In this document: positions 1-64,000 of the stretch, in pieces
Position numbering within the stretch: the first letter of the stretch is position 1
Layout of the letters: each line of letters begins with the position of its first letter
Notes under the pieces: generated by a model
Databases searched by the model: none
The model's input: the letters and a program-made list of their open reading frames with translations, nothing else
What the model was told of the DNA's origin: nothing
NCBI RefSeq assembly: GCF_056746865.1
Contig: NZ_CM163382.1
Strand: one strand, 5' to 3'
DNA length: 64,000 nucleotides
Translations under genes and position numbers: made by a program

Positions 1-15454: not shown

Positions 15455-15852
15455 CGCTTCAGTTCCTGTATCAGCAGAGTCAGGAGCTTTTCGCTGACAT
15501 TGCCATTGAAGCGGAGCGTCCCGTGCCGGAACGTTACCTCACAGCTGATACTGAGGGTTTCCGGGTCCTCTGCGAGCGATTCTGGCTGTTCGGCAGCTGC
15601 ATCGAGAGTCACAGGAAGTAGCTGGGGGCTCTCTGAAGAAGGTAATAGCAGCTTTCCCTCGCGCCATTGTTGTCGCCATTTGAACAACAGATTGGCGTTA
15701 ATGCCATTTTCAAGAGCAAGTTTTGAGATGGATATCCCGGGTTCACAGGAGGCAGCAACGAGCAGCTGTTTAAATTCGGGAGGATAATTAGGGCAGCCTT
15801 TTCGCCTGCCGGGAGTCACATTTTTCTGCATATCTGACACTTTGGTTCCCAC
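15451..15852 (-). CDS. IS66 Orf1 (TnpA)
   Basis: 133 aa HTH protein; overlaps orf2. Confidence 0.8.
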   Translation of the reverse strand: MGTKVSDMQKNVTPGRRKGCPNYPPEFKQLLVAASCEPGISISKLALENGINANLLFKWRQQWREGKLLLPSSESPQLLPVTLDAAAEQPESLAEDPETLSISCEVTFRHGTLRFNGNVSEKLLTLLIQELKR

Positions 15853-16185
15853 TACTTATTTGGTGGACACCACTTTGTCTAATTCGTCAGATTCTGACCA
15901 GACGGTTCAGGCTGTACGCTTACCACTATTTTATCCCTGTTGAATTTGGTTAAGCCGGTGCAGACGCGCCGGGAAACGCACACCTGAACCGGTACAATAA
16001 AATACAATACAACCCCCTGTTACTGGAGATACGAATGGAATGACGAGGCAGCCTGTCAGTCACAGGGGGCTGTTGGCATAAAATCAATGGAAAGGCCACC
16101 AACACCGGAATTAAGCTCCACAGTCCCCGCACTGGCAATCCATTCCCGGGAAAGGCATCACCGCAAACTGCTCCGGAGGCAACCA

Positions 16186-16620
16186 TTACAGCCTCTGTAA
16201 CGGATTATCAGCCCTGGCATCTTCCGACGGCACCTCCTGCCGCCCCCACGCCCTGCTGTATACCCCGGTACCGCAGCGTGGGCAGCACTTTTCCCCCTCA
16301 TAATCTTCGTCACACATCACACAAAACCACTTTCTCACCTTCACCGTATAATCCGGAACCGTCATGCCCTGCAGATGCAAACGACGGGCCTCTTTCTCTG
16401 CCGGGTCAAGCCAGGTACATCGCAGCAGGATTTTTTCAGCGACAGTCATCTGGTCATGTTCAAACCACGGTGGTTGTCCGTCATTGCCCCGCTGAAGTGT
16501 TAACGGGCATCCACAGGACACACAGCACAAAACGTCCTGTCGGTTGTGCTTCGCAGCTTCTTTCGCCGTAACAAAATGGCCTTTGCTGTCATTCGCCATA
16601 TAACAGTTCAGAATTCGCAT
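16186..16620 (-). CDS. Zinc-ribbon protein, paralog B (uncharacterized)
   Basis: 144 aa from internal ATG with AGGAGG SD; CxxC...PWFEH...C and WxCxxCxxDYxGExxCxxCxTG motifs; overlaps upstream paralog by 13 nt. Confidence 0.6.
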   Translation of the reverse strand: MRILNCYMANDSKGHFVTAKEAAKHNRQDVLCCVSCGCPLTLQRGNDGQPPWFEHDQMTVAEKILLRCTWLDPAEKEARRLHLQGMTVPDYTVKVRKWFCVMCDEDYEGEKCCPRCGTGVYSRAWGRQEVPSEDARADNPLQRL

Positions 16621-17015
16621 ATTTCCTCCTGAGTTGTCCGGGGAATACTGAATCCTCCGGTCTGGCAGTGTGTGCAGTACTGCTCCCCATAATAATCGTG
16701 GTGACATTGTCTGCAGTGCCAGCTGGCTTTACGCACCACGGGTAAGGCATCCGGTACGAATTGCTGCAGACGTTTAATCAACTGTATTTCTCTGCGCTCC
16801 GGCCTGACATAAGGGCACTGTTGACCGTGCTCTGTCAGCCTGTCGTCAGTGTGTTCAAACCAGGGAAGTTCAGTGTCGTATTGCGGATGGTATCTGAGTG
16901 CACTGCCACACAAGTGGCAGGTGTAGTGAGCATAAGGTGCGGCCTGTGCAGTACGGGCGCCCGTCAGACGTCCGTTGCCATCAAGAGCGATAAAGGATTT
17001 TGCGTACATAGTCAT
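16608..17015 (-). CDS. Zinc-ribbon protein, paralog A (uncharacterized)
   Basis: 135 aa; same motif architecture as paralog B; AAGGA SD. Confidence 0.65.
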   Translation of the reverse strand: MTMYAKSFIALDGNGRLTGARTAQAAPYAHYTCHLCGSALRYHPQYDTELPWFEHTDDRLTEHGQQCPYVRPERREIQLIKRLQQFVPDALPVVRKASWHCRQCHHDYYGEQYCTHCQTGGFSIPRTTQEEICEF

Positions 17016-17268
17016 ATTCCTTAGCCGCCAGACGACACGCAGGCAACAGCCGTCCCGGTACGGGCAGCGTGGTCAGGGTGTGAATGGCGGTTCAGTTAAA
17101 ATCTGGACTGGAGTTTGGGTAAAGCAGGCTGGTTGCTGTTACAGCACTGTGGTTGTCACACAATGGAACACTGACGTAAAAAACAGTCAGTGGGCGAGTG
17201 GATACATCGTTGCCGCCAGACAACAACCCATACTTTTGGTTTGCCGGATATTGGCGCGCCAGTCGTGC

Positions 17269-17838
17269 TCAACTCCGGCTACAGCCAAAATTGCGCTCAC
17301 CGGTGCAGTGAGCTTTGGTATACTCCTTCGCCAGATAGTCAGCACGTTCCAGCACTTGCTGAAAGCCGGTGTCATCATTACGCGCCAGCCACACCGCCGG
17401 CCAGGCCGGAAAATGCACCAGCGTGGCATGGCACCCGACATCCACTCCCAGGGCACTGCACCACGCCTGTTTAATCATCCCGGCCAGAGACTCCGGAGCG
17501 CGGTAATCACCGGCACGACACCAGGTATCCCGGTTGACCAGCAGCATCAGGTGATAGTGTTTTTTACCTTTGCACTCCCCAAACTCCCGGGCCCAGACGT
17601 AATGCAGGGTTGTGGGATGCACGCGTTTACCTTCCCGATGCTTACGTTTCTGGTAAGCGTCGATTCGGGCTTTCAGGGCATTGATGAAGCGGGATATCAC
17701 AGCTGCGTCCGTTGCTGCCGGTACATCCGGGAAACGCAGGTCAACCCGCAATGCCGTCAGGCGGGGATGAACATTCAGTGCGTGCCGCACCGTCTCACGA
17801 ATACGTTGCTGCCAGAAGGGGTTGTATTTGTAGGTCAT
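17269..17838 (-). CDS. YagK/YfjJ-family (inovirus Gp2-like) protein
   Basis: 189 aa from ATG (MTYKYNPFWQQRIRE...); resembles the CP4-57 YfjJ / CP4-6 YagK family. Confidence 0.7.
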   Translation of the reverse strand: MTYKYNPFWQQRIRETVRHALNVHPRLTALRVDLRFPDVPAATDAAVISRFINALKARIDAYQKRKHREGKRVHPTTLHYVWAREFGECKGKKHYHLMLLVNRDTWCRAGDYRAPESLAGMIKQAWCSALGVDVGCHATLVHFPAWPAVWLARNDDTGFQQVLERADYLAKEYTKAHCTGERNFGCSRS

Positions 17839-18037
17839 GGTTAAATCTCCGTATGGTTCATACGGAATAGCCACGTCGTAAAAAATGCGCAGAGTCCCTG
17901 AAGTGACCTCCGGCAGGACACTGTCTCAGGCACTCTGTGATAACCCGAACGGTCGTCTCCGGACTGACGGTTGAATTTTCAGCGTTGTTTTTTTAATGTA
18001 AAAAACCGGTTACGGGTAAGGCTGTGAGGAGGGAGTG

Positions 18038-18238
18038 ATGGTGATACGCAAAAAGAAGTGCAGGGACTGTGGAAACGCGATTACTCATAATACAGTGTGT
18101 TGCCCGTATTGTGGTTCTGTCGACCCCTTCGGCTATTACCGGAATACAGACCGTATCGTTACCATACTGCTGGCACTGATTATTGTGGTCCTGCTGACTA
18201 CTGTCAGCGTCAGTGTGTATATACTGTGTAGCTGGTGA
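18038..18238 (+). CDS. Small zinc-ribbon membrane protein (66 aa, uncharacterized)
   Basis: Strong SD GGAGGGAG; CxxC(x14)CxxC followed by one hydrophobic transmembrane helix (IVTILLALIIVVLLTTVSVSVYIL). Confidence 0.5.
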   Translation: MVIRKKKCRDCGNAITHNTVCCPYCGSVDPFGYYRNTDRIVTILLALIIVVLLTTVSVSVYILCSW

Positions 18239-18815
18239 GATAACGGTTCATGTATCCCCTGAGCTGACAGTGTACCGGGTATATTAAGCGTAACCGACAG
18301 GTTCTCCTTCATACCATATTAAATTTTTCCAGGTATTGCCGCTGCCTTATTTCGTCCCATACAGGAAAACTCGTCTGGGTTTCTGACAAATACGCGAAAC
18401 TCACAGCCCCTCAATATCAACCACACGCTGTAAGCCGGTAATACCTGAAAATCAGCCTATTACCGCCCGCGCCTCCGTTACCGAACGCTCAGGTGACCAG
18501 ACTGAAGCCCTGCACGCACTCGTAAAGTTTGCGGTCAGTTCCGTCAGTCGGTGGGCAACCGCAGAGTTACGGGCTTCCAGGTCCACAGGAGTGAGTCTAT
18601 AACGCGTGTGAAAAATCATTTTTTCTGGCGTTGACAGAACACATTACAGGCTGCCACTTACCCGGTGTCCCGCAATACAGCCTTAGTGTTCCGTTATCGG
18701 GGATCCGGACGCACCGCAACAACCGGGGAAGTATTTCTGGTTTAGAGCTGTGTCAAGAGGGATTTCTCAGCCCCTCACTCACCGGCTCAGTCTCAGAGCA
18801 GGAGTGGATTTGCCC

Positions 18816-19721
18816 CTATATTTCCAGACACCTGTTATCACTTAACCCATTACTGGCCCGCTGCCGTAGATATTCCCGTGGCGAGCGATAACCCAGTGCA
18901 CTATGCGGATGCCATTCGTTATAATGCTCGAACGCCTCTGCAAGGTTCTTTGCTGCCGTTAACCCGTCTGGTTTAGGCATGATACTGATGTAGTCACGCT
19001 TTATCGTTTTCACGAAGCTCTCTGCTATGCCGTTACTCTCCGGACTCCGCACCGCCGTGTTCTTCGGTTCAAGCCCCAACATCCGGGCAAACTGCCGTGT
19101 TTCATTAGCCCGGTAGCATGAACCATTATCCGTCAGCCACTCTACTGGAGACGCCGGAAGCTCGTTGCCGAAGCGGCGTTCCACCGCTCCCAGCATTACG
19201 TCCTGTACTGTTTCACTGTCGAAGCCGCCCGTAGTGACTGCCCAGTGCAGTGCCTCACGGTCACAGCAGTCCAGCGCGAACGTGACTCGCAGTTTTTCTC
19301 CGTTATCACAGCGGAACTCGAACCCGTCAGAGCACCATCGTTGATTGCTTTCTTTCACGGCCACTTTGCCAGTATGTGCCCGTTTCGATGGCGGTACAGC
19401 GGTTTTTCGCTCAAGCAACAGCGCATTCTGGCGCATGATCCGGTAAACACGTTTGGCATTGATCGCAGGCATACCATCAAGTTCGGCCTGTCTGCGAAGC
19501 AGCGCCCATACCCGACGATAACCATACGTGGGCAGCTCTCCGATAACATGGTGTATACGGAGAAGCACATCCGTATCATCTGAGTGACGGCTGCGGCGAC
19601 CATCTTTCCAGTCATCGGTTCGTCTGAGAATGACGTGCAACTGCGCACGCGACACCCGGAGACAACGGCTGACTAAGCTTACTCCCCATCCCCGGGCAAT
19701 AAGGGCGCGTGCGCTATCCAC
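18816..19721 (-). CDS. insD: IS2 transposase OrfB
   Basis: 301 aa DDE integrase core. Confidence 0.85.
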
Positions 19722-20044
19722 TTTTTTGCACGCCCGTATTCAACGGCTTCTTTAAGGAGTTCATTTTCCATCGTTTTTTTGCCGAGCAGGCGCTGGAGTT
19801 CTTTAATCTGCTTCATGGCAGCAGCAAGTTCAGAGGCAGGAACGACCTGCTCTCCTGCGGCCACAGCAGTAAGACTTCCCTCCTGGTATTGCTTGCGCCA
19901 GAGAAATAACTGGCTGGCTGCCACACCGTGTTGCCGGGCAACAAGGGAGACCGTCATTCCCGGTTCAAAACTCTGCTGAACAATAGCGATCTTTTCCTGT
20001 GTAGTACGCCGTCTGCGTTTCTCCGGTCCTAAGACATCAATCAT
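19679..20044 (-). CDS. insC: IS2 OrfA
   Basis: 121 aa from [18 protein letters not shown]...; HTH protein. Confidence 0.85.
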
Positions 20045-20696
20045 CTGCTCTCCAATGACTAGTCTAAAAACTAGTATTAAGACTATCACTTATTTAAGTG
20101 ATATTGGTTGTCTGGAGATTCAGGGGGCCAGTCTAGGAGCATTAATACGCTCAGTTCATGTCTTATACAGGAATGGGCACAGGGGGAGCTGGCGTGTCAC
20201 TGCTGATTTTACGCATCAGCGTTCATGTATTTGCACTCTGATACAGAATGCTTCACAGCGCTCTGTTACCGGAGAGATTTACTCTCTTAGCTTACTCTGG
20301 CAAATCCTTTACGTTACTCTCTGATGACTTCTTATATTTATAATACCAATCAGACAGCCTTATCCCATCGGTGATATCAGTCTCCTCCTCGCCAGGAACG
20401 GGCTGACTCACTGTAACCACCTCCGAAAACAACTCTGCAATTATCAGAACGCTAGTTTTCCCCTTGTCTCACGAAAGTCCTCCCTCCTTTATCGCGCGTG
20501 CGTGCGGAAGCATCTTTTCGCAACAACCCCCCGGGATTCCGCTACGGCTCTGCCATCGCAATCCCCCCGTTTATCTCCGGACAGCCACATTCCCGATTAT
20601 TTTTTACGTTTCTCCCCGGTTGTTATGCCAGTGAAGGTGGCGCGCTGTTTTCATGACCACACCGGCTGGTTTAACAACATCCGGAGGAACATTCTC

Positions 20697-22168
<1,472 letters not shown>

Positions 22169-22258
22169 TGACCGTTATCCGTTCACCCGCAGCAGACGTA
22201 ATCTCCGGCCTGCCGGCGGCATTCTGCTGCCTGTTATATCCCCGTGAGGAATATGAAA

Positions 22259-22861
22259 ATGAAACAACAGTATCAGACCCGCTACGAATGGCTCCACGAA
22301 AGCTACCAGAAATGGCTGACCGGCTTCACCCGGCACGCCGTATCCTGGGGCGTGTGTCATCCGAATATCTACTACTTCCATAATCTGACGCCCGGTTGGG
22401 TGTCATTCAATGGTGAAAAACCGGAGATTGCCATCGTACCCCAGAGCCTGCACCGGCTGATTTATGGCCCTGACAAACGGGCCACACCGCCCCTGGATGA
22501 TGATCTGATAGTGAATTTATGCACCAGTGAACATCTGCTGGTTCATCATCCGATGCTGGAAGGCATTCTCCTGTCTGAATGTGAACGTCTGAGGCAGCGT
22601 TCTCTGGCAAATAAACTGATCAGCCTCTTCCGTCAGTTTGGTGGCACGGAGTTGCGCCTCAAACTGGTCTGGCTTTGCTGGCTTGATTTAATGACCGGAA
22701 ACTGCCTTGACGACTGGACGGAGAATCTGAAACGGAAATCAGAAAAAGAGCTGGAGGAATGGATCATCAACCGTCAGAAGCAGAGCGCAGCACTGACGGA
22801 TCTGATGGATCAGTACGTGCTCCTGTCATACCGCACAACGGTTGACGATAAGCGCACCTGA
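22259..22861 (+). CDS. Hypothetical protein (200 aa)
   Basis: ATG with GAGGA SD 8 nt upstream; no recognised domain; lies directly downstream of the original alpA end. Confidence 0.45.
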   Translation: MKQQYQTRYEWLHESYQKWLTGFTRHAVSWGVCHPNIYYFHNLTPGWVSFNGEKPEIAIVPQSLHRLIYGPDKRATPPLDDDLIVNLCTSEHLLVHHPMLEGILLSECERLRQRSLANKLISLFRQFGGTELRLKLVWLCWLDLMTGNCLDDWTENLKRKSEKELEEWIINRQKQSAALTDLMDQYVLLSYRTTVDDKRT

Positions 22862-23083
22862 TGCCAGTTGTTTCAGGGAAGCTGGTATCCGGGCAGGGTG
22901 CCAGGGCTGACTGAACGGCCTGTCTGCCTGCCGTTTCGCTCTCCGTGCGTTCTGTCACACGCTGCACCTGAACGCCGGACTGCGGGCACGCAGACAGGAA
23001 AGTCGCAGGCTGGAACTTCTGACCGGCGGGTATCAGTTATATGCCTGTTGATTCATCACCACCACGCAGCTCCTGAGCTTTAG

Positions 23084-23123
23084 TTCATCACCGATATTCA
23101 TACATCTGAATATCGGTGATGAA
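23084..23123. terminator. Perfect 17-bp inverted repeat with 6-nt loop between convergent genes
   Basis: TTCATCACCGATATTCA-TACATC-TGAATATCGGTGATGAA; no U-tract, so it may be a bidirectional terminator or a protein-binding palindrome. Confidence 0.4.
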
Positions 23124-23182
23124 ATCCCCATAATAATCAATCATCTAAGTCTGAAGCATAATGGAGAAAAACTGCTCACCGG

Positions 23183-24667
23183 TTACTTCGCTCTCAGCTT
23201 ATTGTAGTGATAACCCGAGGTAAAAATACCAGAGACATCAGACAACTTTAAACTGGCTATCTGGGGAAGCAGAACATACATGGTTTTTCCTTCCGGCACG
23301 ACAGAAAGCCTGAACTGAGATTCAAGAATGTTCAGCAATGCGTTCAGTTTTTTCCTGTTTCTGAACCGGCCCGGGCCACACTGGAGAATATAATTTTTCC
23401 TGACACGGGGCGGGCATTCTCCGCGGCACTCCTCAATGAGCCAGTCGAACAGCTCCTCGGCGTCCTTCTGCTGCAGTTCAGATTCATCAGGTAACGCAAA
23501 TAATTTTTTATATTCATCTGTGTACCACGAACTTATTACGACAGCAGACGTCATGATATCGGCAGAGATTTTCCCTTCACCATAGCTGAAATACTGAAAT
23601 AACGCTGCAATTCTTGCAATGTTTTCTGTTTTTTTTGAAACATGTCCCCGAAACGGGCTTAAGGGTCCGGAAGGGGATAAATCCTGCTCCAGAACATTAT
23701 AGTGCTCAATAAATATTTTTTGCGCTTCAGGCGAAAAATGCAGACAATACCGTTCATCCTCACTGGATTTTTCAATACTGCCTCTGGCCAGTTCCATTAA
23801 TCGTTCATGAAATGCCGTTAATGATCCTCCCGGAATCACAGCTCCGTTAATAAAGCGTTTCCCCTGCGTGGTTGCAGGTTTACTGATAAGACAACGGGCA
23901 AGAAAACCACTGTCCCTGGCAACAGAACCTTTTCGCTCCATATATCGGTCAAAAAGACCGGGTTGCACCATGAGGGATAACGTCATTCTGGCATTTTCAA
24001 TCATCTGTTCGGGTTCATTCTTTCTGTCCACAGACAATACAGAGCCATCCCACATTTTGTTAATAAAAGGCAACTCAGACAGGGTATATCCATCAAATAT
24101 AATACCGGCTTCATCTGACATAATACCAACTGAACGCCATTTACCACAAAGCTGATTCTTAATTGCCGCAGTCGTGGCATCATTAAAAATGAATTTATAC
24201 CTCACAGGTTCTTCCGCACTGTTTTTCTGAAGTACTTCCAGTTGTCTGAGGGTTTCTGACTCATCCGCGCCTTTGCGGAGTTCTTTATTCAGTTTTGACA
24301 ACAATGCTTTTTTCTGAGCCTTTAAAAGCTCTTCCTTGTTTTTCCAGACAGCCAGTTCACTTTTGTATCTGGAATATAACTGCATCTCCTGCTGGTACAG
24401 GGGCTTCATTAATAATTTGTCCACTGCGGTTTTTCGTTCTCCGGACTCGGCAAGCGTCAGGAAAAAAAGAGAGACCGGCCCCCGCAGTGTATTCAGTCTG
24501 CAGACATCAATCAGATTCTGGCAGACAAGTGAAACAGCGCCCAGGGCAGACGCTGCCACAAGCCCAAGGGGAGCCTGCGTAATTTGCTGAGCTTCAATAA
24601 CGGCATCACGAATGAGTGGAGGCAGCGAACTCAGGGGAAACTCATCACAAGGCTGACCGAATGACAT
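23183..24667 (-). CDS. DUF3987-like protein (YfjI-like)
   Basis: 494 aa from MSFGQPCDEF...; resembles CP4-57 YfjI-type proteins; SD GAGG. Confidence 0.65.
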   Translation of the reverse strand: MSFGQPCDEFPLSSLPPLIRDAVIEAQQITQAPLGLVAASALGAVSLVCQNLIDVCRLNTLRGPVSLFFLTLAESGERKTAVDKLLMKPLYQQEMQLYSRYKSELAVWKNKEELLKAQKKALLSKLNKELRKGADESETLRQLEVLQKNSAEEPVRYKFIFNDATTAAIKNQLCGKWRSVGIMSDEAGIIFDGYTLSELPFINKMWDGSVLSVDRKNEPEQMIENARMTLSLMVQPGLFDRYMERKGSVARDSGFLARCLISKPATTQGKRFINGAVIPGGSLTAFHERLMELARGSIEKSSEDERYCLHFSPEAQKIFIEHYNVLEQDLSPSGPLSPFRGHVSKKTENIARIAALFQYFSYGEGKISADIMTSAVVISSWYTDEYKKLFALPDESELQQKDAEELFDWLIEECRGECPPRVRKNYILQCGPGRFRNRKKLNALLNILESQFRLSVVPEGKTMYVLLPQIASLKLSDVSGIFTSGYHYNKLRAK

Positions 24668-25897
24668 AGTAACCTCACTATACACAGATATAAAAGCACT
24701 GCAATTCTGGCTATTAATAGCAAAAATAGCAGTCAAATCAATATGAGGTAAAATTTTTTGTTGATTTAATGGTTAAATAATAACCACAGTGTATTTTGCT
24801 GCTGAAGAAAGACAAAATGAATCTGTGTGTCCCCTCCTTCCCTTCGGAGCACATCCACTATTCAAATTTTACACAACCACGTACGAACAAAAAGCATCAT
24901 CCCGGGTATTGCAGATACCGGTTTCCTGCCGGGAAGAATCATAAACAGAACACCGGGAATAACGCCTTCAGGAATCACCCCCCCTCCTGAAGAAGAATAA
25001 AATAAAGAAGACTACAGTTCCTGCACTGAATGCTGAGTACAATATTTTATGGACAGGATGACATTTTTATAAATAACAAAAACCATTTAATACTGATACA
25101 TCAATAAAATACTTCTTCCCTGCTGACACAGATAAAATGCACCATTTTTTCTTCAAATACTTCTGTATAATCGCCAGCCAATGATGAGAATGGATTAAAA
25201 TAACACTTCTTCGACAAACACAAAAACAGCCTTCATTTTACATCATCATCCAGTTTCAGTTAACCCCGGACGAGCGACAGTGTTTCAGTACAGGAATTAA
25301 AAGCCAGCTTTTGCTCAGTAAAACACACTCAACTAATAATATCTCAGCAGATATTATCCTGACCAGGACACCTCACATTACTGAATTCTCTTCCGACAGT
25401 ATCACTGCACAAATAAAAAAGAACGGGATAAATATTCAGACCGGAAGAATGGTGTCACAAAAGCATTTAATCATTACGCATGACCAGGAAGGGAAACACT
25501 TAACCACATGGTATCAACAGATATCATTACGTGTGCACTCTTATAAAAAACACACAGAAGAAGTAAGATAATTATAAACGTAAATTTAATATCTCCCACT
25601 GACATCTCCCCCACAATACACTAAAAAATACTCACAGCAGTAAACACAGATACACCTGATAATCATACAGCCGATAAATATTTTCCCCTTTACGGAGAAA
25701 TCAGCCTGCTGTTTAACAATAACGGCGTATTTTCATGGAAGGAGATCACCCAGTAACGGATAAGTCCTGATCTCCTTCATGTTAATACGCAACAATCCCA
25801 TCGATTCAAAACAATTTCAGACAGATATTATCTCCGTGAATCCCCCGCCACCTTTCCGGTGCGCGGGGTTTTGTCTTTTTTCACCGGGAATACATGT

Positions 25898-26770
25898 ATG
25901 AATCCGTCTGATGCCATTGAGGCAATTGAAAAACCGCTCTCCTCCCTGCCTTACTCACTTTCCCGTCACATCCTGGAACATCTGCGCAAACTCACCAGTC
26001 ACGAACCCGTGATTGGCATTATGGGTAAAAGCGGGGCCGGTAAATCCTCACTCTGTAATGCACTGTTTCAGGGGGAGGTCACCCCGGTCAGTGATGTTCA
26101 CGCCGGCACCCGGGAAGTGCGGCGCTTCCGTCTGAGTGGCCACGGTCACAGCATGGTTATCACTGACCTGCCCGGGGTGGGCGAGAGCCGGGACAGGGAT
26201 GCAGAGTATGAAGCCCTGTACCGTGACATTCTGCCCGAACTGGACCTGGTGCTGTGGCTGATTAAAGCCGATGACCGCGCCCTGTCTGTGGATGAGTATT
26301 TCTGGCGACACATCCTGCACCGGGGACATCAGCAGGTGCTGTTTGTGGTGACGCAGGCCGACAAAACGGAGCCCTGCCATGAATGGGATATGGCCGGCAT
26401 TCAGCCTTCTCCCGCACAGGCACAGAACATTCGGGAGAAAACGGAGGCGGTATTCCGTCTGTTCCGGCCCGTACATCCGGTTGTTGCCGTATCGGCCCGC
26501 ACCGGCTGGGAACTGGATACGCTGGTCAGTGCGCTAATGACAGCACTTCCCGACCATGCCGCCAGTCCCCTGATGACCCGCCTGCAGGACGAGCTGCGCA
26601 CGGAATCTGTCCGCGCTCAGGCCCGTGAACAGTTTACCGGTGCGGTGGACCGGATATTTGACACGGCGGAGAGCGTCTGTGTTGCCTCTGTTGCCCGTAC
26701 GGTTCTGCGTGCCGTCCGTGACACGGTGGTCTCTGTTGCCCGCGCTGTATGGAACTGGATTTTCTTCTGA
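25898..26770 (+). CDS. YeeP/YfjP/YkfA-family GTPase
   Basis: 290 aa from MNPSDAIEAIE...; P-loop GKSGAGKSS; precedes Ag43 as in CP4-44. Confidence 0.75.
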   Translation: MNPSDAIEAIEKPLSSLPYSLSRHILEHLRKLTSHEPVIGIMGKSGAGKSSLCNALFQGEVTPVSDVHAGTREVRRFRLSGHGHSMVITDLPGVGESRDRDAEYEALYRDILPELDLVLWLIKADDRALSVDEYFWRHILHRGHQQVLFVVTQADKTEPCHEWDMAGIQPSPAQAQNIREKTEAVFRLFRPVHPVVAVSARTGWELDTLVSALMTALPDHAASPLMTRLQDELRTESVRAQAREQFTGAVDRIFDTAESVCVASVARTVLRAVRDTVVSVARAVWNWIFF

Positions 26771-26884
26771 ACAGTCTGCCAGGGAAATGCCTGATAACAT
26801 TACGTTAACCAACTGAAAACATGACACAAACCCCTCATACTCCTCCTGTTTCTCTTGCGTGACCGCCTTGTCGTTAATAGAATA

Positions 26885-26928
26885 AAACGATCGATAAAAC
26901 AGGTATCGATCGTTGCTATCGATCGTTT
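26885..26928 (+). promoter_or_regulatory. Ag43 phase-variation switch (three GATC sites, OxyR/Dam)
   Basis: ACGATCGATAAAACAGGTATCGATCGTTGCTATCGATCGTTTAT about 220 bp upstream of flu start; GATC at about 26889, 26908, 26921. Confidence 0.7.
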
Positions 26929-27141
26929 ATAGTGGTTAATGGTCTGCGAAAAGGCAGCTGAATCTCTTCATCATGCAGAACGGAATTGCACACAACGGAC
27001 TGATACTTCTCTGGCGGATGAGAGAGGGGAAGCATTTATGTCCGGGAAAAACCACTTTATCTGAGCATGCTGTTTTGTACCTGCCGGTATCCACATTTGT
27101 GGGTACCGGCTTTTTTATTCACCCTCTGTAAGGAAAAGCTG

Positions 27142-30100
27142 ATGAAACGACATCTGAACACCAGCTACAGGCTGGTATGGAATCACATTACGGGCACCCT
27201 GGTGGTGGCCTCCGAACTGGCCCGCTCACGGGGAAAACGCGCTGGTGTGGCGGTTGCGCTGTCTCTTGCTGCTGTCACATCAGTCCCGGCACTGGCTGCT
27301 GACAAGGTTGTACAGGCGGGAGAAACCGTGAACGACGGAACACTGACAAATCATGACAACCAGATTGTCCTCGGTACGGCCAACGGAATGACCATCAGTA
27401 CCGGTCTGGAGTATGGGCCGGATAACGAGGCCAATACCGGCGGACAATGGATACAAAATGGCGGTATCGCCAACAACACTACTGTCACCGGTGGTGGTCT
27501 TCAGAGAGTGAATGCCGGAGGAAGCGTTTCAGACACGGTTATCAGTGCCGGAGGCGGACAGAGCCTTCAGGGGCAGGCAGTGAACACCACTCTGAACGGC
27601 GGTGAGCAGTGGGTACATGAAGGCGGGATTGCAACGGGTACCGTCATTAATGAGAAGGGCTGGCAGGCCATCAAATCCGGCGCAGTGGCAACCGACACGG
27701 TTGTGAATACCGGCGCGGAAGGGGGACCGGATGCGGAAAATGGTGATACCGGGCAGACCGTCTACGGAGATGCCGTACGCACCACCATCAATAAAAATGG
27801 TCGTCAGATTGTGGCTGCTGAAGGAACGGCAAATACCACTGTGGTTTATGCCGGCGGCGACCAGACTGTACATGGTCACGCACTGGATACCACGCTGAAT
27901 GGGGGGTACCAGTATGTGCACAACGGCGGTACGGCGTCTGGCACTGTTGTAAACAGTGACGGCTGGCAGATTGTCAAAAACGGGGGTGTGGCCGGGAATA
28001 CCACCGTTAATCAGAAGGGCAGACTGCAGGTGGACGCCGGTGGTACAGCCACGAATGTCACCCTGAAGCAGGGCGGCGCACTGGTTACCAGTACGGCTGC
28101 AACCGTTACCGGCATAAACCGCCTGGGAGCATTCTCTGTTGTGGAGGGTAAAGCTGATAATGTCGTACTGGAAAATGGCGGACGCCTGGATGTGCTGACC
28201 GGACACACAGCCACTAATACCCGCGTGGATGATGGCGGAACGCTGGATGTCCGCAACGGTGGCACCGCCACCACCGTATCCATGGGAAATGGCGGTGTAC
28301 TGCTGGCCGATTCCGGTGCCGCTGTCAGTGGTACCCGGAGCGACGGAAAGGCATTCAGTATCGGAGGCGGTCAGGCGGATGCCCTGATGCTGGAAAAAGG
28401 CAGTTCATTCACGCTGAACGCCGGTGATACGGCCACGGATACCACGGTAAATGGCGGACTGTTCACCGCCAGGGGCGGCACACTGGCGGGCACCACCACG
28501 CTGAATAACGGCGCCATACTTACCCTTTCCGGGAAGACGGTGAACAACGATACCCTGACCATCCGTGAAGGCGATGCACTCCTGCAGGGAGGCTCTCTCA
28601 CCGGTAACGGCAGCGTGGAAAAATCAGGAAGTGGCACACTCACTGTCAGCAACACCACACTCACCCAGAAAGCCGTCAACCTGAATGAAGGCACGCTGAC
28701 GCTGAACGACAGTACCGTCACCACGGATGTCATTGCTCAGCGCGGTACAGCCCTGAAGCTGACCGGCAGCACTGTGCTGAACGGTGCCATTGACCCCACG
28801 AATGTCACTCTCGCCTCTGGTGCCACCTGGAATATTCCCGATAACGCCACGGTGCAGTCGGTGGTGGATGACCTCAGCCATGCCGGACAGATTCATTTCA
28901 CCTCCACCCGCACAGGGAAGTTCGTACCGGCAACCCTGAAAGTGAAAAACCTGAACGGACAGAATGGCACCATCAGCCTGCGTGTACGCCCGGATATGGC
29001 ACAGAACAATGCTGACAGACTGGTCATTGACGGTGGCAGGGCAACCGGAAAAACCATCCTGAACCTGGTGAACGCCGGCAACAGTGCGTCGGGGCTGGCG
29101 ACCAGCGGTAAGGGTATTCAGGTGGTGGAAGCCATTAACGGTGCCACCACGGAGGAAGGGGCCTTTATCCAGGGGAATAAGCTGCAGGCCGGTGCCTTTA
29201 ACTACTCCCTCAACCGGGACAGTGATGAGAGCTGGTATCTGCGCAGTGAAAATGCTTATCGTGCTGAAGTCCCCCTGTATACATCCATGCTGACACAGGC
29301 AATGGACTATGACCGGATTCTGGCAGGCTCCCGCAGCCATCAGACCGGTGTAAACGGTGAAAATAACAGCGTCCGTCTCAGCATTCAGGGCGGTCATCTC
29401 GGTCACGATAACAACGGCGGTATTGCCCGTGGAGCCACGCCGGAAAGCAGCGGCAGCTATGGCTTCGTCCGTCTGGAGGGTGACCTGCTCAGAACAGAGG
29501 TTGCCGGTATGTCTCTGACGACAGGGGTGTATGGTGCCGCAGGCCATTCTTCCGTTGATGTTAAGGATGATGACGGTTCCCGCGCCGGCACGGTCCGGGA
29601 TGATGCCGGCAGCCTGGGCGGATACCTGAATCTGACACACACGTCCTCCGGCCTGTGGGCTGACATTGTGGCACAGGGAACCCGCCACAGCATGAAAGCG
29701 TCATCGGACAATAACGACTTCCGCGCCCGGGGCTGGGGCTGGCTGGGCTCACTGGAAACCGGTCTGCCCTTCAGTATCACTGACAACCTGATGCTGGAGC
29801 CACAACTGCAGTATACCTGGCAGGGACTTTCCCTGGATGACGGCCAGGATAACGCCGGTTATGTGAAGTTCGGGCATGGCAGTGCACAACATGTGCGTGC
29901 CGGTTTCCGTCTGGGCAGCCACAACGATATGAGCTTTGGTGAAGGCACCTCATCCCGTGACACCCTGCGCGACAGTGCAAAACACCGTGTGCGTGAACTG
30001 CCGGTGAACTGGTGGGTACAGCCTTCTGTTATCCGCACTTTCAGCTCCCGGGGTGACATGAGCATGGGTACAGCCGCAGCCGGCAGTAACATGACGTTCT

Positions 30101-30261
30101 CACCGTCCCGGAATGGCACGTCACTGGACCTGCAGGCCGGACTGGAAGCCCGTGTCCGGGAAAATATCACCCTGGGCGTTCAGGCCGGTTATGCCCACAG
30201 TGTCAGCGGCAGCAGCGCTGAAGGTTATAACGGTCAGGCCACGCTGAATGTGACTTTCTGA
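27142..30261 (+). CDS. flu: Antigen 43 self-associating autotransporter adhesin
   Basis: 1039 aa from [33 protein letters not shown] (extended signal peptide); repetitive passenger; C-terminal barrel ending ...NVTF. Confidence 0.9.
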
Positions 30262-30331
30262 TAATCAGGTCACTCTCCTTCAGGCCCCGGTCATCATGAC
30301 CGGGGCTTTTTACTTTCAGGGAGCAACAGAT

Positions 30332-30490
30332 ATGCCGGGTTGTACATCACGTTTATTGCCCGAAGGCCCTTTCTCACGCGAACAGGCTGTTGCCGTCAAA
30401 ACAGCTTACCGCAATGTGTTTACTGAAGATGACCAGGGAACATATTCCCGGCTGGTTATCCGTAATGCTGAAGGTCAGTTGCGCTGGTGA
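30332..30490 (+). CDS. DUF905-like small protein (possibly truncated)
   Basis: 52 aa ...[44 protein letters not shown]; family-like sequence continues past the TGA (CWNTA*). Confidence 0.45.
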
Positions 30491-30644
30491 TGCTGGAACA
30501 CAGCTTAATACTCAGCTCGCCAGTTAAGGGCTTCTCAGACAATAAACGTCATTCATTTCATCTGTCAGGCCGCGTCTTCTCCGGGAGACGTGGCTTTTTC
30601 ATTTATTACACCAGTAAATCGTAACCACCGATAAGGAGCAAATT

Positions 30645-31463
30645 ATGCGACTAGCCAGTCGTTTTGGTTATGCGAACCAGATACGCCGTGACCGTCCGCT
30701 GACACACGAAGAACTGATGCACTATGTTCCCAGTATTTTCGGTGAAGACCGGCATACTTCCCGCAGTAAACGATATGCGTACATTCCCACCATCACCGTA
30801 CTGGAAAGCCTGCAGCAGGAAGGTTTTCAGCCATTCTTCGCCTGCCAGACCCGCGTGCGCGACCCGGGCCGCCGGGGATACACAAAACACATGCTGCGTC
30901 TGCGGCGGGCCGGAGAGATAAACGGAGAACATGTCCCTGAAATTATTCTGCTCAACTCTCATGACGGTACCTCCAGCTACCAGATGCTGCCGGGTTACTT
31001 CAGATTCGTCTGCCAGAATGGCTGCGTCTGCGGTCAGTCTCTGGGGGAAGTGCGTGTTCCACACCGGGGAAATGTGGTGGAGAAAGTTATCGAAGGGGCT
31101 TACGAAGTGGTGGGGGTTTTTGACCGGATTGAGGAAAAGCGTGATGCCATGCAGTCGCTGGTCCTGCCGCCACCGGCACGCCAGGCGCTGGCACAGGCGG
31201 CACTGACTTACCGTTATGGTGACGAACATCAGCCGGTCACCACCGCTGACATTCTGACACCACGACGCAGGGAGGATTACGGTCAGGACCTGTGGAGCGC
31301 ATATCAGACCATCCAGGAGAATATGCTGAAAGGCGGAATTTCCGGCCGCAGTGCAAAAGGAAAACGTATCCACACCCGTGCCATTCACAACATCGACACC
31401 GATATTAAGCTCAACCGCGCATTGTGGGTAATGGCAGAAACGCTGCTGGAGAGCCTGCGCTGA
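30645..31463 (+). CDS. DUF932 protein (YfjQ/YafZ family)
   Basis: 272 aa, AAGGAG SD; CP4-type island family. Confidence 0.75.
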   Translation: MRLASRFGYANQIRRDRPLTHEELMHYVPSIFGEDRHTSRSKRYAYIPTITVLESLQQEGFQPFFACQTRVRDPGRRGYTKHMLRLRRAGEINGEHVPEIILLNSHDGTSSYQMLPGYFRFVCQNGCVCGQSLGEVRVPHRGNVVEKVIEGAYEVVGVFDRIEEKRDAMQSLVLPPPARQALAQAALTYRYGDEHQPVTTADILTPRRREDYGQDLWSAYQTIQENMLKGGISGRSAKGKRIHTRAIHNIDTDIKLNRALWVMAETLLESLR

Positions 31464-31804
31464 TGCAGCATGTCCCTGAAAGCGTGATTCAGGCACCAGA
31501 ATCACCCGACGCCCCGGAGGCGCTGCCGGGGTGTCGTTCCATTTCTGATGATGACCTGTGCGCCTGGTGTACCCGTCTGCTTTACCGTCCCGGAGAAATC
31601 AGTCTGTGCAGACTGAGTATACAGGCAATGGCATCTGGCCATCCGTCTGTGACCGGAACGGTTACGCGTACGGCTGTCCGGAATTTCAGCCGAATATCAT
31701 TCATCCCTGATATTACCGGGTCATCACGGTCAGTGATGAACGTGATGTTGCCAGCTCCCGACCTTTACTCCCTCTCATTTATTCACATTACAAGGATTTC
31801 ATAC

Positions 31805-32278
31805 ATGAAAACATTGTCTCAGAACACCACCTCTTCGGCCTGTGCACCGGAGACTGACCTGCAACAACTGGTAGCCACTCCCGTCCCTGATGAACGGCGC
31901 ATCAGCTTCTGGCCGCAGCACTTTGGCCTCATTCCACAGTGGGTGACCCTGGAGCCCCGTATCTTCGGCTGGATGGACCGTCTGTGTGAAGACTACTGCG
32001 GTGGTATCTGGAATCTGTACACCCTGAACAACGGCGGGGCATTTATGGCACCCGAACCGGATGACGATGATGACGAAACATGGGTACTGTTCAATGCCAT
32101 GAACGGTAACCGCGCTGAAATGAGCCCGGAAGCCGCCGGCATTGCTGCCTGTCTGATGACGTACAGTCATCATGCCTGTCGTACGGAGTGTTATGCCATG
32201 ACGGTCCATTATTACCGGCTGCGGGATTACGCCCTGCAGCATCCGGAATGCAGCGCCATTATGCGCATCATCGACTGA
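31805..32278 (+). CDS. Antirestriction protein (KlcA/ArdB-like, YfjX/YafX family)
   Basis: 157 aa from MKTLSQNTTSS...; acidic DDDDDE patch; upstream in-frame extension to 31463 has no stop. Confidence 0.7.
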   Translation: MKTLSQNTTSSACAPETDLQQLVATPVPDERRISFWPQHFGLIPQWVTLEPRIFGWMDRLCEDYCGGIWNLYTLNNGGAFMAPEPDDDDDETWVLFNAMNGNRAEMSPEAAGIAACLMTYSHHACRTECYAMTVHYYRLRDYALQHPECSAIMRIID

Positions 32279-32293
32279 ATGGAGAGAAGTACA

Positions 32294-32770
32294 ATGCAAC
32301 AGCTTTCCTTTCTGCCCGGAGAGATGACGCCCGGCGAGCGCAGCCTCATTCAACGGGCCCTGAAAACCCTGGACCGCCATCTTCATGAACCCGGCGTGGC
32401 CTTCACCTCCACCCGTGCGGCACGAGAATGGCTGATTCTGAACATGGCGGGACTGGAGCGTGAAGAGTTCCGGGTGCTGTATCTGAACAACCAGAATCAG
32501 CTGATTGCCGGTGAAACCCTCTTCACCGGCACCATCAACCGCACGGAAGTCCATCCCCGGGAAGTGATTAAACGCGCCCTGTATCACAATGCCGCTGCTG
32601 TGGTGCTGGCACACAATCACCCGTCCGGTGAAGTCACACCCAGCAAGGCAGACCGCCTTATCACGGAACGTCTGGTACAGGCACTGGGCCTGGTGGATAT
32701 CCGGGTGCCGGACCATCTGATAGTCGGTGGCAGCCAGGTTTTCTCCTTTGCCGAATATGGTCTGCTTTAA
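32294..32770 (+). CDS. RadC-like JAB-domain protein (YeeS/YkfG/YfjY family)
   Basis: JAMM motif HNHPSGxxxPSxxD; start may be 32279. Confidence 0.8.
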   Translation: MQQLSFLPGEMTPGERSLIQRALKTLDRHLHEPGVAFTSTRAAREWLILNMAGLEREEFRVLYLNNQNQLIAGETLFTGTINRTEVHPREVIKRALYHNAAAVVLAHNHPSGEVTPSKADRLITERLVQALGLVDIRVPDHLIVGGSQVFSFAEYGLL

Positions 32771-32832
32771 CCCGTCACAACCACATCACACCTGTTTTCA
32801 CTTTTATCTTCTGTCTTCAGAGGTATCCCACT

Positions 32833-33054
32833 ATGAAAATCATCACCCGTGGCGAAGCCATGCGTATTCACCGTCAGCATCCGGCATCCCGTCTTTTTCC
32901 GTTCTGTACCGGCAAATACCGCTGGCACGGCAGTGCTGAAGCGTATACCGGTCGTGAAGTGCAGGATATTCCCGGTGTGCTGGCCGTGTTTGCAGAACGC
33001 CGTAAGGACAGTTTTGGTCCGTATGTCCGGCTGATGAGCGTCACCCTGAACTGA
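32833..33054 (+). CDS. DUF987 protein (YeeT/YkfH family)
   Basis: 73 aa MKIITRGEAMRIHRQHPASRLFPFCTGKYRWHGSAEAYTGREVQDIPGVLAVFAERRKDSFGPYVRLMSVTLN. Confidence 0.6.
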   Translation: MKIITRGEAMRIHRQHPASRLFPFCTGKYRWHGSAEAYTGREVQDIPGVLAVFAERRKDSFGPYVRLMSVTLN

Positions 33055-33216
33055 TGTTCCGTCACCCGGAAAACGAGTACGACTGGCAGAGCTCAGACGC
33101 CGCTGTGGATGAGGTCCTGCTCATCAACGAATACACCTTTACCGAAGCCGGTCTGCGCGCCGGCTGACCCGTCATCGTTAAACTATCATTCACCGATTTT
33201 CTGTGAGGATTTTATC

Positions 33217-33585
33217 GTGTCAGACACACTTTCCGGGACAACGCATCCCGATGACAATGACGACCATCCCTGGTGGGGACTACCCTGCACAGTGACGCCC
33301 TGTTTCGGCGCCCGTCTGGTGCAGGAGGGTAACCGGTTGCATTACCTTGCCGACCGTGCCGGTATCAGAGGCCGGTTCAGAGATGCGGATGCGTACCCTC
33401 TGGACCAGGCCTTTCCGCTGCTGATGAAACAACTGAAATTAATGCTCACCAGTGGTGAACTGAATCCCCGCCATCAGCATACCGTGACACTGTATGCGAA
33501 GGGGCTGACCTGTGAAGCCGACACCCTCGGCTCCTGTGGTTACGTTTATCTGGCTGTTTATCCGACACCTGAAACGAAAAAGTAA
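33217..33585 (+). CDS. cbeA: CbeA/YeeU-family antitoxin
   Basis: 122 aa from GTG (SDTLSGTTHPDDNDDHPWWGLPCTVTPCFGARLVQEG...); GAGGA SD. Confidence 0.75.
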   Translation: MSDTLSGTTHPDDNDDHPWWGLPCTVTPCFGARLVQEGNRLHYLADRAGIRGRFRDADAYPLDQAFPLLMKQLKLMLTSGELNPRHQHTVTLYAKGLTCEADTLGSCGYVYLAVYPTPETKK

Positions 33586-33674
33586 ACCACCAGAATAACC
33601 TTCTGCTCCGGCCTGGTGTTTTCACCACGCCACTGTCCCATTTTTTATCTCTGCATATCAGGAAAATCTTCAGT

Positions 33675-33733
33675 ATGAAAACATTACCCGACACGCATGT
33701 ACGGGAGGTATCGTGCTGCCCGTCTCCAGTCAC
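33675..33733 (+). pseudogene. cbtA: cbtA/yeeV-family toxin gene, 5' fragment, disrupted by IS21-family insertion
   Basis: MKTLPDTHVREVSCCPSPVT then the IS end; the reading frame resumes after the IS at 36371 (..TIWQTLLTRLLDQH) and then diverges from the family. Confidence 0.7.
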
Positions 33734-33832
33734 TGCGTATTCCGCTCTATTCGATCACGGATTGGCATCGAAGTCCGATCAGCGATTCGCATCCATTCGA
33801 TCAACCGGGAACTTAACTTTTTCTACCGCTTT

Positions 33833-34588
33833 TTAACGCGTTTTTTCGCTGCTTTCCACTACCGGGGGATTTTTCCTCAGTGACTCTCCCTGAAGGACCA
33901 CCCGGTGTGAGTTATGTACCAGTCTGTCCAGGATGGCATCTGCTGTTGTTGGGTTCTCCATCAGACCATGCCATTTATCTACCGGGAACTGGCTTACCAC
34001 TATCGTGCTGCTTTGTCCGTAACGATCCTCTATGAGCTCCAGAAGGTCATTACACTGGGCGTTACTTAACTGTTCCAGCCCCAGATCGTCCAGGATTAGA
34101 ACCTGTATTTTTTGCAACTGTTTCAGATATTTCAGCCAGCTGCCATCAACACGTCCCTGAGCCAGTTGTTCCAGTAATCGCCCGGTTCTACAGTACCGGA
34201 CGCTGTGTTTCTGTCGACATGCCTGTTCGCCCAGCGCATTGGCTATCCAGCTCTTGCCACATCCTGTCGGACCGGTTATCAGCAGGTTTTTCCTGTGGGT
34301 TATGTAGTGGCCGTTCAGCAGTTCTCTCATCTGTTCAGCCCGCAGACCTCTTGAGGCCGGATAGCGCAGCCCTTCCGGTGTTGCCTGGTATTTCAGGCCG
34401 GCATTTTTTCTCAACCGTGCCACACGGCTGTTTTCCCTGCTCAGAAGCTCGTCATCAACCAGCAGCGTCAGCCTTTCCTCGAACGACAGTTCGTCGTAGG
34501 TCTGAGGCGTTTCCCGCTGCCGTATCAGGCTCCCGGCCATCGCCGGGAGTTTCAGTTGGGTCAGTTTGTTTAACAGGTTATCACTCAT
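33833..34588 (-). CDS. istB: IS21-family helper ATPase IstB
   Basis: 251 aa from MSDNLLNKLTQLKLP...; Walker A GPTGCGKS. Confidence 0.85.
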   Translation of the reverse strand: MSDNLLNKLTQLKLPAMAGSLIRQRETPQTYDELSFEERLTLLVDDELLSRENSRVARLRKNAGLKYQATPEGLRYPASRGLRAEQMRELLNGHYITHRKNLLITGPTGCGKSWIANALGEQACRQKHSVRYCRTGRLLEQLAQGRVDGSWLKYLKQLQKIQVLILDDLGLEQLSNAQCNDLLELIEDRYGQSSTIVVSQFPVDKWHGLMENPTTADAILDRLVHNSHRVVLQGESLRKNPPVVESSEKTR

Positions 34589-34604
34589 ACTGTTGTTCCT
34601 TCTG

Positions 34605-36140
34605 TCAGTGGTAGTAGCCCGGACCACGCAGGTTTTCATGCTCTGAAGCATATGCCGGATGTTGTTCGCCCTGGCGGGATAATGGAAGCTCCAGGTTCTC
34701 CCGATGGTGACGCAGCAGATTGTCGATAAAGCGTCTGTCAGGGGCGTTATAGTGCAGGGCAACGTAACAGGCCTTTTCCAGCCGTTCCGGGCCGTATTTT
34801 TTCTGAAGTGCCAGCAGCCCCAGAACTGCACGATAAGCCAGTTCCGGATGGGGTTTTGCCTTCAGCATGGATTCAACCACCCGGCCTGTGGACGGGCCCG
34901 TACGTTTTCCCTGCTCGATCAGGCGTTCCGGTGTCCATGTCCCGTGCTGCCGGTGGCGCTCTGGCATGTGAAGCGGATTGGTTGTGTGTTTATATTCATG
35001 TGTGCTGCGCGGATGTTGCGCCACACACTGCCCCTTGTGCCAGAGCTGTACCACCGACTGCCCCGCCTTCAGTGACAGACGCTGACCGACCAGTTCGTGT
35101 GGAACGGAGTACCAGTGACGGGCATATTCAACGTGGTAGTCAGGGCCAACCTTCACAGCTTTGTATTCCGTGTATTCATAAGGTGCCAGAGGCAGCGGAG
35201 AGAGTGCTGGCGCATCCAGTATGCGGAAGCGTTCTGCACGGGTTTGATTGCCGTACCCCTTCATTGGCCGGTTATTCATGTCTGTCAGTAACTCCCTAAG
35301 GCGCGCATTCAGCGCCCTGAGCGTGTGGAAGGTTTCATTACGGATGCGGGCAAGAAGCCATCGTTCGACGATGAGGACGCCGTTTTCTGCTTTTGGTTTA
35401 TCTTTAGGTTTGCGTGGTCGGGCCGGGATGATAACCGTGCCATAGTGCTCAGCCAGTGCCTGATAACTGTCGTTGATGACAGGCTCATATCGATCGGCCT
35501 TTTTCACTGCGCTTCTGAGGTTATCGGGGATGAGCAGCTTCGGTACGCCGCCCAGGAAGGTCAGGCAACGGCTGTGGGCATTTAACCATGACATCATGTC
35601 CTGACCTTCGCACGCTTCAACGTAGGTATAGTTGGACGCCCCCATTACGGCCACGAAGATTGCCACGCGGCGTATCTCACCGGTGTCCGGATTAATAACA
35701 GGAACCGTAGGACCACAGAAGTCGATAAAAAGCTTTTCGCCGGCACGATGCTCCTGGCGCATGGAGAGACGTCGCGTTTTTTTCCACTCCCGGTAGCAAC
35801 GGCAGAAGTGCGAGTATCCCATCGCTTTGTTACCCGCCTGTGCCTTGTATTCCATCCACAACAGTTGCCGCGTCACACCTGGTTTTCTCATTTCCGTATC
35901 GAGGTACAACATGTCAGGCATTACAAGCTCTGATGCAAAGGTGTCTTTGGGCGGAAAAATGAGTTTCTCCAGCGTGTCATGGGATATATCAGCAGGTAAT
36001 GGCCATGACAGAGAAGAGGCTTTGAAGCGGGCAAGAACCTCAAAAACGGTTGAGGCGCTGATGTGTAACGTCAGTCCGATACAACGGTTAGTCAGCTTCT
36101 TGTCGAACTTGAGCTGAAGAATCTTAAAACAGGTTTCCAT
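34605..36140 (-). CDS. istA: IS21-family transposase IstA
   Basis: 511 aa from METCFKILQLKF...; HTH plus DDE core; AGGAG SD. Confidence 0.85.
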   Translation of the reverse strand: METCFKILQLKFDKKLTNRCIGLTLHISASTVFEVLARFKASSLSWPLPADISHDTLEKLIFPPKDTFASELVMPDMLYLDTEMRKPGVTRQLLWMEYKAQAGNKAMGYSHFCRCYREWKKTRRLSMRQEHRAGEKLFIDFCGPTVPVINPDTGEIRRVAIFVAVMGASNYTYVEACEGQDMMSWLNAHSRCLTFLGGVPKLLIPDNLRSAVKKADRYEPVINDSYQALAEHYGTVIIPARPRKPKDKPKAENGVLIVERWLLARIRNETFHTLRALNARLRELLTDMNNRPMKGYGNQTRAERFRILDAPALSPLPLAPYEYTEYKAVKVGPDYHVEYARHWYSVPHELVGQRLSLKAGQSVVQLWHKGQCVAQHPRSTHEYKHTTNPLHMPERHRQHGTWTPERLIEQGKRTGPSTGRVVESMLKAKPHPELAYRAVLGLLALQKKYGPERLEKACYVALHYNAPDRRFIDNLLRHHRENLELPLSRQGEQHPAYASEHENLRGPGYYH

Positions 36141-36686
36141 AGTGCTCCTGGATTTTCTCTTTCTGGACATTGACGTCTCCACTGGTTTAAACACGGCAAT
36201 GGAGACTGTGGTGAAAAGAGTTAATTCCCGGAGTGACTGGCAGGATGCCAATCAATGATCGGAAGCATGCCAAATCGTGATCGATTGTGATGCCAAACTG
36301 TGATCGGAGATGGATGCCAAATCATGATCGATTCGAATGCCAAACTGCGATCGATTCAGATGCCATTTTGCAGTCACCATCTGGCAGACACTGCTCACCC
36401 GGTTACTGGACCAGCATTCCCTGATTTCCTCATCGATATCGAATAAGCACTCGTCGCAGAATTCTTTATCGAGTGAGAGCCTCTGTTCAAGGACGCTTCT
36501 TTTTTTTGTTGCAACGTGCACATCCCTTCATCTTTCCGCGCCTTTGTGACCTCGTGATTTGGGGTACATGGAAAATGGGCGTAGCAAGCCTCAGCTAGAT
36601 AACTAACCGTAATAAAAGGGCTTTTCTGCGAGCAATGTAAGAGAAGGATAACTAGGCAGGTTGCAAGAAAGATAATCGTTTTGATA

Positions 36687-36721
36687 GATCAGTTTATCGA
36701 TATTGATCGTTAGTGCCGATC
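36687..36721 (+). promoter_or_regulatory. Triple-GATC motif resembling the Ag43 Dam/OxyR switch
   Basis: GATC at about 36687, 36705, 36718 (spacing 18 and 13 bp, versus 19 and 13 upstream of flu) within ATCGAT-rich sequence about 440 bp upstream of mtnK. Confidence 0.3.
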
Positions 36722-37156
36722 GATAAGAAGTGCGGAAACGTTAGACTCACCTCTGTTGCTCCATCATGATGATGGGGCTGTTGGCCCTCGAATCTATCTG
36801 TCTATTAGCATCGGCATGACAAACACCATTTGTTTCCACAACAAAAGACAATAGAAAAGTACATATGTACAAAAAGTGTGATTTATTCTGTCACTTCAGT
36901 ACTTCCTTTCGCCTAAGTTTGCCCGTAATAATTCCCCGTGCAGTACTATTGTTGCGACATAACAACATGAATTACATGGTAATAATAGATGTTTTCCTCT
37001 GCTGATTCCTGTAAGGATCATGACTCCATACGACATCATTTTTAATTTTATACAGTTCAAAAAATCTACATGTGTCACAAATAATTTTACATTTGATAAT
37101 GTATAGTTGTCACATGACAAGTTGATTATCATTCTGTGTAGACAAGGAGAACTGTT

Positions 37157-60881: not shown

Positions 60882-61988
60882 TTAGTTTTGTACTGTGACT
60901 TTATTATCCTTCACAGTGATCAAAACTGAATCCGTCACCGCTTTGCCGCCTGCAGTTTCACCGCCAATAATCAATAGACTATTATTCCAGGGCAATGATA
61001 CTCCGTAGGCCCGACCTTGCGATAATTCACCCGATTTATCCCATTTCCCGTTATGCCAAAGATGAATATCAGTGCTATATGATTTTTTCAGGCCTTCATG
61101 CGCATAGTTCTTACCGTTCTGGTAATTTTCTCGTGAACCTTTGAATCCGGCCCCTCCGGCAAATATAAGAGAATCATTGCTTATCCCCGCAAAACCGCCA
61201 GCTACGCCATCTGGTGATGAGACGGGAGCAAGCTTATTCCATTTTAAATTATTACCGGTGAAATCAAGTTCAAATACGGCATCCGTTCGCAATCCTGGTT
61301 TGGCTTCGCCATTAATAAGCCAGGTTTTATCACCTTTATTCACAACCGCCGCACCAGCCGTTCCGTACCAGGGCGATTCGCCAGCGTAACTCCATTGCTG
61401 TGTTGAGGGATCAAAAGACAACAGAAACTTATTGAAGAAATAATCTTCTGCTTTTTTGTCAAAATAGTGAGCATTGATTTTATCTATAGCGGTTGAATCT
61501 TTTCCAGCCTCGTTGAGATCTTCAAAATAGCCATTGAAGATATTCTGGTTAACACCACCAGTAACATAAGCCTTGCCGTTGTGTACAAAAGTCACATGGC
61601 CCGCCATGCCCATCGGCGCGTGCGACATCAATTTAACCCAACTATTGGTTTTGGGGTTGTATTTGTGTACGTCATTAAATACCTGAGTCAAGCCCTCGCT
61701 GTTTTTGCCAATGCCGCCAAACACATACAGATTGCCATCAATAAATGCAGAGGTTGCTTGATCTCTTGGTCCGCCAGGGAATGCAGCTAACGCTGTCCAT
61801 TTTTTATCTTTGGCCTGTGTATCCAGCTTGTACCATGCCGTACCTGCGCTACCTAAACCAATGTAGACAGTGTCGTTATCAATTGCTCCGGTACCACTTT
61901 TAAATGGCACAGGAGTTTCCGGTAATACAGACGCGTTTGCGGCAAATGAAGCCATCATGATAGCAAGCGCCGTTATTGTTTTATTCAT
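60882..61988 (-). CDS. nanM: N-acetylneuraminate mutarotase (Kelch beta-propeller)
   Basis: 368 aa from MNKTITALAIMMASFAANA (signal peptide); the track ORF has a 36-aa extension. Confidence 0.85.
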   Translation of the reverse strand: MNKTITALAIMMASFAANASVLPETPVPFKSGTGAIDNDTVYIGLGSAGTAWYKLDTQAKDKKWTALAAFPGGPRDQATSAFIDGNLYVFGGIGKNSEGLTQVFNDVHKYNPKTNSWVKLMSHAPMGMAGHVTFVHNGKAYVTGGVNQNIFNGYFEDLNEAGKDSTAIDKINAHYFDKKAEDYFFNKFLLSFDPSTQQWSYAGESPWYGTAGAAVVNKGDKTWLINGEAKPGLRTDAVFELDFTGNNLKWNKLAPVSSPDGVAGGFAGISNDSLIFAGGAGFKGSRENYQNGKNYAHEGLKKSYSTDIHLWHNGKWDKSGELSQGRAYGVSLPWNNSLLIIGGETAGGKAVTDSVLITVKDNKVTVQN

Positions 61989-62007
61989 TGTGACTGTCTC
62001 CTGTCTA

Positions 62008-62724
62008 CTACAGTTTAAATGACACACCAATGCGATAACTGTTTTCCGATAAATTATCTCTGCCGTTGTAAACACCCTGACGGTCAAGGTAGTCATATTC
62101 TATGTATGGCGTAATATCGGGCGTCATATGGTATTGTAGAACAAATGCATTTTCCGTCGCCCATTTCTTATGGTTTGCATAGCGATAATCGTTCTGTTTG
62201 CTGTATAGCGTCGTTTGCCATGCGAAGGTGAAATCACTATTAATATGGTAAGTGACATATCCATCCCAACGATGAACGTTATCACGAGACATATCACCGG
62301 ATAAGTCTTGTTGTCGGTAAGCTTTCCAGTCGTAACGATAGCGAATGCCAAAATTAAGATCTTTTGTCGCGTCCCAGGACAGTTTTACGTAGGGTCCGTA
62401 GCGTGTGCCGTTGCTGCTAAAATGCGTTAACATTCCCGGGCGCACCGTCCATTGATCATCAAGTTTAATCGCGTAATTAACTTCAACCTGAACATCATTG
62501 AGTGCGGCATTTTCCTTTTTATTATCATGAATGGTATTCCAGGTATTACTTTCCATGCTTGCCCACCATCCATTTTGCCATCCCTCACTGACTTTGAGTC
62601 GAGTCTCATAGGCGTGGCTTCCACTACGATATCCACCACGTACGTCCAGTGTCGCAGCCTGAGAAATTAATGGGGACGAAAAGCACAGTAATAATACGCC
62701 AGAAAGTATTTTAGCCTTTTTCAT
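62008..62724 (-). CDS. nanC: N-acetylneuraminic acid outer membrane channel (KdgM family)
   Basis: 238 aa from MKKAKILSGVLLLCFSSPLISQA...; C-terminal ...GVSFKL. Confidence 0.85.
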   Translation of the reverse strand: MKKAKILSGVLLLCFSSPLISQAATLDVRGGYRSGSHAYETRLKVSEGWQNGWWASMESNTWNTIHDNKKENAALNDVQVEVNYAIKLDDQWTVRPGMLTHFSSNGTRYGPYVKLSWDATKDLNFGIRYRYDWKAYRQQDLSGDMSRDNVHRWDGYVTYHINSDFTFAWQTTLYSKQNDYRYANHKKWATENAFVLQYHMTPDITPYIEYDYLDRQGVYNGRDNLSENSYRIGVSFKL

Positions 62725-63150
62725 AAATTTCACTCATTTGTAGGATACAGAAAGCAATACAAAGCCCGCATAAACAATTAGCATTTATGTTGTGTAATAT
62801 TTTTTTGCCAGGCTTATAGTGTCTTTGGCAACCGGTAGCTGTATTTTATATTTTTTTGTATAAGGTCTCCTGTGAAAAATCTCTTTTCACATTATTTAAA
62901 TAAACAGAGATCCAGATTAAATACCTGAGTATAAAATCTCTTCTGATGTTTAATTGATTTGAATGTTCGTAAGCTATATCACTTACTCAATCCATTTTAC
63001 CCAGAGTCATAAAATAGAATGTCTGTTGATCTCATTTTCATATTCCTTTCAGACTGAAGTGCGTTTTCATCACCCGATGAGAAAGAACTGAAGTGATGTT
63101 TGCCATAGATTGCGAGATGCCCTGTCTCATTGACTATCTTGGTGCACCTT

Positions 63151-63165
63151 TATACCTGTTATACC
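63151..63165 (-). promoter_or_regulatory. NanR operator (GGTATA repeats) upstream of nanC
   Basis: Plus-strand TATACCTGTTATACC is the reverse complement of GGTATAACAGGTATA, about 430 bp upstream of nanC start. Confidence 0.5.
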
Positions 63166-64000
63166 AGATCAAAAATCACGCAATCCATACAACAAAACCA
63201 GATTTGCAATTCGTGTCACAAAATATGTCGATCTTTTTCTAAGAGGAAGATGCCATGTGAAGCCAGACGAACACTTGCGGTGGTCTTCAAAAACTAAAGA
63301 TCTTAGTTTAACTATTTGTTTTATAAATAATTTATTTAGAGTCTAAACAAGGGGAGCTTTGCAAGCTAACTCAGTGAGCTTGGTGAAAATCAGTGTTTAC
63401 CCGCCATCAGGCTGAGCATAATTCTCATCATGAAATATGTTTCCTGGTTTGTGGCTTGTAACTGGTCACTTCTGAAGTCGATCTGGAGAGGCTTGTTGAT
63501 GTTGGTGTTTTCAGGATGATGTTTCACTTAGTTTGTTTGCCGTATCGCCCGGCGAATGGCTGTGATTGAGGAAGGTTTAAGTCGTAGTGACCAAAGCTAT
63601 ATTTACCAACGAATGTAGATGAAAAAATCATCTCCTGCGTTCCCCCATATCTCCAGGATAAAAAGGAATGTAACAATCTCATGGCGTAAGCTGACGAATC
63701 AGCAGGAATAATCGCTAGGGACCTAAGAATTAGCATGATAATAGCCACTAAGAAATTACTGCGCTCCATGAAATAGCCATTTTGTGGCAAATGGAGTTGA
63801 CTAATAATGTCATATGTGAGACGGCTAGTTGAACGAATATTAAATTTTGCTGAATTTTTTATGTTGATTTTACTTGTTACAGAACATATCACATGATATA
63901 TAGATAAGATTAGTTGCATTAATGATGAGGGTTATTATTAGATTCGTATCCGATTGATAAATATATAAAGGTACATAGCATGCAAGAGCATGGCGTTTGT

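Follow-up and report, generated by a model that had tools for sequence, protein, structure and literature searches.

ORF200, a 200-codon reading frame in the window (the whole 64,000-nucleotide stretch analysed, from contig NZ_CM163382.1 of assembly GCF_056746865.1), is a real, conserved and uncharacterised protein-coding gene. It forms a conserved unit with alpA and not with the convergent yfjI, which together with a hairpin constitutes swappable cargo beside ORF200. On balance, we consider it probable that ORF200 is an alpA-coupled core gene of an island of the CP4-57/CP4-44 type, situated next to a cargo slot that in this strain holds an inverted yfjI cassette with a palindrome as 3' stem-loop (Table 1). 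The span would then represent a junction inside the integrative island, with the core pair on the left and the variable slot on the right.

Table 1. Coordinates of the features discussed (positions in the window)
Feature	Position	Strand	Description
Inovirus Gp2 / YfjJ-like gene	17269..17874	-	36% identity to K-12 YfjJ; 2.8 kb upstream of alpA
alpA-family gene (Phage_AlpA / excisionase HTH)	20697..20909	+	PGAP CDS; 3' end replaced by IS sequence
ISEc31 (IS3 family)	20871..22128	-	1258 bp; breakpoints from comparison with uninterrupted strain 7/2
Conserved structured spacer element (alpA-ORF200)	22189..22230	+	Conservation profile, alignments, folds
ORF200	22259..22861	+	200 aa; PGAP CDS WP_000813451.1; Aec62-family protein
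Variable cargo cassette	22882..25803	.	Homology with other-cargo islands (e.g. E. coli Nissle) stops at 22881, resumes at 25804
Decayed 3' relic of paralogous Aec62-family gene	22955..23059	+	blastn 73% over 105 nt, E 2e-16; tblastn
Perfect 17-bp inverted repeat	23084..23123	.	Arms 23084-23100 / 23107-23123, 17/17 complementary, 6-nt loop
YfjI-family gene	23183..24667	-	494 aa; PGAP 'YfjI family protein'; converges on ORF200
AT-rich non-coding stretch	24668..25803	.	31-40% GC, 1.1 kb; 5' of yfjI, in cassette

The Aec62 protein family

The original prediction described ORF200 as an orphan with a credible Shine-Dalgarno sequence and no recognisable domain. As a gene it stands, since it coincides with a PGAP coding sequence and carries GAGGAA 7 nt 5' of its ATG, but an orphan it is not: phmmer recovers 189 homologues at E<=1e-3 with a length of 174-200 aa from many genera, and 44 syntenic loci are found across Enterobacterales outside E. 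coli, in Yersinia, Salmonella, Hafnia, Serratia, Klebsiella, Providencia, Photorhabdus, Pectobacterium and others. The family, detected only within Enterobacterales, is under strong purifying selection within clades (median dN/dS of 0.09 over 65 pairs) and possesses the invariant polar residues Y16, Q17, E107, C108, R110 and C140.

The AF2 model of ORF200 displays a confidently predicted single domain (pLDDT 87.5, pTM 0.86), for which Foldseek against AFDB50 gives a match to Q5K5T0 'Aec62' (98% identity, E 3.5e-29, TM 0.94). ORF200 thus significantly resembles the proteins called Aec62 along its whole length, in sequence as well as in fold; this is an uncurated family whose name derives from UniProt only, and some of its AFDB50 entries bear misleading labels, for example 'malate transporter' or 'secretoglobin'. 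In agreement with the predicted lack of a recognisable domain, remote-homology and structure searches were negative. Pfam gave no match for the single ORF200 sequence nor for any of the 26 alignment members, NCBIfam, PHROGs and PADLOC none even with distant family members included (0 families of the anti-phage defence HMMs of PADLOC 2.0 were matched by ORF200), and a sequence-profile search of the PDB none either, while Foldseek with the ORF200 model retrieved from AFDB50 the protein's own family only, without an outside fold match, and nothing from BFVD. ORF200 has no similarity to K-12 AlpA, YfjH, YfjI or YfjJ. The phage collection is all but devoid of the family, one 3.6-kb 'phage' fragment being the only find, and plasmid records with ORF200 consist of mislabelled chromosome-sized 'plasmid' entries and a few small records.

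Coupling of ORF200 to alpA

The position of the ORF200 family is constant, as it is the first gene 3' of alpA and lies outside the variable slot. In 46 loci the two genes are located on the same strand with a gap of 63-107 nt and a conserved AAGGAA Shine-Dalgarno sequence. Orthologues of alpA match Pfam PF05930, and the alpA product has a weak match, under the curated cut-off, to the excisionase domain TIGR01764. In the window strain the pair is split by ISEc31 alone, which is flanked by a TGG target duplication (20868-20870 and 22129-22131). Native alpA encodes 68 aa, as in strain 7/2 where the gene is intact, and in the window its last 10 codons have been exchanged for 12 codons derived from the IS. 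The comparison with this uninterrupted strain bears out that ORF200 sits directly downstream of the original alpA end and that the IS3-family element is a later arrival, both of which had been proposed beforehand. By cutting the 3' end of alpA, ISEc31 would have uncoupled ORF200 from it. An Rfam match to isrC at 21938-22060 falls inside ISEc31.

The final ~60 nt of the spacer between alpA and ORF200 are as conserved as coding sequence and contain a structured element, composed of an inner hairpin of the UCCGG-loop-CCGGA type within an 8-bp outer stem (GCAGCAGA / TCTGCTGC) and followed by CTGTTATAT. The inner hairpin has one covarying pair (GC 16, CG 10, AU, UA, UG) and is all that RNAalifold recovers, as 4 bp, from the MAFFT alignment. 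As the left arm of the outer stem cannot be aligned by sequence, this stem was assessed sequence by sequence; its arms are clade-specific and their pairing beats shuffles in 19 of 29 sequences (p<0.05, flank-complementarity test). A terminator scan makes a terminator-like call at 22215-22231, with a weak U-tract that is not kept in all clades, and a search of the spacer for a sigma-70-like promoter was negative. Rfam 15 has no match at the gathering threshold for the spacer, nor for the palindrome treated below, both yielding chance-level matches only (E 0.3-0.5, bits less than half the gathering score). The element is a candidate attenuator, terminator or regulator binding site, and ORF200 would normally be co-transcribed with alpA through it.

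E. coli AlpA is reported (Wang et al. 2009) to activate intA and excision. In Pseudomonas aeruginosa, in contrast to this activator role, AlpA is a processive antiterminator of alpBCDE (PMC9371919), and the likeness to the window lies in a small AlpA protein encoded 5' of genes behind a terminator-like hairpin, which here is the stem-loop between alpA and ORF200. Because the fold matches nothing outside its own family, it is position alone that points to a life-cycle role of ORF200, which most likely would serve the island's own AlpA-controlled programme (a switch for excision, replication or transfer) and not the cargo.

The variable slot and the yfjI cassette

Conservation across loci collapses at the ORF200 stop and ceases about 20 nt beyond, and in E. 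coli the homology breaks at 22881-22884 and is resumed at 25804. In other genera, 22 of the 30 large ORFs in the downstream slot match defence families, namely Gabija, Zac, type I R-M, Dnd, Ppl, Hachiman, Dsr1, Shango, BREX and PD-Lambda-4. In the window, the slot is filled with a decayed Aec62 relic, the palindrome, yfjI in inverted orientation and an AT-rich stretch of 1.1 kb. This stretch, which lies upstream of yfjI, includes an imperfect palindrome (24698-24733) at a distance of 31-66 nt from the yfjI start, and no relic of alpA or of another gene was found in it.

The relic is of the type of the 190-aa Aec62 paralogue of strain U13A (in tblastn ARRQESRRLELLTGGYQLYAC is aligned with ARKREKRELELMIDEYLLYAC, each up to its stop) and has its TGA stop codon at 23048-23050. 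The sister arrangement in U13A has this ORF190, 36% identical to ORF200, converging on a yfjI that is 91% identical to that of the window. The cassette was probably inherited along with what is left of the 3' end of an older, paralogous Aec62 gene, which formerly converged on yfjI. The description of ORF200 and yfjI as being separated by the palindrome is correct in that the palindrome lies in the gap, but the 222-nt interval between the ORF200 stop and the palindrome is not plain spacer, as it harbours the relic.

The prediction of a convergent gene for a DUF3987-like protein is well founded, as YfjI aligns with Pfam DUF3987 (PF13148) over the full length (1-363/364, E 1.6e-95). It matches PHROG 2373 ('DNA helicase', E 5.5e-82) and shares 53% identity with K-12 YfjI from end to end; the sole PADLOC 2.0 match is at chance level (E 0.028). 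A Walker B-like motif, GIMSDEAG (MSDE), is present, and the Walker A-like TLAESGERKT deviates in AESGERKT, an R occupying the position of the canonical G; this sequence is invariant in three YfjI proteins. For the DUF3987 domain, which belongs to replication modules of mobile elements, 5'-3' helicase activity has been demonstrated (PMC11724360). AgaPH, a PriCT-DUF3987 helicase of mobile elements carrying pAgo (PMC11724360), differs from YfjI, which is without a PriCT domain, without an adjacent primase-polymerase and with a deviant Walker A motif.

That ORF200 and YfjI belong to one rearranged P4/PICI-like module for regulation and replication, with the palindrome as a shared bidirectional terminator, as originally predicted, appears improbable, although homologues of alpA, yfjI and yfjJ all reside within 7.5 kb, the convergent pairing of an ORF200-family gene with yfjI recurs with two very different ORF alleles and a hairpin in each gap, and the helicase assignments of DUF3987 and PHROG 2373 would suit a replication module. 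What speaks against it is that yfjI is found within 10 kb of ORF200 in 0 of the 44 loci outside E. coli, such pairing being restricted to E. coli loci, where it is part of a replaceable cassette, and that many E. coli islands, Nissle included, are without yfjI near ORF200. Furthermore, neither the P4 genes for the alpha primase-helicase, psu, sid and delta nor cos are annotated across the 64-kb region of the matching genome (by annotation alone), and the same holds for the PICI genes terS/rpp and capsid genes; a PICI is recognised by a compact size of 10-15 kb and by int, alpA, pri-rep and genes for packaging or capsid redirection, of which the region has alpA alone. The palindrome is also without a GC-rich stem and without flanking A or T tracts. 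With P4-like satellites and Gram-negative PICIs the island has in common a small regulator of the AlpA/Vis type and the association with a tRNA, and its integrase is presumably P4-type, but the island is large and mosaic and ORF200 has no PHROG match. These findings, together with the near absence of the family from the phage collection, do not sustain the assignment to a P4/PICI-like module. Nor is the arrangement of ORF200 and yfjI a rearranged or novel variant; it is common and ordinary, occurring in about 1,150-1,165 of 5,426 complete E. coli genomes, where it has already been annotated by PGAP.

ORF200 alleles at one slot in E. coli have about 98%, 62%, 36% and 30% identity between near-identical flanks. 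Between U13A and the window, AlpA is 93%, Gp2 92%, YfjI 91% and the GTPase 98% identical, but ORF200 only 36%. This swapping of alleles independently of the neighbours argues against a tight co-evolving partnership with AlpA, Gp2, YfjI or the GTPase and leaves room for an outward-directed function. An effector that diversifies fast and has its target in a phage, a plasmid or a host factor, in anti-defence, exclusion or sensing, would also be in line with allele replacement as evidenced by the relic, with the adjoining defence hotspot and with the invariant polar residues, which could make an active or binding site. We nevertheless hold such an effector to be rather unlikely, as ORF200 has no PADLOC match, is subject to strong purifying selection within clades and keeps its place after alpA, outside the variable slot. 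An ORF200 acting within the island's own programme is the reading retained here.

The palindrome downstream of the convergent stops

The palindrome is located 33 nt past the relic stop and 59 nt past the yfjI stop, which would place it in the old convergent gap between the Aec62 paralogue and yfjI. Its perfect complementarity and the missing U-tract are as originally described. The stem has 6 G+C in 17 bp (35% GC), the 6-bp spacer is asymmetric, and as RNA it folds with -25.4 and -28.1 kcal/mol on the two strands (z about -7.2, 0 of 200 shuffles being as stable). By arithmetic, about 1e-4 perfect 17-bp inverted repeats with a short loop are expected by chance in 64 kb. No T-run follows on either strand, the flanks GAGCTTTAG and ATCCCCATAA being without a run of T or A, and the terminator scan does not call the palindrome, which fails the canonical pattern of an intrinsic or bidirectional terminator (GC-rich stem, U-tract, A-tract). 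With such terminators and with REP-type 3' stabiliser hairpins it shares a stable stem-loop between convergent genes, but it differs from them by the 35% GC stem, by having neither U- nor A-tracts and by being single-copy and not dispersed.

The window contains one copy, and 1,461 copies are present in 1,178 genomes with a median of 1 and a maximum of 3 per genome, always in the context of the cassette and never on plasmids, so that the copy number tracks the cassette. A dispersed repeat of the REP/BIME or MITE kind, a common repeat family having been raised beforehand as the finding that would undo the prediction, is rejected on these grounds. A recombination breakpoint at the palindrome is likewise rejected, as the breaks are located at 22881, 23032 and 23258-23267.

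The palindrome most likely would act as a 3' stem-loop for both converging transcripts, through pausing, through termination of low efficiency or by shielding them from 3' exonucleases. A functionless palindrome, a recent by-product of for example hairpin-templated strand switching that is carried along with a young cassette, is a possibility to be taken seriously, albeit a doubtful one. With a 91-nt query around it, 985 of the 1,178 carrying genomes match at >=99% identity, so that its near-invariance reflects a young segment and not selection and conservation is uninformative; moreover, the palindrome is specific to one cassette allele and is no canonical terminator. On the other hand, the structure is very stable, and the U13A sister allele has another hairpin, of 9 bp and GC, in the corresponding place, which suggests that some stem-loop is wanted there.

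Highly unlikely appears a DNA site, be it a dimer operator, a hairpin for an HUH-type Gp2-like protein (ori/oriT-like) or a tyrosine-recombinase core (17-6-17 with asymmetric spacer). The perfect symmetry, the AT-rich stem and the asymmetric 6-bp spacer would be compatible with it, as would a Gp2/REP_ORF2-G2P-like protein and the helicase-like YfjI encoded by the island and one variant of the palindrome that keeps pairing by changing both arms symmetrically (T/A). A second variant (T/T) breaks the pairing and with it the symmetry, however, related islands that retain alpA, ORF200 and Gp2 are without the palindrome, and no homology breakpoint coincides with it.

Relation to other islands

The gene order in the window is Gp2 (-), alpA (+), ORF200 (+) and yfjI (-), and the surroundings comprise Ag43, a YeeP-like GTPase, DUF932, antirestriction, RadC and CbtA/CbeA genes, the fec operon and many IS. 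CP4-57 of K-12 has the AlpA-family, DUF3987 YfjI and Gp2/YfjJ-like gene families in common with it and is an island of the same kind, with GTPase, DUF932, antirestriction, RadC/JAB and CbtA/CbeA genes. As had been pointed out correctly, order and orientation differ: in CP4-57, alpA, yfjI and yfjJ are adjacent and co-directional, with yfjI directly after alpA and the defence cargo abpAB and rnlAB directly downstream of this module, whereas in the window the unrelated Aec62 gene follows alpA, yfjI is inverted in the cassette and the Gp2-like gene precedes alpA on the opposite strand. The CP4-57 region examined in K-12 contains no Aec62 homologue.

Pseudomonas tmRNA-associated islands possess a core of the tyrosine integrase IntY, AlpA, an inovirus Gp2-like protein and RadC, combined with variable defence cargo (PMC12595487). 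The logic of a fixed core plus variable defence cargo is shared with the enterobacterial loci, but host clade and integration site are different and no Aec62-family gene has been reported for them (PMC12595487).

Significance

ORF200 defines an uncurated family without a detectable fold relative that is tied to alpA across Enterobacterales, and Aec62 is a candidate for a missing component in the control of CP4-57/CP4-44-type islands, among which are those that bear Ag43, CbtA/CbeA and fitness genes in E. coli pathogens and in probiotic strains such as Nissle 1917. In addition, with the stem-loop between alpA and ORF200, antitermination of the AlpA type becomes testable in enterobacteria. A bolder proposal, to which we give little credence at present, is that alpA, the structured spacer and the Aec62 gene constitute an undescribed switch common to a large family of Enterobacterales islands, in which AlpA-modified RNA polymerase would read through the stem-loop, as at alpBCDE, and express Aec62, the Gp2-like protein and possibly the defence cargo; Aec62, with its new fold and invariant Glu-Cys/Cys, might then act as the effector, either by committing the island to excision, replication or transfer or by sensing a phage or plasmid on its entry. 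With respect to applicability, the Aec62 family marks the fixed edge of a slot carrying anti-phage defence systems and could be a landmark for finding defence cargo.

An alpA-coupled gene family

All features listed in the original prediction are present, which confirms the observation, while its interpretation is supported only in part: the ORF, the DUF3987 gene, the palindrome and the insertion sequence stand, but the orphan status of ORF200 (the 200-aa gene downstream of alpA), the novelty of the arrangement and its assignment to a P4/PICI-like module do not. ORF200 has the credible Shine-Dalgarno sequence ascribed to it (GAGGAA, 7 nt before the ATG), and 189 homologues at E ≤ 1e-3 in a search of 5.8 billion proteins contradict its description as an orphan. 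The family is called Aec62 in UniProt, a name that a survey of STEC islands also uses for one of the island ORFs. Full-length homologues, almost all of 174-200 aa, come from E. coli, Salmonella, Klebsiella, Yersinia, Hafnia, Cronobacter, Serratia and Pantoea. Phage genomes and true plasmids essentially lack the family. As anticipated, no recognisable domain was found, with zero family matches in Pfam, NCBIfam, PHROG and PADLOC, and exhaustive phmmer against 1.84 billion representatives recovered only the own family, down to ~27-35% identity. AF2 models the protein confidently (pLDDT 87.5, pTM 0.86) as one domain made up of a helix at the N-terminus, a beta-hairpin and a helical bundle; Y16, Q17, G31, P61, G102, E107, C108, R110, C140, W141, W153, W168 and Y186 are invariant. 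The median dN/dS of 0.09 over 65 pairs demonstrates strong purifying selection on the gene.

Features of the alpA-ORF200 locus and its cargo slot
Feature	Position	Strand	Remarks
IS2-like element (IS3 family)	18805-20134		1330 bp, 5-bp target duplication
ISEc31	20871-22128		TGG duplication; inside alpA 3' end; from comparison with IS-free strain 7/2
Spacer element	22189-22230	+	two-tier stem-loop; intact, downstream of ISEc31
ORF200	22259-22861	+	200 aa; identical to PGAP CDS WP_000813451.1 'hypothetical protein'
Cargo slot	22882-25803		relic, palindrome, inverted yfjI, AT-rich DNA, in that order
Aec62 paralogue relic	22955-23059	+	decayed 3' stump, U13A type; between ORF200 and palindrome
Palindrome arms	23084-23100 / 23107-23123		17/17 complementary, 6-nt loop
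yfjI	23183-24667	-	494 aa; inverted, convergent with ORF200
AT-rich non-coding DNA	upstream of yfjI, to 25803		1.1 kb, 31-40% GC

Loci with ORF200 homologues were collected from one-genome-per-species contigs (44 loci) and, additionally, by exact protein look-up. At 46 loci alpA (68 aa) is located directly upstream on the same strand, with a gap of 63-107 nt and a conserved AAGGAA Shine-Dalgarno sequence before the ORF200 homologue; an insertion splits the two genes at three further loci, the window's strain among these, alpA is undetectable at one locus and two others sit at contig ends. Directly after ORF200, or ahead of alpA, there is often a Gp2/YfjJ-like gene, and yfjI occurs within 10 kb of an ORF200 homologue at the E. 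coli loci only. The conserved unit is alpA and ORF200, not ORF200 and yfjI, and the pair is presumably co-transcribed. On CP4-57 of K-12 the order is alpA, yfjI, yfjJ and then the defence genes abpBA and rnlAB; according to the surveyed synteny ORF200 therefore takes the slot that yfjI has in K-12.

E. coli possesses at least four deeply divergent Aec62 clades (~98%, 62%, 36% and 30% identity to ORF200), and by megablast the segment from the alpA end to beyond the palindrome (22129-23182) has a median of two and a maximum of six places per genome, which suggests island-specific alleles in co-resident islands. We infer the function of ORF200 from its position; an outward-directed role is possible, as very divergent alleles have been swapped independently between near-identical flanks.

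A structured spacer between alpA and ORF200

Nucleotide conservation falls right after the alpA stop, recovers over the final ~60 nt of the spacer and breaks down again at the stop codon of ORF200. At the core of the conserved spacer stretch, a small UCCGG-loop-CCGGA-type hairpin with a covarying closing pair (GC 16, CG 10, AU 1, UA 1, UG 1) is enclosed by an outer stem with clade-specific arms such as GCAGCAGA/UCUGCUGC, UGACAGGCAG/CUGCCUGUCA and CAGCCAG/CUGGCUG. This two-tier stem-loop recurs in the orthologous spacers of loci L001, L005 and L010-L053. In 19 of 29 distinct sequences the pairing between left and right flanks is better than in 500 shuffles (p<0.05). Part of the element scored terminator-like in a simple terminator scan, an Rfam search gave no family match, and a search of the spacer for sigma-70-like promoters was negative. 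The element is predicted to be an attenuator or regulatory site and could be AlpA-responsive. The AlpA of P. aeruginosa works by processive antitermination, bypassing a terminator that lies downstream of its own loading site (PMC9371919), which makes AlpA-dependent read-through of the spacer element, by analogy, a testable idea.

In the window's strain the AlpA-ORF200 circuit is probably disabled or rewired, as alpA is bracketed by two IS elements. The later insertion of the IS3-family element with its TGG duplication is borne out by the uninterrupted strain 7/2; ISEc31 takes the place of the last 10 alpA codons and puts 1.26 kb between ORF200 and the alpA promoter, while the IS2 copy, 562 nt upstream of alpA, is missing from the otherwise identical CFSAN061770. 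ISEc31 also contains an Rfam isrC match (150 bits; 21938-22060, minus strand).

The yfjI cassette and its palindrome

The convergent gene is DUF3987-like as proposed, with an end-to-end Pfam match (E 1.6e-95), a match to PHROG 2373 'DNA helicase' and 53% identity to K-12 YfjI. Its Walker A motif is deviant (AESGERKT), yet does not vary among three YfjI proteins; the Walker B motif (MSDE) is intact. DUF3987 acts as a 5'-3' helicase in a PriCT-DUF3987 protein, the partner of a primase-polymerase on a mobile element (PMC11724360), but YfjI possesses neither a PriCT domain nor a neighbouring primase; judged solely by family membership, it may be an island replication helicase.

The relic downstream of ORF200 matches the 3'-terminal ~100 nt of the gene for the 190-aa Aec62 paralogue in strain U13A (73% identity, E 2e-16), reading in frame ARRQESRRLELLTGGYQLYAC as compared to ARKREKRELELMIDEYLLYAC in U13A, each followed by a stop. 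The GC-rich 'intergenic' DNA is therefore the stump of an older paralogue, which indicates allele replacement by recombination. U13A has an intact paralogue (ORF190), which shares 36% identity with ORF200. Between it and the convergent yfjI (91% identical) lie 120 nt, with a different 9-bp GC-rich hairpin at the position equivalent to the palindrome. A likely history would begin with an ORF190-type gene converging on yfjI, subsequently replaced by an ORF200-type allele. Similarity between the spacers of U13A and 7/2 extends to TTCTGCTGC and is lost beyond it, which would place the left crossover close to the spacer element's right arm; the right crossover would lie within the old ORF190-type ORF. 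Gene relics were not detectable in the 1.1-kb AT-rich DNA, which harbours an imperfect palindrome, possibly an operator, 31-66 nt ahead of the yfjI start codon (24698-24733; 22-nt arms, 86% complementary, ACTGCAATTCTGGCTATTAATAGCAAAAATAGCAGT).

The perfect palindrome, which starts 33 nt past the relic stop and lies 59 nt past the yfjI stop, forms a very stable RNA fold, at -25.4 and -28.1 kcal/mol on the two strands (z about -7.2). A canonical terminator was rejected, as the stem has 6/17 G+C and U- or A-tracts are missing on either side, in line with the U-tract's absence in the original prediction, and the terminator scan did not call it. Neither is it a common repeat family, with a median of one copy per genome, none on plasmids and one in the window. 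We prefer a 3' stem-loop for the convergent transcripts, involved in pausing, weak termination or exonuclease protection, because the sister allele has a different hairpin at the same place. Pairing is kept in the STEC1575 variant, where both arms are changed at a paired position (C to T and G to A), and the palindrome is perfect in 65 of 66 metagenome contigs, with one unpaired T/T. Almost equally likely is a neutral origin through hairpin-templated mutation; conservation carries little information, as the segment is young (a 91-nt query spanning the palindrome reaches ≥99% identity in 985 of 1,178 carrier genomes). A role as a DNA site (operator, ori or oriT-like hairpin, or recombinase core) is possible but unsupported; no homology breakpoint coincides with the palindrome. 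A second perfect 17-bp inverted repeat (42507-42545; 5-nt loop, ATACTGTAAAGCCGGAG / CTCCGGCTTTACAGTAT) falls, when coordinates are mapped to CFSAN061770, inside the coding region of yjhG (xylonate dehydratase), an unusual location for such a long perfect hairpin.

A common island configuration with a defence slot

The proposed rearranged or novel variant is not upheld. The 2.7-kb segment is 100% identical in several complete E. coli chromosomes, covered to at least 80% in 1,165 of 5,426 complete genomes and already labelled by PGAP ('hypothetical protein' and 'YfjI family protein'). The yfjI cassette is covered to at least 80% in 1,826 genomes and the palindrome found in 1,178. The P4/PICI-like module is likewise rejected, as the annotated region has none of the P4 or PICI hallmark genes. 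The arrangement belongs to the common configurations of islands of the CP4-57/CP4-44 type and is already annotated. The window overall is a mosaic of fec, sgc, yjh, nan and fimB/E genes with many IS elements, which we take to correspond to the leuX/KpLE2 region of K-12. The searchable literature holds no description of the Aec62 family as an alpA-coupled core gene without known fold, of the conserved structured spacer preceding it or of its fixed position bordering a defence-cargo slot.

Compared with E. coli islands that carry other contents, homology stops at 22881-22884, ~20 nt past the ORF200 stop, and is back at 25804, just before a YeeP-like GTPase gene; ORF200 is the edge of the cargo slot. 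An Rfam IS102 RNA match (73 bits; 26887-27123, plus strand) lies between the GTPase and Ag43 genes, upstream of the latter. In Nissle the slot contains, in place of yfjI, a 305-aa hypothetical gene (L008 10935-11852); such ~305-aa proteins without Pfam domain, regular partners of the YeeP-like GTPase gene (L005, L006, L017, L034 and others), represent a further island gene, conserved but uncharacterised.

In other genera, defence proteins with very low E-values account for 22 of the 30 large ORFs that lie up to 10 kb downstream of ORF200 homologues, among them GajA/GajB, ZacB/C, type I R-M subunits, PDC-M27C, PD-Lambda-4, DndD, Ppl, HamB, Dsr1, PDC-M54A, SngA, a type II methyltransferase and BrxC. 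At the system level, loci L011-L053 harbour Gabija, Zac, type I R-M, Dnd, Ppl, Hachiman, Dsr1, Shango, BREX, PD-Lambda-4, PDC-M27 and PDC-M54 at 0-10 kb downstream, and precomputed Pfam context places dnd and BREX clusters near the homologues in Yersinia, Pantoea and Klebsiella. Pseudomonas islands with IntY, AlpA, Gp2-like and RadC genes likewise carry defence cargo (PMC12595487). Cumulatively, the slot after alpA-ORF200(-Gp2) is a defence hotspot bordered by the alpA-ORF200 pair.

Follow-up and report, generated by a model that had tools for sequence, protein, structure and literature searches.

The 1,230-nt gene-free gap between yfjI (minus strand) and a GTPase gene (plus strand) is interpreted as non-coding, AT-rich spacer DNA of a CP4-type genomic island, a composite of three parts differing in origin and importance (probability about 0.7). 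Its first ~1 kb (24668..25723) would be lineage-specific ORF-free DNA, presumably with the yfjI promoter. A short transposon relic follows, and then a ~95-nt module (25805..25897), which is probably a self-contained promoter-leader and the true 5' edge of the conserved island core. The best reading of the gap overall is a silent AT-rich spacer joined to a conserved promoter with a promoter-proximal attenuator or insulator. Read in this way, the gap is non-coding filler confined to one island lineage, and one compact promoter and terminator module, found from Escherichia to Pectobacterium and Xenorhabdus, heads the core of CP4-like islands carrying Ag43 adhesins, antirestriction genes and CbtA toxins. 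Through the module it would be possible to ask, precisely and with simple tests, how these very common islands keep their core operon low or turn it on. Coordinates refer to the window, the whole 64-kb stretch of DNA that was analysed (Table 1).

Table 1 Position and strand of the features in and beside the gap
Feature	Position	Strand	Description
YfjI-family gene (DUF3987), left border of the gap	23183..24667	-	Pfam DUF3987, E 1.3e-95; PGAP annotation, identical locus L001
Non-coding gap, yfjI to GTPase gene	24668..25897		AT-rich; plus strand rich in A and C
Perfect 12-bp palindrome GCTATTAATAGC	24710..24721		43-54 nt upstream of the yfjI ATG
Second hairpin of the preliminary description	24966..24992		8-nt inverted repeat, 11-nt loop; judged chance
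boxA-like 13-mer TGCTGTTTAACAA	25707..25719	+	One mismatch to rrn boxA TGCTCTTTAACAA; weak lead
68-bp miniature inverted-repeat element, ISEc12 (IS21-family) left end fused to right end	25724..25791		Match of the ends
Predicted sigma-70-type promoter of the GTPase operon	25805..25831	+	-35 TTCAAA 25805-25810, 15-nt spacer, -10 TATTAT 25826-25831
Promoter-proximal GC-rich hairpin and T-run, intrinsic-terminator-like	25843..25881	+	17 nt before the ATG
YkfA/YfjP/YeeP-family GTPase gene, conserved island core gene 1	25898..26770	+	Pfam MMR_HSR1, E 8.9e-15; L001 annotation

The probable promoter-leader module

The promoter hexamers agree with the sigma-70 consensus at 4/6 (-35) and 5/6 (-10) positions, the 15-nt spacing lies within the 15-19 nt range, and GTPase transcription is predicted to start at ~25838/25839. 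Our promoter scan took 16-18 nt spacers only and so passed over this site; it returned 5 promoter-like sites in the gap, against 3.6 +/- 2.3 in shuffles. The hairpin itself (25843-25868) folds with about -18.5 kcal/mol and is followed by the T-run TTTTGTCTTTTTT (25869-25881). The plus-strand fold of 25700-25900 had z = -4.3, with the relic and terminator hairpins both in the minimum-energy structure.

Within E. coli, conservation starts at ~25800-25809 regardless of the upstream DNA (10,576 places in 4,269 genomes). Of 45 loci, 20 have one copy each of the motif TTTCAGAYAGATATYATC, always at the same spacing ahead of the GTPase ATG. Every YkfA/YfjP/YeeP-type GTPase gene examined is preceded by the module, which was found in at least 12 genera besides Escherichia (Citrobacter, Yersinia, Hafnia, Photorhabdus, Serratia, Edaphovirga, Salmonella, Enterobacter, Lelliottia, Cedecea, Pectobacterium and Xenorhabdus) and in 3 viral-catalogue contigs. 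The -10 TAT(T/C)AT and the 15-nt spacer length are invariant in 24/24 modules. The -35 varies from module to module and is weak (TTCAAA, CTCCAA, ATCAAA, among others), and 15 nt is a suboptimal spacing. The near-invariance of the spacer sequence goes beyond what sigma-70 alone explains.

The hairpin is likewise present in 24/24 modules, where its stem has five or more unrelated sequences, and the T-run is present in 22/24; two Pectobacterium modules lack the T-run but keep the hairpin, and termination may therefore not be the universal role. When each sequence was folded separately, the hairpin held its position while the stems differed, so that structure is kept while sequence turns over. RNAalifold gave -6 kcal/mol and 4 compensated pairs for the leader, values that understate the structure because MAFFT misregistered the stems. 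In other islands the module hairpin stands 25-45 nt past the stop codon of the upstream gene.

In vitro, RpoD holoenzyme binds two spacers of E. coli K-12, rnlB-yfjP and perR-ykfA (genomic SELEX, spacer-level resolution), and the promoters TTGAAA-15-TATCAT were assigned to yfjP and ykfA in silico by the same authors (Shimada et al. 2014, PMC3946193). These are the homologous site to the promoter in the window. An omega-subunit ChIP paper has yfjP in gene lists only, and in the literature supplements searched no transcription-start or 3'-end data for the yfjP/ykfA promoters were found. Inspection of the module by eye gave no convincing match to the RfaH ops, CRP, IHF, Lrp or alternative-sigma consensus.

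It had been proposed in the preliminary description that the gap could host divergent promoters. The GTPase side of this proposal holds, in the form of the conserved TTCAAA-N15-TATTAT; for yfjI a minus-strand promoter is expected and none was convincingly located. A minus-strand reading of the module motif (GATAAT) was rejected for want of a conserved -35. Also rejected was a 40-aa ORF at 25779..25901, which has no Shine-Dalgarno sequence, starts inside a transposon arm and spans both promoter and terminator; it is intact in relatives because this stretch hardly varies. The ORF overlaps the GTPase ATG (ATGA).

In the mechanism we propose, the weak sigma-70 promoter (TTCAAA-15-TATTAT) would start transcripts ~4 nt before the stable hairpin and U-run, where most would be expected to end after ~40 nt. 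Only read-through RNA would reach the GTPase, Ag43, DUF932, antirestriction and toxin-antitoxin genes, and the hairpin would also halt transcription arriving from upstream. The read-through may simply be a constitutive leak. Rather improbably, the module may act as a regulated gate with a factor at AATTTCAGAYAGATATYATC and read-through, or may yield a ~40-nt leader small RNA, switching on the island core. Under the first of these linked ideas, a Q- or AlpA-like factor might sit on the near-invariant sequence between and around the hexamers; for the second, the 5' end of the ~40-nt leader (GUGAAUCC) is conserved across genera. Were either true, the module would switch the GTPase, Ag43, DUF932, antirestriction, RadC-like and CbtA/CbeA genes across CP4-type islands of the Enterobacterales, and the AT-rich 1 kb upstream would remain a passive spacer.

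The AT-rich spacer

The left border of the gap, 24667, is the YfjI/DUF3987 N-terminus on the minus strand at the PGAP start, and the GTPase ATG lies at 25898. The long AT-rich non-coding region described earlier is thereby confirmed, at 1,230 nt as against 1,161. Its GC content is 0.38 compared with 0.51 for the window, where 0.5% of windows of the same length are equally AT-rich, and 24668-25805 has a GC skew of -0.21 and an AT skew of +0.18. DNA of 38% GC is of the kind that E. coli would be expected to keep transcriptionally quiet. The H-NS high-affinity motif TCGATAAATT has 60 matches in the 64 kb, compared with 55 expected, and is uninformative.

The region is carried by 1,853 E. coli genomes, and among the full-length matches listed 14/14 had no annotated feature beneath. 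The gap exists in two lineages of ~80% identity, separated by indels of 1, 2, 3, 6, 7, 29 and 71 nt. That only weak small ORFs are present was equally confirmed, as no ORF of at least 15 aa in 24668-25690 is intact across the four variants compared. The largest, of 86 aa (25311..25571), is broken by two of these indels, of 29 and 71 nt, in the sister lineage (L002/L044), and by a 6-nt deletion in a further variant (L045). The stretch 24990-25300 is 90-97% identical in lineages whose divergence near yfjI is 25-38%, which could reflect constraint of some kind. Close to yfjI, the palindrome GCTATTAATAGC shows one T/C difference between the lineages, within flanks of 62-75% identity, and is a candidate operator or promoter region of yfjI.

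Rfam was searched at permissive thresholds, over 8 kb and then over the gap alone. This covariance-model scan, suggested in the preliminary description, gave no family in the gap (best match 24 bits against a threshold of 52); the only match passing was IS102/IsrC at 26887-27123, outside it. Besides the relic and terminator hairpins, the fold scan returned one weaker stretch (25625-25724, plus strand, z -4.0). With no Rfam family and few folds, the small RNA suggested for the gap finds no support, the exception being the possible ~40-nt terminated leader.

In 11 other loci the place of the gap is taken by plus-strand genes of similar length (~0.9-1.2 kb) and GC content (32-41%) that end at the promoter and encode a fast-evolving protein of 300-400 aa whose C-terminal domain is ribbon-helix-helix-like, and the gap might be a decayed gene of this slot. 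We consider this improbable. Neither tblastn with 11 family members nor the family HMM found a protein relic in any frame of the gap (best E 0.5-0.8). The slot genes have G>C on their coding strand (skew 0 to +0.24), whereas the gap has C>G (-0.21), and it is instead tightly linked to the divergent yfjI. A common operator for these upstream ribbon-helix-helix-like proteins, of which WP_000250228.1 from a sister island is an example, is also unlikely, since the predicted DNA-reading strand is not conserved.

Slightly less credible still is a long untranslated GTPase leader on the plus strand, starting several hundred nt upstream and protected from Rho by boxA and a hairpin as in rrn and lambda nut. 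The boxA-like 13-mer is the sole such match in the 64 kb (0.08 expected), has the orientation required and is kept in the two lineages. A Rho-sensitive RNA would be expected to have much C, little G and almost no structure, and the plus strand fits this (skew -0.21; folds of -2.5 to -10 kcal/mol per 100 nt). However, the motif was found post hoc among several tried, and against GCUCUUUAACAA with its conserved GCUCUU core, the window sequence GCUGUUUAACAA mismatches in the core. No other genus and no other E. coli context has the motif ahead of the module, the neighbouring hairpin is a transposon relic and not boxB, and the promoter-like sites of the gap are no commoner than in shuffles (5 vs 3.6 +/- 2.3, as above). 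Nus complexes, moreover, chiefly counter Rho and not the intrinsic terminator downstream. Four bases separate the 13-mer from the left end of the relic.

The inverted repeats and the ISEc12 relic

The preliminary description had singled out a 10-bp perfect inverted repeat with two GATC sites, and the repeat proved slightly longer, with 11-nt arms (25738-25748 and 25768-25778) that are 100% complementary and are extended by a 13-nt arm pair of 85% (25725-25737 and 25778-25790). The GATC sites at 25744 and 25769 are the only two in the gap. Only 0.3% of dinucleotide shuffles of the gap contain an inverted repeat with perfect 11-nt arms and a loop of 3-40 nt, and the one observed is therefore not due to chance.

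Judged by its termini, 25724..25791 is a relic of ISEc12 made of the two terminal inverted repeats alone: GGCGTATTTTCATGGAAGGAGATCACC...TGATCTCCTTCATGTTAATACGCA match the IRL and IRR of this element (L043/L049), and the GGAGATCA motif belongs to its terminal repeats. The parent is ~2.6 kb long with istA and istB, and the relic is 68 bp with no transposase. A full ISEc12 in ypfH runs from TGCGTATTTTCATGAAAGGAGATCAC... to ...GATCTCCTTCACGGTAATACGCA and is flanked by the 5-bp target duplication CCTTG. Matches to the relic, counting whole copies and single arms, number 10,866 across 3,313 E. coli genomes, and 775 of these matches are plasmid-borne. End-only copies of 64-68 bp lie in unrelated places, by the cdt genes on pVir68, on a Yokenella plasmid, near a restriction-modification locus and elsewhere, and one 64-bp copy (L042) has the target duplication CCAGG on both flanks. 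The copy in the window carries a T-to-G change at its first base and has no intact target duplication (flanks ATAAC and ACAAT), so it is best termed a decayed member. It is probably immobile, and probably old given that it is common to both gap lineages.

The preliminary description had also considered a Dam, H-NS or regulator site and had tied its proposals to conservation of the repeats in homologous islands. In L002 neither GATC site survives, nor does the inner stem, while the promoter module there is unchanged, and an arm of the second hairpin is mutated in L002/L044. It is accordingly most improbable that the GATC repeat is a Dam-methylation or regulator switch like the OxyR/Dam system of agn43, governing the GTPase operon or yfjI, even though its two GATCs are symmetric within a perfect 11-nt repeat, 14 nt upstream of the -35, and the repeat exceeds chance in shuffles. 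The sequence is an ISEc12 end pair dispersed over thousands of unrelated places, the actual OxyR/Dam region, with three GATCs, is found 1 kb further downstream (26889-26924), and in every other context the promoter module would appear to work without the repeat. The GATC hairpin is transposon debris, and a false lead is thus removed.

The second hairpin noted earlier, with 8-nt perfect arms CTTCAGGA (24966-24973) and TCCTGAAG (24985-24992), does exist as a repeat; it is placed at chance level because 51% of dinucleotide shuffles have at least one such repeat and because the sister lineage has a mutated left arm. No T-run accompanies it on either strand. Some satellite elements keep their origin beside a replication gene, and here AT-rich DNA adjoins the gene of YfjI (DUF3987, primase/helicase-like), but a replication or transfer origin used by YfjI is very unlikely, as the gap has no iterons or tandem repeats beyond chance, its direct-repeat families are all two-copy, short and imperfect, and its one DnaA-box-like 9-mer is at chance level.

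Comparison with known systems

The relic resembles MITEs and other end-only IS derivatives in keeping the two terminal repeats of its parent without a transposase, at 64-68 bp, on chromosomes and plasmids, and at least one short copy is flanked by a 5-bp target duplication of the length that ISEc12 also makes; it departs from them in its altered first base and missing duplication. With the OxyR/Dam phase-variation region of agn43 (IsrC/IS102 locus) the gap shares GATC sites in a regulatory spacer of the same island. That region, in contrast, has three GATCs in a known arrangement and is separate from the gap, whose own GATCs are a transposon end and unconserved.

Promoter-proximal intrinsic terminators are known to gate operons in lambda, at PR'-tR' with Q, and in Pseudomonas aeruginosa, where AlpA acts at alpB; lambda Q binds between the -35 and the -10. 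The module is like these systems in combining a promoter, a terminator within tens of nt and a long mobile-element operon, and like the Q system in the unusual conservation of its sequence from -35 to -10, where Q binds. It is unlike them in that no Q-like or other antiterminator gene was identified and no convincing -10-like pause element follows the start.

The closest counterparts are the 'constitutive promoters' of yfjP and ykfA in K-12 (PMC3946193). The allele in the window differs from them in its weaker -35 (TTCAAA), its -10 (TATTAT) and its hairpin sequence, and the upstream context is rnlB or perR in K-12 and the yfjI gap here. The two share the homologous position, the 15-nt spacing, the -10 family, the downstream hairpin, the T-run and the GTPase start.

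The predicted promoter and hairpin before the GTPase gene

The window holds a CP4-type E. coli genomic island, in which a gap of 1,230 nt (24668..25897) separates yfjI from a GTPase gene. Its GC content is 38% vs 51% for the window, an AT-richness reached by only 0.5% of equal-length windows. In strain FDAARGOS_497 the identical stretch carries the same annotation with no feature inside the gap. The AT-rich non-coding region of the preliminary description was borne out. At least 80% of the gap region is present in 1,853 E. coli genomes, and no annotated features were found under it in the full-length matches listed. The 1.16-kb region is unremarkable as a finding. Two minus-strand IS3-family transposase ORFs with rve/HTH_21 domains (18816-19721 and 20879-21925) lie where the reference island L001 carries an AlpA-like regulator, so in the window insertion sequences disrupt the arm of the island on the upstream side of yfjI.

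Features of the gap, its neighbours and the genes occupying its place in other islands
Feature	Position	Strand	Remarks
YfjI/DUF3987 gene	23183..24667	minus	Pfam E 1.3e-95
boxA-like 13-mer	25707-25719		one base off rrn boxA, core mismatch
Predicted promoter	TTCAAA 25805-25810, TATTAT 25826-25831	plus	15 nt between hexamers
Hairpin	25843-25868		-18.5 kcal/mol
U-run	25869-25881		directly after hairpin
YkfA/YfjP/YeeP-family GTPase gene	25898..26770	plus	MMR_HSR1
IsrC/IS102 RNA region	26887..27123		3' of GTPase gene, Rfam 73 bits
Ag43	27067..30261		3' of GTPase gene; DUF932 gene also downstream
Upstream-slot genes (equivalent to window ~24900-25800)	L004:2094-3011, L009:2955-3875, L011:2999-3916, L014:2986-3900, L015:3032-3916, L020:2730-3845, L021:2690-3895, L023:2832-3917, L035:2872-3891		comparison loci

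Conservation upstream of the E. coli GTPase genes begins abruptly at ~25800-25809, regardless of the DNA further upstream (10,576 places, 4,269 genomes). GTPase homologues were fetched from one genome per species (proteins 45-98% identical to that of the window), and came from Escherichia albertii, Citrobacter, Yersinia, Hafnia, Photorhabdus, Serratia, Edaphovirga, Salmonella, Enterobacter, Lelliottia, Cedecea, Pectobacterium and Xenorhabdus. Every locus whose gene start is intact shared one anatomy: a near-invariant AATAATTTCAGAYAGATATYATC is followed, after ~10-20 nt, by a GC-rich hairpin and a T-run, and a few purine-rich bases then lead to the ATG. Each locus had the motif exactly once, at a constant position, and the window had it a single time (0.03 expected); it again preceded a GTPase-type leader or gene in three viral-catalogue contigs. 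Interpreted as a promoter, the motif gives the hexamers TTCAAA and TATTAT, 15 nt apart.

TTGAAA-15-TATCAT stands at the homologous position before the K-12 paralogues yfjP and ykfA, and is listed by Shimada et al. among ‘constitutive promoters’ (PMC3946193). In genomic SELEX the rnlB-yfjP and perR-ykfA spacers were bound by RpoD holoenzyme alone, and the hexamers were assigned afterwards by in-silico search (PMC3946193). Across 24 copies of the ~95-nt module (25805..25897 in the window), the -10 and the 15-nt spacing were constant and the -35 was weak and variable; the near-invariant spacer sequence leaves room for a bound factor. Of the divergent promoters proposed earlier, the one on the GTPase side is upheld by the conserved motif and by RpoD binding to the K-12 paralogous spacers, and the one on the yfjI side is only inferred, possibly near the conserved palindrome GCTATTAATAGC.

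A hairpin was present in 24/24 modules and its sequence turns over, the stems being of at least five unrelated kinds (CCCCGCCACC.../...GGTGCGCGGGG, CCCCGCATCC.../...GGATTGCGGGG, CCCCCGAAGCC.../...GGCTCGGGGG, AACGGCGAATCC.../...GGATTCGCCGTT and GTGGCGG.../...CCGCCAC). A T-run followed it in 22 of the 24, the two exceptions being from Pectobacterium. Counted from the predicted start (~25838/25839), hairpin and U-run would span ~+5 to +43. On the best-supported reading, a weak constitutive promoter is followed by a promoter-proximal intrinsic terminator at which most transcripts would end, and this would keep the island core operon low. The same terminator would shield the operon from upstream transcription, so that in the window any spurious plus-strand transcription arising in the AT-rich gap would not reach the GTPase gene; in islands with a gene in the upstream slot, the hairpin sits where the terminator of that gene would be expected.

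A second recurrent pairing, of GUGAA with UUCAC, is predicted in the read-through RNA, where the 5' end would be paired with the bases just before the ribosome-binding site. The leader 5' end GUGAAUCC (25839-25846) is conserved across genera, whereas the following hairpin is not, and it is able to pair with UUCAC just past the T-run (25881-25889), beside the ribosome-binding site. This 5' end could form a protective stem, take part in translational control or serve as the seed in a short terminated RNA.

Origin of the GATC inverted repeat

The perfect inverted repeat with two GATC sites seen in the preliminary description was confirmed, with arms of 11 nt (25738-25748 and 25768-25778) extended by a 13-nt arm pair at 85%; 0.3% of dinucleotide shuffles held a perfect repeat that long. 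Both GATC sites in the gap lie within its arms. Irrespective of the island, matches to the surrounding 64-70 nt lay on ~20 conjugative plasmids of E. coli and on one Yokenella plasmid, and a dedicated search located the sequence, as whole copies or single arms, at 10,866 places across 3,313 E. coli genomes (at most 17 per genome, 775 on plasmids). Single-arm matches led to ypfH, where a complete ISEc12 of the IS21 family is inserted (left end TGCGTATTTTCATGAAAGGAGATCACTCAATAAC, right end ...CCGATCTCCTTCACGGTAATACGCA), flanked by a 5-bp duplication, CCTTG. The 64-68-bp copies in several loci consist of nothing but the joined left and right ends of ISEc12, and one such copy, in locus L042, is bordered by its own 5-bp duplication, CCAGG. 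The window hairpin (25724..25791) is such a left-end/right-end copy, with its first base mutated and an intact duplication absent.

Since GGAGATCA is repeated within the ISEc12 ends, the transposon brings the GATC sites with it. Both have been lost from the sister lineage L002, which reads GATATC and GCCC instead; its inner stem is disrupted, and the adjoining promoter is unchanged. The dispersed ISEc12 origin and this loss leave the proposed Dam, H-NS or regulator site unsupported. Dam control is expected instead at 26889-26924, where three GATC sites in the known agn43 OxyR/Dam arrangement follow the GTPase gene and precede Ag43, inside the IsrC/IS102 match. A second, different IS21-like miniature element of 71 bp (TACG flanks, ends TGCGTATTCC... 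and ...CCATTTTGCA, inner palindrome CGATCACGGTTTGGCCAAACCGTGATCG) was found in one gap lineage only (L002, ~6750-6820, and L044), at the equivalent of window ~25474. Related single ends also occur in UTI89-type islands (L039, L040), in the interval that separates Ag43 from the DUF932 gene.

The body of the gap and the upstream slot

The four gap variants form two lineages, ~80% identical, with indels of 1, 2, 3, 6, 7, 29 and 71 nt. No ORF of at least 15 aa was intact in all four across 24668-25690, in agreement with the weak small ORFs described earlier, and no Pfam match was found for an 86-aa ORF. The second hairpin-like repeat (24967..24993) did not hold up: it is an 8-nt repeat (24966-24973 / 24985-24992) with similar repeats in half of the shuffles and a left arm mutated in relatives, and is regarded as chance. 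The gap had no tandem repeats or iterons, and one DnaA-like box at chance level; the frequency of promoter-like sites did not exceed that of shuffles, a scan for an H-NS motif was uninformative, and the covariance-model scan proposed as a check found no Rfam family.

In a sliding fold scan, structure was clearly non-random at three places, namely the transposon relic, the terminator hairpin and a weaker plus-strand stretch (25625-25724, z -4.0); a segment around a 9-bp palindrome (25336-25357) was borderline (z -2.8, minus strand). Plus-strand RNA of 25000-25620 is predicted to be nearly unstructured. The plus strand of 24668-25805 has an excess of A and C (GC skew -0.21, AT skew +0.18), with the C>G skew deepest at 25500-25700 (-0.38). 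Plus-strand gap RNA would thus be C-rich, G-poor and unstructured, like a Rho-loading site, and the gap may be subject to H-NS/Rho silencing. A Nus-type site at the boxA-like 13-mer is a weak alternative, as its mismatch falls in the core, it is absent from every other context compared, and just four bases separate it from the relic's left end.

Identity to L002/L044 was 90-97% in 24990-25300 and just 62-75% in the yfjI-proximal 24640-24870. The former stretch holds a perfect TATAAT (25166-25171), and no conserved ORF or structure was found in it; the similarity could reflect constraint or recombination. At 24710-24732, 43-65 nt upstream of the yfjI start, the perfect palindrome GCTATTAATAGC (24710-24721) is followed by AAAAATAGCAG, with one or two base differences between lineages despite diverged flanks; this stretch may serve yfjI as an operator.

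Most other islands and genera have, directly upstream of the GTPase promoter, an AT-rich, fast-evolving plus-strand gene of 300-400 aa in this slot, whose stop codon often lies within AAATAA just 5' of the promoter motif. The proteins have no Pfam, PHROG or NCBIfam family and a mutual identity of only 20-33%. All have a C-terminal domain of ~60 aa with weak likeness to ribbon-helix-helix repressors/antitoxins (profile matches to MazE4, ORF56 and CopG with E 0.005 to 0.3, MazE4 at 0.005; Pfam RepB-RCR_reg, Arc and RHH_1). Their predicted DNA-reading strand is not conserved, and a common operator is therefore unlikely. The gap was also considered as a remnant of such a gene; tblastn and a family HMM detected no trace, and the base skews are opposite (gap C>G vs slot genes G>C).

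Relation to known systems

The relic hairpin belongs to a known kind, the end-only insertion-sequence derivative, and is a decayed example of it. The module at the 3' edge of the gap is a modest, testable lead. Its promoter is already listed for the K-12 paralogues; a conserved pairing of promoter and terminator was not found described in the literature, and its breadth across Enterobacterales appears unreported. As a type of leader control, such a pairing is familiar.

Follow-up and report, generated by a model that had tools for sequence, protein, structure and literature searches.

Why does a GTPase gene that is a pseudogene in Escherichia coli K-12 stand complete beside the adhesin gene flu (agn43) in the DNA considered here, and does this neighbourhood hold anything beyond what is known of CP4-type islands? 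The window, i.e., the whole stretch of DNA that was analysed, comprises 64,000 nucleotides. Very probably, the segment under study forms the left part of the conserved module in a CP4-44-type island of E. coli, undamaged as is common, and in it a GTPase unit is followed by the agn43 control region and by a leader/Ag43 unit. A full-length YeeP-type GTPase gene, a Dam/OxyR switch with the IsrC leader RNA and an Ag43 gene are already annotated and are ordinary in E. coli; the locus is well studied and is found here in its usual form. Its features are as follows.

25805 to 25831, + strand: promoter-like block of the GTPase gene, read from the sequence, with -35 TTCAAA (25805-25810), a 15-nt spacer containing the conserved TTTCAGACAGA and -10 TATTAT (25826-25831)
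25843 to 25881, + strand: terminator-like leader hairpin CCCCCGCCAC / GTGCGCGGGG (25843-25868) followed by a T-run (25869-25881), 17 nt before the ATG
25898 to 26770 (stop codon included), + strand: intact gene of a YeeP/YfjP/YkfA-family P-loop GTPase of 290 aa, from the ORF, Pfam, alignments and an AlphaFold model
26855 to 26883, + strand: agn43/flu promoter, read from the sequence, with -35 TTGCGT (26855-26860), a 17-nt spacer and -10 TAGAAT (26878-26883)
26889 to 26924, + strand: phase-variation operator with GATC-I (26889-26892), GATC-II (26908-26911) and GATC-III (26921-26924), Dam targets in a presumed OxyR site
26887 to 27123, + strand: IsrC / IS102 RNA, the flu 5' leader, from a match to Rfam RF00124
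27083 to 27116, + strand: predicted intrinsic terminator of this leader, a 12-bp stem GCCGGTATCCAC/GTGGGTACCGGC followed by TTTTTT, from a terminator scan
27142 to 30261 (stop codon included), + strand: flu/agn43, encoding the self-associating autotransporter Ag43 of 1039 aa, from Pfam, NCBIfam and alignment with K-12 Flu

An earlier note on this DNA had read an intact 290-aa GTPase frame with a P-loop, and the reading stands: the frame runs from the ATG at 25898 to 26770 without an internal stop or a frameshift, the error that the note might have missed. The protein carries the G1 motif GKSGAGKS at residue 43, the G3 motif DLPG at 90 and a variant G4 motif, TQAD, at 152, and the Pfam model MMR_HSR1 (PF01926) matches it with 55.2 bits (cut-off 21.9). 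By this domain score and its G1 and G3 motifs, it belongs to the TRAFAC-class P-loop GTPases. Residues G43, G46, G48, K49, S50, D90, P92 and G93 are invariant across 28 homologs. The canonical G4 motif NKxD is absent from the GTPase, the family mostly carrying [NTS]QxD at this place, and, as Gln replaces Lys, nucleotide specificity is not assured.

In a 100% identical RefSeq genome, the coding sequence is annotated as WP_001069760.1, a 'GTPase family protein'. The alignment with yeeP, yfjP and ykfA that the note had proposed gives 98% identity to the K-12 yeeP remnant (its last 141 aa) and 50-51% identity to YfjP and YkfA over the full length. The GTPase is the full-length ortholog of K-12 yeeP, and its full-length similarity and position at the head of a gene block place it in the YeeP/YfjP/YkfA family. 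YfjP (CP4-57) and YkfA (CP4-6) of K-12, both putative GTP-binding proteins of 287 aa (290 aa here), share with it the G1/G3/G4 motifs and the C-terminal ...SVARAVW.. helix. Their genes likewise have the upstream promoter block and leader hairpin and head a DUF932...toxin-antitoxin block, but a DUF932 gene comes directly next, with no Ag43 cargo, and the leader stem differs in sequence.

K-12 yeeP, a pseudogene according to the note, is annotated as one, of 426 bp, with isrC lying between it and flu. Homology of K-12 to the window begins only at about 26218, i.e., about codon 107 of the GTPase, so that K-12 lacks the GTPase promoter, the P-loop and G3. The defect is a 5' truncation and not a frameshift, with promoter, leader and about codons 1-107 lost. 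The yeeP'-isrC-flu region of K-12 CP4-44 (b1999, b4435, b2000) otherwise resembles the window in gene order, flu promoter, GATC spacing and leader terminator, whereas the central ~150 nt of its flu leader are of another sequence type. Among 5426 complete E. coli genomes, 3405 have the GTPase–Ag43 junction, which RefSeq annotates. The intact state is therefore the E. coli norm and not notable; it is K-12 that departs from this norm, having lost the front of its GTPase gene.

What the GTPase does is approached through its structure and its position. The AlphaFold model (pLDDT 92.8) places the G domain between N- and C-terminal helices, the last of which is amphipathic, with a muH of 0.71; the C-terminal residues are WNWIFF. 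A structural likeness to immunity-related GTPases (IRG/IIGP) that goes further than the common G domain is conceivable. Only weak matches at the level of the G domain, to LeoBC (1.7e-8) and LeoA (9.5e-5), were returned by PADLOC, both partial over profiles of 560-600 positions. A role in anti-phage defence was rejected, as no PADLOC match to defence-system protein models was significant. Matches in PHROGs were confined to families of unknown function, and a literature search on yeeP, yfjP and ykfA found no functional study; a yfjP deletion is mentioned in passing, without notable phenotype, in a persister study. We infer that the GTPase most likely acts on behalf of the island, as a nucleotide switch associated with the membrane, on account of the C-terminal amphipathic helix and of the fixed first-gene position in a block ending in CbeA/CbtA.

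This block has the order GTPase-[variable cargo]-DUF932-antirestriction-RadC-DUF987-CbeA-CbtA, and Pfam recognizes DUF932, Antirestrict, RadC, DUF987 and CbeA genes downstream in the window. The earlier note had described the GTPase as conserved beside Ag43 and toxin-antitoxin modules; this holds for the block down to CbeA/CbtA, but the GTPase is not specifically linked to Ag43, one optional cargo that is absent from the blocks of other genera. Ag43 very probably does not need the GTPase. That the two form a functional pair, with the GTPase controlling Ag43 secretion, phase switching or autoaggregation, is highly improbable, even if their genes are adjacent and co-directional in the 3405 E. 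coli genomes. In Serratia, Yersinia and Klebsiella, the same block again starts with a GTPase homolog, the place of Ag43 being taken by WYL, YfjS, IrmA or YfjT genes, in K-12 the DUF932 genes lie directly downstream of yfjP and ykfA, and flu is driven by its own promoter. Ag43 phase variation and autoaggregation were moreover worked out in K-12, whose yeeP is without its first ~107 codons including the P-loop, which argues against such a pair.

The control region of flu bears out the note's claim of a complete triple-GATC switch ahead of an intact Ag43 gene. The window promoter aligns with the K-12 sequence TTGTCC-17-TAGAAT, known as the isrC promoter (PMC3946193). The three GATCs, directly 3' of the -10 element (which ends at 26883), are spaced by 19 and 13 bp as in K-12, and in the 64 kb this spaced triple pattern occurs once, where chance would give 0.02. 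At the operator, a predicted site, the OxyR consensus is matched at best at 13 of the 20 specified positions (14 of 20 in K-12); scores of at least 13 are reached at 9 positions in the 64 kb, i.e., the top ~0.015% of the window.

The Dam/OxyR mechanism of agn43 phase variation is established for K-12, and homology together with identical site geometry suggests that this allele would switch in the same way. The sigma-70 promoter TTGCGT-17-TAGAAT would fire at about 26889, and the first ~36 transcribed bases would hold the three GATCs inside the OxyR operator. After replication, binding of OxyR to the unmethylated operator would block transcription (OFF), whereas methylation of the three GATCs by Dam would exclude OxyR (ON). 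Each state would be inherited, hence phase variation.

The adhesin itself is a clear member of its family, with 1910.8 bits for NCBIfam auto_Ag43 (NF033177) against an equivalog cut-off of 1200 and a gap-free alignment at 95% identity to Flu of K-12 CP4-44, likewise of 1039 aa. Pfam detects an ESPR (residues 6-52), five AIDA repeat stretches, AC_1 (573-690) and an Autotransporter beta-domain (764-1015), a succession of extended signal peptide, repeat passenger, autochaperone and C-terminal beta-barrel that is the type Va layout. The passenger (residues 52-551) aligns end to end (E 1e-237) with 4KH3, Ag43a of UPEC CFT073 and the closest solved passenger domain; compared with it and with other solved passengers (7KO9, 7KOH, 7KOB), the window Ag43 is an allelic variant of the same kind. 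The identity to Flu and the match to 4KH3 suggest that its passenger domain would self-associate and so mediate autoaggregation.

Between promoter and adhesin lies the RNA known as IsrC, which the note had mentioned for the yeeP-flu region of K-12; both the K-12 annotation and the Rfam IS102 match at 26887-27123 support it. The family RF00124 (IS102, E. coli IsrC) scores 73.4 bits against a gathering threshold of 46 (E 2.8e-10), with positions 1-206 of the 206-position model covered. An intrinsic terminator (8 GC pairs of 12) closes the match 25 nt before the flu ATG, so that IsrC is very probably the terminated flu leader. This terminator differs from that of K-12 by one loop base, while the central leader has diverged. 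In ON cells, a leader of ~235 nt would be transcribed, a stop at the terminator 27083-27116 yielding the IsrC/IS102 RNA and read-through transcripts leading to Ag43 translation. No isrC-leader 3' end stands among the entries listed in the K-12 Term-seq tables (Adams 2021), where the gene may be silent.

IsrC might instead be a stand-alone gene for a trans-acting small RNA, as its annotation as an ncRNA gene in K-12, its own Rfam family and the folding of the leader, more stable than that of shuffles (z -3.0), could suggest. This is unlikely: its 5' end is the flu promoter/first GATC, where the K-12 isrC annotation begins, its 3' end is the terminator just before flu, and it is treated as the flu leader in PMC5389530, which cites Wallecha 2014. 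Furthermore, the central ~150 nt, the expected place of a seed region, exist in E. coli in two unrelated versions (3452 and 1762 genomes), which speaks against a trans target that is conserved; even so, an RNA that is a by-product could have targets. The Rfam family named 'isrC' (RF01387) was rejected as the IsrC of the yeeP-flu spacer, as it is the Salmonella-type isrC, a different RNA with the same name. Its sole window match lies elsewhere, at 21938-22060 on the - strand (150 bits), inside the 5' end of an IS3-family orfA with HTH_Tnp_1.

An unannotated extra of the locus is the cassette at 25805-25881, upstream of the GTPase gene. Of 5426 E. coli genomes, 4248 have this element of ~80 bp, and its range extends over at least 12 Enterobacterales genera. 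In 29 upstream regions, which represent at least 12 genera, its promoter block is conserved with a mean pairwise identity of 0.71 (0.80 for the core); the corresponding values are 0.24-0.33 for the sequence just upstream of it and 0.625 for the GTPase coding sequence. The motif of the block occurs once per locus at a constant position. The equivalent K-12 sites are the TTGAAA-15-TATCAT RpoD-holoenzyme promoters of ykfA and yfjP (PMC3946193).

The hairpin that follows has a dG of -19.5 kcal/mol in the window. With per-sequence folding, a hairpin of -10 kcal/mol or stronger with a T-rich tail whose end lies 19-29 nt ahead of the ATG is found in 28 of 30 homologous leaders, against 3/60 control regions and 5/150 shuffles. 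This energy-based detector was used because a detector of perfect-stem terminators, which finds 13 of the 30 leaders, is too strict. The stems belong to at least 8 unrelated sequences, and within one stem class, aligned by itself, compensatory changes affect 5 of 12 pairs. RNAalifold did not recover the hairpin from a MAFFT alignment in which unrelated stem classes were combined, and an Rfam search of 24700-27200 at a permissive E-value gave no family match for the GTPase leader. In layout, the cassette is a promoter whose spacer is about as conserved as the P-loop coding sequence, followed by a terminator-like hairpin whose stem varies while structure and T-run are kept.

It is conceivable, albeit rather doubtful, that this cassette is a regulated attenuator gating the module, from the GTPase through CbeA/CbtA, by factor-dependent read-through. 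The cassettes of phage lambda/21 Q and of P. aeruginosa AlpA, the latter described as an antitermination cassette (PMC7969949), share its succession of a promoter with an embedded conserved site, an intrinsic terminator and then genes. The likeness is one of architecture only, and no Q- or AlpA-like protein was identified here. The island's own 'AlpA' (ORF 20502..20909), a small PF05930 HTH, was rejected as the counterpart of P. aeruginosa AlpA, which has a 21Q-like multi-helix fold (PMC9371919); the folds are unrelated and the name alone is common.

The element could also be a mere promoter followed by a hairpin that stabilises the 5' end, or by a terminator that insulates against upstream transcription, a quite plausible reading that falls somewhat short of an even chance. 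It would fit that some loci have a co-directional upstream gene (rnlB before yfjP, perR before ykfA) and that an antiterminator protein has not been identified; no 3' end in the ykfA and yfjP leaders is among the entries listed in the K-12 Term-seq tables (Adams 2021), where these genes may be silent. It fits less well with the window and Klebsiella, in which more than 1 kb separates the element from the nearest upstream gene, itself on the opposite strand, nor with the finding that the distances from hairpin to promoter block and ATG are fixed and that the T-run is kept in 28 of 30 loci despite stem turnover. The conservation of the promoter spacer, close to that of the P-loop coding sequence, is what a regulator site would show. 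If the cassette is indeed a regulated attenuator, the agn43 leader with its promoter, IsrC and terminator has the same layout, and the island would contain two such gates.

The main use of these results is as an annotation check on three points: a yeeP ortholog that is intact, an IsrC that is the leader of flu, and a name, 'isrC', that Rfam gives to another RNA. Most E. coli carry CP4-type islands, and more than one copy is frequent. A conserved promoter-terminator gate would offer a handle, of modest weight, on when the island block is expressed and hence on the role of the GTPase.

The YeeP-family GTPase gene and the flu (agn43) gene that follows it form a locus that is already known, annotated and very common, and its earlier description is correct. 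Its features, all on the plus strand, are these:

25805-25810 (+): TTCAAA, first element of a promoter-like block, followed by a 15-nt spacer containing TTTCAGACAGA
25826-25831 (+): TATTAT, second element of this block, after the spacer
25843-25868 (+): leader hairpin, followed by a T-run (25869-25881) and the GTPase ATG at 25898
25898..26770 (+): GTPase gene, 290 codons from an ATG start, frame without interruption
26855-26883 (+): flu promoter TTGCGT-17-TAGAAT, read from the sequence
26887..27123 (+): IsrC, full-length match to the Rfam IS102 model (RF00124), 73.4 bits against a gathering score of 46
26889, 26908 and 26921 (+): starts of three GATC sites with 19/13-bp spacing
27083-27116 (+): leader terminator, a GC-rich hairpin with a 12-bp stem and then TTTTTT; the flu ATG lies 25 nt further on
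27142..30261 (+): flu, 1039 aa, from Pfam domains, NCBIfam and comparison with K-12

The claim that the 290-aa GTPase frame is intact and carries a P-loop holds, with GKSGAGKS at residue 43, followed by G3 DLPG at 90 and a variant G4, TQAD, at 152. This guanine-specificity motif occupies residues 152-155 (window 26351-26362). The protein matches Pfam MMR_HSR1 above threshold and resembles the G domains of Era, EngA and MnmE at the sequence level. As sampled by sequence search, the family is broad: E ≤ 1e-3 admits 2038 cluster representatives, and E ≤ 1e-30 still 158. The 28 homologs compared hardly vary, if at all, in G1, the G2 Thr-Arg, G3 and a 'DDRA' motif, and their G4 is mostly [NTS]QxD rather than NKxD. 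Given this Gln in place of the canonical Lys, the nucleotide preference may be non-standard. The AlphaFold model, which is confident (pLDDT 92.8), predicts two N-terminal helices, then the G domain, then a long helical hairpin at the C-terminus. No segment of the protein is more amphipathic than its last helix (muH 0.71), and the C-terminal end reads WNWIFF. A PADLOC search with the GTPase returns only weak matches to LeoBC/LeoA, and no function for the YeeP family was found in the literature. Our best guess is that the protein would be a membrane-associated nucleotide switch acting for the island.

In the K-12 record, yeeP is annotated as a 426-bp pseudogene, in line with the earlier note, and is followed by the isrC ncRNA and then flu. 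In the alignment that the note proposed, the translated K-12 remnant is 98% identical to the C-terminal 141 residues of the GTPase here; full-length identity with YfjP and YkfA is 50-51%. At the DNA level, K-12 and the window are homologous only from about 26218 on, near codon 107. K-12 yeeP has thus been truncated at its 5' end, with loss of the promoter, P-loop and G3, and is not a frameshifted gene. Searched against 5426 complete E. coli genomes, a 1.5-kb query that runs from the GTPase gene through the spacer into the beginning of flu finds a match in 4588; in 3405 of these at least 80% of the query is covered, the median number of places per genome being two. The matched loci carry the RefSeq annotation 'GTPase family protein' adjoining 'autotransporter adhesin Ag43'; FDAARGOS_497 is 100% identical over the query, and the 99%-identity cluster of the protein counts 18,190 member sequences. 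An intact GTPase gene is the usual state, from which K-12 departs.

The Ag43 encoded here displays the ESPR signal peptide, AIDA repeats, AC_1 autochaperone and beta-barrel (Pfam), and scores 1910.8 bits against the cut-off of 1200 of the NCBIfam Ag43 equivalog. It is 95% identical to K-12 Flu without gaps, and the solved Ag43 passenger 4KH3 aligns with it end to end. The switch proves complete, as had been proposed: the 64-kb window has a single occurrence of the spaced triple-GATC pattern, where 0.02 would be expected, and the spacing is that of K-12. The OxyR consensus match is moderate (13/20 specified positions, against 14/20 in K-12). Dam/OxyR competition is established for K-12 agn43, and homology and identical geometry suggest that it also operates here. 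The K-12 isrC 5' end is annotated at the first G of GATC-I, so that the three GATCs would lie at roughly +1 to +36 of the transcript. The flu promoter aligns with K-12 TTGTCC-17-TAGAAT, listed as an RpoD-holoenzyme promoter for isrC in a genomic-SELEX study (PMC3946193). The IS102 match places IsrC in the yeeP-flu spacer, the region that the note names for it in K-12 and in which K-12 has isrC annotated. As this match ends in a hairpin plus TTTTTT, IsrC is most probably the 5' leader of flu, terminated ahead of the coding sequence, which is also how PMC5389530, citing a 2014 study, treats it. The operator and terminator are kept, whereas the ~150 nt in the middle of the leader are unrelated between the window (26926-27082) and K-12 (7354-7478 of comparison locus L001). 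At least two leader types exist: 3452 complete E. coli genomes have that of the window and 1762 that of K-12, which speaks against a trans-acting seed being conserved in IsrC.

The Rfam family named isrC (RF01387, a Salmonella island RNA) has no match in this spacer and instead matches 21938..22060 (-) with 150 bits, in the 5' end of an orfA of the IS3 family whose product has an HTH_Tnp_1 domain. This match is unconnected with the spacer and reflects a name clash with E. coli IsrC; RF01387 is possibly an IS-derived family. The flanking features are as follows:

18816..19721 and 19679..20089 (-): ORFs of an IS3-family element
20502..20909 (+): small ORF with the PF05930 Phage_AlpA HTH
20879..21925 and 21745..22092 (-): ORFs of an IS3-family element, the latter being the orfA
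23183..24736 (-): YfjI-family gene, divergent to the GTPase gene
within 33833..34831 (-): istB-like gene of an IS21-family element
34605..36251 (-): istA-like gene of the same element

The two IS3-family elements (within 18816-22092) flank the PF05930 ORF and make the window's flanks differ from those of FDAARGOS_497, despite the identical GTPase-flu segment. This 'AlpA' HTH was rejected as a relative of P. aeruginosa AlpA, the folds being unrelated. Between the YfjI-family gene and the cassette, about 1.1 kb of AT-rich DNA (24737-25800) contains no convincing ORF or Rfam match and no annotation in the identical RefSeq genome.

In Serratia, Yersinia ruckeri and Klebsiella aerogenes, GTPase homologs (~60% identical) head a co-directional block of variable genes (WYL/YfjR, YfjS/YafY, IrmA, YfjT), DUF932 (missing from the Serratia locus), antirestriction, RadC, usually DUF987, and CbeA plus CbtA; none of these blocks contains Ag43. 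DUF932 genes also lie directly downstream of K-12 yfjP and ykfA, and in the window DUF905, DUF932, antirestriction, RadC, DUF987 and CbeA follow flu. Ag43, with its own promoter, is therefore one of the optional cargoes behind the GTPase. In K-12, Ag43 is expressed and phase-varied without an intact yeeP, which makes it unlikely that the GTPase serves Ag43. Of the proposed conservation beside Ag43 and toxin-antitoxin modules, the link to the CbeA/CbtA block stands, whereas specificity for Ag43 does not. The small DUF905 ORF (30296-30490), between flu and the DUF932 gene, is annotated as frameshifted in the identical RefSeq genome. The antitoxin gene cbeA is intact (end at 33585); cbtA is cut after about 30 codons (ORF 33675..33836, CbtA_toxin Pfam match over residues 1-28 only) and is followed by the minus-strand IS21-family element, the cut cbtA and this element together spanning 33675-36251.

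The block upstream of the GTPase gene also precedes K-12 yfjP, ykfA and homologs from at least 12 genera, and it matches the TTGAAA-15-TATCAT RpoD promoters listed for ykfA and yfjP (PMC3946193). Its mean pairwise identity is 0.71 (core 0.80), compared with 0.24-0.33 immediately upstream and 0.625 for coding sequence; the best 38-nt coding window, the P-loop, reaches 0.82, and the block spacer is conserved about equally. The hairpin keeps its structure but not its sequence (identity 0.35-0.44): 28 of 30 leaders have a hairpin of ≤ -10 kcal/mol and behind it a T-rich tail that stops 19-29 nt short of the ATG, compared with 3/60 controls and 5/150 shuffles. The leaders comprise at least 8 unrelated stem sequences, and one stem class has compensatory double changes in 5 of 12 pairs. 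The motif occurs once per locus at a constant position. The window version, which has no annotation and no Rfam match, is carried by 4248 of 5426 E. coli genomes.

Some homologs depart from this arrangement. Budvicia aquatica (comparison loci L038/L039, ~5885-5945) lacks the usual cassette, and its upstream region instead contains three GATC sites within about 50 nt; Serratia oryzae (L036, ~5765-5790), also without it, has ATATCGATCGTTAATATC upstream, which recalls an agn43 operator half-site. Both could be chance. In Vogesella aquatica, a betaproteobacterial homolog of ~40% identity (L046, ~5885-5912), a terminator-like hairpin, AAAGCCACCTTCGGGTGGCTTTTT, ends 22 nt before the ATG, and may merely terminate the upstream ORF, which ends nearby.

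The layout of the cassette, a promoter with an embedded conserved site, a terminator and an operon, resembles that of Q- and AlpA-type antitermination cassettes and of the agn43 leader itself. A serious alternative is that the hairpin simply stabilises the RNA or acts as an insulating terminator; no antiterminator for the cassette was identified, and Term-seq tables for K-12 record no 3' end at this place, although this says nothing if the genes are silent. This promoter-terminator cassette is the only element of the locus for which no description was found; on present evidence a modest regulatory observation, it is nonetheless worth attention.

Follow-up and report, generated by a model that had tools for sequence, protein, structure and literature searches.

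The locus lies in a CP4-type island that adjoins the fec operon and carries many IS fragments, within a window of 64 kb (the whole stretch of DNA that was analysed). On its 5′ side are a GTPase gene (25859-26770) and the Ag43 autotransporter gene agn43 (27067-30261), the latter followed on the plus strand by a terminator hairpin with a 12-pair stem, including 8 GC pairs, and then a T-run (30282..30308). On its 3′ side is a DUF932 gene (30645-31463). Between them lies the remnant of a DUF905 gene, the in-frame part of which (30332..30490, plus strand) consists of 52 codons and a TGA. The Shine-Dalgarno sequence GGAG (30320..30323, plus strand) is located 8 nt 5′ of the ATG at 30332-30334, as in intact alleles, and the gene is followed on the same strand by an intrinsic terminator (30567..30596; 13-pair stem and T-run) that is kept in intact and broken alleles. 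Further island genes nearby specify antirestriction, RadC/JAB and DUF987 proteins, a CbeA-type antitoxin and a truncated cbtA, so that the usual neighbourhood of DUF905 genes in islands (DUF932, antirestriction, RadC/JAB, DUF987, CbeA/CbtA) is found here, and the gene order around the remnant is the same as that at loci with intact alleles. No second DUF905 copy was found in the 64-kb window by tblastn.

Reading of the sequence bore out every coordinate of the original prediction. The open reading frame contains 52 sense codons, ends with ...NAEGQLRW (last codon TGG, 30485-30487) and meets a premature TGA as codon 53 (30488..30490, plus strand), which is followed on the same strand by the tail TGC TGG AAC ACA GCT TAA (30491..30508), that is, CWNTA and a TAA at 30506-30508. 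The 52-residue product scored 55.3 bits on the Pfam DUF905 profile (PF06006; cut-off 22.3, E=7e-15), and its in-frame coverage was restricted to profile positions 2-46 of 70, short of a complete domain. In a tblastn search of the window with an intact 77-aa homologue, the main HSP (E=1.3e-34) read through the stop, and a second HSP (E=0.001) joined residues 60-77 to the +1 frame at 30489-30542. Homologous coding after the TGA amounts to 3 codons in frame and 18 codons in the +1 frame, which showed that the resemblance beyond the stop reflects real homology and not chance. The C-terminal coding remnant in the +1 frame occupies 30489..30545 on the plus strand, as supported by this second HSP and by alignments; it contains a TAA at 30525-30527, where intact alleles have GAA for Glu-72 in the original, now displaced frame, and alignments place the ancestral TAA of the DUF905 gene at 30543-30545.

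At E. coli loci with the same gene order in complete genomes, the intact DUF905 gene is 234 nt long and has 77 codons. Its products read ...GQLRW-R-CWNFESDAGKQLN(A/T)(W/R)LASEGLLRQ, with Arg or Cys at codon 53 before CWNFESDAGKQLN. Beyond Trp-52, intact homologues read ...LRWRCWNFE(S/P)DAGKQLN..., in keeping with the continuation ...LRWRCWNFEP... that the original prediction gave for the family. A protein database search returned 229 relatives, of which the full-length ones had 77 aa, or 89 aa where an upstream ATG was called; intact members of 77 aa ended with ...G(L/I)(L/H/P)RQ. The only 52-aa entries among the 229, P0116 and P0117, both came from the damaged lineage, and no homologue from another lineage ended naturally at Trp-52. 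Thus the gene is indeed truncated relative to its family, with the stop replacing a codon that specifies Arg in most intact alleles. Codon 53 was CGG in 10, TGC in 5 and CGC in 1 of 16 intact loci, and CGA in none. In a 23-sequence alignment, N56, E58, D60, A61, G62, L65, N66, L69, G73, R76 and Q77 were conserved at 90% or above, and all 11 of these C-terminal columns are lost in the window copy.

Close relatives of the window copy include intact alleles that are also linked to Ag43. These 77-aa proteins, namely WP_032256349.1 (strain E600003), WP_001117565.1 (strain 98227) and cluster P0001, are encoded between Ag43 and DUF932 with the same ribosome-binding site and terminators, and the P0001 alleles (L011-L016) equal the window copy over the first 52 codons, including a Tyr38/Ser39 signature. 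Unlike the window copy, these alleles keep 20 bp that are missing from it, have CGG for Arg-53 and GAA for Glu-72, and end with ...LLRQ. The ribosome-binding site, the ATG and the first 52 codons of the window copy, identical with those of P0001, the closest intact allele, are undamaged, so that a 52-aa fragment might still be produced.

The copies were compared in nucleotide alignments, including one made with MAFFT. Three lesions set the window copy apart from every intact allele and disable it: codon 53 has become a stop, 20 bp are missing at this stop or directly after it, and GAA has changed to TAA. One such lesion relative to intact, conserved homologues would be sufficient to define a pseudogene. 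The substitutions unique to the pseudogene were also three in number and all lay 3′ of the stop, two of them converting ACGCGG to ACTCAG and the third being GAA>TAA. In every intact allele, imperfect direct repeats of the form G(C/A)TGC(C/T)GGAA were visible at a spacing of 20 bp, within the codons ...TGG (C/T)G(G/C) TGC (C/T)GG AAT... and ...C(C/A)C GAT GCC GGA AA..., and the TGC-(C/T)GG-AA in the tail at 30491..30508 is the sole surviving repeat copy. Every possible 20-nt deletion was then tried in 12 intact alleles, one of which (L004) was uninformative, its row being the wrong segment. In 11 of the 12, the best placement kept the downstream repeat copy and put the junction between 30487 and 30490, on the TGA itself. 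From alleles with CGG (Arg-53), this deletion leaves TGG-CGA-TGC-CGG, from which a single C>T change makes TGA; from alleles with TGC (Cys-53; P0106 and P0028 types, L018, L020, L021 and L023), the deletion alone yields TGG-TGA-TGC-CGG-AAC with zero further changes. Without the deletion, a TGA would cost two changes from CGG or CGC and one from TGC. Since codon 53 is never CGA in the 16 intact loci and the TGA sits on the deletion junction, a lone CGA>TGA change is the least economical history.

Possible intermediates were sought with synthetic sequences. Among 5,426 complete E. coli genomes, none had an allele with the TGA and without the deletion; the best full-length match of the synthetic hybrid (96.8%) was an intact CGG allele. 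Neither was the deletion found without the T of the TGA, that is, with an Arg codon; the best match, at 98.2%, was the pseudogene, whereas an allele with a CGA junction would have scored 99.1%. The exact pre-deletion ancestor (TGC at codon 53 and GATGCCGGAACACAG) was absent from the set as well, the best match being a P0106-type allele of strain LSN03-016011/A at 95.6%.

Alleles of this gene proved to be mosaics. Among L002-L004 and L010-L023, hypervariable codons were observed at position 53 (R/C), at positions 54-56 (CWN/YWN/CRN) and at positions 66-68 (NAW/NVW/NTR/NPY/NAG), within near-identical flanks, which suggests frequent recombination among the paralogous island copies of a genome. 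A genome has a median of 3 places matching the 431-nt locus. In L014, a metagenomic contig, both flanks equal those of the pseudogene and the differences are confined to a 58-nt core; this contig may be a chimeric metagenome assembly, while L011 is an isolate genome. Because DUF905 alleles are recombination mosaics, the age of the pseudogene is unreadable from flank divergence.

The distribution of the broken allele was surveyed in the same 5,426 complete genomes. Identity of 99% or more over the 431-nt locus was seen in 1,573 records, and over its 131-nt core in 1,572 of the 5,426 genomes (~29%); carriers included O104:H4 C227-11, Nissle 1917 and ATCC 11775 as well as isolates from birds, dogs, pigs and cattle. 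All three lesions were present in six out of six inspected pseudogene alleles, and that of STS63-2-E had an extra 2-bp deletion at the junction. The T at 30494, which gives 'CWN' (TGCTGG), belongs to a sub-variant that is in the minority (about 91 records), the common allele having C ('CRN', TGCCGG). The locus is already known: in all five genomes inspected for independent annotation (FDAARGOS_497, C227-11, AR_451, CX08 and OkiPb01717), PGAP in RefSeq lists it as a pseudogene, 'DUF905 family protein, frameshifted'; in FDAARGOS_497 the annotated pseudogene ends at the position equivalent to 30527. The corresponding entries EGY17_RS12540 (FDAARGOS_497) and AAF13_RS23365 (O104:H4 C227-11) are the same locus as the window copy. 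The former is 100% identical over 431 nt and has the same start, Ag43 upstream and DUF932 downstream. The T at 30494 is shared by the window and FDAARGOS_497, whereas C227-11 and most genomes have C; otherwise nothing of substance differs. In the genome with the further 2-bp deletion, PGAP calls the 52-aa reading frame a normal protein, WP_001323397.1.

With regard to transcription, two strong intrinsic terminators bracket the DUF905 gene (regions 30282-30332 and 30567-30645). That of Ag43 is kept in all Ag43-linked alleles and stops about 20 nt 5′ of the DUF905 start, and a promoter scan between this terminator and the ATG at 30332 detected no promoter-like site, which implied that any expression of the remnant would rely on read-through from agn43. 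For intact alleles, read-through from the phase-variable agn43 is one possibility.

The structure of the intact protein indicates what the stop removes. An intact allele was modelled with AlphaFold (mean pLDDT 81.7), which gave α16-25, β29-32, β40-44, β50-55 and α61-70; this model and YkfF of E. coli K-12 (NMR structure, PDB 2HJJ) superpose with an rmsd of 1.4 Å over 65 columns. YkfF belongs to the same family (phmmer E=1.5e-24 for the intact allele). It shares about 57% identity with the intact allele and has the whole domain, whereas the window copy is without the last third. A stop after residue 52 cuts β3 and removes the C-terminal helix α2 together with the conserved C-terminal motif, suggesting that the 52-residue product is unlikely to fold.

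Taken together, these results make it very probable that 30332-30545 is a non-functional remnant, a pseudogene, of the 77-codon DUF905 gene that is normally located between the Ag43 and DUF932 genes in CP4-type E. coli islands, and that it arose by decay through several lesions centred on a deletion. The primary lesion is the loss of 20 bp between the imperfect direct repeats, which took away codons of the conserved W-N-F-E-S/P segment and shifted the frame. Slippage between short direct repeats is a well-established route to deletions, and replication slippage or a microhomology-mediated deletion is the likely route here. The TGA may have been created by the deletion itself, from the TG of Cys-53 TGC and the A of Asp-60 GAT, or it may have required one further base change, either CGA>TGA at the junction or TGC>TGA. 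Further downstream lie three lineage-specific substitutions, including GAA>TAA in the old frame. The broken allele is old enough to have spread with the island, so that ~29% of complete E. coli genomes now carry it. The window copy is a DUF905 member by its descent and HMM score, yet it is a pseudogene of the family. Its product would be at most a fragment of 52 residues, most likely inert, since this fragment ends inside β3 and is devoid of both the C-terminal helix and the motif that is conserved best.

The original prediction had explained the truncation by a recent nonsense change, CGA to TGA, in an otherwise intact gene. Although most intact alleles have Arg at codon 53, and CGA>TGA could have been the final step if the junction had kept CGA, the nucleotide alignments showed that the TGA is always accompanied by the loss of 20 bp and by a second stop; no allele carrying the TGA alone occurs in the 5,426 complete genomes, and none of the 16 intact loci has CGA at codon 53. 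Such a single change is therefore highly improbable. The truncation cannot be regarded as recent either, as the allele, at 99% identity or above, is carried by 1,572-1,573 of these genomes from unrelated strains and lineages. What stood of the original prediction is that the gene is truncated with respect to its family; what did not is that a lone and recent nonsense change was responsible. We also considered programmed recoding (TGA read-through, selenocysteine or a ribosomal frameshift) that would restore the full length, and an error of sequencing or assembly. Coding homology does persist past the TGA in both frames, but read-through would end at a TAA 5 codons on, the TAA at 30525-30527 closes the +1 frame, and the 20 bases that would encode conserved residues are gone from the DNA, so that no single event would afford a full-length product and a recoding site was rejected. 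An Rfam scan of 29800-31000 gave no match above threshold; at E≤1 the only matches were sub-threshold, terminator-like ones on the Ag43 terminator, the best having 21 bits against a 39-bit cut-off. As over 1,500 complete genomes, each assembled independently, have the identical sequence, error fares no better, and the probability left for recoding or error is close to nil.

A different proposal is that the 52-aa fragment is expressed with a retained or acquired function, or that the inactivation was selected, which would explain why the broken allele is the commonest Ag43-linked form. This proposal draws on the undamaged ribosome-binding site, start codon and 52 codons, the same as in intact relatives, on the approximately 1,570-1,830 records of the allele against 241 for intact alleles that share its sequence background, and on the existence of a RefSeq protein record for the 52-aa product. 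The truncation, however, falls inside β3 and eliminates α2 and 11 conserved positions, no promoter was found in the gap that separates the ATG from the Ag43 terminator, and hitch-hiking with a successful island explains the high frequency equally well. Moreover, with a median of 3 matching places per genome, the loss of one copy was probably cheap. We consider a functional fragment or a selected inactivation very unlikely. The chance seems slender, too, that the allele with three lesions became the commonest because loss of full-length DUF905, or possession of the 52-aa fragment, is advantageous once a gene of this plasmid leading-region type has entered the chromosome; the inactivation would then have been selected, or the mini-protein would be neofunctionalised. 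In that proposal DUF905 might be a small inhibitor of a host protein, a suggestion derived from the weak resemblance of the intact fold to Xp10 P7 and T7 Gp1.2. Decay centred on the deletion, as set out above, thus remains our preferred reading of the locus.

Several observations concern the island around the pseudogene. The cbtA toxin gene, 3′ of the CbeA-type antitoxin gene (within the open reading frame 33109-33585), retains only ~20-30 codons (window 33675-33733), and PGAP labels it 'missing C-terminus' in an identical genome. Directly past this remnant lies an IS21-family element of 2,637 bp (33734-36370), with istA/istB-like reading frames on the minus strand (34605-36251 and 33833-34831) and 7 flanking bases that are apparently duplicated. 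This element is missing from FDAARGOS_497, which is 100% identical to the window over 1-18804, 22129-33733 and 36371-51532. The intervening segment 18805-22128 has 3,324 bp in the window and 728 bp in FDAARGOS_497, a difference that is probably due to another mobile-element insertion or to an island rearrangement. The truncated cbtA and the many IS fragments are signs of a decaying island.

Outside the chromosome, DUF905 relatives were found on at least 5,000 plasmids, 4,440 of which are conjugative. The plasmid proteins, encoded in conjugative leading regions, belong to the same Pfam family with 50-60% identity. In p838B-R, the DUF905 gene is located in the leading region between ssb and psiB/psiA, and an antirestriction gene also adjoins; an association of DUF905 with psiB/psiA has been noted before (PMC12826799). 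The island in the window shares the antirestriction gene with this neighbourhood and also has DUF932 and RadC/JAB genes. The plasmid copies are intact, whereas the window copy is chromosomal, stands beside Ag43 and is broken. None of the papers found to mention DUF905 gives it a function, and matches to ykfF/yubL in the literature were mostly unrelated; no NCBIfam model exists for the DUF905 protein, and PHROGs offers only phrog_8779, of unknown function. Besides YkfF, the best structural neighbours of the intact model were small phage inhibitors of host proteins, namely Xanthomonas phage Xp10 P7 (6J9E_J; probability 0.89, E=0.15, TM ~0.5) and T7 Gp1.2 (E ~0.8), both of them weak matches. This resemblance provides a lead on the function of this family of plasmid leading regions.

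The locus itself matters little: it is a routine pseudogene that RefSeq already annotates, and the CP4-type island around it is decaying. Its stop, which sits on a deletion junction between short direct repeats, illustrates that family-like sequence after a stop is no sufficient ground for calling a simple nonsense mutation without an alignment of nucleotides. The question of what DUF905 does concerns the abundant intact copies of the family rather than the copy in the window.

Follow-up and report, generated by a model that had tools for sequence, protein, structure and literature searches.

A frame running from a DUF932 gene into an antirestriction gene is very probably a frameshifted allele of a conserved small gene

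In the window, that is the whole stretch of 64,000 nucleotides that was analysed (contig NZ_CM163382.1), a reading frame leaves the end of a DUF932 gene and continues without a stop into the antirestriction gene that follows. Is this a longer form of the antirestriction protein, a small gene of its own, or a frame that merely happens to lack stops? A sequence-only reading of the locus had put forward these three possibilities, the second with translational coupling to DUF932 and the third as chance in GC-rich DNA. Its description of the frame was confirmed throughout: the ATG at 31463 overlaps the DUF932 stop, the A of TGA being the A of ATG (ctgcgcTGATGcag, with the shared TGATG at 31461-31465), no stop occurs over 114 codons, and MKTLSQ..., with which the antirestriction ORF begins, is codon 115 (31805). 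Translation of 31463-32278 gave 271 codons and a stop (32276-32278) with no internal stop; the other two frames of 31463-31804 hold 6 and 5 stops.

Under a first-order Markov model of the interval, a stop-free run of 114 codons has a p of about 0.02, a value that is misleading because the first 52 codons are genuine coding sequence (see below). With the same type of model, p was about 0.17 for the last 62 of the 114 codons, about 0.42 for the 35 shifted codons and about 0.35 for the 31-codon spacer, where the intact allele has no stop either; nothing beyond chance is thus needed for the shifted segment and the spacer. Stop-free runs of at least 114 codons occur 109 times in the window, all frames counted. 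Pure chance, meaning a long stop-free run in non-coding DNA, nevertheless accounts for the second half of the frame only: codons 1-52 belong to a conserved family with hundreds of homologues, a dN/dS well below 1 and a maintained gene order, and for these codons the homologue set refutes it. We hold it to be hardly probable at all as an explanation of the whole frame, its share being the lack of stops in the shifted segment and in the spacer. Nor did the appeal to base composition hold, since the interval has 53% GC and is not especially GC-rich.

Two insertions relative to intact E. coli alleles

A 521-bp query covering the junction matched 2,934 records, in 2,931 of the 5,426 complete E. coli genomes, often with multiple matches in one genome. 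One of these loci (FDAARGOS_497, L001) is 100% identical to the window over the query, and PGAP annotated there the DUF932 gene and the 157-aa antirestriction gene with nothing between them. The EC9682 and SCPM-O-B-9504 loci, 3 bases shorter than the window at this site, have an annotated CDS for an 81-aa "hypothetical protein" (WP_001164966.1 or WP_000680587.1), which in the intact loci L002 and L003 extends from the same TGATG to a TGA. The window copy shares the locus and the TGATG start with these two CDSs but, unlike them, carries insertions of +2 and +1, so that there is no 81-aa product and the ORF continues into the next gene. The features of the locus are collected in Table 1.

Table 1. 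Features of the interval from the DUF932 gene to the RadC-like gene (window positions)
Feature	Position	Strand	Evidence or remark
DUF932 gene, 272 aa	30645..31463	+	PF06067, E=1e-52; annotated by PGAP in the matching locus L001
GGAGAG, Shine-Dalgarno-like, inside the DUF932 3' end	31448..31453	+	9-11 nt before ATG 31463
Small Cys4 gene, 5' part, codons 1-52, native frame	31463..31618	+	tblastn and family alignments A3 and A4
TATA, tandem TA duplication, +2 frameshift	31618..31621	+	Single TA in intact alleles
Small Cys4 gene, 3' part, codons 53-81 and native TGA (31708-31710)	31621..31710	+	Frame differs from that of the 5' part; the stop at 31708 is in frame 2
Extra A, +1	31723	+	13 nt past the native stop of the small gene
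TGATGA double stop	31734..31739	+	Terminates the 90-aa ORF in +2-only alleles (e.g. Nissle 1917)
AAGGA, putative Shine-Dalgarno of the antirestriction gene	31792..31796	+	8 nt before ATG 31805
Antirestriction gene, 157 aa, ArdB/KlcA-type, PF03230	31805..32278	+	WP_000855064.1 annotated in L001
RadC-like JAB-domain gene, next in the conserved module	32294..32770	+	PF04002, E=4e-44; PGAP coordinates from L001

As indicated by the alignment, the first insertion duplicates a TA (compare GAGTACAGG in the intact allele with GAGTATACAGG in the window, 31618-31621) and the second adds an A (compare GGGTCTCACGG with GGGTCATCACGG, 31723). When the 81-aa protein was used in tblastn, its residues 1-52 fell on 31463-31618 with 98% identity and its residues 53-81 on 31621-31707 with 100% identity, in another frame. 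Over 390 nt, only the two indels and one SNP separate the intact, the +2-only (Nissle 1917) and the window allele from one another. The extra A returns the shifted frame to the phase of the antirestriction ATG and puts the TGATGA double stop out of frame.

What remains of the small gene in its native frame is its N-terminal block, R-S-I-S-D-D-D-L-C-x-x-C...Y-R-P-G-E-x-S-x-C: codons 25-49 of the window read RSISDDDLCAWCTRLLYRPGEISLC, which fits the invariant columns of A3 and A4, and the 5' part holds R25, S28, DDD29-31, C33, C36, YRP41-43, E45 and C49. The C-terminal block, W-P...D-x-x-G-Y...C followed by a stop after 79-88 codons, was not found in the native frame of the window, where the native TGA is bypassed; the 3' part does encode the conserved W58, P59, D63, G66, Y67, C71 and P72, in its own frame. 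Since W58, P59, Y67 and C71 are out of frame, the window encodes a disrupted copy, and as far as its sequence can be read the small gene is functionally lost in this copy of the island.

Could an intact, DUF932-coupled small gene still function here? Its start context is undamaged, and so are its first 52 codons, which share 98% identity with a functional-looking allele; the family as a whole is under purifying selection. However, the displacement of W58, P59, D63, G66, Y67, C71, P72 and the native stop refutes this at the sequence level for the window copy, and for the whole protein to be made, ribosomes would have to shift by -1/+2 near CUG-AGU-AUA-CAG, which none of the relatives requires; we regard a functional gene in the window as very unlikely. 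Programmed ribosomal frameshifting was considered and rejected: direct reading of the sequence at the shift point, CTGAGTATACAGG, revealed no slippery X-XXY-YYZ heptamer, and the protein is encoded in a single frame in other genera and in at least 788 E. coli records.

A small gene with four invariant cysteines

A search of 5.8 billion proteins returned 184 homologues of the small protein, among them full-length proteins (79-88 aa, 53-65% identity) from Enterobacter, Citrobacter, Klebsiella, Salmonella, Yersinia and Mixta. A profile search extended the set to 642 proteins and added Serratia, Raoultella, Yokenella and Dryocola, so that the gene occurs in at least ten enterobacterial genera; its enterobacterial form is carried by about 1,170 plasmids, 1,128 of them conjugative. 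All 642 proteins are named "hypothetical" or, in UniRef, "Antirestriction protein". The latter name, given to an unrelated 81-aa protein, looks like spill-over from fused calls.

The position of the gene is conserved as well. The small gene lies between DUF932 and an antirestriction-RadC-DUF987-CbeA-CbtA-DUF5983 series in Yersinia, Mixta, Salmonella and Klebsiella and on a conjugative plasmid of type IncFIB/IncHI1B. Its start overlaps the DUF932 stop by one base (TGATG or TAATG) in all seven intact copies examined (L002, L003, L005-L008 and L015; two from E. coli, four from other genera and one from a plasmid), and the same overlap is present in the window; this overlap makes translational coupling to DUF932 probable. 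The GGAGAG upstream, which is invariant in the four-sequence alignment A1, may act as the Shine-Dalgarno motif for this start. Between genera, pS ranged from 0.5 to 0.9 (saturated) and pN from 0.1 to 0.3, giving a dN/dS of 0.06-0.3 where it could be computed. The two intact E. coli alleles L002 and L003 gave 0.57-0.75 on few changes, a value compatible with relaxed constraint in chromosomal islands. To judge from these comparisons, a separate small gene, probably coupled to DUF932, existed in the ancestral locus. This part of the sequence-only reading stands for the ancestor, the family being conserved and probably coupled, but not for the window, where the gene is frameshifted after codon 52.

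Alignment of 61 close and 98 diverse sequences left D29, D30, D31, C33, C36, Y41, S47, C49 and C71 invariant and S28, P43, G44, W58, P59 and Y67 nearly so. The 98-sequence alignment is the deeper one and includes remote homologues, in which the four cysteines and DDD remain invariant. The core pattern is [S/K]-[S/L]-I-S-D-D-D-L-C-x2-C-x4-Y-x-P-G-x2-S-x-C-x(3-12)-W-P-x3-D-x-D-G-Y-x3-C. An exhaustive profile search of 1.84 billion cluster representatives (50% identity clusters) retained 320 at E<=1e-3. The domain occurs as a standalone protein of 55-90 aa, in tandem within one protein (P0190) and at either end of proteins of 150-294 aa devoid of Pfam domains, and remote members are found on metagenomic contigs, within long series of tiny, unannotated genes that all lie on one strand.

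Like small Cys4 zinc-ribbon and zinc-knuckle proteins, the small protein combines a CxxC pair with two distal invariant cysteines. The four candidate metal ligands (C33, C36, C49 and C71) are invariant in the 98 diverse sequences, and the protein, with these cysteines and its S-DDD, is presumably a zinc-binding module. No likeness to a solved zinc-ribbon or zinc-knuckle structure was found. A profile search of the PDB by sequence gave only noise (E>=0.05). A first AlphaFold2 model, built on the shallow 61-sequence alignment, was discarded (pLDDT 53); on the trimmed 98-sequence alignment the pLDDT reached 87.7, and the predicted domain comprises about 55 residues, mainly in short beta-strands. 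The small protein matched nothing in Pfam, NCBIfam, PHROGs or PADLOC, nor did ten multi-domain remote homologues match Pfam. Tblastn with the E. coli protein and a compact remote member gave no match in 50,697 phage genomes, PHROG scans of the genes adjoining remote homologues found nothing, and no paper in the literature contains the motif ISDDDLC. One remote multi-domain homologue (P0250) carries phrog_10759, a phage family domain of unknown function.

What might such a protein do? A DUF932 gene, in that paper named yfjQ, was differentially expressed in Nissle 1917, as verified by qPCR alongside fluC (PMC11056357); papers dealing with DUF932 give no function for it. We tentatively suggest, as an idea more doubtful than probable, that the "SISDDD" Cys4 protein (81-88 aa) represents an undescribed and widespread domain family of mobile elements and that, in islands of enterobacteria and on conjugative plasmids, it would assist or regulate the DUF932 / ArdB-type antirestriction module in a zinc-dependent way, for instance as an anti-defence or establishment factor. 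In a weaker variant of this idea, the 271-aa chimera, which about a quarter of E. coli genomes could encode, would be made and would alter antirestriction activity.

The junction with the antirestriction gene and its alleles

We then looked at whether the junction is a conserved design. From the small-gene ATG to the antirestriction ATG the distance is 392 nt in Yersinia (phase 2), 271 in Mixta (phase 1), 326 in Salmonella (phase 2), 357 in Klebsiella (phase 0), 271 on the plasmid (phase 1) and 339 in E. coli L002 (phase 0), which shows that the relative phase of the two genes differs between genera. The antirestriction homologues of Yersinia, Mixta, Salmonella, Klebsiella and the plasmid have 143-164 aa and their own ATG. 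Among the 304 proteins examined, every one with both domains holds only profile positions 1-55 of the small protein; all of these are frameshift or deletion alleles, and an intact Cys4 domain joined to PF03230 was found in none. Window 31805-32275 scores 127.5 bits with PF03230, for which the cutoff is 25, over the full profile (positions 1-92 of 92), and the domain begins at residue 176 of the fused ORF, so that the 114-codon extension was not found to be part of the family domain.

Could the 271-aa ORF encode a true antirestriction protein with a selected N-terminal extension, newly fused and using the DUF932-coupled start? This view can draw on the open frame, on a start codon that retains the conserved coupling context, on the fused allele being the most frequent in E. 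coli (see below) and on records in which long forms are annotated "antirestriction protein" or "klcA" (e.g. ANK05128.1; 271 aa on 137 contigs, 284 aa on 10). However, such a protein would begin with a truncated domain in which one of the four invariant cysteines is missing; next would come 36 out-of-frame residues and then 26 residues from the spacer, the downstream Shine-Dalgarno sequence included. No relative fuses an intact domain, the phase varies, homologues everywhere else stay at 143-164 aa, and strains with intact, +2-only and fused alleles all have the same 157-aa form, which is present on at least 998 contigs. We saw no sign that the chimera is a selected product. A selected extension is therefore very unlikely in our opinion, and the proposal of an extended antirestriction protein was not borne out: this frame contains a stop in intact relatives, the antirestriction homologues of other genera have their own start, and the middle of the extension is out-of-frame sequence. 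Of the two features of homologous islands that the sequence-only reading had named as counter-evidence, stops in this frame and an extension without conservation, the stop is indeed there, but the first 52 codons are conserved, as part of another gene.

How common is each allele? In complete E. coli genomes, exact 65-bp matches, with only the best place of each record counted, gave 1,516 records with the TA duplication against 788 without it, and 1,387 with the extra A against 958 without it. These counts make the fused allele the commonest form in complete E. coli genomes; the double-indel allele has about 1,400 exact matches, which is about a quarter of these genomes. A 160-bp core was found at >=99% identity, a level that the +2-only allele reaches too, in 1,548 complete E. 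coli records, and it was exact in every top match among the matches listed. The fused allele occurs in ST131, in O111:H2, in animal isolates and in Shigella. The +2-only allele exists in DNA, for instance in Nissle 1917, with a 90-aa ORF; the translation of L016 ends ...ITGSHGQ followed by two stops, and the proteins P0042, P0050 and P0024 end like this ORF. The +1-only allele, in which the small gene is intact, was found in ETEC4088, AVS0453 and NCTC9022. All four combinations of the indels exist, so they do not tell which insertion came first. Recombination or gene conversion between island copies, of which a genome has up to six, is likely, and selection is one possible cause of the commonness of the fused allele, with clonal expansion, multiple island copies and gene conversion equally possible.

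This recurrence also bears on the quality of the sequence. Single-base and dinucleotide indels are typical of long reads, and both insertions could thus be sequencing or assembly errors. In contrast to what such errors would give, the sites are not long homopolymers, the 65-bp sequences recur exactly in 1,516 and 1,387 complete-genome records, which many different laboratories and platforms produced, and the 160-bp core is exact in many genomes; the recurrence refutes an error, the probability of which we consider practically nil.

The small gene has been damaged independently in other ways too. One lineage (L004) has a 76-bp deletion in it between 7-bp direct repeats CCCGGAG (equivalent to window positions 31513-31588), and other genera show different frameshifts and a deletion-fusion of the small gene (P0166, P0167 and P0168). 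In the island of the window, a DUF905 gene is frameshifted as well, and cbtA is truncated by an IS.

Taken together, these data make it very probable that the open frame goes back to a real small gene, of which it is a derived allele with a shifted frame, accidentally joined to the antirestriction gene. The ancestral CP4-type island would have had the order DUF932, small gene (81-88 aa), antirestriction, RadC, DUF987 and CbeA/CbtA, translation of the small gene probably being coupled to DUF932 by termination-reinitiation. The TA duplication at codon 53 would then have shifted the frame by +2, so that the conserved C-terminal half, the fourth cysteine and the native TGA are read out of frame, and the extra A (+1) would have removed the TGATGA that ends the +2-only allele and returned the frame to its starting phase. 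By chance, this phase would match the antirestriction ATG in the E. coli lineage, and the 31-codon spacer offers no stop. Two products may be expected. The first is the normal 157-aa antirestriction protein: its own AAGGA, a candidate Shine-Dalgarno sequence that is translated within the fused frame in the window, is kept and is the same in intact, +2-only and window alleles, from which we infer that the protein is still made as usual from its own AAGGA-ATG. The second, a possible one, would be a 271-aa chimera from ribosomes reinitiating at 31463, made up of 52 aa of the truncated Cys domain, 36 out-of-frame aa, 26 aa of translated spacer and the whole antirestriction protein.

Annotation of the locus and comparison with known systems

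The sequence feature is thus real and its explanation ordinary: it is a frameshifted allele of an annotated, uncharacterised small gene. The main practical value of the analysis lies in the correction of the annotation. The long ORF should not be named a 271- or 284-aa antirestriction protein, and the locus is correctly described as a small gene with a shifted frame, after which comes an ordinary 157-aa antirestriction gene. As a by-product and a modest side lead, the analysis yielded a DUF932-coupled Cys4 domain family that has neither a family model nor a structural relative. The interval between DUF932 and the antirestriction gene of CP4-type islands holds this conserved, probably translationally coupled and uncharacterised gene, which is repeatedly lost in chromosomal copies and kept on many conjugative plasmids; it is a concrete candidate within the poorly understood DUF932 / ArdB / RadC / CbtA-CbeA module, for which the intact, +2-only, +1-only and fused alleles provide a natural allelic series.

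Compared with ArdB/KlcA-type proteins (PF03230; YafX and YfjX = LfgA in K-12), window 31805-32278 is a full-length member. Members of this family have about 140-165 aa, and the 114-codon extension lies outside the family domain. The sequence-only reading had advised a comparison with the yafX and yfjX loci. The RadC-like downstream partner is common to the window and to the K-12 pairs yafX-ykfG and yfjX-yfjY, the latter now named lfgA-lfgB, with LfgB described (PMC10846083). In contrast to the window, CP4-6 and CP4-57 of K-12 are devoid of the small gene, and DUF932 does not adjoin the antirestriction gene there. The window allele itself resembles the gene-fusion pseudogenes that arise from compensating frameshifts in cryptic prophages and islands: here, too, two indels summing to +3 produce a chimeric ORF. 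It differs from other pseudogenes of this kind in being unusually widespread and in being mis-annotated as a long antirestriction protein.

Allelic forms and names of the small gene

All four combinations of the TA duplication and the extra A that together fuse the start of the small gene to the antirestriction frame were present in E. coli complete genomes. The DUF932-antirestriction interval was itself found in up to six copies in single genomes, Nissle 1917 carrying it in six places. Because every indel combination exists and a genome can hold this many copies, the data suggest that paralogous CP4-type islands have exchanged sequence by gene conversion or recombination.

The small gene of one E. 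coli lineage (CFIAFB20190157, locus L004) carries an internal deletion of 76 bp, flanked precisely by a pair of 7-bp direct repeats, CCCGGAG. Instead of the small gene, PGAP calls a 46-aa antisense 'hypothetical protein' in CFIAFB20190157, and this call is probably spurious. The left end of the deletion is overlapped by a GC-rich hairpin of 11 pairs (CGACGCCCCGG...CCGGGGTGTCG) in the 5' part of the small gene; this hairpin was flagged as terminator-like, has a weak T-tract and lies in coding sequence.

The 81-aa Cys4 protein is called 'Antirestriction protein' by UniRef clusters (for example A0A066T9G9_ECOLX) and lacks the PF03230 domain. The fused ORF, of 271 or 284 aa, appears in some GenBank records as 'antirestriction protein', 'klcA' or even 'restriction endonuclease', and the fused allele is the probable source of the name that spilled over onto the 81-aa protein.

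Transcription signals and damaged genes of the island

The region upstream of DUF932 gave no convincing promoter in a simple scan. Two hairpins with T-tracts, both strong and terminator-like, separate Ag43 from DUF932, which suggests that transcription of the DUF932-small-antirestriction module is not mere read-through from agn43.

The DUF905 gene is a fragment, and its equivalent in the matching locus of FDAARGOS_497 (L001) is labelled 'frameshifted' by PGAP. In the type IV toxin-antitoxin pair of the island, only the first ~28 residues of the CbtA toxin are left, matching positions 1-28 of the PF06755 profile, and the gene is interrupted by an IS21-family element; the CbeA antitoxin gene is intact, with its domain from residue 54 onward. 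A single island copy thus holds three damaged genes: DUF905, the small gene and cbtA.

Coordinates of the features (in the window unless a locus is named)
Feature	Position	Strand
Ag43	27067-30261
Terminator-like hairpin	30282-30308
DUF905 gene fragment, between Ag43 and DUF932	30296-30490
Terminator-like hairpin	30567-30596
Hairpin in small gene	31507-31536
Region of the L004 deletion	31513-31595 (L004, 1634 region)
CbeA antitoxin gene	33109-33585
CbtA toxin gene remnant	33675-33836
IS21-family element	33833-36251	minus
istB	33833-34831	minus
istA	34605-36251	minus
Remote Cys4 homologue, locus L011	4001-4198
CP4-type module, locus L015	1-12234

Relatives of the Cys4 domain and of the module

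Among the remote homologues, listed with the L011 site, P0190 (232 aa) contains two Cys4 domains in tandem and P0250 (213 aa) joins one to a phage family domain of unknown function, phrog_10759 (E=3e-25). A third, P0176, ends a run of at least 15 tiny same-strand genes, among which no family hits were obtained.

The entire CP4-type module is present on the Klebsiella IncFIB/IncHI1B plasmid p1-7011.62-NDM1 (locus L015), a 342-kb conjugative NDM-1 plasmid. Its order is AlpA, inovirus Gp2-family protein, WYL, DUF4234, DUF905, DUF932, small gene, antirestriction, RadC, DUF987, YeeU, CbtA, DUF5983 and DUF957, with an additional 72-aa hypothetical gene between the antirestriction and radC genes.

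Follow-up and report, generated by a model that had tools for sequence, protein, structure and literature searches.

Probable recent transposition of an IS21-family element into an already truncated cbtA-family toxin remnant in Escherichia coli

When an insertion sequence is found inside a toxin gene and the cognate antitoxin gene next to it is intact, was the toxin inactivated by the insertion, or had the gene been lost before the element arrived? This question is raised by a locus in the 64,000-nucleotide stretch of DNA analysed here (the window), in which an IS21-family element splits a cbtA-like reading frame downstream of a complete cbeA gene. A preliminary description of the locus had implied that the element disabled the toxin and thereby orphaned the antitoxin. 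The analysis presented here leads to a different order of events: it is very probable that a known IS21-family element (ISSso4 type, 2,639 bp) transposed recently, and in this strain specifically, into a pre-existing, dead cbtA-family remnant. The features on which the argument rests are the following.

33217..33585, plus strand: cbeA/yeeU-family type IV antitoxin gene, intact, 122 aa (PF06154, E 3.8e-53, profile positions 1-100 of 101)
33675..33733, plus strand: cbtA-family stub, 5' part, codons 1-19 and two bases of codon 20 (from the ORF translation)
33729..33733: target-site duplication, left copy, GTCAC (from comparison of the flanks with eight independent copies)
33734..36372: IS21-family insertion sequence, complete, 2,639 bp, termini TG...CA, genes on the minus strand
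33734..33803: istB-distal end of the element, imperfect terminal inverted repeat with two to three internal repeats, CGATCA...GCATC (from repeat search and end-to-end alignment)
33833..34588, minus strand: istB, AAA+ helper ATPase, 251 aa (PF01695, 205.7 bits; NF038214, 257.8 bits)
34605..36140, minus strand: istA, DDE transposase, 511 aa (NF033546 transpos_IS21, 285.8 bits; Pfam rve and Mu-transpos_C_2)
36244..36372: istA-proximal end of the element, six GATGCCA...GATCG repeats at a spacing of about 22-24 nt, terminus ...TTTTGCA
36373..36377: target-site duplication, right copy, GTCAC (from comparison of the flanks with eight independent copies)
36378..36418, plus strand: cbtA stub, 3' part, end of codon 20 to His33 (IWQTLLTRLLDQH)
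36417..36418: older truncation junction, with cbtA homology ending at 36418, mtnK-upstream sequence beginning at 36417 and a 2-nt TT overlap
36419..37156: non-island sequence 5' of mtnK, not derived from cbtA (from sequence comparison with E. coli genomes)
37157..38416, plus strand: mtnK, S-methyl-5-thioribose kinase gene, the first intact downstream gene (TIGR01767, 522.5 bits; annotation in a relative)

The assignment of the interrupting sequence to the IS21 family, already made in the preliminary description, is supported by the matches to NF033546, PF01695 and NF038214 on the minus strand (cut-offs of 160 bits for NF033546 and 200 bits for NF038214), while the Pfam rve match of IstA, at 32.1 bits, lies slightly below the gathering cut-off of 32.6 bits. 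As is expected for the family, an istA gene for a DDE transposase with an rve core is followed on the same strand by an istB gene for an AAA+ protein. The coordinates of both genes are those given by PGAP to identical copies (WP_023181050.1 for IstA, WP_001282653.1 for IstB), and the IstB of these copies carries the PGAP label "IS21-like element ISSso4 family helper ATPase". The 2,639-bp element occurs once in the window and matches many plasmid and chromosomal copies from E. coli, Klebsiella, Salmonella and others with 100% identity and 100% coverage; near-full copies were found in 232 records of a plasmid collection (E. coli mostly, in addition to Salmonella, Shigella, Klebsiella and others) and in 225 complete genomes of E. 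coli. ISSso4 is an ISfinder entry of Shigella sonnei origin. Judged by its sequence, the element belongs to the IS21 family and is indistinguishable from copies labelled ISSso4 family by PGAP, from which label the name used here is taken. Both genes of the window copy are intact and match those of numerous further copies exactly; this agrees with, but does not prove, an ability to transpose.

The interruption of a cbtA-like frame was found as described. The ORF that starts at 33675 reads MKTLPDTHVREVSCCPSPVT and then enters foreign sequence, the frame is picked up again beyond the element as IWQTLLTRLLDQH, and joining of the flanks without the element restores ...PSPVTIWQ.... The element entered codon 20 of the stub after the second base, and the reading frame of the stub comprises 53 aa with the element, ending inside it, versus 76 aa without it. 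The remnant is short even in its IS-free form: it is a 99-nt stretch from which 91 of 124 codons are missing, and it covers only positions 1-34 of the 112 positions of the Pfam profile CbtA_toxin (PF06755). The intact allele covers positions 1-112, and the present, IS-split ORF matches positions 1-28 with a score of 24.8 bits, slightly short of the cut-off of 25 bits. The first 33 amino acids of the IS-free stub are identical to those of the intact 124-aa protein WP_000854765.1, and a complete toxin domain, which spans about 112 positions and contains the F65 region, is lacking. In K-12 CbtA, F65 is needed for the binding of FtsZ (PMC5624674). With that region missing and only positions 1-34 of the profile represented, the stub is not a toxin.

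The match to the family stops after LLDQH, and the breakpoint was mapped by ungapped comparisons with K-12 cbtA, with the intact allele of Ecol_316 and with Nissle. In Ecol_316 the intact 124-aa allele (WP_000854765.1) adjoins a cbeA gene identical to that of the window; DNA identity with the window runs through ...CAGCATT, up to position 36418, and is then lost. The same end point is obtained with K-12 cbtA. Seen from the other side, identity between Nissle and the window begins at 36417, and the leftward continuation in Nissle is a glycosyltransferase fragment, not cbtA. The mtnK-upstream sequence to the right of the breakpoint is present in 1,086 E. coli genomes; it is common to phylogroup-B2 strains and has different left-hand neighbours in Nissle and ST131. 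Missing relative to Ecol_316 are cbtA codons 34-124 and the DUF5983 and DUF957 genes that follow, and the 2-nt overlap of TT at the join is typical of illegitimate recombination. Other insertion sequences have been found to abut the neighbouring positions in other strains, namely ISEc52 at 36443 in an ST131 genome and IS1A at 36459 in EC0026B.

The order of truncation and insertion can be read from relatives of the strain. An empty-site query, in which 33100-33733 was joined to 36378-37160 (1,417 nt), was compared with E. coli complete genomes, and the IS-free join was found with 100% identity and 100% coverage in many of them, with 404 genomes covering at least 80% of the query. The earlier claim of a simple insertion, with flanks that restore the frame, is thus confirmed, and because the exact empty site exists, the insertion is far beyond chance. 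A second query of 202 nt, spanning the stub and the point at which family homology ends, was covered by 439 of 5,426 complete E. coli genomes, which carry the uninterrupted 33-codon stub, and a query of 400 nt over the left junction of the element was covered by none of the 5,426. The top ranks in the junction search went mostly to other IS copies with chance extensions of a few bases into the flank, which is read as a selection effect among thousands of hits and not as a shifted IS end; the eight-copy flank analysis described below confirms this. Because 439 genomes have the truncation without the element and none has the IS junction, the truncation preceded the insertion. Accordingly, the truncation is an old and widespread state, and the insertion is private to the strain of the window. 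The element is a recent arrival, given the 100% identity between it and numerous copies elsewhere.

An example of the IS-free state is FDAARGOS_497, in which PGAP calls the stub a 99-nt pseudogene of a "TA system toxin CbtA family protein", incomplete and with the C-terminus missing; downstream of it lie mtnK, mtnA, an aldolase gene, a GRP transporter gene, yjhU and yjhF. Positions 1-43160 of the window, the part that could be compared, show no mismatches to this genome apart from three IS insertions, that is, the IS21-family element and the following two.

18805-20134: IS2, strain-specific insertion relative to FDAARGOS_497, 5-bp overlap
20871-22128: IS3-family element, strain-specific insertion relative to FDAARGOS_497, 3-bp overlap, labelled "ISEc31 family" in other genomes that share it

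The arrangement of the IS2 and IS3-family insertions together was found in no genome. Three insertions suggest recent IS activity in the strain and, in a 43-kb stretch that is otherwise identical, might serve as markers for tracing it. CFSAN061770 has the empty site and, in addition, identical copies of the IS21-family element on the chromosome and on a plasmid, which shows that strains with this locus can contain donor copies.

The extent of the element was determined from its ends. The TG...CA dinucleotides and the long, imperfect inverted ends with repeated motifs are those of the IS21 family; at the istA end the GATGCCA...GATCG motif lies at positions 36244, 36265, 36289, 36313, 36335 and 36359, and such multiple terminal repeats are typical of the family's architecture. 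Eight independent, 100%-identical copies were examined, each in an unrelated target (a TPR gene, fimE, a DUF932 gene, an HlyD gene, the istB gene of IS100, pilN, an IncI plasmid backbone and yacA/yacB). The ends TGCGTATT...TTTTGCA are common to all eight, each of which reads flank, TGCGTATTCCGC...TGCCATTTTGCA, flank, and the duplication measures 6 bp in seven of them and 5 bp in the eighth. The left flank in the window terminates in ...CCAGTCAC and the right flank starts with GTCACC, and the extra length relative to the empty site is 2,644 bp, that is, 2,639 + 5. Because all eight copies end in ...TTTTGCA, the CA at 36371-36372 is part of the element, and from these ends and the extra length the target duplication is read as 5 bp, GTCAC. 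Duplications in the IS21 family range from 4 to 8 bp, and a duplication of 5 bp fits this range.

The preliminary description had regarded CAGTCAC as a 7-bp duplication, and the element would then be 2,637 bp long. The heptamer is literally present on both sides (33727-33733 and 36371-36377), and 7 bp would also fall inside the range of the family, but the eight copies all terminate in ...TTTTGCA and have no CA before their left-hand duplication, which makes this reading very improbable. By sequence alone, a duplication of 6 or 7 bp combined with an element short of its last one or two bases would have the same appearance; the only grounds for its rejection are that the terminal CA is retained in every other copy and that the chemistry of the family needs it. 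The target bases CA in front of GTCAC match the terminal CA of the element by coincidence. It had been stated in advance that termini mapping elsewhere would deprive CAGTCAC of its status as a duplication: with the right terminus at 36372, the heptamer is indeed not the whole duplication, but GTCAC is still duplicated.

The 5-bp duplication also bears on a further possibility, namely that the truncation at 36417/36418 was caused by the same element in the form of an IS-mediated adjacent deletion. Adjacent deletions are a known outcome of IS activity, and in other strains the stretch is a recurrent IS target (ISEc52 and IS1A, see above), but the breakpoint lies 45 bp past the IS end and not at it, the duplication is intact on both sides whereas an adjacent deletion would have destroyed it, and the junction occurs in IS-free genomes; this explanation deserves almost no credence. 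The reading implied by the preliminary description, that the element killed a working cbtA and orphaned the antitoxin, with the further lesion arising simultaneously or later, draws on the position of the element inside a cbtA-like frame that is restored on its removal. It fares little better and is highly unlikely, in view of the truncation at codon 33 in 439 complete genomes without the element, the occurrence of the IS junction in no genome, and the recent date indicated by the 100% identity of the element to many copies. The "second lesion" noted after LLDQH is real in that the match to the family stops there, but it is not second in time, as its presence in 439 of 5,426 genomes without the element places it before the insertion. 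Because the truncation is older and the element strain-private, the insertion did not inactivate the toxin, and cbeA was orphaned earlier.

The favoured course, transposition into an existing remnant, very probably comprised two steps. In the first, an illegitimate join at a 2-nt microhomology connected codon 33 of cbtA with sequence about 740 bp upstream of mtnK, whereby codons 34-124 and the usual following genes were lost and cbeA was orphaned, and this truncated state is fixed in a large E. coli lineage. In the second, much later and in one strain only, the DDE transposase IstA and the AAA+ target-capture helper IstB inserted the element; its two 3'-CA ends would have been joined to a cut with a stagger of 5 bp, the repair of which would have generated the GTCAC duplication. 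Transposition in the IS21 family proceeds by the joining of the two 3'-CA ends to a staggered cut in the target, carried out by IstA with the help of the ATPase IstB, and gap repair produces the duplication. It is from this knowledge of the family that we infer the chemistry of transposition, while the identity of the element, its ends, the 5-bp duplication, the empty site and the precedence of the truncation come directly from the comparisons. Nothing in the sequence speaks against transposition into a remnant, and nothing about it is new in kind, as it involves a known element and an already known type of event.

The consequences for the cell are probably small. The coding sequence of cbeA has been kept, no functional gene has been destroyed, and 2.6 kb now separate cbeA from mtnK; the insertion is probably neutral, although it could affect the cbeA transcript at its 3' end, or read-through into mtnK. 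A scan for promoters and terminators between 33100 and 37200 gave counts near the shuffle expectation and nothing above background. What the locus adds is one more strain-specific site for a common enterobacterial insertion sequence, with a pseudogene remnant as the target. It also adds a caution, since an insertion sequence inside a gene is not the same as an insertion sequence that killed the gene, and here the IS-free relatives reverse the apparent order.

The claim that cbeA is intact and without a partner toxin was borne out: the CbeA domain is of full length in an undisrupted frame, and the toxin gene is truncated. The DNA of cbeA is identical to the WP_001295723.1 allele in FDAARGOS_497 and to the Ecol_316 allele that adjoins an intact toxin gene. 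An adjacent intact pair, as a functional type IV toxin-antitoxin module would have, is lacking at this locus, where the toxin gene is truncated after codon 33 in the window as well as in the 439 IS-free genomes. Thus, cbeA was an orphan antitoxin gene already before the arrival of the element, and the locus is a decayed CbtA/CbeA module and not a functional toxin-antitoxin pair. The surrounding region contains the fec operon, IS debris, Ag43 and a CP4-like module (DUF932, antirestriction, RadC/JAB, DUF987 and cbeA), and the cbtA remnant lies at the right-hand edge of this CP4-like island module in the fec/yjhU region of the E. coli chromosome. No tRNA gene to which the island could be anchored was found within the window.

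Could an orphan cbeA have been kept because it is of use? Any one of CbeA, YafW and YfjZ, when overexpressed, neutralises all three toxins of K-12 (PMC5371832), and by analogy with such cross-neutralising antitoxins the orphan cbeA of the window could act on toxins encoded elsewhere. It would then serve on its own, as an anti-addiction or immunity gene, to blunt the CbtA-family toxins of other CP4-like islands in the same cell. Such a role is permitted, but not supported, by the intactness of cbeA, its identity to a toxin-paired allele and the published cross-neutralisation among paralogues, and we consider it unlikely. If cbeA were kept for use, the element might matter after all, via the 3' end of the cbeA transcript, its stability or read-through.

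Comparison with known systems places both parts of the locus among familiar relatives. The element shares with ISSso4-type copies the istA-istB layout, the TG...CA ends and the repeated terminal motifs, and differs from them in its insertion site alone; in the literature, ISSso4 was found only in lists of IS elements of Shigella sonnei or of plasmids, with its ends and duplication length undescribed. The system to which the toxin-antitoxin remnant is compared is CbtA/CbeA (YeeV/YeeU) of the cryptic prophage CP4-44, with the paralogues YpjF/YfjZ and YkfI/YafW. The module of CP4-44 and that of the window have the same order of antirestriction, RadC/JAB, DUF987, cbeA and cbtA genes. In contrast to the CP4-44 pair, the window retains only 33 of the 124 codons of the toxin gene, and no toxin-antitoxin pair exists. 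Over cbeA and the start of cbtA, the DNA identity to K-12 is 87%, with cbeA of full length in the window, and the cbtA stub is nearer to WP_000854765.1, with its 33 identical N-terminal amino acids, than to the CbtA of K-12.

Between positions 1 and 43160 of the window, the sequence has no mismatches to that of the close relative E. coli FDAARGOS_497 (NZ_CP033850.1), with the exception of three IS insertions. Transpositions are the sole differences seen between the source strain and FDAARGOS_497 in the 43 kb compared, which suggests that IS activity has been recent in the source strain. The following features belong to two of the elements in this region:

18805-20134, IS2 copy, missing from the otherwise identical FDAARGOS_497
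18816-19721, minus strand, InsD-like ORF of IS2, match to the NCBIfam IS2 model
19679-20089, minus strand, InsC-like ORF of IS2, match to the NCBIfam IS2 model
20871-22128, IS3-family element of 1.26 kb, 3-bp overlap of the flanks, missing from FDAARGOS_497

The flanks of the IS2 copy overlap by 5 bp, in agreement with the expected target duplication. The IS3-family element is found with 100% identity in genomes that include CFSAN061770, EC31 and EP91A, where it is labelled 'ISEc31 family', and no complete genome contains both the IS2 and the IS3-family insertion.

For the IS21-family element within the cbtA stub, two duplication lengths were observed, i.e., 6 bp in seven of eight independent, identical copies (L002-L009) and 5 bp in the remaining copy, and the element in the window has a 5-bp duplication, like that one copy. 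Several of its targets are alike and start with G (GGATAC, twice, GTCATA, GTTAC and GTCAC).

The small DUF905 gene, which lies between the genes for Ag43 and DUF932, carries an annotated frameshift in FDAARGOS_497 (L001, the sequence from that strain, 3233-3428), and the region around 30330-30530 of the window is identical in sequence; the frameshift is a further indication of decay in the island module.

It should be mentioned that, in other strains, IS elements have struck repeatedly at 36418-36460, immediately to the right of the old cbtA breakpoint: an ISEc52-family element adjoins position 36443 in an ST131 genome, and IS1A adjoins position 36459 in EC0026B, in which the sequence beyond jumps to a truncated fimB. 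Further to the right lies one gene cluster:

37157-41321, mtnK, mtnA, class II aldolase gene and GRP sugar transporter gene

The cluster is limited to about 1,086 of the 5,426 complete genomes of E. coli, and its left neighbour depends on the lineage, being the cbtA stub in the window versus a glycosyltransferase fragment in Nissle.

Codon 15 of the stub (33717-33719) encodes Cys, and Cys is also present at position 15 of the intact 124-aa form WP_000854765.1 (2501-2875 of L016), a natural CbtA-family allele. In K-12 CbtA, the engineered exchange R15C abolished binding to MreB (PMC5624674).

Follow-up and report, generated by a model that had tools for sequence, protein, structure and literature searches.

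Very few Dam-dependent epigenetic switches are known to us, namely the pap-type, agn43, gtr, opvAB and std systems. The opvAB locus of Salmonella has four OxyR half-sites and four GATCs, and the OxyR site of phage Mu mom contains three GATCs; to our knowledge, phase variation has not been established for Mu mom. The gtr system has four GATCs and three OxyR half-sites, A, B and C, with AB activating and BC repressing (PMC2909390). In P22 gtr each 13-bp GATC pair (at -110/-97 and -46/-33) flanks one OxyR dimer half-site. The half-site consensus is ATAGxTxxxAxCTAT, the gtr half-sites are spaced as for reduced OxyR, and the OxyR(A) half-site has been validated by EMSA and methylation assays (Broadbent et al. 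2010; PMC2909390).

We examined a triple-GATC motif upstream of mtnK in a 64-kb stretch of DNA, referred to here as the window. The motif has GATC sites at 36687, 36705 and 36718, with gaps of 18 and 13 bp exactly as originally predicted. The triplet in the flu/agn43 leader (26889, 26908 and 26921) has the predicted gaps of 19 and 13 bp, and the pattern GATCGTTnnnnnnGATCG fits both triplets. These are the only two places in the window where three GATCs fall within 40 bp, and the window's only two pairs of neighbouring GATCs with a gap of exactly 13 bp are also here, one in each triplet. However, with 203 GATCs in 64 kb, random placement is expected to yield about 1.0 triple within 32 bp per window, and GATC clustering taken alone is weak evidence. 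The surroundings of the two triplets are not homologous, also as predicted. Local alignment of 36400–37156 with the flu leader on both strands gave scores of 20–22, which is chance level (shuffles, 20.3 +/- 2.2).

The triplet upstream of mtnK lies 156–190 bp upstream of the ATG (36531) of a small minus-strand ORF that reads away from mtnK. The features of the region are as follows, with GATCs and half-sites numbered along the direction of the small ORF.

33675–33733, plus strand: 5' part of a cbtA stump, split off by an insertion sequence.
33734–36370, minus strand: IS21-family insertion (istA, istB) in the cbtA stump; lineage-specific and outside the candidate switch.
36371–36417, plus strand: 3' part of the cbtA stump, joined to the small ORF by a deletion at about 36417.
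36418–36531, minus strand: remnant of the small CxxC-x17-CxxC ORF, ATG at 36531; codons 1–38 only, with a +1 frameshift.
36532–36670, minus strand: leader from the block to the small-ORF start codon, alignable within groups of related lineages.
36671–36721, minus strand: conserved 51-bp block and candidate OxyR/Dam switch, 5'-GATCGGCACTAACGATCAATATCGATAAACTGATCTATCAAAACGATTATC-3'; 25 distinct sequences.
36675–36689, minus strand: putative OxyR half-site 2, ATCTATCAAAACGAT, 16 nt past half-site 1; 7/10 strict, 9/10 relaxed.
36687–36690: GATC-3, at the start of half-site 2, 18 bp from GATC-2; invariant in 25/25 aligned sequences.
36705–36708: GATC-2, at the inner edge of half-site 1, 13 bp from GATC-1.
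36706–36720, minus strand: putative OxyR half-site 1, ATCGGCACTAACGAT; 7/10 strict and 9/10 Dam-type relaxed against ATAGnTnnnAnCTAT.
36718–36721: GATC-1, at the outer edge of half-site 1.
37157–38416, plus strand: mtnK, with promoters P1 (-72) and P2 (-188/-218) from PMC12632272.

Copies of the cassette formed by the small ORF and a downstream glycosyltransferase gene were collected from 20 species-representative genomes and from individually looked-up loci. Of 31 distinct loci, drawn from about 16 genera, 27 have the triplet at a nearly fixed distance from the small-ORF ATG. GATC-1 lies 165–192 bp upstream of the ATG, and between -186 and -192 in most loci. The spacing is 13 and 18 bp in most examples, 13 and 19 bp in one Citrobacter freundii lineage, and 13 and 17 bp in one Lelliottia. 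Carriers of the triplet are found in E. coli, Citrobacter, Lelliottia, Enterobacter (several species), Yokenella, Trabulsiella, Phytobacter, Kosakonia, Mangrovibacter, Klebsiella, Yersinia, Serratia and Erwinia. Kluyvera intermedia and Rahnella have kept the 18-bp pair alone and are missing GATC-1, and the triplet is absent from Kluyvera cryocrescens and from one further lineage that has a different downstream gene. Four cassette copies (L023, L025, L028 and L030), from at least two sequence lineages and all with a triple GATC, occur in Yokenella regensburgei ATCC 49455. The Kluyvera cryocrescens cassette (L011–L013, 5722–6001) has zero GATCs upstream, where a degenerate ACCGATTTTATCGATT is left, and includes two extra genes of 120 and 430 aa; this could be a naturally occurring variant that does not switch.

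When 25 distinct upstream regions are aligned, column identity is 0.993 at the GATC bases and 0.72 in the spacers. Conservation sets in abruptly, exactly at GATC-1, with an identity of 0.54 in the 15 columns before it, and extends over the 16 bp past GATC-3 (block positions 36–51), where identity is 0.83. The triplet is non-random, since it is kept in 27 of 31 loci while the bases between the GATCs diverge, and the alignments indicate that the element is maintained in evolution together with the small ORF. The window copy of the block is itself unaltered. A BLAST search of the block against phage genomes returned nothing significant, and Rfam at a permissive threshold gave no credible match.

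The block resembles an OxyR site. We scanned both strands of the window for two half-sites separated by 16 or 17 nt (255,818 placements), scoring against the strict consensus and against a relaxed one that allows Dam-type ATCG/CGAT arms. The agn43 site (26877–26923, minus strand; ATCGATAGCAACGAT-N17-ATCGTTTTATTCTAT) is the best match in the window at 16/20 strict and 19/20 relaxed, and the block ranks second at 14/20 strict and 18/20 relaxed, with the next unrelated site at 15 relaxed. The relaxed consensus favours GATC-containing sites, so that this ranking is partly circular, and under the strict consensus the block ties with two unrelated window sites. Twenty-nine lineage copies of the block average 13.7 strict and 17.1 relaxed, and half-site 2 is weak (5/10) in the E. 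mori, Kosakonia and Yokenella-a lineages. The classical N7/N8 half-site spacing discriminated poorly, with the agn43 site itself reaching merely 13/20, and was replaced by N16/17. The distal half-site of agn43 overlaps a TAGAAT -10-like hexamer of the flu promoter region.

Across lineages, the identity of half-site 1 is 0.96 at the ten positions specified by the consensus versus 0.49 at the five "n" positions. With its flanks (GATCGGCACTAACGATCAAT), it is identical to the P22 gtr OxyR(A) half-site (GATCGGTAACAACGATCAAT) at 17 of 20 positions. The conservation past GATC-3 is explained by half-site 2, which starts inside GATC-3. As judged from its sequence, the block consists of GATCs embedded in a two-half-site site of the OxyR type.

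The small ORF is a genuine coding gene, because its divergence is distributed by codon position (0.21/0.15/0.41) and its frame is the sole open one, being open in 28 of 28 distinct sequences where the other two frames never are. A protein search identified intact homologues of 54–61 aa in E. coli (P0002, in ST131 and Nissle 1917), Lelliottia, Enterobacter, Citrobacter and Kluyvera. The protein has four invariant cysteines in a CxxC-x17-CxxC arrangement and looks zinc-ribbon-like. No match to it was found in Pfam or NCBIfam, and its AlphaFold model (pLDDT 58) is unreliable. The small gene is unannotated by RefSeq in ST131, Nissle 1917 and ATCC 25922 (L006, 7946–8113, minus strand; L042), and gene callers skipped it in most Yersinia, Serratia and Klebsiella loci.

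A family 2 glycosyltransferase (GT2) of 311–332 aa follows the small ORF after 0–9 nt, or after about 82 nt in one lineage. In NCBIfam it matches PRK10073 best, at 142–153 bits, which is below the cutoff of 423. Models of the ArnC type match weakly, there are weak N-terminal matches to GtrB-like PHROGs, and the PDB matches are GT-A enzymes acting on polysaccharides. By these matches GT2 is a generic GT-A enzyme, and its database label is just "glycosyltransferase". Neither the small protein nor GT2 has a PADLOC match, and the searchable literature yielded no description of the cassette or of its GATC element.

In 12 of 20 representative loci the cassette is located just past, and convergent to, the cbtA end of a CP4-type island; two of these 12 loci are without GT2. 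The island genes there run DUF932, antirestriction, RadC, DUF987, CbeA and CbtA, and meet GT2, the small ORF and the block, in that order, on the opposite strand. In Kluyvera cryocrescens the cassette occupies the cargo slot held by flu in E. coli. Other loci are AlpA/DUF7828 integrative islands, where the cassette is beside McrBC, BREX or restriction-modification (R-M) genes. Anti-phage neighbours recur in several loci (L014, L015, L043, L045 and L047) and comprise McrBC, BREX, an R-M system of the BglI/SfiI type and a large helicase/PLD protein.

In matching E. coli genomes the island order is GTPase, agn43, DUF905, DUF932, antirestriction, RadC/JAB, DUF987 and the YeeU antitoxin. This is followed by a 33-codon cbtA stump, approximately 740 bp of unannotated DNA, mtnK-mtnA-aldolase-transporter, and yjhU. 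The stump is annotated in one of these genomes (L001) as "TA system toxin CbtA family protein, missing C-terminus". The match of the window to ST131 (L006) starts at 36417. In the window lineage a deletion has joined cbtA codon 33 to small-ORF codon 38 and removed GT2, and a frameshift was also gained. The frameshift lies in an A-run at 36500–36507 (A8, versus A7 in intact copies), a homopolymer hot spot in Asn-Lys-Lys-Arg codons. With one A removed the ORF reads MKGCARCNKKRSVLEQRLSLDKEFCDECLFDIDEEIRE and shares 97% identity with P0002, the intact E. coli protein of 55 aa. The window cassette is a fossil, in which the DNA of the block is intact, the small ORF is broken and GT2 is gone. As the cassette has decayed, the window element is not expected to control anything useful, mtnK included.

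Decay has taken another form in ST131 and Nissle 1917, where the small ORF is intact and GT2 is shattered by frameshifts. The GT2 pseudogene is found at approximately 7000–7939 (minus strand) of the ST131 locus and at 4368–4622 of L042. Its N-terminal piece is WP_000788354 (84 aa, "glycosyltransferase family 2 protein"), the ORF that delimits the "799-bp intergenic region" described in the Huening study. About 435 E. coli genomes retain the full-length GT2 pseudogene DNA, and the triplet segment occurs in about 1,080–1,100 of 5,426 complete E. coli genomes, always beside mtnK. The IS21-family element in the window encodes IstA (548 aa) and IstB (332 aa) on the minus strand. Its ends (33753–33799 and 36257–36349) contain three and five GATCs, respectively, 22–24 bp apart with one per terminal-repeat copy, and could make transposase binding Dam-sensitive.

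The original prediction offered two roles for the triplet, one of which was a Dam-sensitive element that makes the mtnK-mtnA-aldolase-transporter operon phase-variable. The plus strand of the block is indeed agn43-like, with a GATAAT -10-like hexamer and then GATC-18-GATC-13-GATC toward mtnK. The adjacency also occurs in Citrobacter sp. On2M (L040, 991–3400), where mtnK and mtnA (95% amino acid identity) are divergent beside the same block and flank; the mtnK-cassette junction is common to the two genera, probably via transfer of the whole region. However, the block is 436–486 bp upstream of mtnK. By primer extension, Huening et al. (2025) located the transcription start sites of the mtnK operon at -72 (P1) and -188/-218 (P2) and detected none in the fragment from -381 to -709 (PMC12632272), which contains the block. 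In that study lacZ fusions with at least 126 bp of upstream DNA all showed the same regulation, distal fragments were inactive as promoters and did not respond to MtnR, and the promoters and the control by MtnR and CRP were confined to 255 bp or less (PMC12632272). Moreover, a divergent intact mtnK allele (L002) shares about 380 bp of upstream sequence and does not carry the block, though this allele is cut by an IS3 remnant and shows by itself merely that an intact operon can dispense with the block. The published mapping and the divergent allele place the block outside the DNA needed for mtnK transcription and regulation, and in about 16 other genera the block goes with the small ORF rather than with mtnK. 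Phase variation of mtnK is therefore a very unlikely function, and already a largely refuted one.

The second role, a relic of a CP4-type/Ag43 region whose gene was lost, is correct in its broad lines: the block appears to be the regulatory region of a lost gene and belongs to CP4-type cargo at the cbtA end, but the lost genes are the 55-aa ORF and GT2 on the opposite strand, not Ag43. If a second agn43 gene had been lost and a diverged copy of the flu/agn43 regulatory region had stayed behind, this would account for the equal number and spacing of the GATCs, for the CP4-type island DNA around both triplets and for the 24 of 36 core positions that are identical. However, twelve of these identities are the GATCs themselves, no wider similarity to the flu leader exceeds chance, and all intact loci have the small ORF and GT2 adjacent, never an autotransporter; no Ag43-family gene was found next to the block and leader among about 50 loci. 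We consider such a duplication highly improbable. A chance build-up of GATC in ATCGAT-rich DNA would fit the frequency of triples expected at random in 64 kb, and is refuted by the comparative data, since the twelve GATC bases and their spacing are kept over about 16 genera despite 28% spacer divergence; its probability is negligible. A more serious alternative is that the block binds a protein other than OxyR, such as the zinc-ribbon-like protein acting on its own gene, another dimeric regulator or SeqA, or that it is a Dam-sensitive promoter of the IS10/traJ type that works without OxyR. The GATCG-N7-CGATC inverted repeat would suit any dimeric protein, the conserved A-rich spacer positions 26–31 may form a -10 element, a conserved Cys4 protein without a family match is encoded in every cassette, and the strict OxyR score is, as described above, shared with two unrelated sites. 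Against this, per-position conservation tracks the OxyR half-site consensus, half-site 1 is nearly that of a validated OxyR site, and the layout is the same as in the agn43 site at the top of the same scan. We regard a factor other than OxyR as unlikely, though worth keeping in mind.

Considering this evidence, we favour the interpretation that the triplet is an OxyR/Dam-type element of the small-ORF/GT2 cassette, which is a fossil in the window and does not serve mtnK. From the sequence comparisons and the analogy with agn43, we place the probability of this reading at roughly 0.65. The triple GATC would be the core of a 51-bp cis-element of a leftward two-gene cassette encoding the 55-aa zinc-ribbon-like protein and then GT2. 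This cassette is carried from host to host by the integrative islands of Enterobacterales, and in many of them it is convergent to cbtA at a CP4-type island end. Most probably the element is one OxyR tetramer site with two dimer half-sites 16 nt apart, in an agn43-like layout where two GATCs flank half-site 1 and the third stands at the start of half-site 2. By analogy with agn43, OxyR would bind when the GATCs are unmethylated and shield them from Dam, and would be excluded when they are methylated. Cells would then inherit one of two states, and the cassette would be expressed in a phase-variable manner.

The sign of this regulation is suggested by the position of candidate promoters. Our sigma-70 scan identified candidates inside the block on both strands, none of them strong or unique. 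Toward the small ORF these are the -35/-10 pairs TCGGCA-17-TAAACT and TCGATA-17-GATTAT. On the other strand, a conserved (G/A)ATTATC reads as GATAAT and faces away from the small ORF, as in agn43. A promoter and terminator scan gave neither a terminator nor, near the block, any promoter on the minus strand. The small ORF is favoured as the target, because conservation stops at GATC-1 and the block keeps an almost constant distance from the ATG. Since the candidate promoters would all be covered by an OxyR tetramer, repression by occlusion is favoured. OxyR may thus be a repressor more readily than an activator, with the methylated state ON, although we hold this view with low confidence.

A larger claim can be formulated, to which we would give even odds. 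The block may be a functional OxyR/Dam bistable switch representing an undescribed family beside agn43, gtr and opvAB. Its role would be to turn on and off a mobile GT2 that modifies surface glycans, together with the obligatory Cys4 partner of this enzyme, on islands that are rich in defence genes or of the CP4/P4 type in Enterobacteriaceae, Yersiniaceae and Erwiniaceae. In E. coli B2 strains (ST131, Nissle 1917 and ATCC 25922) it would persist as an OxyR-protected patch of undermethylated GATCs in the mtnK "intergenic region". A literature search for per-site methylation at this locus in ST131, Klebsiella and Nissle 1917/CFT073/ATCC 25922 found nothing. If the claim is true, this is a new and widespread Dam switch, and it is directly testable because the sequence rules are kept over about 16 genera. 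The occurrence of an uncharacterised glycosyltransferase among phage-defence genes points to phase-variable modification of surface glycans, which could serve as bet-hedging against phages or immunity in hosts such as Klebsiella, Enterobacter, Citrobacter, Yersinia and Serratia. Upstream of the ExPEC DHAP-shunt operon, the 799-bp "intergenic" region in fact includes an unannotated gene and a probable OxyR site, and the undermethylated GATCs predicted upstream of mtnK should not be taken for mtnK regulation. The window itself is an end state of cassette decay, and its value is as a pointer to a broadly distributed candidate epigenetic switch.

Compared by description with opvAB and Mu mom, the block shares GATCs inside OxyR sites, an arrangement in which Dam methylation and OxyR binding are mutually exclusive. 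The resemblance to gtr (P22, LT2_I and PT4_II; Salmonella O-antigen glucosylation) includes the 13-bp GATC pairs flanking OxyR half-sites, the near-identity of P22 half-site A to half-site 1, and a half-site spacing of 16–17 nt that fits reduced OxyR. The cargo is in both cases a horizontally mobile glycosyltransferase. However, the block has three GATCs and two half-sites, whereas gtr has four GATCs in two pairs and three half-sites. The next gtr half-site is 17 nt on, and by inspection the sequence of the block does not match a third half-site at the gtr-expected position. NCBIfam and PHROG searches led us to reject GT2 as a gtr-operon gene, as it is not GtrB-like. No GtrA or GtrC homologues were detected in the cassette, and the Kluyvera proteins of 120 and 430 aa have no family match.

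The closest layout is that of agn43, from which the block differs in several respects. There is no sequence homology outside the site, and the identity of 24/36 over the 36-bp core includes the 12 GATC bases. The orientation is inverted, with the 13-bp pair gene-proximal in agn43 and gene-distal in the block, and the longer spacing is 19 bp in agn43 versus 18 bp in most block lineages. The regulated gene encodes an autotransporter in agn43, in contrast to the cassette of a small Cys4 protein and GT2. The sequences suggest the same architecture rather than demonstrable homology. Both have three GATCs, with a 13-bp pair flanking one OxyR half-site (putative in the block) and a third GATC 18 or 19 bp away at the edge of a second half-site, 16 or 17 nt from the first. 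The agn43 site lies beside or over its promoter, and the block contains candidate promoters, none of them strong or unique. Both are single tetramer-sized sites (a putative one in the block) and are carried on CP4-type island DNA.
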